Shown here piece after piece: positions 1 through 45,957 of a stretch of DNA of 45,957 nt (the first letter of the stretch is position 1; each line of letters starts with the position of its first letter). The notes beneath the pieces were generated by a model. It was given only the letters and a program-made list of their open reading frames with translations, did not search any database and was not told the DNA's origin. The stretch is from Verrucomicrobiota bacterium (GTDB taxonomy: Bacteria; Verrucomicrobiota; Verrucomicrobiia; Limisphaerales; CANJSG01), in contig JBBQXJ010000034.1 of assembly GCA_038209745.1 (NCBI GenBank), positions 1 to 45,957 of the forward strand, written 5' to 3'. A program made the position numbers and the translations under genes.

Positions 1-456
1 GACGGGAAGGAGGTGGCATGGGACGACGCACACTTCAGAGGGAAGGTCGTCATCGTTTCGATCACCGGCACCTGGTGTCCGAGTTGTCATGAGGAGACGC
101 CGTTCCTGCAGAACCTCTATGCCCGCTTGCACAAGGCAGGACTCGAAGTCGTGGCGCTGGCGTTCGAATACACCGGCGACGCGGAGCGCGATCGGAAACA
201 GGTTCGCATCTTCGCTGATCGCCATGGCGTGACGTATCCGATGTTGCTCGCGGGCTCGACCGAGGACGCTCCGGAGAAGCTGCCGCAGCTGGAGAATTTC
301 GGCGCCTATCCGACGGCCATTTTCATCGGTCGTGACGGTCGGGTGAGACGTGTCCATACGGGCTTCGAAGGTAAGGCCACGGGCGGGCGTTCCGTGAAAC
401 TCAAAGCCGAGATCGAGGCGTTGGTCCGGGATCTTTTGGCAGAATCGGGGAAATAA
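1..456 (+). CDS. TlpA/ResA-like thioredoxin-fold disulfide reductase (5' truncated by window edge)
   Basis: Frame open from base 1; GTWCPSC CxxC motif, downstream YPTAIFIGRDG cis-Pro loop typical of TlpA/ResA. Confidence 0.85.
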   Translation, partial: DGKEVAWDDAHFRGKVVIVSITGTWCPSCHEETPFLQNLYARLHKAGLEVVALAFEYTGDAERDRKQVRIFADRHGVTYPMLLAGSTEDAPEKLPQLENFGAYPTAIFIGRDGRVRRVHTGFEGKATGGRSVKLKAEIEALVRDLLAESGK

Positions 457-947
457 GGTTCCTCGCTGTTTTCAATGGGCAGCGGGCGACACCGTTCACT
501 GGAAGGTTGAATGGAAAGGCGCCGCGGCGCCGCCCTCCGCCCGCTTCAAAGGGTTGGGCGGAGGACGCACCGAAGAGGGACACGGACACCGTCCGGATAC
601 ACCATGCGGTGAATTTTTCCTGCGCCGCCGATGGGCCACGAGGACGTGGTCCACTGCGCCCGGGGCGGGGGCGCTCCCCAACCCCACCGCCTCGTTCCGG
701 CTGAGACGGGCGGTCTCAAGTCGGTGATGACGGTATCGTCTGCAAATTGATCCGTGGCTGTTCCCCGCCGGCTTCCGCAGGACGGTTGCGGTTGAGCCGG
801 GGGTGGTTATCGAAGAAAGCCTTTACCGTTCGGGGTGATTTTTGCAGGCTCTAACCGTTGTGAGGTTCCAGTTAATCCAGTATCGAACCGAACGCCTTCA
901 CCGGGCGATCCCCCCGTTTCCCCCCATTCCACAAGCCCATCGCACCC

Positions 948-1595
948 ATGAACTGGTATTACGTCATCAACGGTCAACAAACCGGCCCCGTCACCGAATC
1001 CCAGCTCGATGAGCTGGCCCGTGCCGGAACGATCAAGTCGGACACGCTCGTCTGGGCGGAAGGCATGGCGAACTGGCTGCCCTACAACCAGGCCCGGGGT
1101 GGCGGAGTGCAGGGACAACCGCCGATCATCACGCCGATGTCGGGTGGGCTCGGCGGATTCCAGGCGTTGTCGGCTGATGTGGCGAAGAAGCGGGTCCAGG
1201 GGCCGGCCATCGGGTTGATCGTGAGCGGCGCCATCGGTGTTTTGATTGGATTGGCCAATGTGGCCCAGTCCGTCATGGGCGGCGCGGGACAGCAGGCGCA
1301 ACTGGGCAAGGCCGTGGCCGAGCTGCCGCCTGAATTCCAGCATTGGGGCGAAATGATCGGGAAGATGACGGGGCCGATGGGAATGGTGTTCGTCGTGATC
1401 GGTTTGTTGATCAGCGTTTTCACCATTTTCGCCGGGGTCCAGATGCAGCGGCTCCGCAACTTTTGGATGCCGATGACCGCGTCGATCCTGGGCATCCTGT
1501 CGTGCTTCTCCGGCTGTTGCTGCGTCAGCCTGCCGATCGGCATCTGGGCCATCGTGGTCCTGATGAAGCCCGAAGTGAAATCCGCCTTCGAGTGA
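948..1595 (+). CDS. GYF_2 (DUF4339) domain membrane protein with Cys-rich C-terminal TM segment
   Basis: MNWYY...QQTGPV...TLVWAEGMANW GYF_2 signature; about three hydrophobic helices; CFSGCCCVSLPIGIWAIVVL. Confidence 0.85.
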   Translation: MNWYYVINGQQTGPVTESQLDELARAGTIKSDTLVWAEGMANWLPYNQARGGGVQGQPPIITPMSGGLGGFQALSADVAKKRVQGPAIGLIVSGAIGVLIGLANVAQSVMGGAGQQAQLGKAVAELPPEFQHWGEMIGKMTGPMGMVFVVIGLLISVFTIFAGVQMQRLRNFWMPMTASILGILSCFSGCCCVSLPIGIWAIVVLMKPEVKSAFE

Positions 1596-1596
1596 G

Positions 1597-2088
1597 ATGA
1601 AGCCCGTCGAGCCCCAGCGCAACGCCGCGATGCCTACGGCGGTGCCGCCTCCGGTGCCGTGGCCCTCCGCCGTGCTGCGTTGGCGACGGGCGATCATGGC
1701 GGTCGCGCTGTTGATCGCGGGGGGGGTCGTGTCCTGGATGGTCTGGTCCACGGAGCCGAACGGGCAGTTGTTCTATCCGCGATGCCAGTTCCACAGGCTC
1801 ACCGGGCTGCAATGTCCCGGCTGCGGCGCGACCCGGGCCGTGTATTACTTGTTGCACGGCGAAGTGGTGGCCGCGATCCGGAGCAACGCGCCGTTGGTGC
1901 TCTTCTTCGTGCCGCTCCTGGGTCTGTGGGGCTGGAAGGGGCTCTTGGGCCAGCGGGTCGAACATCGCTTCACGGGGCGGTGGGCCGTCGGGATTTTGAT
2001 CCTGCTGCTCGCCTTCTTCGTGGTGCGGAATCTGCCCGGTCCCACCCATGCTTGGTTGAATCCGCCTCCATCCGCCGCCTCGCCATGA
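1597..2088 (+). CDS. DUF2752 family membrane protein
   Basis: C-x-FHRLTGLQCPGCGATRA motif, AAIRSN and VVRNLP segments, three TM helices. Confidence 0.9.
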   Translation: MKPVEPQRNAAMPTAVPPPVPWPSAVLRWRRAIMAVALLIAGGVVSWMVWSTEPNGQLFYPRCQFHRLTGLQCPGCGATRAVYYLLHGEVVAAIRSNAPLVLFFVPLLGLWGWKGLLGQRVEHRFTGRWAVGILILLLAFFVVRNLPGPTHAWLNPPPSAASP

Positions 2089-3155
2089 ACTGGTTCTACG
2101 CCGAAAACGGAGTTCAACGCGGACCGATCGAAGATTCGCAGTTCGACCAATTGGCCGCTTCCGGCGCGATCAAGCCTTCGACGCTCGTGTGGTGCGAGGG
2201 CATGGCCGGATGGAAGCCCTACGCGGAAGCGCGACCCGTCGCCGGTGCGGCACCGACCACCGCCGGCGTTATCTGCGCCGGTTGCGGCGGGAGCTTCTCC
2301 GTCGACGAGGTGGTGCGGGTCGAAGGGCGTTTCGTTTGTGCGAACTGCAAACCGGCGATTCTCCAGCAGATGCTGGAAGGCGTCGCGCCGTCCGGATCAG
2401 GATCACGAGGCACGGTGTCCGAGGCGGATCTGCTCCAGCGGGACTATTCCGTGGATATTGGCGGCTGCCTTGGGCGCAGTTGGGAGACGTTCAAGGCGGA
2501 TCCATGGACCATCATCGGCGTGTCGATCCTGGCCTACATCGCGATGGTGGCAGGGGGGATCATCCCGATTCTCGGCCCCATTCTCCAGTTCGCGGTGCAA
2601 GGAGCCATCTTGGGCGGCGTGTGGCTGTTCTACATCAAGAAAGCCCGGGGCCAGGTCGCCGGAGTGGGCGATGCGTTTTCGGGTTTCGGGCCAAGATTCG
2701 GCCCTCTCTTTCTGGCTTCGTTCATCCCGACGGTCATCACCCTGCTGGTCGTCGCGGTTGCGGCGATTCCGTTTGTTTTTGGGTTCATCGCGACAGCTGC
2801 GAGCACGGGGCGGGGCGGGGCGGGGCCGGAGATCTCCGCCGCGGTCATTGCGGGGTTGGTCATTGGTGGACTGGTTTTGGCTTTTCTGATCCTGGTCGTG
2901 ACGTTGATGTGGTTCTTCGCCCTGCCGCTGGTCATCGACAAGGGCTACGGCTTTTGGTCCGCGATGGAGCTCAGCCGGAAGACGGTATTCAAGCGGTTCT
3001 GGTCGACCGTGCTCATGGTGATCGTGGCCTGGTTGCTGATGGCGGCCGGGATTATGGCCTGCCTGGTCGGAGTTCTCGTGACCGGGCCGGTCGTGTTCGG
3101 AATGTTCGCCGAACACTATAAATGCGTCTTCGATGATCTCACTCCCCAATCGTAG
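2085..3155 (+). CDS. GYF_2 + Zn-finger + multi-pass membrane domain protein
   Basis: ATG at 2085 overlaps previous stop (ATGA); MNWFY..QRGP..TLVWCEGMAGW; CAGC...CANC; C-terminal polytopic domain (FWSAMELSRK). ORF-track start at 1659 is an upstream extension. Confidence 0.85.
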   Translation: MNWFYAENGVQRGPIEDSQFDQLAASGAIKPSTLVWCEGMAGWKPYAEARPVAGAAPTTAGVICAGCGGSFSVDEVVRVEGRFVCANCKPAILQQMLEGVAPSGSGSRGTVSEADLLQRDYSVDIGGCLGRSWETFKADPWTIIGVSILAYIAMVAGGIIPILGPILQFAVQGAILGGVWLFYIKKARGQVAGVGDAFSGFGPRFGPLFLASFIPTVITLLVVAVAAIPFVFGFIATAASTGRGGAGPEISAAVIAGLVIGGLVLAFLILVVTLMWFFALPLVIDKGYGFWSAMELSRKTVFKRFWSTVLMVIVAWLLMAAGIMACLVGVLVTGPVVFGMFAEHYKCVFDDLTPQS

Positions 3156-3161
3156 AATCCC

Positions 3162-3917
3162 ATGAATTGGTATTACGCACACCACGGTCAGCAGCTCGGT
3201 CCTGTTGACGACTCCCAGCTCGACGGCTTGATCTCCAGTGGCACGGTGCAGCCCGACACTCTGGTCTGGTCGGACGGGATGGCCAATTGGCAACCCTTGA
3301 GCCAGGCGCGCGCGACCGGACCGACTGGCGCGCCGGCCGGGAGTTTCTGTTCCCAGTGCGGTCGTGAATTTCCGCCCGAGGCGCTGATCCGGATCGCCGA
3401 CCGGACGGTGTGCTCCGAGTGCAAGGCGGTGGTGCTCCAGCAGCTTCAGGAAGGGGTCTTGAAGCCCGATAGCCAGGCGCACGAATACGGCGGATTCTGG
3501 ATCCGTTTCGCCGCCAAGTTCATCGATGGTCTCGTCATGGCCATCCCGATCTACGCGGTTAATTTTGGCGTCGCCTACGCGATGTTCGGCGTGCTGATGC
3601 CCCAGCCGGATCCGAACAACTGGGGGCCGTTCCTCGGCTATCAGGGGGTGATCACGGCGTTCAACATTCTCTTCGGCATGGCCTACTCCGGTTTCTTCCT
3701 CGGCAAATACGCGGCGACACCCGGCAAGATGGCGTGCGGATTGAAGGTGATCCGGGCCGATGGAACGGAGATGACCTTTTGGCGCGGAGCAGTGCGGTAT
3801 CTCGGTGAATTCGTCAGCAGCCTGACGTGCTTCATCGGCTACATCATGGTGGCGTTCGACGAGGAGAAGCGGGCGCTGCATGACCGCATGTGTGGCACGC
3901 GCGTGGTGAAGAAGTGA
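3162..3917 (+). CDS. GYF_2 + Zn-finger + RDD domain protein
   Basis: GYF_2 N-terminus; CSQC...CSEC; RDD motifs GFWIRFAAKFIDG, ATPGKMACGLKV, RALHDRMCGTRVV. Confidence 0.9.
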   Translation: MNWYYAHHGQQLGPVDDSQLDGLISSGTVQPDTLVWSDGMANWQPLSQARATGPTGAPAGSFCSQCGREFPPEALIRIADRTVCSECKAVVLQQLQEGVLKPDSQAHEYGGFWIRFAAKFIDGLVMAIPIYAVNFGVAYAMFGVLMPQPDPNNWGPFLGYQGVITAFNILFGMAYSGFFLGKYAATPGKMACGLKVIRADGTEMTFWRGAVRYLGEFVSSLTCFIGYIMVAFDEEKRALHDRMCGTRVVKK

Positions 3918-4513
3918 CGACGGCCATCCCAGCGTCTCCCGCGATTACCTGCGCCCGCTGCAAGCGGCCGCTGCCTCTGGAGATGTTCAATGTGCCGGGC
4001 ATGACGGACTGCCCGGATTGCGGCACGCCCACCCGCGTGCTGGCTTTTCCGGCGTTGAACCGCCGGCGCGGGAACACGGGTCTCTCGGAAGACGTGATCG
4101 TGGACGGCGACGCGGGCTGCTTCTTTCATCCGGCCAAGAAGGCGGTCGTGGGCTGCGGAAACTGTGGCCGGTTCATCTGTGGTCTCTGCGACCTGGAGCT
4201 CAACGGCCAGCACCTCTGTCCGAACTGCCTCGAATCCGGCAAGCAGAAGGGCCGATTGGCCGAGTTCGACAGCCAACGGACGGTGTATGCGGGTCTGGCA
4301 CTCACACTGGCGCTGGTCTCCTGCATCATCGGTCCGCTCGCGCTGATCACGGCGCCCGTCACCCTGTTCATCGTCGTCCGGCACGGGAAAACTCCGGGCA
4401 GTCTGGTGGGAGGTTCCGGAAACGTATCCCGGGTCGTCGCCGCGGTTCTCGCGGTGCTCCAGATCATCGGCTGGATCGTGTGGATCGTGTGGATCGTCGT
4501 CCTGGCCACATGA
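3914..4513 (+). CDS. Cys/His-rich (Zn ribbon + B-box-like) membrane protein
   Basis: GTG at 3914 overlaps previous stop (GTGA); CARC..CPDC then CFFH..CGNC..CGLC..HLCPNC; two C-terminal TM helices. Confidence 0.8.
   Translation: MTTAIPASPAITCARCKRPLPLEMFNVPGMTDCPDCGTPTRVLAFPALNRRRGNTGLSEDVIVDGDAGCFFHPAKKAVVGCGNCGRFICGLCDLELNGQHLCPNCLESGKQKGRLAEFDSQRTVYAGLALTLALVSCIIGPLALITAPVTLFIVVRHGKTPGSLVGGSGNVSRVVAAVLAVLQIIGWIVWIVWIVVLAT
4472..4498 (+). repeat. 9-bp tandem repeat x3 (TGGATCGTS) encoding WIV-WIV-WIV
   Basis: tggatcgtg tggatcgtg tggatcgtc read directly. Confidence 0.8.
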
Positions 4514-5058
4514 AGGACCGCCCCTACAAACGCCTGCCGGGTCGCCGGTTCCTCAGCATGGCGGGCAAGCAAACCCTGTGGCTCGGGAGGGACCATCTGT
4601 TGAGCGTGTGCTCCAGCGGGTTCGCCGAACAGTATCGGCGGTTCTTCCTCCGCGACATCGCGGCCATCACGGTGCAGCGGACGCGGCGGTGGATGATCTG
4701 GAACCTGATTCTTGGTGGCACTGTGCTGTTTATCGTTTTGCTAGGTATGGCACTCGCCTTAAGCGGTGTATTGCCTGCCGTTGACCAACTAGCCGGCGAT
4801 CTGTTGATAGCATTAGTTTTTCTCCCGTCATTTTTGGCTCTGCTCGTCAATCTCCTCCGGGGGCCGACCTGTTCGGTCCGCATCCAAACGGCGGTACAGA
4901 CCCGCGAGATCCCGGCGGTGGGCAGGCTCAAGGCGGCCGACAAGCTCCTCGCGGAACTCACGCCCTTGATCCAAGCGGCCCAGCTTGTCAGCCCGCCTCC
5001 GCCTCCCTCCTCGCCCGTTCCGGAACCGCCCGCCGCCCCGGAGGATCCCGTCCTATGA
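4510..5058 (+). CDS. Hypothetical membrane protein (TM hairpin, Pro-rich C-terminal tail)
   Basis: ATG at 4510 overlaps previous stop (ATGA); two hydrophobic helices; PPPPPSSPVPEPP tail; stop overlaps next start. Confidence 0.75.
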   Translation: MKDRPYKRLPGRRFLSMAGKQTLWLGRDHLLSVCSSGFAEQYRRFFLRDIAAITVQRTRRWMIWNLILGGTVLFIVLLGMALALSGVLPAVDQLAGDLLIALVFLPSFLALLVNLLRGPTCSVRIQTAVQTREIPAVGRLKAADKLLAELTPLIQAAQLVSPPPPPSSPVPEPPAAPEDPVL

Positions 5059-5378
5059 TCTCCCTTTCCGGCCATGTCTGCCTGAACCACGCCGGTCGCG
5101 AAGCGGTCGCGAAGTGTCCGGGGTGCGGCCAGTTCTTCTGCCGGGAATGCATCACCGAACACGACGACCGGGTGTTGTGCTCCGGCTGTCTGCGCAAACT
5201 TGTCCGCATCGATGCGCCCAAGGGACGGTGGGGAACCTTTCTGGCCCGTTCGCTCCAGATGATGGCGGGATTTTTCGTGGCGTGGGTGATGTTTTATGCG
5301 ACGGCGAGGGTGCTGCTGTCGCTCCCGGCGAACTTCCACGACGGGACCCTCTGGAAAACCTCGCTCTTCGAGGACTGA
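5055..5378 (+). CDS. Small B-box-like Zn-finger membrane protein
   Basis: CLNH..CPGC..CREC..H..CSGC followed by one TM helix; ATGA coupling. Confidence 0.8.
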   Translation: MISLSGHVCLNHAGREAVAKCPGCGQFFCRECITEHDDRVLCSGCLRKLVRIDAPKGRWGTFLARSLQMMAGFFVAWVMFYATARVLLSLPANFHDGTLWKTSLFED

Positions 5379-5380
5379 GC

Positions 5381-7021
5381 ATGAAGCCGCGCCGCAAGAA
5401 CGCCCCGAGCCCGGTGGACCTCATCGAGGACGCGGTCCATCTGCTGCGCGAAGCGTCGTTTGGGACGTGGGTGCTGTATTTTACGGGCACCGTTCCCTTC
5501 GTGCTGGGGCTGCTCTACTTCTGGGCCGACATGTCGCAGAGCGCGTTTGCGGACCAGCGGGCGGTCGGCGCGGCGCTGGGCATGGTGCTGCTGTTCCTCT
5601 GGATGAAGACCTTCCAGGCCCTGTTCGCCGCGAGACTGCGCGCGTCGCTGATCGCGGTCCCCTCGCCCCGGTGGACAGCGAAAGGATTGGCGTCGCTTGT
5701 GGGCGAGCAGGTGCGTCTCCAGTCATGGGGCTTGGTCGTAATGCCCGCGGCGTGCTGTCTGATCCTTCCGGCTGGATTCGCCTTCGGCTTTTTCCAGATC
5801 CTGACCGCGTTGCCGGAGAAGGGCCCGGGCGGTTCCCGGATCCAACGGGCTTGGAAGGAGCTCGTCCGCTGGCCGTCGGAGGACTTCATGACGCTGCTGC
5901 TGCTGCTGGGACTTTGGTGGCTGCTCGCGGTGAACATCCTCGTCGTGATCTATCTGGGGCCGAGCCTGCTGAAGACTTTGTTCGACTACGAAACGCTGTT
6001 TTCCCGAAGTCCTTGGGCGGCCTTCAATACGACCCTCCTGATGTCCGTGCTCATGGTGTCGTGGCTTGGCTGGGATCCGTTGGTCAAGGCGGTCCATGTC
6101 ATCCGCGTTTTCAAGGGCGAGGGGCGAGAGAGCGGCGCGGACCTGTTGGCCCGTCTGCGGCATGTCTCCCAGCGGATGGCTGGAGCGGCGATGCTCGTGC
6201 TGGGCTTGTTGAGCATGGCGGCGAACGCAGCCGAACCGTCGCTGAACGGCGATGAAGCCGTGATCGTATCGGGTTCAGAACGTTCGCCCGTCACGACGCA
6301 GGAGCTGAACCGCTCCATCGACGAGGTGCTTCGACAACGCCGCTACAGCTGGCGGATTCCACGCGGCGCCTTCGTCAAGGACGACCGGGCAACGGAGGCA
6401 GGCGGCTGGCGTCATTGGTTGCGGAGCTTCGCGGACTCGATTGGTTCGGCGGCCAAGCGGGTCGCTCGCTGGATCGCGGATCTGTTCCAGTTGAAGGGTC
6501 GGAACTCGAACTCCTCGAACATCTCCTTCGCCGACGCGGCCACGGTGCTGAAGTGGATCTTGATCCTGCTGATCGCCGTGGTTCTCGGAGCCTTGGTCTG
6601 GCTGCTGGTGAAGGCGTGGATCCAGCGTCCACGCGTCGTCGGCGCGGCGGCGGACGCGACGCCGGCGATTCCCGACGTGTCGGATGAAAACGTCGGTGCC
6701 GACCAGCTGCCGGAAGACGGCTGGATGCGGCTCGCGGTCGACCTGATGGGCAAGGGAGACTTCCGCCTCGCGCTGCGCGCCCTGTATCTCGCGAGCCTCG
6801 CGCACCTCGCCCAGCGGGAGTTCATCCGGTTGGCCCGCCACAAGTCCAACCGCGACTACCTGCGCGAGGTCCACCGTCGCGCCCGGGCCTTGCCCGAGAT
6901 CTCCGCGGCCTTCAGCACCAACGTCGGGGCCTTCGACCGCGTGTGGTATGGGCGGCACCCGGCCACGGGCGAACTGGTCCAGGAATTCCGCGCCAACCTG
7001 GAAAGGATCCGCGCGTGTTGA
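5381..7021 (+). CDS. DUF4129 domain multi-pass membrane protein
   Basis: ATG 5381; N-terminal polytopic region; C-terminal GDFRLALRALYLASL...KSNRDYLRE...FDRVWYG DUF4129-type motif. Confidence 0.85.
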   Translation: MKPRRKNAPSPVDLIEDAVHLLREASFGTWVLYFTGTVPFVLGLLYFWADMSQSAFADQRAVGAALGMVLLFLWMKTFQALFAARLRASLIAVPSPRWTAKGLASLVGEQVRLQSWGLVVMPAACCLILPAGFAFGFFQILTALPEKGPGGSRIQRAWKELVRWPSEDFMTLLLLLGLWWLLAVNILVVIYLGPSLLKTLFDYETLFSRSPWAAFNTTLLMSVLMVSWLGWDPLVKAVHVIRVFKGEGRESGADLLARLRHVSQRMAGAAMLVLGLLSMAANAAEPSLNGDEAVIVSGSERSPVTTQELNRSIDEVLRQRRYSWRIPRGAFVKDDRATEAGGWRHWLRSFADSIGSAAKRVARWIADLFQLKGRNSNSSNISFADAATVLKWILILLIAVVLGALVWLLVKAWIQRPRVVGAAADATPAIPDVSDENVGADQLPEDGWMRLAVDLMGKGDFRLALRALYLASLAHLAQREFIRLARHKSNRDYLREVHRRARALPEISAAFSTNVGAFDRVWYGRHPATGELVQEFRANLERIRAC

Positions 7022-8256
7022 GATCCGGAAAATGGAGCGTGGCGTGGTTGCTGGCGCTGGCCTCGTTGCTCGGCTTCGGCGTTTGGCAGCTGCTCTCCCT
7101 GCGCTACGAAGTGGGCGACGTGTATCCGCCGTATTCCACGCTGCGGAGCGATCCGCTCGGGTCGCGGGCGCTCTACGACGCCTTCGACGAGCTGCCGGAG
7201 GTGCGGTGTCGCCGGAACTTCGAAGTGCTGGAGCGGATGGGTTCCGGTGCGGACACGTCGTTGTTCATCCTGGGGGCGGACTGGGACGACTTCGATCTGA
7301 CCGAGGAGGACGAGGCGCTGTTGCTCGACCGATTCATGAAGTCGGGCGGCCGATTAGTGGTGGTCTTTCGGGGGCGCCTCGGAGAATCGATCTTCCGGCA
7401 ATCGTCGCGGAAAGCCGGCGCGCGGCGCCTGAGTCTGCGCAAACCGCAGAGCGGTCCGCCGAAGCCCGCGGGCTCCAAGATCCAACTCGAGAAGCGTTGG
7501 GGCATCGGTCTCGACTATCGGACCTTCCCCACGAACTCGATCGCGGAAGACGGAACGATCACGCCGGTGATCGTGAGCCGGGCCGAGGGGTCGACGGCGC
7601 TGCCCGGAACCCTCGAATGGCGTTCGGCCATGGTCTTCAAAGTCCACACCAACACCGTTCCACCGGAGGCGTGGCGCCACGTCTATCTGCGGGACGGCAA
7701 CCCGGTGGTGGCGGAGCGGAGCTTCGGCCGGGGTTCCCTGGTGTTGATGTCCGACGCGTTCTTGGTGAGCAACGAGGCGCTGTGGAAAGATCGGCAGGTG
7801 GAGGTGCTGCGCTGGCTCGCGGGCAGTTCGCGGCGGTTGATCTTCGATGAAACCCATCTCGGGGTGGCTGAGAAGGCGGGCATTGCCACGCTGTTCCGCC
7901 GCTACCAGATCTTCTGGGTGGTGGGCGCCGCGCTGGTGGTCTTCGGCCTCGCCATCTGGCGGAACTCGAGTCCGCTGGTGCCGACGTTGGACGACGATCC
8001 GGTGGCGTTGGCCCGGGAAGGCCGCGACTCGCGGAGCGGCTTGGTCAACCTGCTGCGACGCACCATTCCGCCCGCTGAAGTGCTGGGCTATTGCTTCCGC
8101 GAATGGCGGAAGTCCGGCCAGGCCCGGCGGCAGGTCTCGGCGGAGCGGCTGCGCAAGGCCGAGATGTTGGCCGCCGGCGCCGAACCCACGCCGGGCGGGA
8201 AGACGCATCCGGTCGAGGTCTACCGGGAGATCGCGCGGACTTTGAGGAAGAGATGA
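7015..8256 (+). CDS. DUF4350 domain protein
   Basis: N-terminal TM, YSTLRSDPLGSRALY, GRGSLVLMSDAFLVSNEAL, LIFDETHLG; position before MoxR. Start GTG 7015 or TTG 7018. Confidence 0.8.
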   Translation: MLRSGKWSVAWLLALASLLGFGVWQLLSLRYEVGDVYPPYSTLRSDPLGSRALYDAFDELPEVRCRRNFEVLERMGSGADTSLFILGADWDDFDLTEEDEALLLDRFMKSGGRLVVVFRGRLGESIFRQSSRKAGARRLSLRKPQSGPPKPAGSKIQLEKRWGIGLDYRTFPTNSIAEDGTITPVIVSRAEGSTALPGTLEWRSAMVFKVHTNTVPPEAWRHVYLRDGNPVVAERSFGRGSLVLMSDAFLVSNEALWKDRQVEVLRWLAGSSRRLIFDETHLGVAEKAGIATLFRRYQIFWVVGAALVVFGLAIWRNSSPLVPTLDDDPVALAREGRDSRSGLVNLLRRTIPPAEVLGYCFREWRKSGQARRQVSAERLRKAEMLAAGAEPTPGGKTHPVEVYREIARTLRKR

Positions 8257-8329
8257 TCTAGAGATGCGTCTTCTGCGGCCCTTGAAACCGGGCGGGGGAC
8301 GACACGGACAACGCCGGTGAACTGAATTT

Positions 8330-9295
8330 ATGGACGGAACACTTGAACAACTGAAGGACGTGCTGGCGCGGGCGCGCGGCGAGGTGGCCAAGGTCATCAT
8401 CGGCCAGAGCGACGTGGTGGATCTGGCGTTGATCGCCATCTTCACCGGTCAGCACGCGTTGATCGAAGGCGTGCCGGGCGTGGCCAAGACGCTGCTCGTG
8501 CGGACGCTGGCGCGGGTGCTGGGCTGCGAATTCAACCGCATCCAGTTCACGCCGGACTTGATGCCGTCGGACATCACGGGCACGAGCGTCTTCAACCTCC
8601 AGACGAACTCGTTCTCGCTGGTCAAGGGGCCGGTCTTCACCGCGTTCCTGCTGGCCGACGAGATCAACCGTGCGCCGGCCAAGACGCAGTCGGCGCTGCT
8701 CCAGGCGATGCAGGAGCGGCAGGTGAGCATCGACCGCGACACGCACATCCTCTCGCCGGCGTTCACGGTGTTCGCCACGCAGAACCCCATCGAATACGAG
8801 GGCACCTATCCGTTGCCCGAGGCGCAGAAGGACCGGTTCATGTTGAAGATCGTGATGTCCGCGCCCGACCGCGCCGACGAACTGCTGCTGGCCAAACGGA
8901 TGCTCGGGACGGATGCGCCGGAGGCGACTTTGGCGGCGGGGACGGTCGAGTCCGTCCTCTCGGTGGAGCTGCTGCCGGCGGTGCGCCGGGCGATGAACGG
9001 GGTGGTGCTGCGGGAGGAGTTGGTCGCGTATCTCGTCGATGTTGTGCGGGCGACGCGGCAGGAGGAGAGCGTGCTGGTCGGAGCCGGACCCCGCGCGACG
9101 CAGGCGCTGCTGCTGGCGAGCCGGGCAGCGGCGGCGCTCGCCGGCCGCGACTTCGTGACGCCCGACGACATCAAGGCACTCGCGTTACCGGTGCTGGGGC
9201 ATCGGCTGGTGTTGCGGCCCGAGTTTGAGATTGAAGGCGTGTCGGTGGCTGAAGCCGTTCAGCGGGTGCTGGAGAAGGTGGCGGTCCCGCGCTGA
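8330..9295 (+). CDS. moxR: MoxR family AAA+ ATPase
   Basis: Walker [25 protein letters not shown], Walker [41 protein letters not shown]. Confidence 0.97.
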
Positions 9296-9327
9296 GGAAG
9301 GAGACCATGAAACGGACTCAACAAATA

Positions 9328-9475
9328 GGCGGTAGGGACGTCTCGCAGAGGCGTCCCCATCTACCGCCGGAGGCGGTGCGAGCGTCTCGGGCCGAGGATG
9401 TGTGCCTTCCGAGATGCTCGCTCCGTTCGCTCCGTCGCGCTCGAATCAGGGACGGCTGGGCCAGCCGTTTCTGCC
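9328..9475. repeat. REP/REPIN-like composite palindromic element
   Basis: GGCGGTAG..CTACCGCC enclosing GGGACGTCTC-GCA-GAGGCGTCCC; second stem 9378-9390/9409-9421; third hairpin ACGGCTG-GGC-CAGCCGT ending in TTCTGCC. Confidence 0.6.
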
Positions 9476-9494
9476 ACGATTGACCGGATTAAAC

Positions 9495-10877
9495 ATGGTG
9501 CCCTCCCGTAAACTTCTGGTCTTCGCCGCAGCGATCCTGCTGCCGGCCTCGTTGCTGGCGGCGGTGGTCCCGGAGCAGGCGGGTGTGGCGTTGATCGTGA
9601 TGGCGGGCGGCGTGGCAGTGGCGGTGATCGACGCGGCGGCCGGCGCGGCGCGGTTGAACGGCCTATCGATCGAAGCGGCCAAGGCGGTGCGGCTGAACAA
9701 GGACCGGGTCGGAGAGATCGAACTGTCCATCGTGCAGACCAAGCCGACTGCGCGGCGATTGCGACTGGGGTTGGCCTTGCCGCCGGAGATCACCTCGGAC
9801 GTCGAGATCATGGAAGTGGACCTGAAGGCGGCCGAGCGAAGCCGCGTTCGTTGGAAGGTGACGCCGCTGATGCGCGGGAATTTCCCGCTCGAACTTTGCG
9901 CGGTCGAGGCCGCGTCGCCGTTTGGGCTCTGGGCGATTCGTTCGCGGATGCGGTTGTCCACCGAGCTGCGGGTCTATCCGGACCTCATGGCGGATCGACG
10001 GATGGCGGCGGCGGTGTTTCTGAACCGTGGCCAGTATGGCGGCCACGCGATCCGGGCGATGGGACGGGGGCGCGAGTTCGAGAAACTACGGGACTATCTT
10101 CCTGGCGACAGCATGGACGAGGTTCACTGGAAAGCGACGGCGCGGAAGGGGCGGCCGGTGACCAAGGTCTTCCAGATCGAGCGGACGCAGGAGGTGTATG
10201 TGCTGGTGGACGCGTCGCGCTTGAGCGGAAGGACGGAGCAGATAGACAAGCAAGCTCTCGGGAAGGCGGGCGGACCCACCCTAGGCCCCTCTAGGGAGGC
10301 GAAAAAGCTGGAGACGCATCTGGAGCGGTTCGTCAGCGCGGCGCTGCTGCTGGGGTTGGCGGCGGAGCAGCAGGGAGACCATTTCGGACTGATGACCTTC
10401 AGCGACCAGGTTCATCGCTTCGTGCGCGCGGGCAATGGTCAGGCGCATTTCTCGACCTGTCGCGACGCGCTCTACACGTTGCAGCCGCGGGCGGTGACCC
10501 CGGACTTTGACGAGCTCTGCACGTCCGTGAGGAGCCGCTTGCGCAAGCGTTCGCTGCTGGTCTTCCTGACGGCGTTGGACGATCCCATCCTCGCGGAGAG
10601 CTTCGCGCGCAACATGGAGCAGCTGGCGCGACAACATCTGGTGCTGGTGGTGATGGTGACTCCTCCGGAAGTGAGACCGCTTTTCAGCGACGACCGGCCG
10701 GCGACCGTGGACGCGCTCTACGGCGAGCTGGGCGGGCATCTGCGCTGGCAAGAATTGCGGGAATTGGAGGGGGGATTGAGGCGCCATGGCGTGCGGTTCG
10801 AGACGGCGCCGGAAGCGGAGCTGGTGCCGCGCTTGTTGGCGCAATACACGACCATCAAACGGAGGCAGTTGCTGTGA
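9495..10877 (+). CDS. DUF58 (vWA-like) MoxR partner protein
   Basis: ATG 9495; two N-terminal TM; GREFEKLRDYLPGDSMDEVHWKATAR; VLVDASRLS MIDAS-like motif. Confidence 0.93.
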   Translation: MVPSRKLLVFAAAILLPASLLAAVVPEQAGVALIVMAGGVAVAVIDAAAGAARLNGLSIEAAKAVRLNKDRVGEIELSIVQTKPTARRLRLGLALPPEITSDVEIMEVDLKAAERSRVRWKVTPLMRGNFPLELCAVEAASPFGLWAIRSRMRLSTELRVYPDLMADRRMAAAVFLNRGQYGGHAIRAMGRGREFEKLRDYLPGDSMDEVHWKATARKGRPVTKVFQIERTQEVYVLVDASRLSGRTEQIDKQALGKAGGPTLGPSREAKKLETHLERFVSAALLLGLAAEQQGDHFGLMTFSDQVHRFVRAGNGQAHFSTCRDALYTLQPRAVTPDFDELCTSVRSRLRKRSLLVFLTALDDPILAESFARNMEQLARQHLVLVVMVTPPEVRPLFSDDRPATVDALYGELGGHLRWQELRELEGGLRRHGVRFETAPEAELVPRLLAQYTTIKRRQLL

Positions 10878-11887
10878 TCATCGATCTGCGGCGATTCATC
10901 GAGGCGGAGCGCCCCTACTGGACCGAACTGGAGGCGATGCTCAATCGCCTGGACGACCAGCTGTCGGATCGGTTGAACGTCGAGCAGGCGCGTCGGCTGC
11001 ACTACCTCTACGAAAGGGCGGCGGCGGATCTTGGGCGGTTGACGACGTTCGCCTCGGAGCCGGAGCTGCGGGCGTTTTTGGAGCGGATCGTGGCGCGGGC
11101 CTATGCGCATGTGCACGAACACCGCCGGCGGATGGAACGGTTCCGACCGATGGCGTGGTTGTTCGGGACGTTTCCACGGACTTTTCGGCGAAGGGTCCGT
11201 GCCTTCTGGTTGTCGGTGGCGCTGACCGTGGCCGGCGTGATTTTTGGCGGAGCCGTCGTGGCGGTGGATCCCGAGGCGAAGGCGATCATAATGCCCATGC
11301 CGCATCTCCAGATGCATCCGTCGGAGCGGGTGGCGAGGGAAGAGCGGATGGAGGGCAGAAACATGGATGGCGCGATGGCGACGTTCTCCACGGACCTGAT
11401 GACCCACAACACGAAGGTGTCGATCATGGTGATGGCGCTGGGATTGACCTGGGGCGTCGGGGCGTCGCTGTTGCTTTTCTACAACGGGGTGGTTCTGGGC
11501 GCGGTGGTGATGGACTATTTGATGGCCGGAGAGGGGGAGTTTCTCGCTGGCTGGCTGCTGCCGCATGGAAGCATCGAGATCCCCGCGATCCTGATCGCCG
11601 GACAGGCGGGACTGCTGCTGGCGGGGGCGCTGATCGGTTGGGGGGACCGGCGCGGGATGAGGACGCGATTTCGGGTGTTGGCGCCGGATTTGGCGACGTT
11701 GATCGGGGGCGTGGCCGTGATGCTCGTGTGGGCAGGTATCGTGGAGTCGTTCCTGTCGCAGTTGCACGCACCGGTGCTGCCGTATTGGGCGAAGATTGTG
11801 TTTGGGCTGGTGGAGCTGGGGCTGTTGATGGCGTTTCTTGGACGATCGGGGCGGGGCGGGGCGGATCCTGGAGAGGGGAAATCATGA
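10874..11887 (+). CDS. SpoIIM/DUF95 family membrane protein
   Basis: YLYERAAADL, THNTKVS, LFYNGVVLG, LLPHGSIEIPAILIAG, AGIVESF. Confidence 0.92.
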   Translation: MIIDLRRFIEAERPYWTELEAMLNRLDDQLSDRLNVEQARRLHYLYERAAADLGRLTTFASEPELRAFLERIVARAYAHVHEHRRRMERFRPMAWLFGTFPRTFRRRVRAFWLSVALTVAGVIFGGAVVAVDPEAKAIIMPMPHLQMHPSERVAREERMEGRNMDGAMATFSTDLMTHNTKVSIMVMALGLTWGVGASLLLFYNGVVLGAVVMDYLMAGEGEFLAGWLLPHGSIEIPAILIAGQAGLLLAGALIGWGDRRGMRTRFRVLAPDLATLIGGVAVMLVWAGIVESFLSQLHAPVLPYWAKIVFGLVELGLLMAFLGRSGRGGADPGEGKS

Positions 11888-12675
11888 GGGGTCGGTTGGA
11901 GATTCGGACTCCGGAAGGGATTGCGTTCGCGCTGCCGTTGGCGGGGCCTGTTGCCCGTGTTCTCGCCTTGGCCATCGACACGGCCTGTGTCTTCGCGGCG
12001 TCCATCGCGACGGGCATGCTCCTGGGGTTTCTGGGTCTCGTCAGCGCAGACATGGCGCAGGCGCTGGGGACGTTGTCGTTCTTTGTGATCCAGATGGGCT
12101 ACGGCATGACGGCGGAATGGCTTTGGCGGGGCCAGACGGTCGGCAAACGGATGTTGAAGCTGCGGGTGGTGGACGCGTCGGGGCTGAGCCTCAGGCTTCA
12201 TCAAGTGGTGATTCGGAATCTGCTCCGATTTGTGGACGCGTTGCCGATGTTCTACGCGGTCGGAGGCGCGGCGGTCCTGTGCAGCCGACATTGCCAGCGA
12301 CTGGGGGACTTCGCGGCGAACACCGTGGTCATTCGTCTTCCGAAAGTGTCCGAGCCGGATCTGGACCGGCTGATCGGGGGGAAGTTCAACTCGCTCCGGT
12401 CCCATCCACATTTGGTGGCTCGATTGCGACAGGAGGTGTCGCCAGAGGAGGCGGCCGTGGCCCTGCAAGCGTTGATGAGGCGGGAGGAGATGGTCGACCA
12501 GTCGAGGGTGGAGCTTTTTGGGGCGCTGGCGGACCACTTCCGGGAAGCGGTGGCGTTTCCTCCGGAGTGCGTGGAGGGGATCGGCGACGAGCAATACGTC
12601 CGCAATGCGGTCGACGTGCTCTATCGGACGAAACCCCCGGCGCGGGCGAAGACGGAAGAAGAACCGATCAGTTGA
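11884..12675 (+). CDS. RDD family protein
   Basis: ATG 11884 (ATGA overlap); IRTPEGI..LAGPVARVLALAID, GQTVGKRMLKLRVV, IRNLLRFVD, QRLGDFAANTVV. Confidence 0.92.
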   Translation: MRGRLEIRTPEGIAFALPLAGPVARVLALAIDTACVFAASIATGMLLGFLGLVSADMAQALGTLSFFVIQMGYGMTAEWLWRGQTVGKRMLKLRVVDASGLSLRLHQVVIRNLLRFVDALPMFYAVGGAAVLCSRHCQRLGDFAANTVVIRLPKVSEPDLDRLIGGKFNSLRSHPHLVARLRQEVSPEEAAVALQALMRREEMVDQSRVELFGALADHFREAVAFPPECVEGIGDEQYVRNAVDVLYRTKPPARAKTEEEPIS

Positions 12676-14272
12676 TCGGATGAACAGTCTTCTGGAGGAA
12701 TCTGCGAACGGCCTCCGTGGCTTCACCGTGATTGCCGACTCCGCGCAGATACAGGTTCACGACCTGTCGGCCGGGGTACTCTCGCCGGCCTTGGATGACG
12801 CGCTTCAGCCGGTAGGAACGGGAGTTCTCCTCGGTCACCATGCTCGTTTCCGTTTCGCCGAGCTGGTCTTCGGAAACAATCTGGAAGACATGGGTCGTCA
12901 TGGTACCCTCGTCGAAGGTATATGATTTGTAGAAGAGGTTCCGGCCGTTGATCTCAAGTTTGCCGATGGGAAAGTCCCGGCTGAGGGTCCGGCCGCTGGA
13001 GGGCAGGCAGATGTCGGGCCGATGATATTGGACGTCGCGGATGAAGTCGTTGCCCCGCTCCCAACGGAAGCCGTAGCCGATCCACGACAAGCCGTCTTCT
13101 CCGTTCCACGCTTGGGCGATTCCGCTGTCGTAGCCGAGAATCTCGGCGATACGTTTTGGTATCTCGTAGTTCTCGCTTCCGGCGGGGAGCTGCTTCCAGT
13201 CCATTGTCCAGAGCGTGTGGTAAGCCTTGCCGACCTCATGCAGTCGAAACCAACCTTCGCGGGCCGTCTCCAAAGAGAGAAATACGACGAGGCAGCCCAT
13301 GACCCACCTTTTGGGAGGGAGGAAGGCGGCAACAGTGCCTGCTTCGGACAGGGGAACGTGCACGGGCATGCCGGTAGCCATCGAAATCTCGAGGGCACTG
13401 CGGGCTTGGCGTCGTCGTTGGTTTGAGGCCAGCAGCAGTCCCAAGATCCAGAGTCCGACGACGCAGGCCAACAGGATGGAAAGGCCGGCTGAATCATGCC
13501 ACGTATCCACTGCGGCAATGCCGTCTTTGGCGGCGATGAACGCGAGGAGCAAGGCGCGGGCGACATTGCAGGCGAAGGCGAAAGAAACACCCACGGCCAG
13601 CATGAAGACGCGCCGGAACGACGTCAGCCGAAGGTATTCTCCGAGGAACAAGGCCGCCATGATGGTTCCCTGTAGGGAGCGGATGCCGCTGCAGGCCTCG
13701 TCCACCCCGAGCATACCCGTTTTAAGCTGGATGAGATTTCCCTGTCGCAGTGCCGGTATGTCGAGAAGCCATAGGAAATCGACCGAGATGGCCGCGACCA
13801 AGGGCATTAGGCGGTTGGTCAGCTGGTCTTCAAACGGTTTTGCCCATGGAAGGGCGGTCAGGGTGAACAGGATGGGGAATCCGAAATGGACCAACCAGGG
13901 ACGTCCTCCCGACAAATATGGAATTGCCAATGAGATACCCACCACCGAAACGGCGGCCAAGGCCTTGGCCAGGCGCCAGTCCTCGTTGGCCGAATTAAAG
14001 ACTCGGCCGACGGCGAGAACGAGGATTGCAGCTGCGCCCAAGGTCATCCACAGCTTTGGAAAACCGGGAGGCGCGGGTGTCGGTCGATCCGGCCAGCGTT
14101 TCCACAGGAGAAACGCCGCGAGCGGGACGACAAACCATCCGTAGCTGTATTGGGGATAGAGTCTCCAGTCGGGAGACAGGGTGAGCCCGAAGGAAACCCA
14201 TAACAGCAGGCAGAGCAGTGCGACAGGCCACCAAGGGGCGGGAAGCAGCTTCCGTTGAATGTCAGAACTCAC
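12668..14272 (-). CDS. Exosortase/archaeosortase family protein with C-terminal EpsI-like domain
   Basis: YSYGWFVVP, catalytic-Cys motif VDEACSGIRSL, CNVAR (Arg), WHDSAG (His); C-terminal HRPDICLPSSG EpsI-type motif. Confidence 0.9.
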   Translation of the reverse strand: MSSDIQRKLLPAPWWPVALLCLLLWVSFGLTLSPDWRLYPQYSYGWFVVPLAAFLLWKRWPDRPTPAPPGFPKLWMTLGAAAILVLAVGRVFNSANEDWRLAKALAAVSVVGISLAIPYLSGGRPWLVHFGFPILFTLTALPWAKPFEDQLTNRLMPLVAAISVDFLWLLDIPALRQGNLIQLKTGMLGVDEACSGIRSLQGTIMAALFLGEYLRLTSFRRVFMLAVGVSFAFACNVARALLLAFIAAKDGIAAVDTWHDSAGLSILLACVVGLWILGLLLASNQRRRQARSALEISMATGMPVHVPLSEAGTVAAFLPPKRWVMGCLVVFLSLETAREGWFRLHEVGKAYHTLWTMDWKQLPAGSENYEIPKRIAEILGYDSGIAQAWNGEDGLSWIGYGFRWERGNDFIRDVQYHRPDICLPSSGRTLSRDFPIGKLEINGRNLFYKSYTFDEGTMTTHVFQIVSEDQLGETETSMVTEENSRSYRLKRVIQGRREYPGRQVVNLYLRGVGNHGEATEAVRRFLQKTVHPIN

Positions 14273-14294
14273 CGGTGGAGTATCGGTGCAATCT

Positions 14295-15566
14295 TCAGAA
14301 CCTGAAGGAAGCGGAGAGAGTTATGCGGTTCTGTTCGTAGTTGGAGTTTGGGGTGTCCGAATCACGTTGGGTGAACTGGTAGGCCAAACTTGCGGACAGG
14401 TGGTCGCCGAACGAACGACTCGCGCTTACGCTTCCGCCAACGCGGCTGAATTGTTGGGAAGATGGAACAATTCCAGAAGAAAACTTTCCGGTCTCGTAGA
14501 ACGCGCCCGCCGTAAGGGTGACATCGCGGATGATTTTCAGCGAAAGAGTGTAGTTGAAGGAGAGGGTCTCGCTGTCCGAGGCCTGGACCGTCGGTGCGAC
14601 ACTCCGGTTGATCGAAAGGGAATGAGATGCGAATTCGCTGAACCGGTGATTGATCGAAGAATAGAGATAGTAGGTGCTCCGATCCGAAGGGCGGTATCCC
14701 GCATTGTTTGCGGAGTAGGTGACGAGCGAGGGGCCTCCGCCGGCGGTGATCGAAATGAAGTCAGTGGGAATCCACTGAATCGACGGCCCCAGGGTATAGA
14801 CGGTCGAGTCGTTCTGATTGCCGGAGTTGTAGACGGACAGCGAAGCCGAGCTTTCGACCCCTATGTTGAAGGCGGGGTTGAACGAATACTGGTAGCCAGC
14901 GTTAAAAAGATGGGAGTTCCGGTCGCTGTTGGAATACTTCGAGTCTTGAAACAGGCTGGTCTTGAAAGCATAGCCCCCGGTCAGCTGGGAATTCCCGAGA
15001 TCGTAGGACGCCGTCGTTCCGATGGTGTTGTCGAACTGGACGATCTTGTCGGTGTTGCTAATGGTGCCGTCCCGAATCGGATCGCTCCGAACCGCGAAGC
15101 TGTCGTAAACATTGATGTGCCAGTCACCGACTAGAATTTCGAAGCCGATGTTGTTGTCGGCCGCCGGAGACACGCTGAAATCCACACGGCTCCGACTCGA
15201 ATCGTTGAGATATTGAATGTAGCCGAGAGACACGTTGAGGCCGAGCTTGGTGTAGTCCGAGATGACCCAGTACATGCCGGCAGAGATACTCGGACGAATG
15301 CTGAACTCATCCGCAGCGTTGTGTTCGCTGAGGTTCACGTTGTCATTGTATTCGAATGAGAGACCGGTGCCCAAGCTGTAGCTGAGCGATCCACCGGAGT
15401 GGTCATAGCCGCCTTGTTGAGCGGTCCTGCTTCGTGCCATGGCCGCTTGGTTGGCGCTGCGGGAAGCGGTCAGAGCTTCCTGAGCCTGGGCTTGGTTGAA
15501 GGCCATCAGCGCGGCGGCGCTGCCCAGAGTTCCGGTGAAGAGGCGGGAGTGGACTCGGCGTTTCAT
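14295..15566 (-). CDS. Outer-membrane beta-barrel protein of EPS/exosortase loci
   Basis: Signal peptide (AQA-QE), YNDNV motif, alternating aromatic beta-strands, C-terminal NYEQNRITLSASFRF ending in Phe. Confidence 0.85.
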   Translation of the reverse strand: MKRRVHSRLFTGTLGSAAALMAFNQAQAQEALTASRSANQAAMARSRTAQQGGYDHSGGSLSYSLGTGLSFEYNDNVNLSEHNAADEFSIRPSISAGMYWVISDYTKLGLNVSLGYIQYLNDSSRSRVDFSVSPAADNNIGFEILVGDWHINVYDSFAVRSDPIRDGTISNTDKIVQFDNTIGTTASYDLGNSQLTGGYAFKTSLFQDSKYSNSDRNSHLFNAGYQYSFNPAFNIGVESSASLSVYNSGNQNDSTVYTLGPSIQWIPTDFISITAGGGPSLVTYSANNAGYRPSDRSTYYLYSSINHRFSEFASHSLSINRSVAPTVQASDSETLSFNYTLSLKIIRDVTLTAGAFYETGKFSSGIVPSSQQFSRVGGSVSASRSFGDHLSASLAYQFTQRDSDTPNSNYEQNRITLSASFRF

Positions 15567-15639
15567 GGATGGATCTCAACAGGTTTCGGAAAGGGCTGCA
15601 TGCAAATTTCTTCCGGTTTGCGGGCTCGGCCAGAGCTTT

Positions 15640-17034
15640 TCAATAGGCCGTCTTGGGTGGGCCGACCATATGGAAGACCGTGCCCAGGATAATCTGGCAG
15701 TCCATCGTGAAGGTCCAATTCTCCAGGTAGTAGATGTCCGACTGGACGCGCTTGATCACGTCGTCTTCGGAGCGAGTCTCGCCGCGGAAGCCGCGGACCT
15801 GGGCAAGGCCCGTGATTCCGGGTTTTACGTGGGCGCGCACGTGGTAGTTGTGCATCGCGCGGGCGAATTGCGCGTTGTGCTCGAGGAGATGGGGACGCGG
15901 ACCCACCACGCTCATCTCACCCTTGAGCACGTTGATGAACTGGGGAAGTTCGTCGATGCTCATGCGGCGGAACCAGCGGCCGGCCGGGTAGACCCGGGGG
16001 TCGTCTCGCGTTGCCTGCTTGGCGACCGGTTGGTCGTGCAGGCGCATCGTCCGGTATTTGATGATGTTGAACGGGCGGTTCTGGAGACCGGCACGGGGCT
16101 GATGATAGAAAACCGGTCCGGGGGACTGGAGACGCTGGAACAACCAGACCAAGATCGTCGTGATGGGCAGGATGAAAAGGATCACGGGGATCGAGACCGC
16201 GAGATCCAGCATTCGTTTGACCACGCGGTTGAAGGGATCCTCCAGCGGCTCTTCGCGAATGCTCATGAACCGACGGCCTTCGTCTTCGAACATGACCACG
16301 GAGTGGCGGAACTTCTCCTCAAAATCGCAGATTACCGTCATGCGGGTGCCGAGCCTTTCGCAGACCGCCATCATTCTGGGCATGAGGTCGCTGAACATCG
16401 GAAATTCCAGCAGCATCACCTGGGTGATCGCGTTGCCATTGATGGCGCTCTCCAGATCGTCGATACGCCCCAATATCTTGGCTGTTTTCCAGGAACCGGT
16501 GGCAGGATCGTCAGTCAATAGGCCTATGGTCCGGTATCCAACCGCTTCCTTTTGCTGAAGCCACTGTGCGAGACCGGCGGCTCGCTCCGTGGAGCCGACG
16601 AGCAGGACTCGCTCCTCGTGTTCCTCGGAGATCGTCAGCTTCCGGATCCATCGGGGCACGTAGGACTGGCACAGAAACGAGATGGCGTAGAAGAAGGGGA
16701 TGAACCCGATCAGGAAGGCCCGTGACATCACGGTGTCCCGGCTGATCGTAAGGTAGATCGACAACAATCCGAGGGCGTAGGTCAGGTGTCGGATGGTGCC
16801 GACATGCCAACCGGCGGACTCTTTGGCCAGCACTCGTCGGTATCCTCCGTGGATGGCTGCCAAGACGACGCCGGCCAACAGGATCGCGTTGTAGACGACG
16901 TAAAATTCTAGCCTGAGGGAGCTGACCGCGCCGCCGTGGCGGACCAAAAGCCACACCCAGTAGACGAGCGTCAGGGCCAATAGCTCGCACGCAACCGAGA
17001 GGATGCGGATTCCACGTGCGCGGTAGATCACCAT
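15640..17034 (-). CDS. Polyprenyl-phosphate glycosylphosphotransferase (WcaJ/WbaP family)
   Basis: KRMLDL, KYRTM, DDPRV, SIDELPQFINVLKGEMSVVGPRP, VKPGITGLAQVRG, DIYYLENW. Confidence 0.95.
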   Translation of the reverse strand: MVIYRARGIRILSVACELLALTLVYWVWLLVRHGGAVSSLRLEFYVVYNAILLAGVVLAAIHGGYRRVLAKESAGWHVGTIRHLTYALGLLSIYLTISRDTVMSRAFLIGFIPFFYAISFLCQSYVPRWIRKLTISEEHEERVLLVGSTERAAGLAQWLQQKEAVGYRTIGLLTDDPATGSWKTAKILGRIDDLESAINGNAITQVMLLEFPMFSDLMPRMMAVCERLGTRMTVICDFEEKFRHSVVMFEDEGRRFMSIREEPLEDPFNRVVKRMLDLAVSIPVILFILPITTILVWLFQRLQSPGPVFYHQPRAGLQNRPFNIIKYRTMRLHDQPVAKQATRDDPRVYPAGRWFRRMSIDELPQFINVLKGEMSVVGPRPHLLEHNAQFARAMHNYHVRAHVKPGITGLAQVRGFRGETRSEDDVIKRVQSDIYYLENWTFTMDCQIILGTVFHMVGPPKTAY

Positions 17035-17186
17035 GTGCGGCGAATGTCAGCATGTGCCCTGCCGCAATTCCAAGCAAAACTGCGATATGCTTGCGGCGTA
17101 GACCGGACGTGCGGTTTGTCGCGTCGCGTCGGAAGGCCCGTCCTTTTGTCTCGCTCGGCACCTGGATTCCCGCCATCCATTCGCCC

Positions 17187-17672
17187 ATGCAAGCTAGGGT
17201 CGCGTCTCTTCATCTGCATCCTCGTGAAGGGGGTCTGCCTTTGCTGGCCGTCGACTCGGTCGAGGTCGTCGAACAGAAAGGAATCGTTGGCAATCAACGT
17301 TACTTTGGGCGGAAGGGACGGGACGGGACACCTTCTAATAGACAGATCAGCTTGATCGAGAGGGAAGAGATCGCCAGGCATGCGGCGGCGCTTGGACTAG
17401 AGGCGGTTTCTCCCGGGGCCGTCCGTTCCGATATTGAAACGGAAGGCATCGAGCTCGTCCAGTTGGTGGGCCGCCAGATTCGCATTGGCACGGCTGTCCT
17501 CGAGTTGGCCGCTCCTCGCGACCCGTGCCCCAAGATGGATGCCGTCGCTCGTGGTTTGCGGGAACGGATGCTGGGGAATCGGCAGGGTGTGCTGGCGCGC
17601 GTGGCGCGTTCGGGGGTCATCCGGGTCGGGGATACGATCGGAGTGCTGCCCGACCCGGAGCCAGCTACGTGA
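17187..17672 (+). CDS. MOSC domain protein
   Basis: ATG 17187; GIVGNQRY, RQISLIE, RIGTAVLE..RDPCPKM, GVLARVARSGVIRVGD. Confidence 0.85.
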   Translation: MQARVASLHLHPREGGLPLLAVDSVEVVEQKGIVGNQRYFGRKGRDGTPSNRQISLIEREEIARHAAALGLEAVSPGAVRSDIETEGIELVQLVGRQIRIGTAVLELAAPRDPCPKMDAVARGLRERMLGNRQGVLARVARSGVIRVGDTIGVLPDPEPAT

Positions 17673-18994
17673 AGATACTGGTCCTGACCAACCTCTATCC
17701 GCCGCACCATGCGGGGACGAACGACTTTCGCTGCGAGCGCGTCGTAGAAGACTTGAAGGTGCGGGGCCATGAAATCCACGTGCTGACCTCGGCGCACGGG
17801 ATGATCGGAGTGCAGTCGGATCGCCAAGTTACGCGCCGCCTGGCTCTGAACGGTGTCTATGAACATCCGTTGGTTGACGGTTTCAACGACCTCAAAAAGA
17901 TCGAACTGCAGAACAATGCCGCGCTCGACGAGGCGATCCGTGCTTTCCAGCCGGAGATCGTCTTTGTCTTCAGCCTTCACGGGTTGTCCAAGTCACTGAT
18001 CTTCACCCTTCGTTATACCCGCTTGCCCACGGTCTTCGACGTGGCCGACGATTGGCTCGCGCTTGGGGTGAAGGACGATCCGTGGCTGCGCTGGTGGAAC
18101 GCGCCGTCACTCTCTTTTTCAAGCCAAATAGCCCGGACGACGCTGGAGGCGAGCGGCGAGCGGGGACGTCTCGACACGCAGGCACCGACCCGCATGAAGC
18201 GCGGGTTCGACCGTTTGCCGGGCCTCTTCGGCAGCCCGGAGGAGCAGTCGTCCGTGGTGCCCAACTCGTTGGCGGGTTTTCGCTTCGAGAGGATCTACTT
18301 CTGCAGCGACGGGGTGAAGCGGCTTTGTGAGCGGGCCGGATTCCAAGTGGGCCACGGGGAGATCATCCGGCCCGGGATCCGGGCCGAGGACTTCGTCGGC
18401 GAGGTGAAGTCGGCCGACAAACCGGCCGCGCGTCTCCTGATCGTGGCTCCGTTGATCGAAGAAAGCGGAGTCCTCACCGCTGTCAAGGCCCTCAAGATCC
18501 TGAAGGACGGAGGACAGAAGTTTTCGATGAGCGTCTTCGGACGGGGCGACACGAAGTATGTCGCCGAATTGAGATCATTCACCGTTCGCAACCAACTGCC
18601 GGTGGAGTTCCAGACCCTCTCGAATTCGCAGAAAGATCTGCCCGGAGTCTACCAGCGGCACGATATCTACCTGCACACTGCGGAGTGGAGGGAGGCCTAT
18701 TCGAACGCCCCGCTGGAGGCGATGGCGGCGGGGTTGCCTGTGGTTTGCGTCCACAAGGGCGGAGCGTCCGAGTTGATCCGCCACGGCGAGAACGGATTGC
18801 TCTACGAGACAGCTGATCCCGAGAGTTTGGCGGTGAATATCGACTTCATCGTCAAAACGCCTTCGTTCCGTCAGACGATGTGTGAGGCCGCCCAGACGGA
18901 GGTGTTCAGCACCTACAACGGGGCTGTGGTCACGGACCAGATCGAGGCATATCTGAAGGAGACCCTCGAGCTCTGGCCGCAAATCTTTTCCTAG
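17669..18994 (+). CDS. Glycosyltransferase family 4 (GT-B)
   Basis: GTG 17669 (GTGA overlap); KILVLTNLYPPH, RGHEIHVLT, EAYSNAPLEAMAAGLPVV, ELIRHGENGLL. Confidence 0.9.
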   Translation: MKILVLTNLYPPHHAGTNDFRCERVVEDLKVRGHEIHVLTSAHGMIGVQSDRQVTRRLALNGVYEHPLVDGFNDLKKIELQNNAALDEAIRAFQPEIVFVFSLHGLSKSLIFTLRYTRLPTVFDVADDWLALGVKDDPWLRWWNAPSLSFSSQIARTTLEASGERGRLDTQAPTRMKRGFDRLPGLFGSPEEQSSVVPNSLAGFRFERIYFCSDGVKRLCERAGFQVGHGEIIRPGIRAEDFVGEVKSADKPAARLLIVAPLIEESGVLTAVKALKILKDGGQKFSMSVFGRGDTKYVAELRSFTVRNQLPVEFQTLSNSQKDLPGVYQRHDIYLHTAEWREAYSNAPLEAMAAGLPVVCVHKGGASELIRHGENGLLYETADPESLAVNIDFIVKTPSFRQTMCEAAQTEVFSTYNGAVVTDQIEAYLKETLELWPQIFS

Positions 18995-19893
18995 CTGGAA
19001 GCGGCTTGAGCCGGCGGCGACAGGGGGACGGCGACGGTCCAGTGGCTATTCCCGAAGCGTTCTCCAAACCGCTCCAACGAGCCGCGCGCGGATACCTCAT
19101 CGGCGAACAGAGCGAAGGTGGTCGAACCGCTTCCCGACATCAAAGTTCCCAGAGAACCCGTCTTCCGGAAGAAATCCTGGAACAGTGCGAGCAGGGGATG
19201 TTTCTCCAATGCGGGTCCCTCCAGAGAATTGAACAGACCTCCGTGGAGCAGGGCTTCGAGGTGTCCTTCGCGCAGCGCCTGGGCCAAGGCAACAGCGCGG
19301 CCCGGTTGTCCGTTTCGTAGTCCTGGGAACCGGGCCAATTCCTGATAGGCCCAGGGCGTTGAGATTCCGAACGGCGGTCGGACAAGCACGATCCAGACCG
19401 GATCCAGACAGGAAAACGGCTCCAAGGCCTCTACTTGTTCGCCGCGTCCGATTCCGAGAGCAGGCCTCGCCTGTAGGAAAAACGGCACGTCCGATCCTAG
19501 TTCGGCGGCCAAGGTTTGGAGCTGGATTGGATCAAGCGGGGCGCCGAAAACTTGGTTCAATCCAAGCAAAGCGGTCGCCGCATTTCCGCTTCCTCCGCCG
19601 AGGCCGGCGGCATGGGGGATTTCCTTTTCCAGATGGATGCGAACGGCGGGCCGGAGACCGCTTGATTGAAAGAAGAGCTGCGCCGCCTTGTGGACCAGAT
19701 TTCGCCCGTCTGTGGGCAGTGACCGGTCAGAGCAGGTGAGCAAAATCTTTTCCCCGCCGGTCTCGAACCGCAGTTCGTCTTCCAGGGCCACCGGATGGAA
19801 GAGCGTCTCCAGTTCATGGAAACCATCCGGACGCTTGCCGAGAATGTTCAGCAGGAGGTTGACCTTGCAGTGGGAGTTGAGAACTAGACCCAT
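18991..19893 (-). CDS. ispE: 4-diphosphocytidyl-2-C-methyl-D-erythritol kinase
   Basis: KVNLLLNILGKRPDGFHELET, KEIPHAAGLGGGSGNAA, LGSDVPFF, LMSGSGST; start at ATG 19893. Confidence 0.96.
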   Translation of the reverse strand: MGLVLNSHCKVNLLLNILGKRPDGFHELETLFHPVALEDELRFETGGEKILLTCSDRSLPTDGRNLVHKAAQLFFQSSGLRPAVRIHLEKEIPHAAGLGGGSGNAATALLGLNQVFGAPLDPIQLQTLAAELGSDVPFFLQARPALGIGRGEQVEALEPFSCLDPVWIVLVRPPFGISTPWAYQELARFPGLRNGQPGRAVALAQALREGHLEALLHGGLFNSLEGPALEKHPLLALFQDFFRKTGSLGTLMSGSGSTTFALFADEVSARGSLERFGERFGNSHWTVAVPLSPPAQAASS

Positions 19894-19894
19894 G

Positions 19895-19930
19895 AAAAAA
19901 AGAAAAGCGCCAACTTGAAGGTTGGCGCTT
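19895..19930 (-). terminator. Rho-independent terminator
   Basis: 10-bp stem AAGCGCCAAC/GTTGGCGCTT with 6-nt loop, followed on - strand by TTCTTTTTTT. Confidence 0.75.
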
Positions 19931-19948
19931 GTGAAAATCGGCCGTCGG

Positions 19949-20380
19949 CTATTCGTCGAAAATCTTGAACCGGCTGCCCGGGATGAAAGGGGCGACATCG
20001 CCGCCGCTGAATCCGAACGCATAGTCCGTGGCAAAGGTCTGGTCCGCGAAATGACCGGGTTTGTAGCTGTCGGGATAAATCGGATCGACCGGGCCGAAGA
20101 GGGGACCGTAGCTGGGGAGCGGGAAGGTGACGACCTCGTAGGCGCCCACCAAAGTCCGGCCCATGCTGCGGTTGAAGCCCTTGATCAAGCCAGTGGTTGA
20201 CCCGTAATCGGCCCCGTCCCACAAGGTGGATTGCTCGACAGAGTTGCGAATTTCGCCCAAACGGGCGAATTCGGTCACGTTGCGGATGCCGCGTCCCAGC
20301 TTGGCTTCGGGACCTGCACAGCCGGCACCGATGAGTGATGCCACTGCCGCAATGGCGAGGTAGGAAAAGGTTTTACGCAT
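19949..20380 (-). CDS. Exosortase system-associated lipoprotein (TIGR04073-like)
   Basis: Lipobox LIGAGC; KLGRGIRNV and RTLVGAYEVVTFPLP motifs. Confidence 0.8.
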   Translation of the reverse strand: MRKTFSYLAIAAVASLIGAGCAGPEAKLGRGIRNVTEFARLGEIRNSVEQSTLWDGADYGSTTGLIKGFNRSMGRTLVGAYEVVTFPLPSYGPLFGPVDPIYPDSYKPGHFADQTFATDYAFGFSGGDVAPFIPGSRFKIFDE

Positions 20381-20444
20381 AACGTTCGGGTTGAGGTCTC
20401 AAGATGCCGACGGGCCGGAAGCGAAGTAAAGTCCAAATACCCGA

Positions 20445-21446
20445 TCAGATGTTTTCCAGCGCTTCCTTTTTCTTTTCAGCGCGATACCAGAACCAGGCGA
20501 TCCACAGGCTGATCTCGTAGAGGATCTGCAACGGGATCGCCATCATGATCATGGAAAAGATGTCGGCTCCTGGACTGATCAAGGCCGACAGGAACAGATT
20601 CACGATGACGAAATACGCGCGGAACTTGGCAAGTTTCGGATAATCCAGAAGTCCGATCTTCACCATGGCCAAGATGACGATGGGGAGCTCGAAGCTGACG
20701 CCCATGCCCAGCATAAACTTGCAGATGAAACTCATGTATTCCTCGGCTCGCCATTGGTCGGCCGAAAAGCCCTCCCATTCCGAAAACGCGGCCGAGGCCT
20801 TCAACGTGGCCGGCAAGACCCAAACGTAGCAGAACGCCACGCCGGTCAAAAAAAGTCCGATACCGATACCTAGACTTCGATAGACGAAGTCTTTTTCCTT
20901 TTTCCGCAGCGCCGGCAACAGAAACTGTCCGATGAAGAGAAGCAGAAACGGAGAAGCCAGTCCGATCCCGGCGTAGATCGCAACTTGGATCGCGACCATG
21001 AATCCACCCATCGGGCCGAGGGTGCTGAGTTTGACCATCGTGAGGTCGCTCGGAGGGGAATTGGTGTTCAGGCGCAGGCCGAGAACCTGATTAGTGCCGA
21101 CGGTTACCACCTCGAGCTCCAGTCTGGCAAAAGAATTGGATCCGAGACTGAACCCGTTGACCGCGTTAGTCTTCAAATCAAAACGGCCCAGCGTGACGCC
21201 GGACATTTCGAGGAAGACGGTCGGTTCGGATTCGATTCCGAAGCGACTGGCCTGAGCCAAAGGAAGCTTGAGGAAAGCGATGACCTTGTCCCCTGCCACC
21301 AAGCAGACAATCATCGAAATGATAATCGCCGATCCGCTGCGGATGATGGTCCAACGGAGGTCTTCGAGATGGTCGAGGAATGATTTGACCGGCCCGCCCT
21401 CGTCCTCATCGAGTTCTAGCGGCGCTTCGTCCGTTTCGTCGGCCAT
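20445..21446 (-). CDS. tatC: Twin-arginine translocase subunit TatC
   Basis: SFLDHLEDLRWTII, FLLPALRKKEK, GVSFELP, ISPGADIFS, LYEISLW. Confidence 0.96.
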   Translation of the reverse strand: MADETDEAPLELDEDEGGPVKSFLDHLEDLRWTIIRSGSAIIISMIVCLVAGDKVIAFLKLPLAQASRFGIESEPTVFLEMSGVTLGRFDLKTNAVNGFSLGSNSFARLELEVVTVGTNQVLGLRLNTNSPPSDLTMVKLSTLGPMGGFMVAIQVAIYAGIGLASPFLLLFIGQFLLPALRKKEKDFVYRSLGIGIGLFLTGVAFCYVWVLPATLKASAAFSEWEGFSADQWRAEEYMSFICKFMLGMGVSFELPIVILAMVKIGLLDYPKLAKFRAYFVIVNLFLSALISPGADIFSMIMMAIPLQILYEISLWIAWFWYRAEKKKEALENI

Positions 21447-21467
21447 GGCAGGCTACAAGAGCCAGGA

Positions 21468-21737
21468 TCAGGGCTTGGGTTCGGACGAATGCGGAGCCGA
21501 TTCCGGCTCTGCGGGTTTCTGGATCAGCTTCGGAGCCGGGGGGGCGGCTGGAGGCTCTTCCATTGCGCGGGTAATGTCCTGAGTGACCTCGTTGGTCGCC
21601 TTTTTGAATTCGCGGATGCCTGAGCCAAGGCCTTTGGCCAGCTCGGGGAGCTTCTTGGCACCGAAAAACACCAGAAGCACCACCATGATGAGCAGGGCCT
21701 CCGGCATACCGATCCAACCAAGGAGAAAAGTCGTCAT
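21468..21737 (-). CDS. tatA: Twin-arginine translocase subunit TatA
   Basis: IGMPEALLI..FFGAKKLPELAKGLGSGIREFKKA. Confidence 0.96.
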   Translation of the reverse strand: MTTFLLGWIGMPEALLIMVVLLVFFGAKKLPELAKGLGSGIREFKKATNEVTQDITRAMEEPPAAPPAPKLIQKPAEPESAPHSSEPKP

Positions 21738-21879
21738 AAGTTCGAGTTAAGTTTTAAAAGACTGCCACCAGTCTGCCGAATGTAAAGTGTGCGGTCCTTC
21801 TGTCGGCAACTACCGGTCGGTCTCATGCGGTTCATCAGTAGAACTGCCTTTGTATGACAGGGCATCTCAATGCCGGTTC

Positions 21880-21912
21880 AAAATAAAATGGGACGCCGTT
21901 TTGGCGTCCCAT
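21880..21912 (-). terminator. Rho-independent terminator after pal
   Basis: Stem ATGGGACGCC/GGCGTCCCAT with 5-nt loop, followed on - strand by TTTATTTT. Confidence 0.75.
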
Positions 21913-21936
21913 ATGAAGAATCAGAGTCGCTTCTGT

Positions 21937-22563
21937 CTATCGGGCGGGAAGCACGAGAACGAAGACTCCGCGCCGGTTCTTGGTCCAAGCCGCTTGACCA
22001 TGGCCCGGATCTGCAGGCCGGCTTTCGCCGTAGCTGACCGTGTGGACGTTGTCGGCAGGGGCTCCGGCAGCAACCAACGCCTCCCGAACGGCCAAGGCGC
22101 GACGGTCCCCGAGCGCCAAGTTGTATCCTTCGGTGCCGCGCTCATCGCAGTGACCTTCGACGAGAATGTCATGGTCGGGATTTTTCCGGATGAATTCCGC
22201 CACAGTGGAAATTTTCCCCATCTCCTTCTGTTCGACGATGGCCTTGTCGAAGGCGAAATAGACGGTGTCCGCCGCAAACTGGTCTGTGTTCCGGGCTCGA
22301 GCGGGATCGTTGATGTTGCGGTTCCCGGTCATGGGAATGGTGTCCCCCTCGCCGGCTATCCCCTTGCCTAAGCCATTTTCGCCGCCGGTGTTGATCGGGG
22401 TTACCGGCTGGATTGGCGGGAATGCGTTTCCACCGGTGTTGCCGCGAGGTGTGGCGCCATAGGGAAGGGGGGTGATGCCGGTCGGGTTCTTTTTGCAGCC
22501 GACGGCTCCGATCGCGAGGACAAACGCCAAGCAGGAGACGGTAACCAAGGAAGTGAGTTTCAT
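21937..22563 (-). CDS. pal: Peptidoglycan-associated lipoprotein Pal (OmpA C-like)
   Basis: ATG 22563, lipobox GAVGC; VYFAFD, EGHCDERGTEGYNLALGDRRA, VSYGESRP, KNRR; follows tolB. Confidence 0.93.
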   Translation of the reverse strand: MKLTSLVTVSCLAFVLAIGAVGCKKNPTGITPLPYGATPRGNTGGNAFPPIQPVTPINTGGENGLGKGIAGEGDTIPMTGNRNINDPARARNTDQFAADTVYFAFDKAIVEQKEMGKISTVAEFIRKNPDHDILVEGHCDERGTEGYNLALGDRRALAVREALVAAGAPADNVHTVSYGESRPADPGHGQAAWTKNRRGVFVLVLPAR

Positions 22564-22591
22564 GATGGGTAAATTGGAGATCGGGAAGAGA

Positions 22592-23779
22592 TTATCTGGT
22601 CCACGACGGCTGGGAGCAACTGCCCGCAATGCGACGCAAGTCTTTGACACGCTTGGTTGGCACGTCAAGCAGTGACAAGACCCTGTCGTCGCCTTTGCGG
22701 TTTACGAAGACAACGGTGCGCGAATTTGGGGCCCAACTCGGGTCTTCGCCGGCGCAGATGGAGGTCGATGTCCCACCTCCAGCCGGCACGGTGCAGATCT
22801 CGAAACCACCTCTCTGGGTGGTGAAGACTATGGTCTTCCCATCGGGCGACCAGTCCGGTTCGGTGGCATTGTAGACTCCGATCACCTTGAGACGGCCCGG
22901 GGTGCCGGTGCCGTCGCTCGGGACGGTGAACAGGTAGGAATTTCCCTTGTGCCGACCGGAATAGACTAGGGTCCTGCCGTCGGGCGACCACGCGGGCGAT
23001 GACTCGTCGTCGTCGTTCGTGGTCAGGCGCTTCAGGCCTGATCCGTCCAGGTTCACCACATAGAGATCGGGCGAGGAGCCGCCGCGCGGGGAGATAAAAG
23101 CGACCTTGGTTCCGTCCGGTGAGACTGCCGGGCTGTGGCTGCCACCGGGAAGTCCGACGACCTTTTTCCGTTCACCGGAAGCAAGTTTTTGCAACAGGAT
23201 CTGAGGCGGACCCATACGCCACGTGGCGTAGACGATCTCCAACTTGCCGGGAATCCAAGCGGGGCCCTTGGTAAGGGAGTGGTCGGACGTGATGGCAATC
23301 AAATTGTAGCCATCGCAGTCGGCGATGCCGATTTCCTCGTTGCCGGCCTGGTCGATCCGAAAGGCGATCTTGGATCCTGCGACGCCTTTTTGGCCGGTTA
23401 GGGCGAGGATGACGTCGTTTGCCAAGGCGTGGGCGAGGGCCCGGTCTCCCGCGCCGGAGTAGGCTTTGCGTAGCATCTCGTTCTTGGAAGAGGTGGTCAG
23501 CAACCCTGAGACCGCCGCTGGATTTTTTGGGGCCGGGGTAAGAAGGAAGTGGGCTTTGTCCGTCGAAACGTATTCGCAGCCAGCGGACTCGAGGTCGAAC
23601 TTCAACGCGGATGCGACTTCTCCCGAATAGCCGGAAACGGAGATGGGAATGGGGTCGATGAAGTCCTTCTTGATCGGCGGATTGACGATCACAGTCGGCA
23701 TTTCGGCCGCGAAAATACCGCTGGAACCCAAGAGAAGGGTCGCGAGCAGGCAGAGTTTGGAAAATGGAACGAACTTCAT
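22592..23779 (-). CDS. tolB: TolB beta-propeller periplasmic protein
   Basis: Signal peptide; AHALANDVILALTG; repeated PD40 units SPAVSPDG, SPAWSPDG, EPDWSPDG, DPSWAPNS. Confidence 0.92.
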   Translation of the reverse strand: MKFVPFSKLCLLATLLLGSSGIFAAEMPTVIVNPPIKKDFIDPIPISVSGYSGEVASALKFDLESAGCEYVSTDKAHFLLTPAPKNPAAVSGLLTTSSKNEMLRKAYSGAGDRALAHALANDVILALTGQKGVAGSKIAFRIDQAGNEEIGIADCDGYNLIAITSDHSLTKGPAWIPGKLEIVYATWRMGPPQILLQKLASGERKKVVGLPGGSHSPAVSPDGTKVAFISPRGGSSPDLYVVNLDGSGLKRLTTNDDDESSPAWSPDGRTLVYSGRHKGNSYLFTVPSDGTGTPGRLKVIGVYNATEPDWSPDGKTIVFTTQRGGFEICTVPAGGGTSTSICAGEDPSWAPNSRTVVFVNRKGDDRVLSLLDVPTKRVKDLRRIAGSCSQPSWTR

Positions 23780-24741
23780 CCGGTGCCTTGGCTGGAAGTG
23801 GGTTGGAAATGAATGGTGTAGGTGCGGTGTTGATCGGAACTGCCGGCGGGAAAGCCCCTGACGTTGCGGACCTTCTTGAGAGCGGTTTCGACCGACCGGT
23901 CGAACGCGGAATTTCCGGAGCGGCTAATAATCTGGGCGTCGGAAACGGTGCCGTCGCTGGAAAGGGTGATCGTGGCCTTGGCCAGCATCGATGGGGTGGC
24001 GCTGGAGGGCACGACCCAAACGCGCATGAATTCTTCCCGAATGTAGTCCCCGTAGTTGATTGCCGCTTGGCCGCCGCCTCCGCCGGTAAACTGGACGGAG
24101 ACACCGCTGGCCGTGCCATCCGCGACCCGGTTGGAGGCCGAGCGGATGTTGTTCACCAGATCGCGGCGTTGGGTTTCCGCTTGCTTGCGTGCTTCTCGGC
24201 CTGCCGTTTCGCGCCGTTCGCGGTCACGCTGAGCCTCGGTTTCCTTGGGATCGAGTGTGACCTTCTGGGTCAAATCGACGACACGCTTGGGCGGATCCGG
24301 TTTCTTGGGTGTCTGTTTCTTGGGCAGCTGATTGGGGACATCGTTCCGGATCGGCTTGGTGACAGGCGGTTTGACGGTCTCCTCAACCGGTTCAGGCTTT
24401 CGTCGGGTCTCCGGCTTCGGGGCCGGGGGAGGCTCGGGAGTGGGCTCGGGCTTCACTACAGGTGCAGACCGGACCGGCGCGGGATCCGGCGCTGGTTGGA
24501 CGATTTCAGGCTGGGGCGCTGGAGCCGGTTCAATGGCGGCGGCTGGAGCAGAACCCCCGGCAGTGGGGCCGTCGGTCAGAGTGACGTCCTTCAGGGAAAT
24601 CATTTCGAGGACCACCGAGTCTGGCGGCACTGGGTCCTTCCGCGACATGAAGCCGAGAGTGGCGAGCGTGAAGAGTCCGATCACCGCTCCGTGGAGCAGG
24701 GCGGAACCTACCAGGCATCTCTTATCGGTCGAGTCCATCAT
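23776..24741 (-). CDS. tolA: TolA/TonB family energy transducer
   Basis: ATG 24741 (ATGA overlap); TM with SALLH; Pro/Lys/Glu-rich linker; C-terminal SGNSAFDRSVETAL domain; between tolR and tolB. Confidence 0.85.
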   Translation of the reverse strand: MMDSTDKRCLVGSALLHGAVIGLFTLATLGFMSRKDPVPPDSVVLEMISLKDVTLTDGPTAGGSAPAAAIEPAPAPQPEIVQPAPDPAPVRSAPVVKPEPTPEPPPAPKPETRRKPEPVEETVKPPVTKPIRNDVPNQLPKKQTPKKPDPPKRVVDLTQKVTLDPKETEAQRDRERRETAGREARKQAETQRRDLVNNIRSASNRVADGTASGVSVQFTGGGGGQAAINYGDYIREEFMRVWVVPSSATPSMLAKATITLSSDGTVSDAQIISRSGNSAFDRSVETALKKVRNVRGFPAGSSDQHRTYTIHFQPTSSQGTG

Positions 24742-25154
24742 TCGACTGTCGTTTGCGGCGAAACCTGCGTGATCCCATTGCGCATGCACAGGCCAAGCAC
24801 TTGGGCGACGGCATCCCAGGGCACCTTTTTGTCCGCCCGGATATTGACCACGATCTTCGGGTTTTGCCGATATTCGGCGACCAGGGACTGTTCCAGTTCG
24901 GCCAAGCCCACCGGCTTTCCTCGGTAACGGGCATAGCCGGCCGCGTCGATCTCGATCGTGCGGATGTCCTTTTTCTGGATCGTCTGGGGCGTCGTCAACT
25001 TGCCGACGCTGGGCACCTTCAGGTCCATGCTCTGCTCTAGGAGCGGGCGGGTGATAACGAAAATGATCAGGAGCACGAAGGCCAGATCCAGCAGGGGCGT
25101 CACGTTGATCTCGTTCAACGTCACCAACTGGTTCTTCTGGGAAAAGCGGCGCAT
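24738..25154 (-). CDS. tolR: TolR/ExbD family protein
   Basis: EINVTPLLDLAFVLLIIFVIT; IRADKKVPW. Confidence 0.92.
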   Translation of the reverse strand: MRRFSQKNQLVTLNEINVTPLLDLAFVLLIIFVITRPLLEQSMDLKVPSVGKLTTPQTIQKKDIRTIEIDAAGYARYRGKPVGLAELEQSLVAEYRQNPKIVVNIRADKKVPWDAVAQVLGLCMRNGITQVSPQTTVE

Positions 25155-25166
25155 GGCTTGGGTGTC

Positions 25167-25874
25167 TTACTCGTCTTTCAGATACTCCGTTTCCATCTTG
25201 GAAACCAGTTCCTGCGCGAAGTTGTCGAGCCCGACCGTCTCGACCCGCAGATTGTGGACCAGCCAGTTGTAGCCGAACATCGAGGGAAGCGCCACGAGAA
25301 GGCCCGCCACCGTGGTAACCAAGGCCGCTGCCACGCCGGGCGCCATCGTCGCCAAATCGGCGGAACCTTTCTGACCGACGTCCGCAAAGGTGATCATCAC
25401 GCCCCAAACCGTGCCAAGAAGGCCCATGAACGGTGCGCCGCTGACGGCGATTGCCAGCATGATCAGCCCTGATTCGAGCTTCAACGCTTCCCGGGCCACG
25501 GCGCTTTCGATCGATCGTTTCACGTGTTCCATCGACTTGAGGGTGGCCGAGTCCCGGCGGACCTCGACGCCGCGTCTCAGGCGCCCGTCGAGCGACTGGG
25601 CCCCGTCATGATAGACGGCGAAAAGCGGACAACCCTCCGCTTGGATTCGCCGGTCGAAGATGGAAAGCACCTCGGTCTCCCTGCGGAACTCGGCGTCGAA
25701 GAATTTGTTCAACTGCTTTGCGCGCCGCATCTGGACGAATTTGCTGATCAGGACCGACCAGGCGAAAATCGAGAACACGATCAGGCAGCCAAGGATCACC
25801 TTGCCCTCGATGGGGGCCTTGTTGATCACGTAGGACAGGCCGGCTTCGGCCAGAATGGGATGGGTCAATATCAT
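25167..25874 (-). CDS. tolQ: TolQ/ExbB/MotA proton channel protein
   Basis: APFMGLLGTVWGVM, APGVAAALVTTVAGLLVALPS. Confidence 0.93.
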   Translation of the reverse strand: MILTHPILAEAGLSYVINKAPIEGKVILGCLIVFSIFAWSVLISKFVQMRRAKQLNKFFDAEFRRETEVLSIFDRRIQAEGCPLFAVYHDGAQSLDGRLRRGVEVRRDSATLKSMEHVKRSIESAVAREALKLESGLIMLAIAVSGAPFMGLLGTVWGVMITFADVGQKGSADLATMAPGVAAALVTTVAGLLVALPSMFGYNWLVHNLRVETVGLDNFAQELVSKMETEYLKDE

Positions 25875-26045
25875 CGGGAATGCCGCTCACCGGCAGGATG
25901 GCGCGCGGGCACTGACTGTGTAACGCCCACGTTTCTGCCGGTCAAAATCAATGTGGCCTCAAAGCAGGAATCCCTCGTCGTTTGCTGCGTTTGCCGTGCT
26001 TTCCGCTTCACGGCTCCCAAGTCGGTATCACATGCTCCGCAGCCG

Positions 26046-27161
26046 ATGCTCCCCGCAAGAACGCCCGGTCTGTTGGCCCGTCTCCGCTTCCAGGAAACGG
26101 GTCTGCTGCTTGTGATCATCGTGCTTGGCGCCCTTCTTGCCGTTTTCGGCGGCTCGGTGCGGCAGCCGAAGCTGGAGACGGGGCCGGGGCCCGATGGAAA
26201 CCTCCAACGCGTGTTCACGACAAACGCGGACGGAGATCGCGTTCCGTTATTCGAGGAGAAGAACAAATTTCTCAACACCCGGAATCTCGCCCAGCTCGCC
26301 AAGGACACGAGCTTCATCGCCATCATGGCCGTGGGCGCCACCATGGTGATCATCTCCGGAGGGATCGATCTCTCCGTCGGAGCCATCTACGCTTTGGCTT
26401 CGGTCCTTGGTTCGATGGTTCTCCATTATTTCGGACCGGAAAGGGGTGGTGCGTCTCCCGGCATGGGCAGTCTGCTGGGCGCGGCCGCCTGTCTCGGAGT
26501 GGGCGCGCTGGCAGGTCTGGCCAATGGCGCCATGACCACCGGCCTCGCCGTCCATCCCTTCATCATCACGCTAGGCACCATGGCGATCTACCGTGGCATC
26601 GCGTTCGTCGTGACCAAAGGCCAGTCCATCGGCGGATTTCCCCAGCCGTTCCGCGACGCCGTGCTCTGGGACGCGGGAACCGGTCTCAGCATTGTCCCGA
26701 TGCTCGTGATGATCGCGGTGGCCATCGTCGGGACGATCCACCTCGTCCGTCTGGCGCTTGGCCGGCGGGTCTACGCCGTCGGTGGCAACGAGCTCGCCAG
26801 TCGATTCAGCGGCATCCGGGTAAACCGCGTCAAACTGGGCGTCTTCGTCATCTCCGGTTTCACTGCGGGCATCGCGGCTCTCTTGAGCCTCGGCTACTAC
26901 GGCGCTGCGACCTCCGGCGACGGGCAGGGCTACGAGCTGAACGTCATCGCCGCCGCCGTCGTGGGGGGAGCCAGCCTTTCGGGCGGGAAGGGGACCGCGC
27001 TGGGTGCGGTGCTCGGGGCGTTGATCATCCAAATGATCGGCTCCGGCATCGTCATTCTCGGTATCGACCAGAGCTACAGCCAGATCATCATCGGCGCGGT
27101 CGTGATCATCGCGGTGCTGTTGGAGCGGGTAAACCAGTGGCTGGCCCGCACGCGAAAGTAG
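26046..27161 (+). CDS. Sugar ABC transporter permease (RbsC-like, CUT2)
   Basis: ATG 26046; IISGGIDLSVG, PFIITLGTMAIYRG, YAVGGNELASRFSGI, YELNVIAAAVVGGASLSGGKG. Confidence 0.93.
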   Translation: MLPARTPGLLARLRFQETGLLLVIIVLGALLAVFGGSVRQPKLETGPGPDGNLQRVFTTNADGDRVPLFEEKNKFLNTRNLAQLAKDTSFIAIMAVGATMVIISGGIDLSVGAIYALASVLGSMVLHYFGPERGGASPGMGSLLGAAACLGVGALAGLANGAMTTGLAVHPFIITLGTMAIYRGIAFVVTKGQSIGGFPQPFRDAVLWDAGTGLSIVPMLVMIAVAIVGTIHLVRLALGRRVYAVGGNELASRFSGIRVNRVKLGVFVISGFTAGIAALLSLGYYGAATSGDGQGYELNVIAAAVVGGASLSGGKGTALGAVLGALIIQMIGSGIVILGIDQSYSQIIIGAVVIIAVLLERVNQWLARTRK

Positions 27162-27253
27162 GGCCGCAAACCGCAAGTCGCAGTCTTTTGTCGGGTGCGT
27201 GTTCGAGTGAATCTTGCAGAAACCTCGTCCGTCTGTCAGACCGAACACTCCCT

Positions 27254-28075
27254 ATGAACATCTCAAAACCTCTCGGTTTCGCTCTTGGCCTTGCCGTGTT
27301 GGCCGCTTCGGCCATGGCGGCGGACGGCAAGCTCGGCTACACGACCACCCCGTTGATTCCCGGCACCAAGTGGCATGTGCACGATGGTGATCGGCCCCAA
27401 CCCCGGATCGTGACCCCGGCCGACACCTTCAGCCTCGGTGCCAAGCCTCCTTCCGACGCGATCGTCCTCTTCGACGGGAAGGACCTCTCGAAGTGGTCCC
27501 AGGGCGACGGCTCGGCCGCCAAATGGAAGATCGAAAATGGCTACATGGAAGTGGCGCCCCATACCGGCAGCATCCAGACCAAGGATCGCTTCGCCGACTT
27601 CCAGCTCCACATCGAGTTCGCCACTCCGGCCGAAGTGAAGGGCGACAGCCAGGGCCGGGGCAACAGCGGGATTCTCTTCAACGGCGTCTACGAGGTGCAG
27701 GTCCTCGACTCCTACAAAAATCCGACCTACCCCGATGGCCAGGCGGGCGGCCTCTACGGCCAGACCCCGCCGTTGGTCAACGCCAGCAAGCCGCCGGGCG
27801 AATGGCAGAGCTACGAGATCATCTTCGAATCGCCCCGTTGGGGCGCGAACAAGAACCTGGTGAAAAAGGCCGCCGTGACCGTCATCCACAACGGCGTCGT
27901 CCTCCATCATCGCCATGAGTTCACCGGCACCACGCCCCATCAGCAGAACGGCAACTACGACCACGCGCACGATCCCGAGGTCTTCATCCAGCTGCAGGAC
28001 CACAACAACCCGATGCGCTTCCGCAACGTCTGGTTGCGCAAACTGGGAGAATACGACCAGGGAGCCGCCAAATAG
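27254..28075 (+). CDS. DUF1080 / 3-keto-disaccharide hydrolase family secreted protein
   Basis: ATG 27254, signal peptide; LFDGKDLSKW, DFQLHIEF, GNSGI, GEWQSYEI, IQLQDHNNPMRFRNVW. Confidence 0.92.
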   Translation: MNISKPLGFALGLAVLAASAMAADGKLGYTTTPLIPGTKWHVHDGDRPQPRIVTPADTFSLGAKPPSDAIVLFDGKDLSKWSQGDGSAAKWKIENGYMEVAPHTGSIQTKDRFADFQLHIEFATPAEVKGDSQGRGNSGILFNGVYEVQVLDSYKNPTYPDGQAGGLYGQTPPLVNASKPPGEWQSYEIIFESPRWGANKNLVKKAAVTVIHNGVVLHHRHEFTGTTPHQQNGNYDHAHDPEVFIQLQDHNNPMRFRNVWLRKLGEYDQGAAK

Positions 28076-28106
28076 CTGGCCCCGTCTCCTCGGCCCAAAC
28101 GACGAC

Positions 28107-28143
28107 AAAAGAAACAGCCGCCGGTCATCCCGGCGGCTGTTTC
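28107..28143. terminator. Likely bidirectional terminator between convergent genes
   Basis: 14-bp perfect stem GAAACAGCCGCCGG/CCGGCGGCTGTTTC, 5-nt loop, A-run on left side. Confidence 0.8.
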
Positions 28144-28164
28144 GCTGTCAGATGGGTCCGAGGT

Positions 28165-29001
28165 CTACTTCAATGCGGCCATCGGGAAGCTCTGGTCCAC
28201 GAACTTGACCGCGGCGTCCACGAAAGGATCGGGGGCCGAGGCGAACCCTTGGCTGTCGGTCTCGATGGCCATCACTCCGGGCCAGTTGACCTTCTTCAGC
28301 TCCTCGAAGAGTCCCTTGTAGTTGGCGTCGCCCTTGCCGATCTCGGTGTCCGTGGCCACGTCGCCGTTGGGCGTGTTGTTCACCTTCTTGTCCTTGAGAT
28401 GGATGTCGTAGACGCGGCCGTTGTATTCCCGGAAGACCTTGGCCACGTCCATCCGGGTACTGGCGATCCAGCCGATGTCGAGGCAGACGCCGATGCGGGA
28501 GTCGCGGTGCATGATCAACTGCTTCATCACGTAGGGATTGCCGTAGGGCGCGGTGATGCCGTGGTTATGGATGGCGATCTTGATGTCGTATTCCTTCACC
28601 AGCTCTTCGAGGTTGTCCAAGATCCGGTAGTCGCCCGGCTCCACCACGATGACCTTGATGCCCATGAACTTGGCGAACTCGAACAGCTTCCGGTTGTCCT
28701 CCTTGTCCATCGAGGTCCCGGTGACGCCGAACGTGTAGACCGTGAGTCCGGCGGCATCGAGGACGGCCTTCTTCTTCTTGGTCTCCTCCAGCGGCGCCTT
28801 CGGGTCCATATGGTTCCCGATCAACTGCAGCTGGGTCATGTGGTGTTTCTTTGCGAAGTCGACCACCTGGTCGAAGCTCAGATTCCGCAGCGTCCAGCTC
28901 TGGATGCCGACGGTGGGTTTGTAGTCCGCAGCCCCGGCCGAAAAGCTTGCGCCGGCGTAGATGAGGAGGGATGCGAGGAGTGTAGTGATGGGGTTCCGCA
29001 T
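28165..29001 (-). CDS. Secreted sugar phosphate isomerase/epimerase (xylose isomerase-like TIM barrel)
   Basis: ATG 29001 with signal peptide; GIQSWTLR, IAIHNHG, CLDIGW, IHLKD, MAIE. Confidence 0.9.
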   Translation of the reverse strand: MRNPITTLLASLLIYAGASFSAGAADYKPTVGIQSWTLRNLSFDQVVDFAKKHHMTQLQLIGNHMDPKAPLEETKKKKAVLDAAGLTVYTFGVTGTSMDKEDNRKLFEFAKFMGIKVIVVEPGDYRILDNLEELVKEYDIKIAIHNHGITAPYGNPYVMKQLIMHRDSRIGVCLDIGWIASTRMDVAKVFREYNGRVYDIHLKDKKVNNTPNGDVATDTEIGKGDANYKGLFEELKKVNWPGVMAIETDSQGFASAPDPFVDAAVKFVDQSFPMAALK

Positions 29002-29149
29002 GTGTGGCGTGAATTGAATCCCGACCGCCGCGGTGGTCAAGATCCATGATGCCGCCGCGCCTCCGCTGAAGTTTCGTTTTGAATTCGCCCCGCCACCCGC
29101 CAGCATCCGGCCTCATTTGTCGGGACCAACCGGTTCCCGGCGCGACGAC

Positions 29150-30967
29150 ATGAAACGCACCCATCATTGCAACGAGCTCCGCGCGGAACACGCCGGAAAG
29201 ACTGTCACCTTGGTCGGCTGGGTCCATTCCCGCCGTGATCTGGGAGGTGTCCTCTTCATCGATCTCCGCGACCGCGAAGGCCGCACCCAGACCGTATTCG
29301 ATCCGGCGGACCTGCCCAAGGAAGTCTTCGACTCGGCCACCCATCTGCACAGCGAGTCGGTCATCGAGATCGTCGGCAACGTCCGCGTGCGCCCCGCCGG
29401 CACCAACAACGACAAGATCCCCACCGGCCAGATCGAAGTGCATGTGAGCGGCTGCACCGTGCTCAACCATGCCGCCGTCCTGCCCTTCCCGGTCGACGAC
29501 CCCGAAGTCGCCAGCAAGGTCAACGAGGAGATCCGTCTCCAGTATCGCTACCTCGACCTGCGCCGCCCGGAGATGATCCGCAACCTCCGCGTCCGCTCCA
29601 AGGTCGCCATCGCCACCCGCAGCTACATGGACGAGCAGGGCTTCCTCGAAGTCGAGACGCCCACCCTTTTCAAGAGCACGCCCGAAGGCGCCCGCGAATT
29701 CCTCGTCCCGAACCGCCGCGACGCCGGCACGTTCTACGCGCTGCCGCAGTCGCCCCAGCAGTTCAAGCAGATCCTCATGGTCGGCGGCATCGAGCGCTAC
29801 TTCCAGCTCGCCCGCTGCTACCGCGACGAAGACCTCCGCGCCGACCGCCAGCCCGAGTTCACCCAGGTGGACATCGAGATGTCGTTCATCGACCGCGAGG
29901 ACATCTACGCGCTCGTCGAAGGCCTGTTGAAGAAGGTCTGGAAAACCGCGCTCGACATCGACATCCCGACGCCGTTCAAGCGCATCAGCTTCGAGGAAGC
30001 GATGAACCGCTTCGGCATCGACAAGCCCGACACCCGCTTCGGCATGGAGCTGGTGGACATGAGCGAGGACTTCAAGGGCTCCAAGTTCGGCGTCTTTGGC
30101 AACTGCATCGCCGGTGGCGGCGTCGTGAAGGCCATCAACGCCAAGGGCCTCGCCGGCGCCACCCAGGGCCAGATCGAGACCATGACCGAATACGCCAAGA
30201 GCTTCGGCGCGAAAGGCCTCGCCTTCATCAAGGTCGAGAAGGGCGCCAGCGGCGCGGTCGAATGGAAATCACCCATCGTGAAGTTCTTCTCCGACGCCGA
30301 GAAGTCCGCCCTGACCTCCAAGCTCGCCGTTGAGGAAGGCGACCTGCTCCTCTTCGCCGCCGACCAATGGCTCAACGCCTGCGAAATCCTCGGCAAGATC
30401 CGCCTCTACTGCGCCGACGTCCTCAAGACCCAGGGCAAGCTCGTCATCGACCCCAAGCAGTTCAATTTTCTTTGGGTCATCGAGTTCCCGCTCCTTGGCT
30501 TCGACCGCGAACAGAACCGCTGGTATTCCAGCCACCATCCGTTTACCGCGCCGGTGGAGGACGACATCCCTCTCCTCAAGTCCGATCCGAAGAAGGTCCG
30601 CGGCCAGCACTACGACATCGTGGTCAACGGTGTGGAACTCGGTGGCGGTTCCATCCGTATCCATCAGCCCGACGTGCAGCGGACCATCTTCGAGGAAGTC
30701 CTCCAGATCCCGGCCGAAGAGACCCAGAGCCGCTTCGGCTACATGCTCGAAGCCTTCAAGTATGGCGCCCCTCCGCACGGCGGCATCGCGCTTGGGTTCG
30801 ACCGCATGATCGCCATCCTCTGCGGCGCCACCAGCATCCGCGACGTCATCGCCTTCCCCAAGACGGCCAAAGGCACCTGCCTCATGACCGACAGCCCCAC
30901 CACCGTCACCGCCCGCCAACTCCGCGACCTCCACATCGAGGTGAAGGCGGCGGTGAAGAAGGAGTGA
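29150..30967 (+). CDS. aspS: Aspartate--tRNA ligase
   Basis: MKRTHHC, GWVHSRRDLGG, YRYLDLRR, STPEGAREF, ALPQSPQQFKQ, RDEDLRADRQPEFTQ, GAPPHGGIALGFDR. Confidence 0.99.
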   Translation: MKRTHHCNELRAEHAGKTVTLVGWVHSRRDLGGVLFIDLRDREGRTQTVFDPADLPKEVFDSATHLHSESVIEIVGNVRVRPAGTNNDKIPTGQIEVHVSGCTVLNHAAVLPFPVDDPEVASKVNEEIRLQYRYLDLRRPEMIRNLRVRSKVAIATRSYMDEQGFLEVETPTLFKSTPEGAREFLVPNRRDAGTFYALPQSPQQFKQILMVGGIERYFQLARCYRDEDLRADRQPEFTQVDIEMSFIDREDIYALVEGLLKKVWKTALDIDIPTPFKRISFEEAMNRFGIDKPDTRFGMELVDMSEDFKGSKFGVFGNCIAGGGVVKAINAKGLAGATQGQIETMTEYAKSFGAKGLAFIKVEKGASGAVEWKSPIVKFFSDAEKSALTSKLAVEEGDLLLFAADQWLNACEILGKIRLYCADVLKTQGKLVIDPKQFNFLWVIEFPLLGFDREQNRWYSSHHPFTAPVEDDIPLLKSDPKKVRGQHYDIVVNGVELGGGSIRIHQPDVQRTIFEEVLQIPAEETQSRFGYMLEAFKYGAPPHGGIALGFDRMIAILCGATSIRDVIAFPKTAKGTCLMTDSPTTVTARQLRDLHIEVKAAVKKE

Positions 30968-30986
30968 TTCCCAGTGCGTCGATCCC

Positions 30987-31190
30987 ATTCCATTCAGGAT
31001 CGAGATCAAGCCGAGGGCGATGACGGCTCTGGCGCCGCTGAAGTCGGACCAGGTGCGGCGAGCCGCGGGAAAGATCGACGCGCTCACGAACAACGTGTGC
31101 GCGGCGGCGACTACCGGGTGCTTTTCGAGGTGGAAGGCGCGGGGGATCGTCGTCAAGCCTGTCCGACAGGGCGGCGAGGCCTACACCTGA
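30987..31190 (+). pseudogene. Degraded RelE/ParE-family toxin
   Basis: Three frame pieces: (I)PFRIEIKPRAMTALAPLKSDQVRRAAGKIDALTNN / RGGDYRVLFEVEG / IVVKPVRQGGEAYT-stop; ATT where a start codon is expected; central segment apparently missing. Confidence 0.75.
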
Positions 31191-31201
31191 GGAACGCAAC
31201 C

Positions 31202-31370
31202 ATGATCACGCTCCACCCCGAAATTCTGTCCAAGAACGGCCGCAAGGAATTCGTCGTGCTGTTCTACGAGGAGTCCGTGGCGTTGCGCGAGGAACTCTAA
31301 GACTTGGAGGACCTCCGCGAACTGCGCGAAGCCAAGGCCGCCGAAGGCTCCGCCACCACCACCACCCCGC
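31202..31370 (+). pseudogene. Degraded type II antitoxin
   Basis: MITLHPEILSKNGRKEFVVLFYEESVALREEL-TAA(31298)-DLEDLRELREAKAAEG; in-frame stop; GAGGA upstream; follows RelE remnant. Confidence 0.7.
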
Positions 31371-31516
31371 CAATTTCGAAACAAAAAACAACCAATCAAC
31401 GACTCCCCTGTCCTCCGTCCGTTTTATCGGAGCAGGCCAAGAGGCGCCTTTTTGACCGGAAACAAGCGCGAACAATCTGCTTCCTCCAAGCGGGGGGGCC
31501 GGACAACGTATTGTTC

Positions 31517-32137
31517 ATGAACAAGCCCGTCCGCTCTCTCATCCTGGCTGTTTTCCTCGCGGCCTGCCTCGGCAGCACGGCCGCCGAACCGAACTTCACC
31601 CCGCTTTTCAACGGGAAAGACCTCACCAACTTCAAGGCCGCGGAGTCCAAGGAATTCTGGCGCGTCGAGAACGGCATCCTGATCGGGCAGAACAACGCGG
31701 CGAAGAAAGAGAACTACCTGTGGACCGAGAAGGAGTATGGCGACTTTGTCCTCGAGTTTGACGCGCGCTGGCAGTCCACCACCAAGCGCGGGGTCGATAC
31801 CGGCGTCGAAATGCGGAAGCCGAAGATCCAGCTCCAGCTGGGCGTCTCGGGTAGCCTGCTGGTGGATATGACAGGTTCGTTCTACACCGGCGGCAAGCCC
31901 GCGTATCCGGAGTCCGGCCAGGCGAAAGAAGCGAAGAAGCTTCTCAAGCCCGACGGCGAGTGGAACACGTTCCGCATCCGGGCCAAGGGCGACACCTTCA
32001 CCTGCTGGATCAACGGCCAGAAGGCGTCGGAATACACCGATGCGAAATTCTCCGGGGCCGCCCCGCTCGGGTTGCAGGTCCACGGCGGCGTCGAGATGAA
32101 GTGCGAGTATCGCAGCCTCAAGATCGCCGAGCTGTGA
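31517..32137 (+). CDS. DUF1080 / 3-keto-disaccharide hydrolase family secreted protein
   Basis: ATG 31517, signal peptide; LFNGKDLTNF, WRVENGILIG, YGDFVLEFD, GEWNTFRI, LGLQVHGG. Confidence 0.9.
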   Translation: MNKPVRSLILAVFLAACLGSTAAEPNFTPLFNGKDLTNFKAAESKEFWRVENGILIGQNNAAKKENYLWTEKEYGDFVLEFDARWQSTTKRGVDTGVEMRKPKIQLQLGVSGSLLVDMTGSFYTGGKPAYPESGQAKEAKKLLKPDGEWNTFRIRAKGDTFTCWINGQKASEYTDAKFSGAAPLGLQVHGGVEMKCEYRSLKIAEL

Positions 32138-32240
32138 GGGGCGAAGGCAGTTCCTGGAGCGTTTTCAGAATGAATCGAGCCGCAGGTTCGGACTGATCGC
32201 GTTGCGACCCGCCGCGCCTCCGACGCTCACCGCCGTTTCT

Positions 32241-32264
32241 GTAGGCCGGGTTCCCCAACCCGGC
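32241..32264 (+). repeat. GTAG-type REP-like palindrome
   Basis: GTAG followed by perfect hairpin GCCGGGTT-CCCC-AACCCGGC in an intergenic region between convergent genes. Confidence 0.6.
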
Positions 32265-32296
32265 TCTCTCTCCGGTTCGATTTGGTCATCGGTTCC

Positions 32297-32551
32297 CTAG
32301 TTCGAGAATCGCCGAAACAACCAAAACACCACCGCGATTCCGACGCCGATGCCCAGTGACCACAGGCCCAGGTGGGCGGCCTGAGCCGCGAGCTCGTGTT
32401 TCGCTTCCGGTGCCCGATAGGCCATCACGAGAGCGCCGATCCCGGTTGCGATGAAGAGCGCCGAGACGGCCACAATCAGCACGCCATATTCAGACGGGGT
32501 CGAAGGCTTGGAGGGCATCCTGAACGACATCGAGTGACTCTGTCGGCTCAT
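32297..32551 (-). CDS. Small hypothetical two-TM membrane protein
   Basis: Two clear hydrophobic helices; fills the gap between convergent/divergent neighbours; start uncertain. Confidence 0.55.
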   Translation of the reverse strand: MSRQSHSMSFRMPSKPSTPSEYGVLIVAVSALFIATGIGALVMAYRAPEAKHELAAQAAHLGLWSLGIGVGIAVVFWLFRRFSN

Positions 32552-32633
32552 CGAACTTTTGACAATCGGTTGGGTGATGTCGGCGCGGGATCGTCACTTG
32601 ATGGGATCCGAGCCACAAATCAGGCTGGGAGGA

Positions 32634-33278
32634 ATGAAGAGCGGGATCGACGCGGTTATTTTTGATATGGACGGAGTGATCGTGGACAGCGAGCCGCGGC
32701 ATCAACGGGCGTTTCTGGAGGTGTTCACCGAGATGGGGCTGGGGGACCGGCACGGGATCGAGTTCTCCAAGTATCTCGGGACGTCGGATCTGTCGGTCTG
32801 GAACGACTTCATCGCGCTGCATCGGCCGGCGCAGTCGCTGGACGAATTGACCCGGTGGAAGGAGAGCCGGTTCATCGATCTGATCCGGACGGAGCAGCCG
32901 CTTTTCCCGAGTCTGCCAGAACTGGTGGCGGATCTGGCGGCGAAGTATCCGCTGGCGGTGGCGTCGGGCTCGTTGCACGTGGTGATCGACGAGGTGCTGG
33001 CGCTGAAGAATCTGCGGGAGCATTTCCAGGCGGTGGTGAGCGTGCAGGATGTGGGTCGGCCGAAACCGGCACCGGACATTTTCCTGCGGGCGGCGGAACT
33101 CCTGAAGACGCCGCCGGAGCGGTGCTGCGTGGTCGAGGATTCGGCGGCGGGCGTGGAAGCGGCGTTGGCGGCGGGGATGCGGGTGATCGCGATCACAAAT
33201 TCGCTGCCGCCGGAGGCGCTGAAGCGGGCGCATCATGTCGTGAAGGACTATGCGGAGATCGAGCGGTTGTTGATGTGA
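32634..33278 (+). CDS. HAD-superfamily phosphatase (beta-PGM-like, subfamily IA)
   Basis: AVIFDMDGVIVDSE, VASGS, KPAPDIF, VVEDSAAGVEAA; start ATG 32634 (alternative 32601). Confidence 0.93.
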   Translation: MKSGIDAVIFDMDGVIVDSEPRHQRAFLEVFTEMGLGDRHGIEFSKYLGTSDLSVWNDFIALHRPAQSLDELTRWKESRFIDLIRTEQPLFPSLPELVADLAAKYPLAVASGSLHVVIDEVLALKNLREHFQAVVSVQDVGRPKPAPDIFLRAAELLKTPPERCCVVEDSAAGVEAALAAGMRVIAITNSLPPEALKRAHHVVKDYAEIERLLM

Positions 33279-33294
33279 GGTAGGAGAGGGAAGA

Positions 33295-33321
33295 CACGGA
33301 TTTCACGAAGGGCACGGATTT
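33295..33321 (+). repeat. 9-bp-period triple direct repeat (CACGGATTT-CACGAAGGG-CACGGATTT)
   Basis: Read directly in the intergenic region after the HAD gene. Confidence 0.55.
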
Positions 33322-33429
33322 GGGGGAAACCGCCCTCCTTCCGGGAAGCGATGATCCGCGCTCGGGCGAAAATTCGATCTCCTGGTTCGGGCGCTGGCAT
33401 TTCCGAAAAGACCCGCCACCATCCAGTCC

Positions 33430-34635
33430 ATGAATTCGGAAGCGGCAACCTATCCGGGCATGTCGGCACCGCCCTCGGCCGTGGTGCCGGTCAAGTCCGT
33501 GGCGGCCGCTCTGCCATGGTTCTGCTATGCCGTGGTCTTCGGCGCGGTCTGCATTCCGCTGGGGGTGCTTTGGGACATCTCGTGGCATTCGACGATCGGA
33601 CGGGACACGTTTTGGACGCCGGCGCACATGCTGATCTATCTGGGGGGCGCGATGCCGGGGATGGTCTGCGGGTGGCTGGTGTTGAAGACGACTTTCGCGG
33701 GGACGGTGGAGGAACGGGAGCGGGCGGTGCGGATCTGGGGATTTCGCGGGCCGTTGGGCGCTTGGATCATCATCTGGGGTTCGCTGGCGATGCTGACGTC
33801 GGCGCCGTTCGACAACTGGTGGCATGACGCCTACGGGCTGGATGTGCGCATCCTGTCGCCACCGCACACGGTGTTGGCCTTGGGCATGTATGGTGTGGCC
33901 GTGGGGGCATGGGTGCTGATCGCCTCGTGGCGCAACCGGGTCTCGGGCTTGGCGGAACGGCACAGTGTCTGGCTGTTCGTGCTGCTGGGCGGGGTGTTGA
34001 TCACGATGCTGAACATCTTCATGACGGAGTTCAGCCTGCCGAACGACCAGCACAACGGGACGTTCTATCGGGTCTCCTGCCGCGCCTATCCGATCTATCT
34101 GGCGATCATCGCGCGGGCGGCGCAGATGCGCTGGGCGGCGACGAAGGCGGCGCTGGTCTTCATGGGAATCGTCGCGACGATGGCGTGGATCCTTCCTTTG
34201 TTTCCGGCCACGCCGAAGCTGGCGCCGATCTACAATCCGGTGACCCACATGGTGCCGCCGGCGTTCCCGTTGCTGCTGGTGTTTCCTGCTTTGGCGGTGG
34301 ATGCGGTGATGCTGCTGGAGAAACGGCTCCGGCCGCGCTGGTGGCGGGACTGGACGTTGGCGGTCGCGATCGGATTGGCTTTCTCCGCCGTGTTCTTCGC
34401 GGTGCAATGGAATTTCTCGAAGGTGCTCGTCTCGGCGGCGGCGGACAATTGGCTGCTGATCGGCGAACGGCATTTCGGCTATGGTGCGGGGGTGGGAGAA
34501 TGGCGGCATCGTTTCTGGGGCTTGGACAACGACTCCTTGAGGTGGGGGAGCGTCGGCATCGCGCTGCTGGCTTCGGTCCTGTCGGCGCGACTGGGACTGT
34601 GGCTGGGCAAGGGCCTGAAGGCGGTCCAGCGCTGA
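33430..34635 (+). CDS. Polytopic membrane protein with PmoC/AmoC-like metal motifs and PmoA-like C-terminal half
   Basis: About 9-10 TM; WDISWHSTIGRDTFWTPAH (D49,H53,H66) and FDNWWHDAYGLDVRILSPPH (D128,H132,H146); RWAAT and FPLLLVFPALAVDAVMLL segments. CDS is secure, functional call is inference. Confidence 0.7.
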   Translation: MNSEAATYPGMSAPPSAVVPVKSVAAALPWFCYAVVFGAVCIPLGVLWDISWHSTIGRDTFWTPAHMLIYLGGAMPGMVCGWLVLKTTFAGTVEERERAVRIWGFRGPLGAWIIIWGSLAMLTSAPFDNWWHDAYGLDVRILSPPHTVLALGMYGVAVGAWVLIASWRNRVSGLAERHSVWLFVLLGGVLITMLNIFMTEFSLPNDQHNGTFYRVSCRAYPIYLAIIARAAQMRWAATKAALVFMGIVATMAWILPLFPATPKLAPIYNPVTHMVPPAFPLLLVFPALAVDAVMLLEKRLRPRWWRDWTLAVAIGLAFSAVFFAVQWNFSKVLVSAAADNWLLIGERHFGYGAGVGEWRHRFWGLDNDSLRWGSVGIALLASVLSARLGLWLGKGLKAVQR

Positions 34636-34639
34636 GTCC

Positions 34640-36118
34640 ATGAAGCACTTCTTCCAAATATGGCGGCGGTTTTCCGCAGGGCTGTTGGTGTTCCTCCTGG
34701 CGGCGGCGGCGATCCCTTCCCAGGCCCACGTCGGGACGCAGAACATCGTGTTCGAGGGGTTGGCGGGGCCGTATCCGCTGCGGGTGATGATCAAGCCGCC
34801 GGTGGTGGTCCCGGGTTTGGCGCAGGTGACGATCCGGCGATTGTCGGACGAGGTCACCGGGGTCTCGGTGCTGCCGATGCGCTGGGACGTGGGGCGCAAG
34901 GGAGCGCCGCCGCCGGAAGACGCGGTACCGGTCAAGGGGGACGACACGCTCTTCACGGCGCAGCTCTGGCTGATGGACTCCGGCGCCTACAGCGTGCTGG
35001 TCAACGCCAAGGGTTCGCGGGGCGAGCATGCGCTGATCGTGCCCGTGAATTCCGTGGCGACGCAGCGTCTCGGATTGCCCAAGTGGTTCGGAGCGATGCT
35101 GGGCGTCCTCGGGTTGTTGCTCGTCGGATTACTGGCCACCATTGCCGGATCGGCGGTCCGGGAAAGCTCGTTGCCGGCCGGGATGTTGCCGGATCGGCGC
35201 CGGAAGGTTCGCGGAGTGGTCGCCTCGCTGGTCTTCGGCTTGATCCTGGCCGGAGGTCTGGTTTTTGGAAGGGCCTGGTGGACGTCGGAGGAGAACCGCT
35301 ACTTGAACCGGGTGCTCTATAAACCAGAGCCGCTGGACGTGCGGAACGTATCGGGTCGGCTCTTGCTGGAGCTGGATCCAGCCGGGGAAGGGCAGCGCGA
35401 CCGCACTCCGCTGATCCCCGACCACGGGAAACTGATGCACCTGTTCATGGTGCGGAGCGGGACGATGGACGCCGTGGCGCATCTGCACCCGGTGAGAATC
35501 GAAGGGGGGAAGAAGTTCGCCTGCGCTCTGCCGCCATTGCCCGAGGGAAAATATGAGTTGTTCGCGGACATCACGCAGGAGAGTGGGTTCGCGCAGACGC
35601 TGGTCGGGACGGTCCTGATCTCGCCGGACGACGCCTCAGCGCGCTATGTGGCGACGGATCCGGATGATGCGTTCCGGGCCGTGGCACTCGGGGATCCCTT
35701 GGGGATTGGGTTGTCGCAGGGCAGACGGTTGCGACGGATCGACAGTGTGGCAATCCGGGTCGATCAACCGGCGGCGTTGCGATTCCAAGTGGTGGATGCA
35801 GAAGATCGGGCTGTGGAGCTGGAGCCGTATCTCGGGATGTTCGGCCACGCCTTCATCCTGAAGGAAGACAGCACGGTCTTCAGCCACCTGCATCCGCAGG
35901 GAAATGTTTCGATGGGAGCGGGGTTGGCCTTCACGCGTCGGGAGCTGGGCGACCAAGCGGCCCACAAGCTGATGGAGGAGGTTTGCAGTCCCTTGGGAGC
36001 GGATCATGTGCTGACGTTTCCGTATGCGTTTCCGCAAGCGGGGATCTATCGGATGTGGGTCCAGGTGCGGGTCGCTGGCCAAGTGGAAACGGCGGCGTTC
36101 CAGATCAAGGTGGAGTAG
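34640..36118 (+). CDS. Exported membrane-anchored His-rich putative copper-binding protein (PmoB-like topology)
   Basis: Signal peptide ending SQA then His30; soluble domain; two TM helices (about aa 147-212); two repeats DHGKLMHLF..AHLHP and PYLGMFGHAF..SHLHP; 4 bp after previous gene. Confidence 0.7.
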   Translation: MKHFFQIWRRFSAGLLVFLLAAAAIPSQAHVGTQNIVFEGLAGPYPLRVMIKPPVVVPGLAQVTIRRLSDEVTGVSVLPMRWDVGRKGAPPPEDAVPVKGDDTLFTAQLWLMDSGAYSVLVNAKGSRGEHALIVPVNSVATQRLGLPKWFGAMLGVLGLLLVGLLATIAGSAVRESSLPAGMLPDRRRKVRGVVASLVFGLILAGGLVFGRAWWTSEENRYLNRVLYKPEPLDVRNVSGRLLLELDPAGEGQRDRTPLIPDHGKLMHLFMVRSGTMDAVAHLHPVRIEGGKKFACALPPLPEGKYELFADITQESGFAQTLVGTVLISPDDASARYVATDPDDAFRAVALGDPLGIGLSQGRRLRRIDSVAIRVDQPAALRFQVVDAEDRAVELEPYLGMFGHAFILKEDSTVFSHLHPQGNVSMGAGLAFTRRELGDQAAHKLMEEVCSPLGADHVLTFPYAFPQAGIYRMWVQVRVAGQVETAAFQIKVE

Positions 36119-36164
36119 TTGATCGGGCGGCGAGGCTGCCGGCGCGAGGCCTGCCTGGCTCCAT

Positions 36165-36200
36165 AAAAAGAAAAACGCGCCCGTCTTCTGACGGGCGCGT
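36165..36200 (-). terminator. Rho-independent terminator
   Basis: 11-bp stem ACGCGCCCGTC/GACGGGCGCGT, 4-nt loop, T-run on - strand after the oxidoreductase gene. Confidence 0.8.
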
Positions 36201-36220
36201 GATAGAGAGCAGGTCGTTCT

Positions 36221-37546
36221 TTAGACCAGCATGGTGCGGCCGGGCATCGCGAGTTCGGCCACGGGCGGCTTGGAGTCGAAGGTGAAGTCGTCCTTGGGTC
36301 CGATGTTTTCCTTGGAGGTGAGCATGTGTTCCCAGGTGACTTCCTGTCCGGTGTAGGCGGCCATGCGGCCCATCAGGCCCATCAGCGTGCTGTTGGCGAG
36401 CCATTCGCCGTCCATGCGGGGCTTGGCCGCGCGGATGGAGGCGAAGAGTTCGTCGTGTTCGACCTGATACATGTTCGGAGTGGGGCCGGAGTAGCGCCAA
36501 ACGCGTTCGCCCTTCAGATCGTTTATGTAGGGATTGCCGGCGAAGAGCATGACGTGCGCGGTGCCCTTGCTGCCGTAGATGTGCTCGGTGTTGTCGTTGG
36601 CGCAGCCGGTGATCTGGCGGCAAGAGACGAAGCCCTTGGTGCCGTTGGCCCATTCATAGACGATCTGGAAATGGTCGAAGTCGGCGCCGACGAGAGGCTC
36701 GGGCCGGATCTGGCGGCCACCGTAGCCGATGCACTTGACCGGCATCTCGTTCTTCATGGCCCAGTTGGTCAAATCCACGTTGTGGATGCACTGCTCGACG
36801 AGGCAATCGCCCGAGAGCCAAGGGAACTGCATCCAGTTGCGGAGCACATATTCCATGTCGGTCCAACCGGCTTCACGGGGAACCGGAGTCTTGGGCGGAC
36901 TCGTATTGTAGGTGCCGTAAATGGCCTGGATCTGGCCGATGTCGCCGGCGTGGACGCGCTCGTAGACGGCGCGCTGGGCGAGATGCGAGCGCCAGCAGAA
37001 ACCAGAACCGACGGCCAGGCCTTTGGCCTTCGCCATCCGGACGGCTTCCATGAACAGCCGGTAGCCGGTGGCGTCGGTCGCGATCGGTTTTTCGACGAAG
37101 GCGTGTTTGCCCTTTTCGACGGCGTAGCGCATGTGGAGCGCGCGGAATCCGGGTGGCGTGGTGAGGATCACGAAGTCGACGCCGCTATCGATGACCTTCT
37201 TGTAGGCGTCGAGACCGATGAAGATATTGTCAGGGTTCACCTTGACGCGGCTGGCGACGGATTCTTCGCCCTTGAGGGCGGCCAAGCTGCGTTGTGCCTG
37301 GTCGGAGAACGCGTCGCCGATGGCGGTAAGGATGACGCCTTTGTCGGCGGAGAGCGCCTGTTGGGCCGCGCCGGTGCCACGGCCGCCGCATCCGATGAGG
37401 CCGATCTTGATCGGTGGGCCCATTTCAGCGGCGCGGGATTTCGAAGTGAGGATGAACGGGCTGGCGAGGGTGCCGGCTGCGAGGAGTGTCCCGGAGGACT
37501 TGAGGAACTGGCGACGCGAAGAGGGCGACGGCGGATCTATTTGCAT
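36221..37546 (-). CDS. Tat-exported Gfo/Idh/MocA family oxidoreductase
   Basis: ATG 37546; SRRQFLK Tat motif; IGLIGCGGRG; TTPPGFR; AFVEKP; VEQCIHNVD. Confidence 0.94.
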   Translation of the reverse strand: MQIDPPSPSSRRQFLKSSGTLLAAGTLASPFILTSKSRAAEMGPPIKIGLIGCGGRGTGAAQQALSADKGVILTAIGDAFSDQAQRSLAALKGEESVASRVKVNPDNIFIGLDAYKKVIDSGVDFVILTTPPGFRALHMRYAVEKGKHAFVEKPIATDATGYRLFMEAVRMAKAKGLAVGSGFCWRSHLAQRAVYERVHAGDIGQIQAIYGTYNTSPPKTPVPREAGWTDMEYVLRNWMQFPWLSGDCLVEQCIHNVDLTNWAMKNEMPVKCIGYGGRQIRPEPLVGADFDHFQIVYEWANGTKGFVSCRQITGCANDNTEHIYGSKGTAHVMLFAGNPYINDLKGERVWRYSGPTPNMYQVEHDELFASIRAAKPRMDGEWLANSTLMGLMGRMAAYTGQEVTWEHMLTSKENIGPKDDFTFDSKPPVAELAMPGRTMLV

Positions 37547-37687
37547 ACGGTTAATATGTCGCCCAGGGACCTCGGGAATCAAGCCGCCCGGATTGGGGGC
37601 GTCAAAAAACGCAGCGACAAGGGCAGTGGAGGTTCCGCCAAAACAAGCTTGTTGCCAGTCCTGCGGTCGCCGTTATCTTCATCACCA

Positions 37688-37897
37688 ATGGACTGGCAGC
37701 AGGTAGTTTCGTTGGCCTTGGTGGGATTGACCGTGGGGTTGTTTGTTCGTGCCCGCCTGCTTGCCCGTCGTCGTCTTCCGTTTCAAAAGGGCGGCCATTG
37801 TGGATGTGGTGGAAACGCGTCGGTTCGTCCCGGCCAGTCAATCGTCTTGACTGGGAAGAGAGGGGAGCGCGCCAGAATACTTGTCAAAGGCGGCTGA
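37688..37897 (+). CDS. Small Cys-containing membrane peptide (resembles FeoB-associated Cys-rich membrane proteins)
   Basis: ATG 37688, 69 aa: MDWQQVVSLALVGLTVGLFV TM, basic patch, GGHCGCGG. Confidence 0.6.
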   Translation: MDWQQVVSLALVGLTVGLFVRARLLARRRLPFQKGGHCGCGGNASVRPGQSIVLTGKRGERARILVKGG

Positions 37898-37921
37898 TCC
37901 AGTTTTCCTACAAAGAGCTTT

Positions 37922-38323
37922 ATGCCAGTGGTCAACACGACGTTTCGTTTCCGTGAGCACAAATCGGCCGCGACCCCGACGGTCGGCTCCGGATGGGTCC
38001 CCAACACCGATGTCTACCTCACGCCCGAGGGCGTGGTCGTGAACGTGGAGCTGGCGGGAATGAAGCGGGAGGACCTGCAGCTGACGGTGGAGGACAGCCG
38101 CCTTCGGATCCGGGGACAACGTAAGGACCACTGCCGTGGAGGGAAGTGTCGCTTCCTGATCATGGAGATCAACTACGGTCCGTTCGAATGCACCGTCGAT
38201 CTCCCTCCGGGATTCGATCCGTCTTCCGCGAAGGCGGTGTATCAAAACGGTTTCCTCCGCATCGACATCCCGGCTGCGCCGCCGAAGTCCAAGGGCACTT
38301 CGGTGCCGATCTCCGGCGAGTAA
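37922..38323 (+). CDS. Hsp20/alpha-crystallin small heat-shock protein
   Basis: WVPNTDVY, VELAGMKREDL, LRIRGQRK, EINYGPFE, AVYQNGFLRIDIP; upstream of lon. Confidence 0.92.
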   Translation: MPVVNTTFRFREHKSAATPTVGSGWVPNTDVYLTPEGVVVNVELAGMKREDLQLTVEDSRLRIRGQRKDHCRGGKCRFLIMEINYGPFECTVDLPPGFDPSSAKAVYQNGFLRIDIPAAPPKSKGTSVPISGE

Positions 38324-38386
38324 TACGCGTTGGGGCTCCGGCCCACACAGGGCCCTTGGGCAGGGGCCGCAACCCAAGACCGCACG

Positions 38387-40789
38387 ATGTCGTCCCCCGA
38401 GTCCGAGCTGATCAACATTCTGAACGAAACGTCCGGAGGCCCGTCGTTGGCCCCGGTCGAGAAGCCGTTGCCGGATCGCCTTCCTATCCTCGGCCTTTCC
38501 GACATCGTCATCTTTCCAGGGATGGTGGCCCCGTTGTTGGTGGAGACGTCCCAGAGCGTCCGGTTGATCGATGATGTGGTGGCCGGCGACCGCTTGGTCG
38601 GTCTGGTTCTCCAGAGAAAACCGGATGTTGAGAATCCGCTTCCGGACGACCTCCACACCTCGGGTTGCTGCGCCCGGGTGTTGCGCATGCTCAAGTTTCC
38701 CGACAACAGCGTGCGCGTGTTGGTCGAGGGACTGCGCCGGGTGAAGCTCGGCGAATTCCCCGAACTCACGCCCTATCTCGTCGCGAAGGTGGAGTATCTG
38801 GAGGAGCCGCTCGACGAATCCGTCGAGATCTCCGCGCTCAGTCGGAACGCCGAGAGGCTTTTCCAGGAGATCATCAAACTGTCGCCGAACCTCGCCGAGC
38901 AGGTGAAGGTCGCCTCGCTCAACACCGATGATCCCGGCCGCTTGACCGATGTCATCGCGGCGACGGTCAACCTGAGCCTGGACGAACGCCAAAACCTTCT
39001 TTCGACTCCCGACATCCGGGGACGGATGAACCGGATGCTGCCGTGGCTGAACCGCGAGGTCGAGGTGGCCCGGCTCGGCTCCAAGATCCAGAGCGAAGTG
39101 CAGGCAACAATGTCCAAGTCGCAGCGCGACTACTTTTTGCGCGAGCAGATCCGCGCCATCCAGCGCGAATTGGGAGAAGGGGACACCGGTTCCACCGAGA
39201 TCGCGTCCCTCCGGGAACAGGTCGAGAAGAACGGACTGAGCGCCGAGGCCAAGAAGGTCGCCCTCAAGGAGCTGGACCGGCTGCAGCAGACCCCGCAGTC
39301 CTCCGCCGAATACACCGTGGCGAGGAACTACATCGACTGGCTGGTCAACCTGCCGTGGAACAAGTCCACCGACGACAAGTTCGACCTGAAGGCCGCCGCC
39401 GTCCTTCTTGATCGACAGCACTTTGGATTGGGCAAGGTGAAGGAACGGTTGTTGGAGTTCCTGGCAGTCCTCCAGCTCAAGCACCAGATCAAGGGGCCCA
39501 TCCTTTGTCTCGCCGGTCCTCCCGGTGTCGGGAAAACGTCGCTCGGCCAGAGCGTGGCGGAAGCCTTGGGCCGCAAATTTGGCCGGCTCTCCCTCGGGGG
39601 TCTGCGCGACGACGCGGAAATCCGGGGACATCGGCGCACCTACGTGGGAGCGCTTCCCGGCCGGTTCATCCAGACTCTTCGCCGCCTCGAAAGCCGCAAT
39701 CCCGTCATCCTGCTCGACGAGATCGACAAGATTGGAAACGACGGTCGTGGTGACCCCGCATCGGCGCTGCTCGAAGTGCTCGACCCGTCGCAGAACACGT
39801 CCTTCATGGACCTGTATCTCGACGTGCCCTTCGACCTTTCGCGGGTGCTCTTCATCACCACGGCGAACTGGCTGGATCCCATTCCCGCCGCGTTGCGCGA
39901 CCGGCTCGAAGTGATCGAGCTCCCCAGCTACACGGCCGAGGAGAAGCTCCAGATCGCCACGCGCCATCTGATCCCGCGACAGACCAAGGAACACGGACTC
40001 AAGCGCGCCCAGTTCAGGCTTCCGCCGCCCACGGTGCGACGGCTGATCAACGACTACACCCACGAGGCCGGTGTGCGGCAGCTCGACCGCGAGATCGCAG
40101 CCTTGGCCCGCAAGGCCGCCCGCAAGATCGTCGGACAGAACGGCCGGGCCGTTCCCTTCAAGGCGGAGGCCGGCGATCTCAAGAAGCTGCTGGGTCCCGC
40201 CCGTTATACTCGGGACGAAGCCGAACAGCTCGACGAGCCCGGCATCTCCATTGGGATGGCGTGGACGCCGGTGGGCGGCGAAATCCTCTTCATCGAGGCC
40301 ACGCGCATGCCCGGCAAGGGCGGCTTGATCCTGACCGGTTCGTTGGGCGACGTCATGAAAGAGAGCGCCCAGACCGCGTTGAGTTATCTCCGAAGCCAGG
40401 CGGCCGTGCTGAAGCTCGACGTTTCCGACTTCGAGAAGGAACAGATCCACATCCATGTGCCCGCCGGCGCCACACCGAAGGACGGACCGAGCGCGGGCGT
40501 GGCCATCACGGCGGCGCTGGCCTCGTTGCTGACCCGCCGACCGGTGAAGTCCAAGTTGGCGATGACCGGCGAGATCAGCCTGCGTGGCCGGGTGATGCGG
40601 GTGGGCGGGATCAAGGAGAAGGTCTTGGCCGCCGCCCGTTCAGGCGTCACCGAGATCATCCTGCCCGCGCAGAACCGGAACGACTGGGAAGAGGTCCCGA
40701 TCGAAGTGCGCAGGAAGCTCAAGGTCCACTTCATCGAGCGCGTCTCGCAGGTGCTGACCTTGGCCTTGACGAAGGTGAAGGCGTCGTGA
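38387..40789 (+). CDS. lon: ATP-dependent protease La (Lon)
   Basis: LON N domain; GPPGVGKTS; IRGHRRTYVGALPG; LLDEIDK; PKDGPSAG (Ser); GGIKEK (Lys). Confidence 0.99.
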   Translation: MSSPESELINILNETSGGPSLAPVEKPLPDRLPILGLSDIVIFPGMVAPLLVETSQSVRLIDDVVAGDRLVGLVLQRKPDVENPLPDDLHTSGCCARVLRMLKFPDNSVRVLVEGLRRVKLGEFPELTPYLVAKVEYLEEPLDESVEISALSRNAERLFQEIIKLSPNLAEQVKVASLNTDDPGRLTDVIAATVNLSLDERQNLLSTPDIRGRMNRMLPWLNREVEVARLGSKIQSEVQATMSKSQRDYFLREQIRAIQRELGEGDTGSTEIASLREQVEKNGLSAEAKKVALKELDRLQQTPQSSAEYTVARNYIDWLVNLPWNKSTDDKFDLKAAAVLLDRQHFGLGKVKERLLEFLAVLQLKHQIKGPILCLAGPPGVGKTSLGQSVAEALGRKFGRLSLGGLRDDAEIRGHRRTYVGALPGRFIQTLRRLESRNPVILLDEIDKIGNDGRGDPASALLEVLDPSQNTSFMDLYLDVPFDLSRVLFITTANWLDPIPAALRDRLEVIELPSYTAEEKLQIATRHLIPRQTKEHGLKRAQFRLPPPTVRRLINDYTHEAGVRQLDREIAALARKAARKIVGQNGRAVPFKAEAGDLKKLLGPARYTRDEAEQLDEPGISIGMAWTPVGGEILFIEATRMPGKGGLILTGSLGDVMKESAQTALSYLRSQAAVLKLDVSDFEKEQIHIHVPAGATPKDGPSAGVAITAALASLLTRRPVKSKLAMTGEISLRGRVMRVGGIKEKVLAAARSGVTEIILPAQNRNDWEEVPIEVRRKLKVHFIERVSQVLTLALTKVKAS

Positions 40790-41580
40790 ATCCGGCAATG
40801 TCCGCCCCTAGTCCAAGCGGGATGATCCGATCGTCTTTCCTGCGTTTGTCGCTGGGCTGCCTTGTTCTTCTGTCGGCCCACACCGCGCTGGCCGCCGAGT
40901 CCGGGTCGTTCTTCTCCGCCGAAGCGCTCAAGGACGCCTCCCTTCTGGTCGCCGAGATGCCGCAGGTCATTCCCGTCGACACCGCCGAGGCGACGCTCCA
41001 CATCAAGCGCGGTCGGGAGCGATGGGACGTGCCCGTGGCCTGCTCGGTGACGCACGAGGGAGAGACCGTCCGCACCGCCTTCTCCGTGACGCTGTCCTCC
41101 CGCAATCCGGCCGAGAAGCTCGTGATCGTGCAGGGGGCGGGCGGAGCCGTATCCTATCTGTTCGGCGTCAGCGAAGACGGCAGGCCGCCGGTGGTGGCTC
41201 CGATTTCCGGCGACGCGCTGGACCAGAATCTTGGCGGTTCGGATTTTACGCTGGGCAGCCTCGGTCTCGACTTCCTCCGCTGGCCGAAACAAACGCTCTT
41301 GAAGTCCGAAATGCGCCTCGGCCAACCGTGCGTCGTGCTGGAAAGCGCGCGCCCCGCCGCCACCAACGGCATGGTCCGGTTGAAGTCCTGGATCGACCGC
41401 GAATCCGGCGCGATCCTGGTCGCGGAAGGCTATGATGCCGGAGGGAAGATGATCCGGGAATTCAGCCTCAGCGGATCCAGCATGGTGAAGGTCGACGGTC
41501 GGTATCAGCTCAAGCAGATGAGCATCCGGACTCCGGGCCGGTCCAACACGGTGCTGGAGTTCGATCTGGACCGTCGATAG
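40786..41580 (+). CDS. Outer-membrane lipoprotein-sorting (LolA-like) periplasmic protein
   Basis: GTGA overlap with lon (alternative starts 40798/40822); signal peptide ALA-AE; GGSDFT..LG, CVVLES, SWIDRE..EGYDAGGKMIREF. Confidence 0.7.
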   Translation: MNPAMSAPSPSGMIRSSFLRLSLGCLVLLSAHTALAAESGSFFSAEALKDASLLVAEMPQVIPVDTAEATLHIKRGRERWDVPVACSVTHEGETVRTAFSVTLSSRNPAEKLVIVQGAGGAVSYLFGVSEDGRPPVVAPISGDALDQNLGGSDFTLGSLGLDFLRWPKQTLLKSEMRLGQPCVVLESARPAATNGMVRLKSWIDRESGAILVAEGYDAGGKMIREFSLSGSSMVKVDGRYQLKQMSIRTPGRSNTVLEFDLDRR

Positions 41581-41661
41581 GCACCGCGTCTTTTCGTGTG
41601 AGGTTTTCGCTCCACCCCCGTCCAACTCCATGCGAGCCGGTGTCGGCCGCCTCGACCCCCT

Positions 41662-42885
41662 ATGGATCCGATCCCGCCACGCTCTCTCGGTTCGATCATT
41701 GAGGCCTTCCTCATCGTATTGGCCACGATTGGCATCATTGGCTGGCTGTTTTGGCGGACACTGAGGAGGAGCGACGAGCCGCTGCGCCTGGTCTGGAAGG
41801 GGGGGCTGACGTTCTTCCTCATTTTTGCTGGAATGAAGCTGACTGGACCGATGCTGGCGAAGGGTGGATACGACGCGGTGTTCGGGATGCTTCTGGTCCT
41901 GCCGTTCGCGATCATCGTCGCGATCGTCTGGGCGGCCAACATCGCAGCTTTTGTCTTCTCGCCGTTGACGAGCCTCTTCGACGGGGGCCGTGAGGAGGCG
42001 GAGGCGGGGCCCTTCTATTCAGTCGTCGAGTCGCGACTGCACCAAGGTCGCTTCGCCGAAGCGGCCACTGAGATCCGGCGGCAACTTACGCTCTATCCGA
42101 ACGATATCCGGGGTCGGATCATGCTGGCGGAGATCCAGGCCGACAAACTCGGGCAACCTTCTGCCGCCGAAGCGACGCTCCGCGAGATTCTCCTCCTGCC
42201 GAACCTCGCCGCTCCGGGCATCGCTTCGGCGCTCAACCTTCTGGCGGATATCCATCTCAAGAGCCGCCGCGATCCACTGGCCGCCCGCGAAGCGCTGGAG
42301 GAGATCATCGCGCGGCTGCCGGACACCCTTCAGGCCGCGAACGCCGCCGAACGAATCGGCCATCTTCCGACGGTCGAGACGATGGAAGCCAGGGACGCAC
42401 CCGCCCACGTCGAGCTGAAGGTCGGCATCCGTGATCTCGGCTTGAAGCCCGTCGCGTTGCCGGATCCGGCGGAGACGTTGGATCGTCGGCTCACGGCGTT
42501 GCTCGACCAGGTGCAGGCGTTTCCCGGCAACACCGAAGCCCGCTCAGAGCTGGTGCGGATGTTGGCCGAGGACCTGGCCGACACGGATTCGGCCCGGGCC
42601 CAGATCAACACCGCCATGGCCGTGCCCCATCAGTCGCCACGGCAGATTTCCCGTTGGATGAACCTGCTGGCGACGATCGAAATCCGGCGGGGACACAATC
42701 TGGAAGGCGCGCGGCGGGCGCTGCAGCGGATCATCGACCAGTTCCCCGAGAGCGCCGTGGCCGAGACCGCGCACCAGCGGATGGACGGTTTGGCCACCGA
42801 GCTCAAAGGCGCCGGAGAACGGCGCGAGGTCCACCTCGGAACCTACGAGAAGGACCTTGGCTTGAAGCGGAAGCGGGACGGCTGA
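41662..42885 (+). CDS. Membrane-anchored TPR-like protein
   Basis: Three N-terminal TM helices then helical repeats (AREALEEIIARLPDT, ARRALQRIIDQFPES). Confidence 0.75.
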   Translation: MDPIPPRSLGSIIEAFLIVLATIGIIGWLFWRTLRRSDEPLRLVWKGGLTFFLIFAGMKLTGPMLAKGGYDAVFGMLLVLPFAIIVAIVWAANIAAFVFSPLTSLFDGGREEAEAGPFYSVVESRLHQGRFAEAATEIRRQLTLYPNDIRGRIMLAEIQADKLGQPSAAEATLREILLLPNLAAPGIASALNLLADIHLKSRRDPLAAREALEEIIARLPDTLQAANAAERIGHLPTVETMEARDAPAHVELKVGIRDLGLKPVALPDPAETLDRRLTALLDQVQAFPGNTEARSELVRMLAEDLADTDSARAQINTAMAVPHQSPRQISRWMNLLATIEIRRGHNLEGARRALQRIIDQFPESAVAETAHQRMDGLATELKGAGERREVHLGTYEKDLGLKRKRDG

Positions 42886-43007
42886 GTTCGGGCCCAGGAT
42901 TCGGAGCGCGGACGGTCACGTTCGCGAGAACCCACCGCGAAAGTTCGGTGTCTGGCTGCGGTAGGCACGCGCGGACGTGACCGGCCGTGCCCCGGCCGTC
43001 TTGGGTC

Positions 43008-43970
43008 CTATACCCCGAAGGCTTGCCGGAGGATGGCGATGCTCTTCGGCACGGCGGTGTCGGGGTTCTCCTTGCCTTCCATTTCCAGCGAGACGAAGCC
43101 GCTGTAGCCGGCGTCCCGGAGGATCCCGGCGATGCGCGGGTAGTCCAGGTCGAGGGTATACCACTCGCCGCCGCCTTGATACATCTTGGCCTGCACGAAG
43201 ACGGTCTTCGGCGCGATCTGCTTGAGCTTGTCGTAGGGGTTTTCGAGGAAGTTGCCGGTGTCCATCAGGATGCCGAGCCAAGGGGAGGGCAGGGCATCGA
43301 TGATGCGCTTGAGCCCCTCGGGCGAGCGGGTCAATCCCCAGTGGTTTTCCAGCGCCATCACCACGCCGTATTCCTCGGCCTTGGGGATGACCTTGGCGAT
43401 GGAGTCGATGCACCACTTGAAACCGTCGTCTTCCTGGTAGCCCGGCAGCACCGGCTCGATGCCACGCGCCGTCATCAAATCGTCGAAGGAAGCGATGGTG
43501 TTCCAGCGGCCGGAATTGAGCCGGATGCTGGGCGTGCCGAGTTCGTGGGCGAGCTGGAGCGTCTTGACCGTGTGGTCGATGGCCGCCTGCCGCTTGTCCG
43601 CTTCGGGGCTGACGAAGTTCTGGTGGGTCGAAAGCGAGATGAGCGAGACGCCGTTGCGGAAGGCGTGGCGCTTGAGCTTCTGGCAATAGGCGCGCGCGGC
43701 GGCGTCCACGGGCCCCTTCTCCTCCAGATCCATCTGCCGATGGAGGATGTCCACGCCGTCCACGCCGAGGGCGGCGGTGCGGTCGATGCACGATTCGATG
43801 GACACCTTCTCGGTTTTGAAATGCCAGTAGGAATAGGTCGAGATGCCGAGCTTGATGTTGGGCCTGGCGGTGGACGGCGCGGCGGCGGCGGCGAGCGTTC
43901 CGGGCCGGAGCGCGAGCGCGGCGGGCAGGGCGGTGGCGGCGGCGAGGAAAGAACGTCGGTTGAGGTTCAT
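43008..43970 (-). CDS. Tat-exported sugar phosphate isomerase/epimerase family protein
   Basis: ATG 43970; NRRSFL Tat motif; LGISTYSYW, MALENHWG, MDTGNF, VSLEMEG. Confidence 0.92.
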   Translation of the reverse strand: MNLNRRSFLAAATALPAALALRPGTLAAAAAPSTARPNIKLGISTYSYWHFKTEKVSIESCIDRTAALGVDGVDILHRQMDLEEKGPVDAAARAYCQKLKRHAFRNGVSLISLSTHQNFVSPEADKRQAAIDHTVKTLQLAHELGTPSIRLNSGRWNTIASFDDLMTARGIEPVLPGYQEDDGFKWCIDSIAKVIPKAEEYGVVMALENHWGLTRSPEGLKRIIDALPSPWLGILMDTGNFLENPYDKLKQIAPKTVFVQAKMYQGGGEWYTLDLDYPRIAGILRDAGYSGFVSLEMEGKENPDTAVPKSIAILRQAFGV

Positions 43971-44108
43971 GCTTTTGGAGGGTTTGGAGCCGGGGAGATT
44001 GTCGGGCGATTTATGGCAGCAAGTCCTCCTGGTGGACAGTCCATCCGCGCCCCACGTTCCGGGGGGAGGCTCTTGCAGGACCCGCGGATTTGCCGTCTGC
44101 TCCGCTCC

Positions 44109-44690
44109 GTGAATCCCCCACCGATCGACGCGGCGATCATGGCCATCGAACGGCCGCACCGGAGCCTTTGGACCTACTACATCCTCGGTTGCCTGGTCGT
44201 GCCGCCGCTCTTCCCGATCCTCATTTTGCCGAACTATTTCCGCTATCACACGATGCGCTACCGCTTCACGGACGAAGGGATCTCCATGCGCTGGGGCATC
44301 CTCTTCCGCCGCGAAGTCATCGTGAACTACGCCCGCATCCAGGACATCCATCTTCGGTCCAACGTCGTGGAGCGTTGGCTCGGTCTGTCCAAGATCCTGA
44401 TCCAGACCGCGAGCGGCAATGCCTCGGCCGAGATGACCATCGAGGGGATCAAGGAATTCGAGGCGGTCCGCGACTTTCTCTACGCCCGGATGCGCGGAGT
44501 GAAGGAAGCGCCCCACCGGACATCGGCCGGCGCCACCGCCGGAGCGCCTGCGGGCGGGATCGATGCGGACACGATCCTGGAATTGACCGCCGCTCTGCGC
44601 GAGACCGCGAACGAGCTGCGCGCAGTGCGGAAGCTTCTGGAACGCGGCCCCGGTCCGGACGGTCCCCGGGAAGGAGTTCCCCATGTTTGA
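44109..44690 (+). CDS. bPH_2 (YdbS-like) membrane-flanked PH domain protein
   Basis: GTG 44109; RYRFTDEGISMRWGILFR, YARIQDIHL, ERWLGLSKILIQTASG. Confidence 0.85.
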   Translation: MNPPPIDAAIMAIERPHRSLWTYYILGCLVVPPLFPILILPNYFRYHTMRYRFTDEGISMRWGILFRREVIVNYARIQDIHLRSNVVERWLGLSKILIQTASGNASAEMTIEGIKEFEAVRDFLYARMRGVKEAPHRTSAGATAGAPAGGIDADTILELTAALRETANELRAVRKLLERGPGPDGPREGVPHV

Positions 44691-45459
44691 GACCCTCAGA
44701 ACCACGCTGCTGCACTGGCTCCGCGTGCCGCCCGAACCGGAGGCTCCGTTCGGCGATCCCGCCTCGGTGAAGGTCTTCCGCGCCGGACAGAACTTCTACC
44801 GGCTGCGTTTGTTGGGCTGGCTGGCCAGCCAGTTGGTGGCGGTCGCCGGACTCGTCTTTTGGTTGGGCGTTCTGATCGGGGCCCGGGTCGAGGTCCAGCG
44901 GGCCGTGGGCGACTGGGCGACGCTCCTCTGGGTGGTGAAGGGCGCTTCCGTGGCGGTGTTCCTGGTGCAGTTGCCGTTGACCTACGCCATGGTGCGGCTC
45001 GACTACGAGATGCGCTGGTATGTCGTCACCGACCGTAGCCTGCGCATCCGCACCGGGGTCTGGAAAGTGCAGGAGATGACCATGAGCTTCGCCAACATCC
45101 AGCACGTCGCCGTCTCGCAAGGGCCGCTCCAACGACTCCTCGGCTTGGCCGACGTGCAGGTGCGGTCGGCCGGCGGCGGGGGCGACCAGCAGGCCCATCC
45201 TGGCCAGGACCAGTCGATGCATCGCGGCCACTTCCACTGCGTGGACAACGCCGAGACCGTCCGCGATCTGATCCTCGAACGCTTGAAACGCTTCCGCGAA
45301 GCCGGTCTTGGTGATCCGGAAGACCACGCCTCCGCGATGGAACCGTCAGGGGAAATCGTGACTCCGCCGGCCGACTGCGGATTGCTGGCGGCGGTGGGGG
45401 AGCTCCGATCCGAGGCGGCCCGGCTGGGGGAGACTCTCCGTGGATTGGGAAGCCGCTGA
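44683..45459 (+). CDS. bPH_2 membrane-flanked PH domain protein
   Basis: WYVVTDRSLRIRTGV, FANIQHVAVSQGPLQRLLGLADVQVRSAGG; GAAGGAG upstream; overlaps previous gene. Confidence 0.87.
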   Translation: MFETLRTTLLHWLRVPPEPEAPFGDPASVKVFRAGQNFYRLRLLGWLASQLVAVAGLVFWLGVLIGARVEVQRAVGDWATLLWVVKGASVAVFLVQLPLTYAMVRLDYEMRWYVVTDRSLRIRTGVWKVQEMTMSFANIQHVAVSQGPLQRLLGLADVQVRSAGGGGDQQAHPGQDQSMHRGHFHCVDNAETVRDLILERLKRFREAGLGDPEDHASAMEPSGEIVTPPADCGLLAAVGELRSEAARLGETLRGLGSR

Positions 45460-45528
45460 TCCGCCAAGTTTTGTTCCGGGCGAGATTCCTTGTCCGGTTT
45501 CGCCGACGGCGGGTGCTGATTGGTTGAA

Positions 45529-45957
45529 ATGACGACCCACGATTCCGAACTGCTGAAGGCCTATGCGGCGGACGGTTCCGAGCCGGCCTTCAACGAACTT
45601 GTCCGCCGCCACCTCGGCCTCGTCCATTCCGCCGCCCTGCGCCTGCTCGACGGCAACACCGCCGAAGCCGAGGACGTGGCCCAGACGGTCTTCACCGATC
45701 TGGCGCGGAAGGCCCACGAGCTCGCGTCCCACGGCAGCTTGGCGGGCTGGCTCCACACCAGCACGCGGTTCGCCGCCGGCAAGCTGCGGCGCACGGAACA
45801 GCGTCGGCGTCATCGAGAACAAACCACCATGAACCTGCCGACGCCCGACGATTCCAGCGCCGTCTGGGGGGAGATCCAGCCATTCCTCGACGACGCCCTG
45901 CATGAACTGCCCGATCCCGACCGCGAGGCCGTGTTGCTGCGGTTCTTCGAAAAACTT
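45529..45957 (+). CDS. ECF-type sigma-70 factor (3' truncated by window edge)
   Basis: Not in ORF track (no stop). ATG 45529: MTTHDSELLKAYAADGSEPAFNELVRRHLGLVHSAALR..AEDVAQTVFTDLARKA..LAGWLH..LDDALHELPDPDREAVLLRFFE. Confidence 0.92.
   Translation, partial: MTTHDSELLKAYAADGSEPAFNELVRRHLGLVHSAALRLLDGNTAEAEDVAQTVFTDLARKAHELASHGSLAGWLHTSTRFAAGKLRRTEQRRRHREQTTMNLPTPDDSSAVWGEIQPFLDDALHELPDPDREAVLLRFFEKL

Follow-up and report, generated by a model that had tools for sequence, protein, structure and literature searches.

The locus belongs to a non-methanotrophic verrucomicrobium of soil or sediment. It lies in a window of 45,957 nucleotides, which is the whole stretch of DNA analysed here, and consists of two co-oriented genes, referred to as P1 and P2, together with a hairpin downstream of them:

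33430..34635, plus strand: P1 gene, 401 aa, a 10-helix inner-membrane protein combining a PmoC core and a PmoA-like half (ORF, AF2 model, homologue family)
34640..36118, plus strand: P2 gene, 492 aa, the exported, membrane-anchored, His-rich partner (ORF, AF2 model, conserved pairing)
36175..36200, no strand assigned: GC-rich, terminator-like hairpin of 11 pairs with a T-run on the minus strand, between P2 and a convergent GFO/IDH/MocA gene

The stop codon of P1 (TGA, 34633-34635) is followed by the four bases GTCC and then by the ATG of P2, so that both ORFs are exactly as an earlier note on this DNA had given them (401 and 492 aa, 4 bp apart). GC contents at codon positions 1, 2 and 3 of 0.59, 0.50 and 0.86 for P1 and 0.68, 0.44 and 0.81 for P2 correspond to the coding pattern of this genome, which is missing from the overlapping alternative ORFs. 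The hairpin is likely the end of the two-gene unit, an assignment that the terminator scan backs only weakly, since it returned four sites versus 2.8 expected in shuffles. A promoter scan, uninformative for this phylum, gave no sigma-70-like promoter upstream of P1. Outside the pair, the window is heterotroph-like and harbors genes for 3-keto-disaccharide hydrolases, GFO/IDH/MocA and xylose-isomerase-like proteins, an EPS/exosortase locus, AspRS and Lon, while no genes for methanol or hydroxylamine oxidation were found in it; the sugar-degrading heterotroph of the earlier note agrees with this content. Its description of the two proteins also held, as the AF2 model of P1 displays 10 long helices (pLDDT 93.5, pTM 0.91), in keeping with a polytopic protein, and P2 revealed a signal peptide, two TM helices and eight invariant His.

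A search of the pair against Pfam and NCBIfam resulted in no family over its cut-off. Both proteins belong to large sets of homologues, with 7714 of 8000 scored candidates for P1 and 2369 of 8000 for P2 at E<=1e-3. Clustering at 50% (E<=1e-3) led to 2509 representatives of the P1 family, and in a collection limited to a single genome for each species, one sequence motif of this family was present in at least 598 stretches. A full-text search, with subscription journals outside its range, retrieved no publication that treats a PmoC-PmoA-like family, be it fused or distant.

Within P1, four features were delimited:

33430..33945, plus strand: P1 N-half (residues 1-172), four TM helices (30-55, 64-90, 109-135 and 144-168), homologous to the C-terminal four-helix core of PmoC/AmoC
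33571..33627, plus strand: CuC-like motif W48-D49-I-S-W-H53-x12-H66 (WDISWHSTIGRDTFWTPAH), aligned to PmoC D127/H131/H144
33811..33867, plus strand: CuD-like motif D128-N-W-W-H132-x13-H146, aligned to PmoC N198/H202/H216
33946..34632, plus strand: P1 C-half (residues 173-401), six TM helices with a PmoA/AmoA-like fold

The resemblance of the N-half to PmoC proposed before was recovered as remote homology at the profile level. Phmmer aligned P1 with 9cl6_C over residues 48-159 (E 0.0054), and AmoC was the only match of the P1 family profile in the PDB (E 0.0045). With hhalign, the P1 family reached E 2.9e-5 against nine verrucomicrobial PmoC and E 9.8e-6 against 129 diverse PmoC/AmoC (probability 82.5%, score 42.8, 94 columns), while the controls (reversed and C-half) scored 11-19 with E values of 0.09-0.76, the reversed ones scoring 11 at E values of about 0.65. 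The profile check suggested by the earlier note thus succeeded in part: Pfam AmoC was matched by 17 of 65 P1 family members at E<=1, any other family by at most two, and the best PF04896 score among the 65 had an E value of 0.0011, but no curated cut-off was reached, P1 itself scoring 13.7 bits against PF04896 (E 0.041; cut-off 26.7) and 7 bits against TIGR03078 (cut-off 280.6). Since residues 36-162 align to PmoC only from about residue 112 to its end, some 110 N-terminal PmoC residues are absent from P1; with its four TM helices, the N-half does not comprise the full PmoC helix set, and the N-terminal third of PmoC has no counterpart. PmoC is also absent from the structural-match tables of P1, which give one chain per entry; this is no evidence against a PmoC-like fold, because in every pMMO/AMO entry PmoA is the chain that matches best.

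In AmoC, the metal ligands are Asp134/His138/His151 and Asn205/His209/His223, as given in PMC12801151. P1 displays the same spacing, D-x3-H-x12-H for CuC and x3-H-x13-H for CuD, and each of its ligand sets lies where one helix ends and the following one begins. The six positions are conserved among homologues, as the earlier note expected of the Asp/His residues: D49 and H66 occur in 65/65 sequences, D128 in 64/65, H132 and H146 in 57/65 each, and H53 in 56/65 (otherwise E, D or Q). All six are kept together in 54 of the 65 sequences, and in eight of them substitutions at H53 (to E or D) coincide with those at H132 and H146 (to Q). D128 occupies the position of the CuD Asn and is a different, though metal-competent, residue. 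Second-shell residues common to P1 and PmoC were found as well (W-H, R-D-T and T-P). Judged by these profile comparisons, the first four helices of P1 share ancestry with the PmoC core, and the two sets of ligands that belong to the active-site pocket of pMMO/AMO are retained in them. The same ligand geometry might serve another metal (Zn, Fe or Mn) or a redox role, e.g., in a metal sensor, a metal reductase or a b561-like electron carrier, so that the resemblance to copper membrane monooxygenases (CuMMOs) would be one of helical scaffold only; we consider this improbable.

For the C-half, which had been likened to PmoA, the fold stood and membership at the sequence level did not. According to the model, the last six helices of P1 have the PmoA/AmoA fold. 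However, none of 65 P1 members matched PF02461 (AMO/PmoA) at E<=1, and hhalign of the C-half gave a probability of 1.8% against nine PmoA sequences and of 17.7% (E 0.0014) against 70 diverse PmoA/AmoA, a weak signal, though above controls. This half could instead be a substrate-binding module resembling ECF S-components (e.g., 5edl, RibU, FolT, ThiT) and no PmoA relative, in which case P1 would combine a PmoC-like metal domain with a transporter module that binds small molecules or metals. This seems very improbable to us. S-components align fewer residues than PmoA/AmoA and were not ranked by Foldseek, and no ECF T or A genes lie near the pair.

P2 was divided as follows:

34640..34726, plus strand: P2 signal peptide (residues 1-29, ending in SQA before H), Sec-type, with a putative cleavage site
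34727..35077, plus strand: P2 N-domain (residues 30-146), a beta-sandwich starting at invariant His30, with invariant W110 and M112
35078..35317, plus strand: P2 transmembrane hairpin, helices 148-175 and 186-225 (AF2 secondary structure)
35318..35644, plus strand: P2 C1 domain (residues 227-335), a beta-sandwich with invariant H262, H267 and H281-x-H283-P
35645..36115, plus strand: P2 C2 domain (residues 336-492), a beta-sandwich with invariant H403 and H416-x-H418-P and a helical insert (425-448)

The AF2 model of P2 (pLDDT 91.5) revealed a beta-sandwich, two TM helices and two further beta-sandwiches. In 54/54 aligned homologues, its signal region combines a positively charged n-region with a hydrophobic core, and position -1 is a small residue, and the eight invariant His (H30, H262, H267, H281, H283, H403, H416 and H418) are each present in 54/54. 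C1 and C2 are internal duplicates (hhalign probability 93.4%, E 2.6e-7). YtkA-like Pfam matches were obtained for 10 of 54 P2 members (best E 3.3e-5), CopC matches were marginal (2/54 at E<=1, best E 0.09), and DUF1775 was not among the families listed for the 54.

With its N-terminal His, beta-sandwich, two-helix hairpin and additional beta-sandwich domains, P2 has the PmoB-like topology that the earlier note had described. The CuB site of PmoB is formed by the mature N-terminal His and an HxH in the N-terminal domain. The N-domain of P2 carries H30 (54/54) and no other conserved His, while its HxH motifs (H281/H283 and H416/H418) fall in the C-terminal domains; the N-domain is a candidate histidine-brace-type copper site. 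PmoB was not among the 50 structural matches listed for P2, and hhalign against PmoB, with a comparison set of six PmoB sequences only, gave a null result. No PmoB homology was detected in these comparisons, and what P2 visibly shares with PmoB is topology.

To survey the surroundings of the pair, 80 loci were compared, 76 of which had room for a downstream gene. P2 lay directly downstream of the P1 homologue in all 76, so that the neighbourhood check suggested earlier came out in favor of a conserved pair. The loci are labelled as Gemmatimonadota (33), Acidobacteriota (22), Verrucomicrobiota (21) and Methylomirabilota (2), with odd labels for the remaining two, and the pair was not found in any of five verrucomicrobial methanotroph genomes searched. 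Operons of the xmoCAB type have the gene order C, A, B. As already proposed, this order is kept here in two genes, with a C-like domain, an A-like domain and then, 4 bp downstream, a gene of B topology. Clustering of flanking ORFs revealed no third conserved gene, as no family occurred in more than 12 of the 80 loci. Two apparently operonic clusters of downstream ORFs (five loci each) were rejected as Arg-rich spurious frames.

Prediction of a 1:1 complex of P1 and P2 passed, with ipSAE values of 0.79, 0.79 and 0.78 versus 0.00 for the best control. Among the cases used for calibration, 116 of 157 solved complexes and 2 of 215 mismatched pairs attained this mark; the counts apply only roughly here because custom alignments were used for P1-P2. 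At least 92% of contacts were common to the three runs, with a partner pLDDT of 81. The predicted interface agrees with the topology of P1 and of P2 in the membrane. Its expected error is lowest (0.8-1.5 A) where helix 154-172 of P2 lies against helix 109-127 of P1, and the conserved periplasmic loop 258-283 of P1 is predicted to touch P2.

Compared with the CuMMOs (PmoCAB, AmoCAB; PF04896, PF02461, PF04744), the pair has several features in common. P1 contains a PmoC core in which the six CuC/CuD ligand positions recur along with a number of second-shell residues, and its C-half has the PmoA/AmoA fold. The order is C, A, B-like partner, P2 has the succession of signal peptide, N-terminal His, beta-sandwich, two TM helices and more beta-sandwiches, and a tight membrane complex is predicted. 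It differs in that C and A form one polypeptide, roughly 110 N-terminal PmoC residues are missing, Asp replaces the CuD Asn, and no CuMMO model in Pfam or NCBIfam is exceeded at its cut-off. Furthermore, P2 is without detectable PmoB homology and without the CuB HxH in its N-domain, it has two YtkA-like His-motif domains versus one cupredoxin, and the host is a heterotroph with no C1- or N-oxidation genes within the window.

Also counted among the closest systems are copper-handling ones, namely YcnJ/YcnI of Bacillus subtilis, CopC/CopD, CtaK (YtkA) and the periplasmic copper proteins CrdA (H. pylori, 9ll2), CopC (5icu) and Tp34/HftA. Like the first three, P2 is a membrane-tethered beta-sandwich protein, periplasmic or extracellular, with an N-terminal His; an invariant Trp is shared with YcnI and YtkA-like domains with CtaK, and in YcnJ/YcnI and CopC/CopD the beta-sandwich partner likewise works with a polytopic, His-bearing membrane protein. 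The pair could instead serve to acquire or relay copper and would then be a functional analogue of CopC/CopD and YcnI/YcnJ. P2 would capture periplasmic copper at its N-terminal His and the two H...HxH sites and pass it to the D/H/H sites of P1, which would import it or deliver it to cuproenzymes of the membrane, e.g., heme-copper oxidases or NosZ; the PmoC/PmoA-like fold would then reflect common ancestry without catalysis, possibly the ancestral role out of which CuMMOs arose. We regard this as a tentative explanation that deserves attention, though several observations speak against it. P1 is PmoC/PmoA-like and not CopD (PF05425), for which none of 65 members gave a signal at E<=1. The pair also differs from these systems in that P2 has only marginal CopC (PF04234) matches and no DUF1775 match, its YtkA-like domains are duplicated and equipped with an H...HxHP motif, and genes of the ycnK, csoR or copZ type did not turn up beside the pair. 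None of copA, copZ, sco, pcuAC, cox or nos was recurrent in the 80 loci. Moreover, the second-shell residues of the PmoC active-site loop are kept in P1, and we know of no transport function of PmoC or PmoA. Finally, the invariant polar residues of P1 concentrate on the periplasmic face and not along the transmembrane path (65 family members), with D291 (62/65) as the only conserved one inside a helix.

Altogether, P1-P2 looks like a widespread, undescribed distant branch of the CuMMO superfamily. One inner-membrane metalloprotein complex, distantly related to pMMO/AMO and rearranged, is the best explanation overall, to which we would give an even chance; its architectural part, a CuMMO-related, metal-binding, two-subunit complex, appears quite probable. 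By the positive-inside rule, both ligand loops of P1 would face the periplasm, where the P2 N-domain (mature N-terminal His30, W110 and M112) may sit directly on them, and the first TM helix of P2 would pack on the P1 helix bearing D128 and H132. Copper at the CuC/CuD-like pair facing the periplasm could then be the redox cofactor of an oxidase or oxygenase with a probably membrane-soluble substrate, and copper loading and/or electron relay would fall to the His sites of P2 (the N-terminal His and two H...HxH sites). For this mechanism, whose enzymatic part we infer, we put the chances slightly short of even. An enzyme is favored over a transporter because of the periplasmic position of the invariant polar residues and because no copper-homeostasis gene recurs next to the pair. 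A further-reaching reading would make the pair a functional copper-dependent oxygenase or oxidase in the membranes of soil and sediment heterotrophs, a lineage sister to all known CuMMOs with C and A in one chain. An unrelated, His-rich protein for copper relay would take the role of B, and the substrate would be neither methane nor ammonia. This reading is more doubtful and rather unlikely.

PMC11725843 and PMC12801151 describe the CuC/CuD pocket of PmoC/AmoC as the current candidate active site of methane- and ammonia-oxidising enzymes, and these enzymes as very hard to study outside native membranes. The P1 family is large, occurs in non-methanotrophs labelled as four phyla, and has its C and A parts in one chain, accompanied by just one partner gene. 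If copper is bound likewise, the pair would allow the CuC/CuD site to be expressed, mutated and studied by spectroscopy in a two-gene model, and on the oxygenase/oxidase reading it would be a simpler system for the chemistry of that site; as a copper relay, it would add a new type to the machineries by which bacteria acquire copper, and this in soil phyla that are abundant. The pair also bears on the origin of CuMMOs, whether from an enzyme ancestor or from a copper-handling complex. Khadka et al. 2018 had to resort to thaumarchaeal AMO as a 'logical outgroup' for CuMMO (PMC6215863). The N-half of P1 may give a real outgroup for CuMMO phylogeny, and the first true one if the sister-lineage reading applies.

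Apart from that, many P1 representatives start at profile positions 119, 137/138 or 151, as natural split forms might; since these starts coincide with internal Met or Val codons, the probable cause is gene calls cut off at the 5' end on short contigs. Recurrent neighbours of the pair included peptidases (M28, S15), DUF885, ZIP, ABC, amidohydrolase, histidine kinase and Fe-ADH genes with no common theme. Among the 24 sequencing runs listed, there was no RNA run carrying the sequence, and the 20 DNA runs carrying it were sediment and soil metagenomes.

Two adjacent genes, P1 and P2, very probably encode the two subunits of a membrane metalloprotein complex related to the copper membrane monooxygenases (CuMMOs; pMMO and AMO), in which a fused PmoC-core/PmoA-like subunit would carry a double site resembling the PmoC/AmoC copper sites CuC and CuD, facing the periplasm and capped by a His-rich partner. 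The co-oriented genes lie as described in the earlier note, with four bases between the P1 TGA and the P2 ATG:

33430-34635, + strand, P1 gene, ORF for a polytopic membrane protein of 401 aa
34640-36118, + strand, P2 gene, ORF for an exported, membrane-anchored, His-rich protein of 492 aa

Their GC1/GC2/GC3 values (0.59/0.50/0.86 for P1 and 0.68/0.44/0.81 for P2) form a real-gene pattern in this window of 63% GC, which was not displayed by the overlapping alternative frames. The 4-bp spacing suggests translational coupling. Both starts share the context GTCC ATG AA (window 33426-33435 and 34636-34645), and neither is preceded by an obvious Shine-Dalgarno sequence. At 36175-36200, a GC-rich hairpin with a perfect 11-bp stem (ACGCGCCCGTC...GACGGGCGCGT) and a T-run on the minus strand separates P2 from a convergent GFO/IDH/MocA gene and is a possible bidirectional terminator.

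At E ≤ 1e-3, 7714/8000 scored candidates were homologous to P1 and 2369/8000 to P2, named only "hypothetical" or "uncharacterized membrane protein" in their sources; a full-library profile search with P1 yielded 2509 representatives (50% clustering), 1544 of these at E ≤ 1e-10. Neither protein is covered by an existing Pfam or NCBIfam family, scans of both revealing no match over a family cut-off, and a full-text literature search brought up no paper describing a PmoC-PmoA-like family of this fused or distant kind. Many P1 representatives begin precisely at profile position 119 (11 proteins), 137/138 or 151, coinciding with internal Met or Val codons; these are probably gene calls cut off at the 5' end on short contigs and not natural split forms. 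DNA nearly identical to window 33300-36200 (55-95% of sampled words) was detected in 20 sequencing runs, one per study, labelled sediment metagenome (19) or soil metagenome (1), with no RNA run among the matches listed.

A motif scan of a collection with one genome per species resulted in at least 598 relatives, whose best 80 loci were surveyed for gene neighbourhood (by record title Gemmatimonadota 33, Acidobacteriota 22, Verrucomicrobiota 21, Methylomirabilota 2, odd labels 2). The pair proved to be conserved: a P2 homologue follows P1 directly on the same strand in 76/80 loci, and in the other four the contig ends 0-2 bases after P1. There is no third conserved gene, no further family occurring in more than 12/80 loci and the recurrent families having no common theme; the pair is the unit. 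It is also accessory, being present in 52/151 genomes sampled in the window's order (37/110 high-quality genomes; 40/107 genera), in only 2/401 genomes of an even phylum sample, and in none of five methanotroph genomes examined. Among the MAG records with the pair, L010 and L012 bear the titles "Klebsiella pneumoniae" and "Chitinophaga pinensis"; their P1 is 49-55% identical to verrucomicrobial/acidobacterial P1, and the titles are probably mislabelled.

In the N-half of P1 (residues 1-172), the Pfam AmoC model matched residues 33-72 below threshold (E 0.041; 13.7 bits, cut-off 26.7). Phmmer against all PDB sequences gave one meaningful match, AmoC of N. europaea (9cl6_C, E 0.0054, P1 48-159), again the only one with a 26-sequence family profile (E 0.0045). 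In single-sequence scans, 17/65 diverse family members had an AmoC match at E ≤ 1 (best 0.0011), and no further Pfam family had matches in more than two. For profile comparison, genuine PmoC sequences were taken from genomes of verrucomicrobial methanotrophs and supplemented with 120 more PmoC/AmoC proteins. Hhalign with 9 PmoC gave E 2.9e-5 (probability 73.7%) for the P1 family, and with 129 PmoC/AmoC it gave E 9.8e-6 (probability 82.5%, score 42.8, 94 columns) for the N-half alone, compared with scores of 11.2-12.1 (E 0.65-0.76) for reversed-profile controls and 18.7 (E 0.088) for the C-half. Judged by sequence, the N-half is thus a remote PmoC homologue, in keeping with the resemblance that the earlier note had proposed. 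P1 spans only the C-terminal four-helix core; about 110 N-terminal residues of PmoC have no counterpart.

The alignment pairs P1 D49/H53/H66 with PmoC D127/H131/H144 and D128/H132/H146 with N198/H202/H216. The P1 spacings, D-x3-H-x12-H and x-x3-H-x13-H, are identical to those of CuC (Asp134, His138, His151) and CuD (Asn205, His209, His223) as reported for N. briensis AMO (PMC12801151), and the second-shell residues W-H, I-x-R-D-T and T-P-x-H are common to P1 and PmoC/AmoC. Among 65 diverse homologues, D49 and H66 are invariant, H53 is kept in 56 (otherwise E, D or Q), D128 in 64, and H132 and H146 in 57 each; all six are retained in 54/65, so that the expected Asp/His conservation was borne out. 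Eight sequences change three ligands jointly (H53 to E/D, H132 to Q/L/T/S, H146 to Q/E) and retain D49, H66 and D128. Because these exceptions are coordinated, the substitution pattern argues that both sites would function as one centre; the subgroup may have switched metal or lost the second site. For the pair as a whole, a different metal or redox role appears unlikely.

The C-half (173-401) resembles PmoA. The AF2 model of P1 (65-sequence alignment; pLDDT 93.5, pTM 0.91) yielded nothing in Foldseek at E ≤ 1e-3, and its only consistent high-probability matches were PmoA/AmoA chains (probability 0.89-0.97, E 0.17-0.34). Hhalign against 9 PmoA was null (probability 1.8%); against 70 diverse PmoA/AmoA sequences drawn from metagenome loci it scored 30.0 (E 0.0014, probability 17.7%; controls 14.4-16.0, E 0.15-0.30), with a colinear alignment of 194 columns (P1 177-395, PmoA 14-237) covering the same range as the structural one. 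The claimed PmoA likeness stood for the fold and found weak backing in sequence; kinship with PmoA is probable, not proven, and an ECF-S-like C-half in its place is very improbable. In the third pmoCAB-like operon of verrucomicrobial methanotrophs, the ORF at the pmoA position is only 21% identical to PmoA1/2 (L100:3582-4325, - strand; L101:10248-10985, + strand): either it codes for a highly divergent PmoA3, or the wrong frame was chosen; these ORFs were excluded from the PmoA profile.

The AF2 model of P2 (pLDDT 91.5) predicted, after a signal helix:

36-138, beta-sandwich (N-domain)
148-175 and 186-225, TM helices
231-327, beta-sandwich (in C1, residues 227-335)
344-491, third beta-sandwich with helical insert (in C2, residues 336-492)

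A Sec-type signal peptide was seen in all 54 aligned homologues, always with a small residue at position -1 and His at +1, and each of W110, M112, H262, H267, H281, H283, H403, H416 and H418 is conserved in 54/54. The motif ...G-x3-H-x13-H-L-H-P recurs in C1 and C2, which are internal duplicates (hhalign probability 93.4%, E 2.6e-7). The PmoB-like topology and N-terminal His held; ancestry with PmoB was not detectable against 6 PmoB sequences, and, unlike PmoB, P2 lacks the CuB HxH in its N-domain and has one extra domain. We classify the pair as a CuMMO superfamily variant in which C and A form one fused subunit and the B-like partner is not detectably homologous. A true CuMMO outgroup was lacking in Khadka et al. 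2018 (PMC6215863).

The YtkA-like and CopC/CrdA-like pieces of P2 and its many His sites speak for a module that would capture and relay copper in the manner of YcnI/YcnJ or CopC/CopD, a tentative reading and the main rival. YtkA domains occur in YcnJ (CopC-CopD-YtkA) and in CtaK, a protein of CuA assembly (PMC13344008), and YcnI binds Cu(II) via its N-terminal His together with a Glu and a conserved Trp (PMC12362106). We lean slightly towards a copper redox enzyme that would act on a substrate, since the whole C-A-(B-like) architecture and the proposed CuMMO active-site ligand sets with their second-shell residues are retained, the conserved polar residues of P1 lie on one face and not along a transmembrane path, and no copper-homeostasis genes accompany the pair.

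Prediction of the P1-P2 complex gave ipSAE values of 0.79/0.79/0.78 (best of three controls 0.00), which express model confidence rather than a measured interaction, with at least 92% of contacts common to runs and a partner pLDDT of 81; in the predictor's calibration the ipSAE mark was reached by 116/157 solved complexes and 2/215 mismatched pairs, which holds only roughly for the custom alignments used. The first P2 TM helix (154-172) packs against P1 helix 109-127 in the model, and the N-domain (56-59, 78-91, W110, M112-113, 140-146) contacts P1 R58, 130-144 and 261-270, and would therefore sit on the CuD-like ligand loops and a conserved periplasmic loop of the C-half. By the positive-inside rule, the R/K-rich loops of P1 (91-108, 169-176, 229-239, 296-305, C-terminus) would be cytoplasmic, placing both ligand loops in the periplasm with the P2 domains; the modelled interface agrees with this topology.

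The genome (4.58 Mb, 140 contigs, 92% complete) belongs to the same class as the verrucomicrobial methanotrophs but to a different order, and the AmoC Pfam model had zero matches in it. A HAD hydrolase gene lies just upstream of the pair and the GFO/IDH/MocA gene downstream. The remaining window carries a heterotroph gene set, in line with the earlier note, with two 3-keto-disaccharide-hydrolase proteins, xylose-isomerase-like proteins, AspRS, Hsp20, Lon, GYF/RDD proteins, MoxR-DUF58, exosortase, glycosyltransferases, TatC and ExbBD. Three successive genes at 948-3917 each encode an N-terminal GYF_2 domain (E 1e-16 to 1e-19), the third also an RDD domain, and are followed by a DUF4129/DUF4350/MoxR AAA/DUF58/SpoIIM-like cluster (4985-11887).
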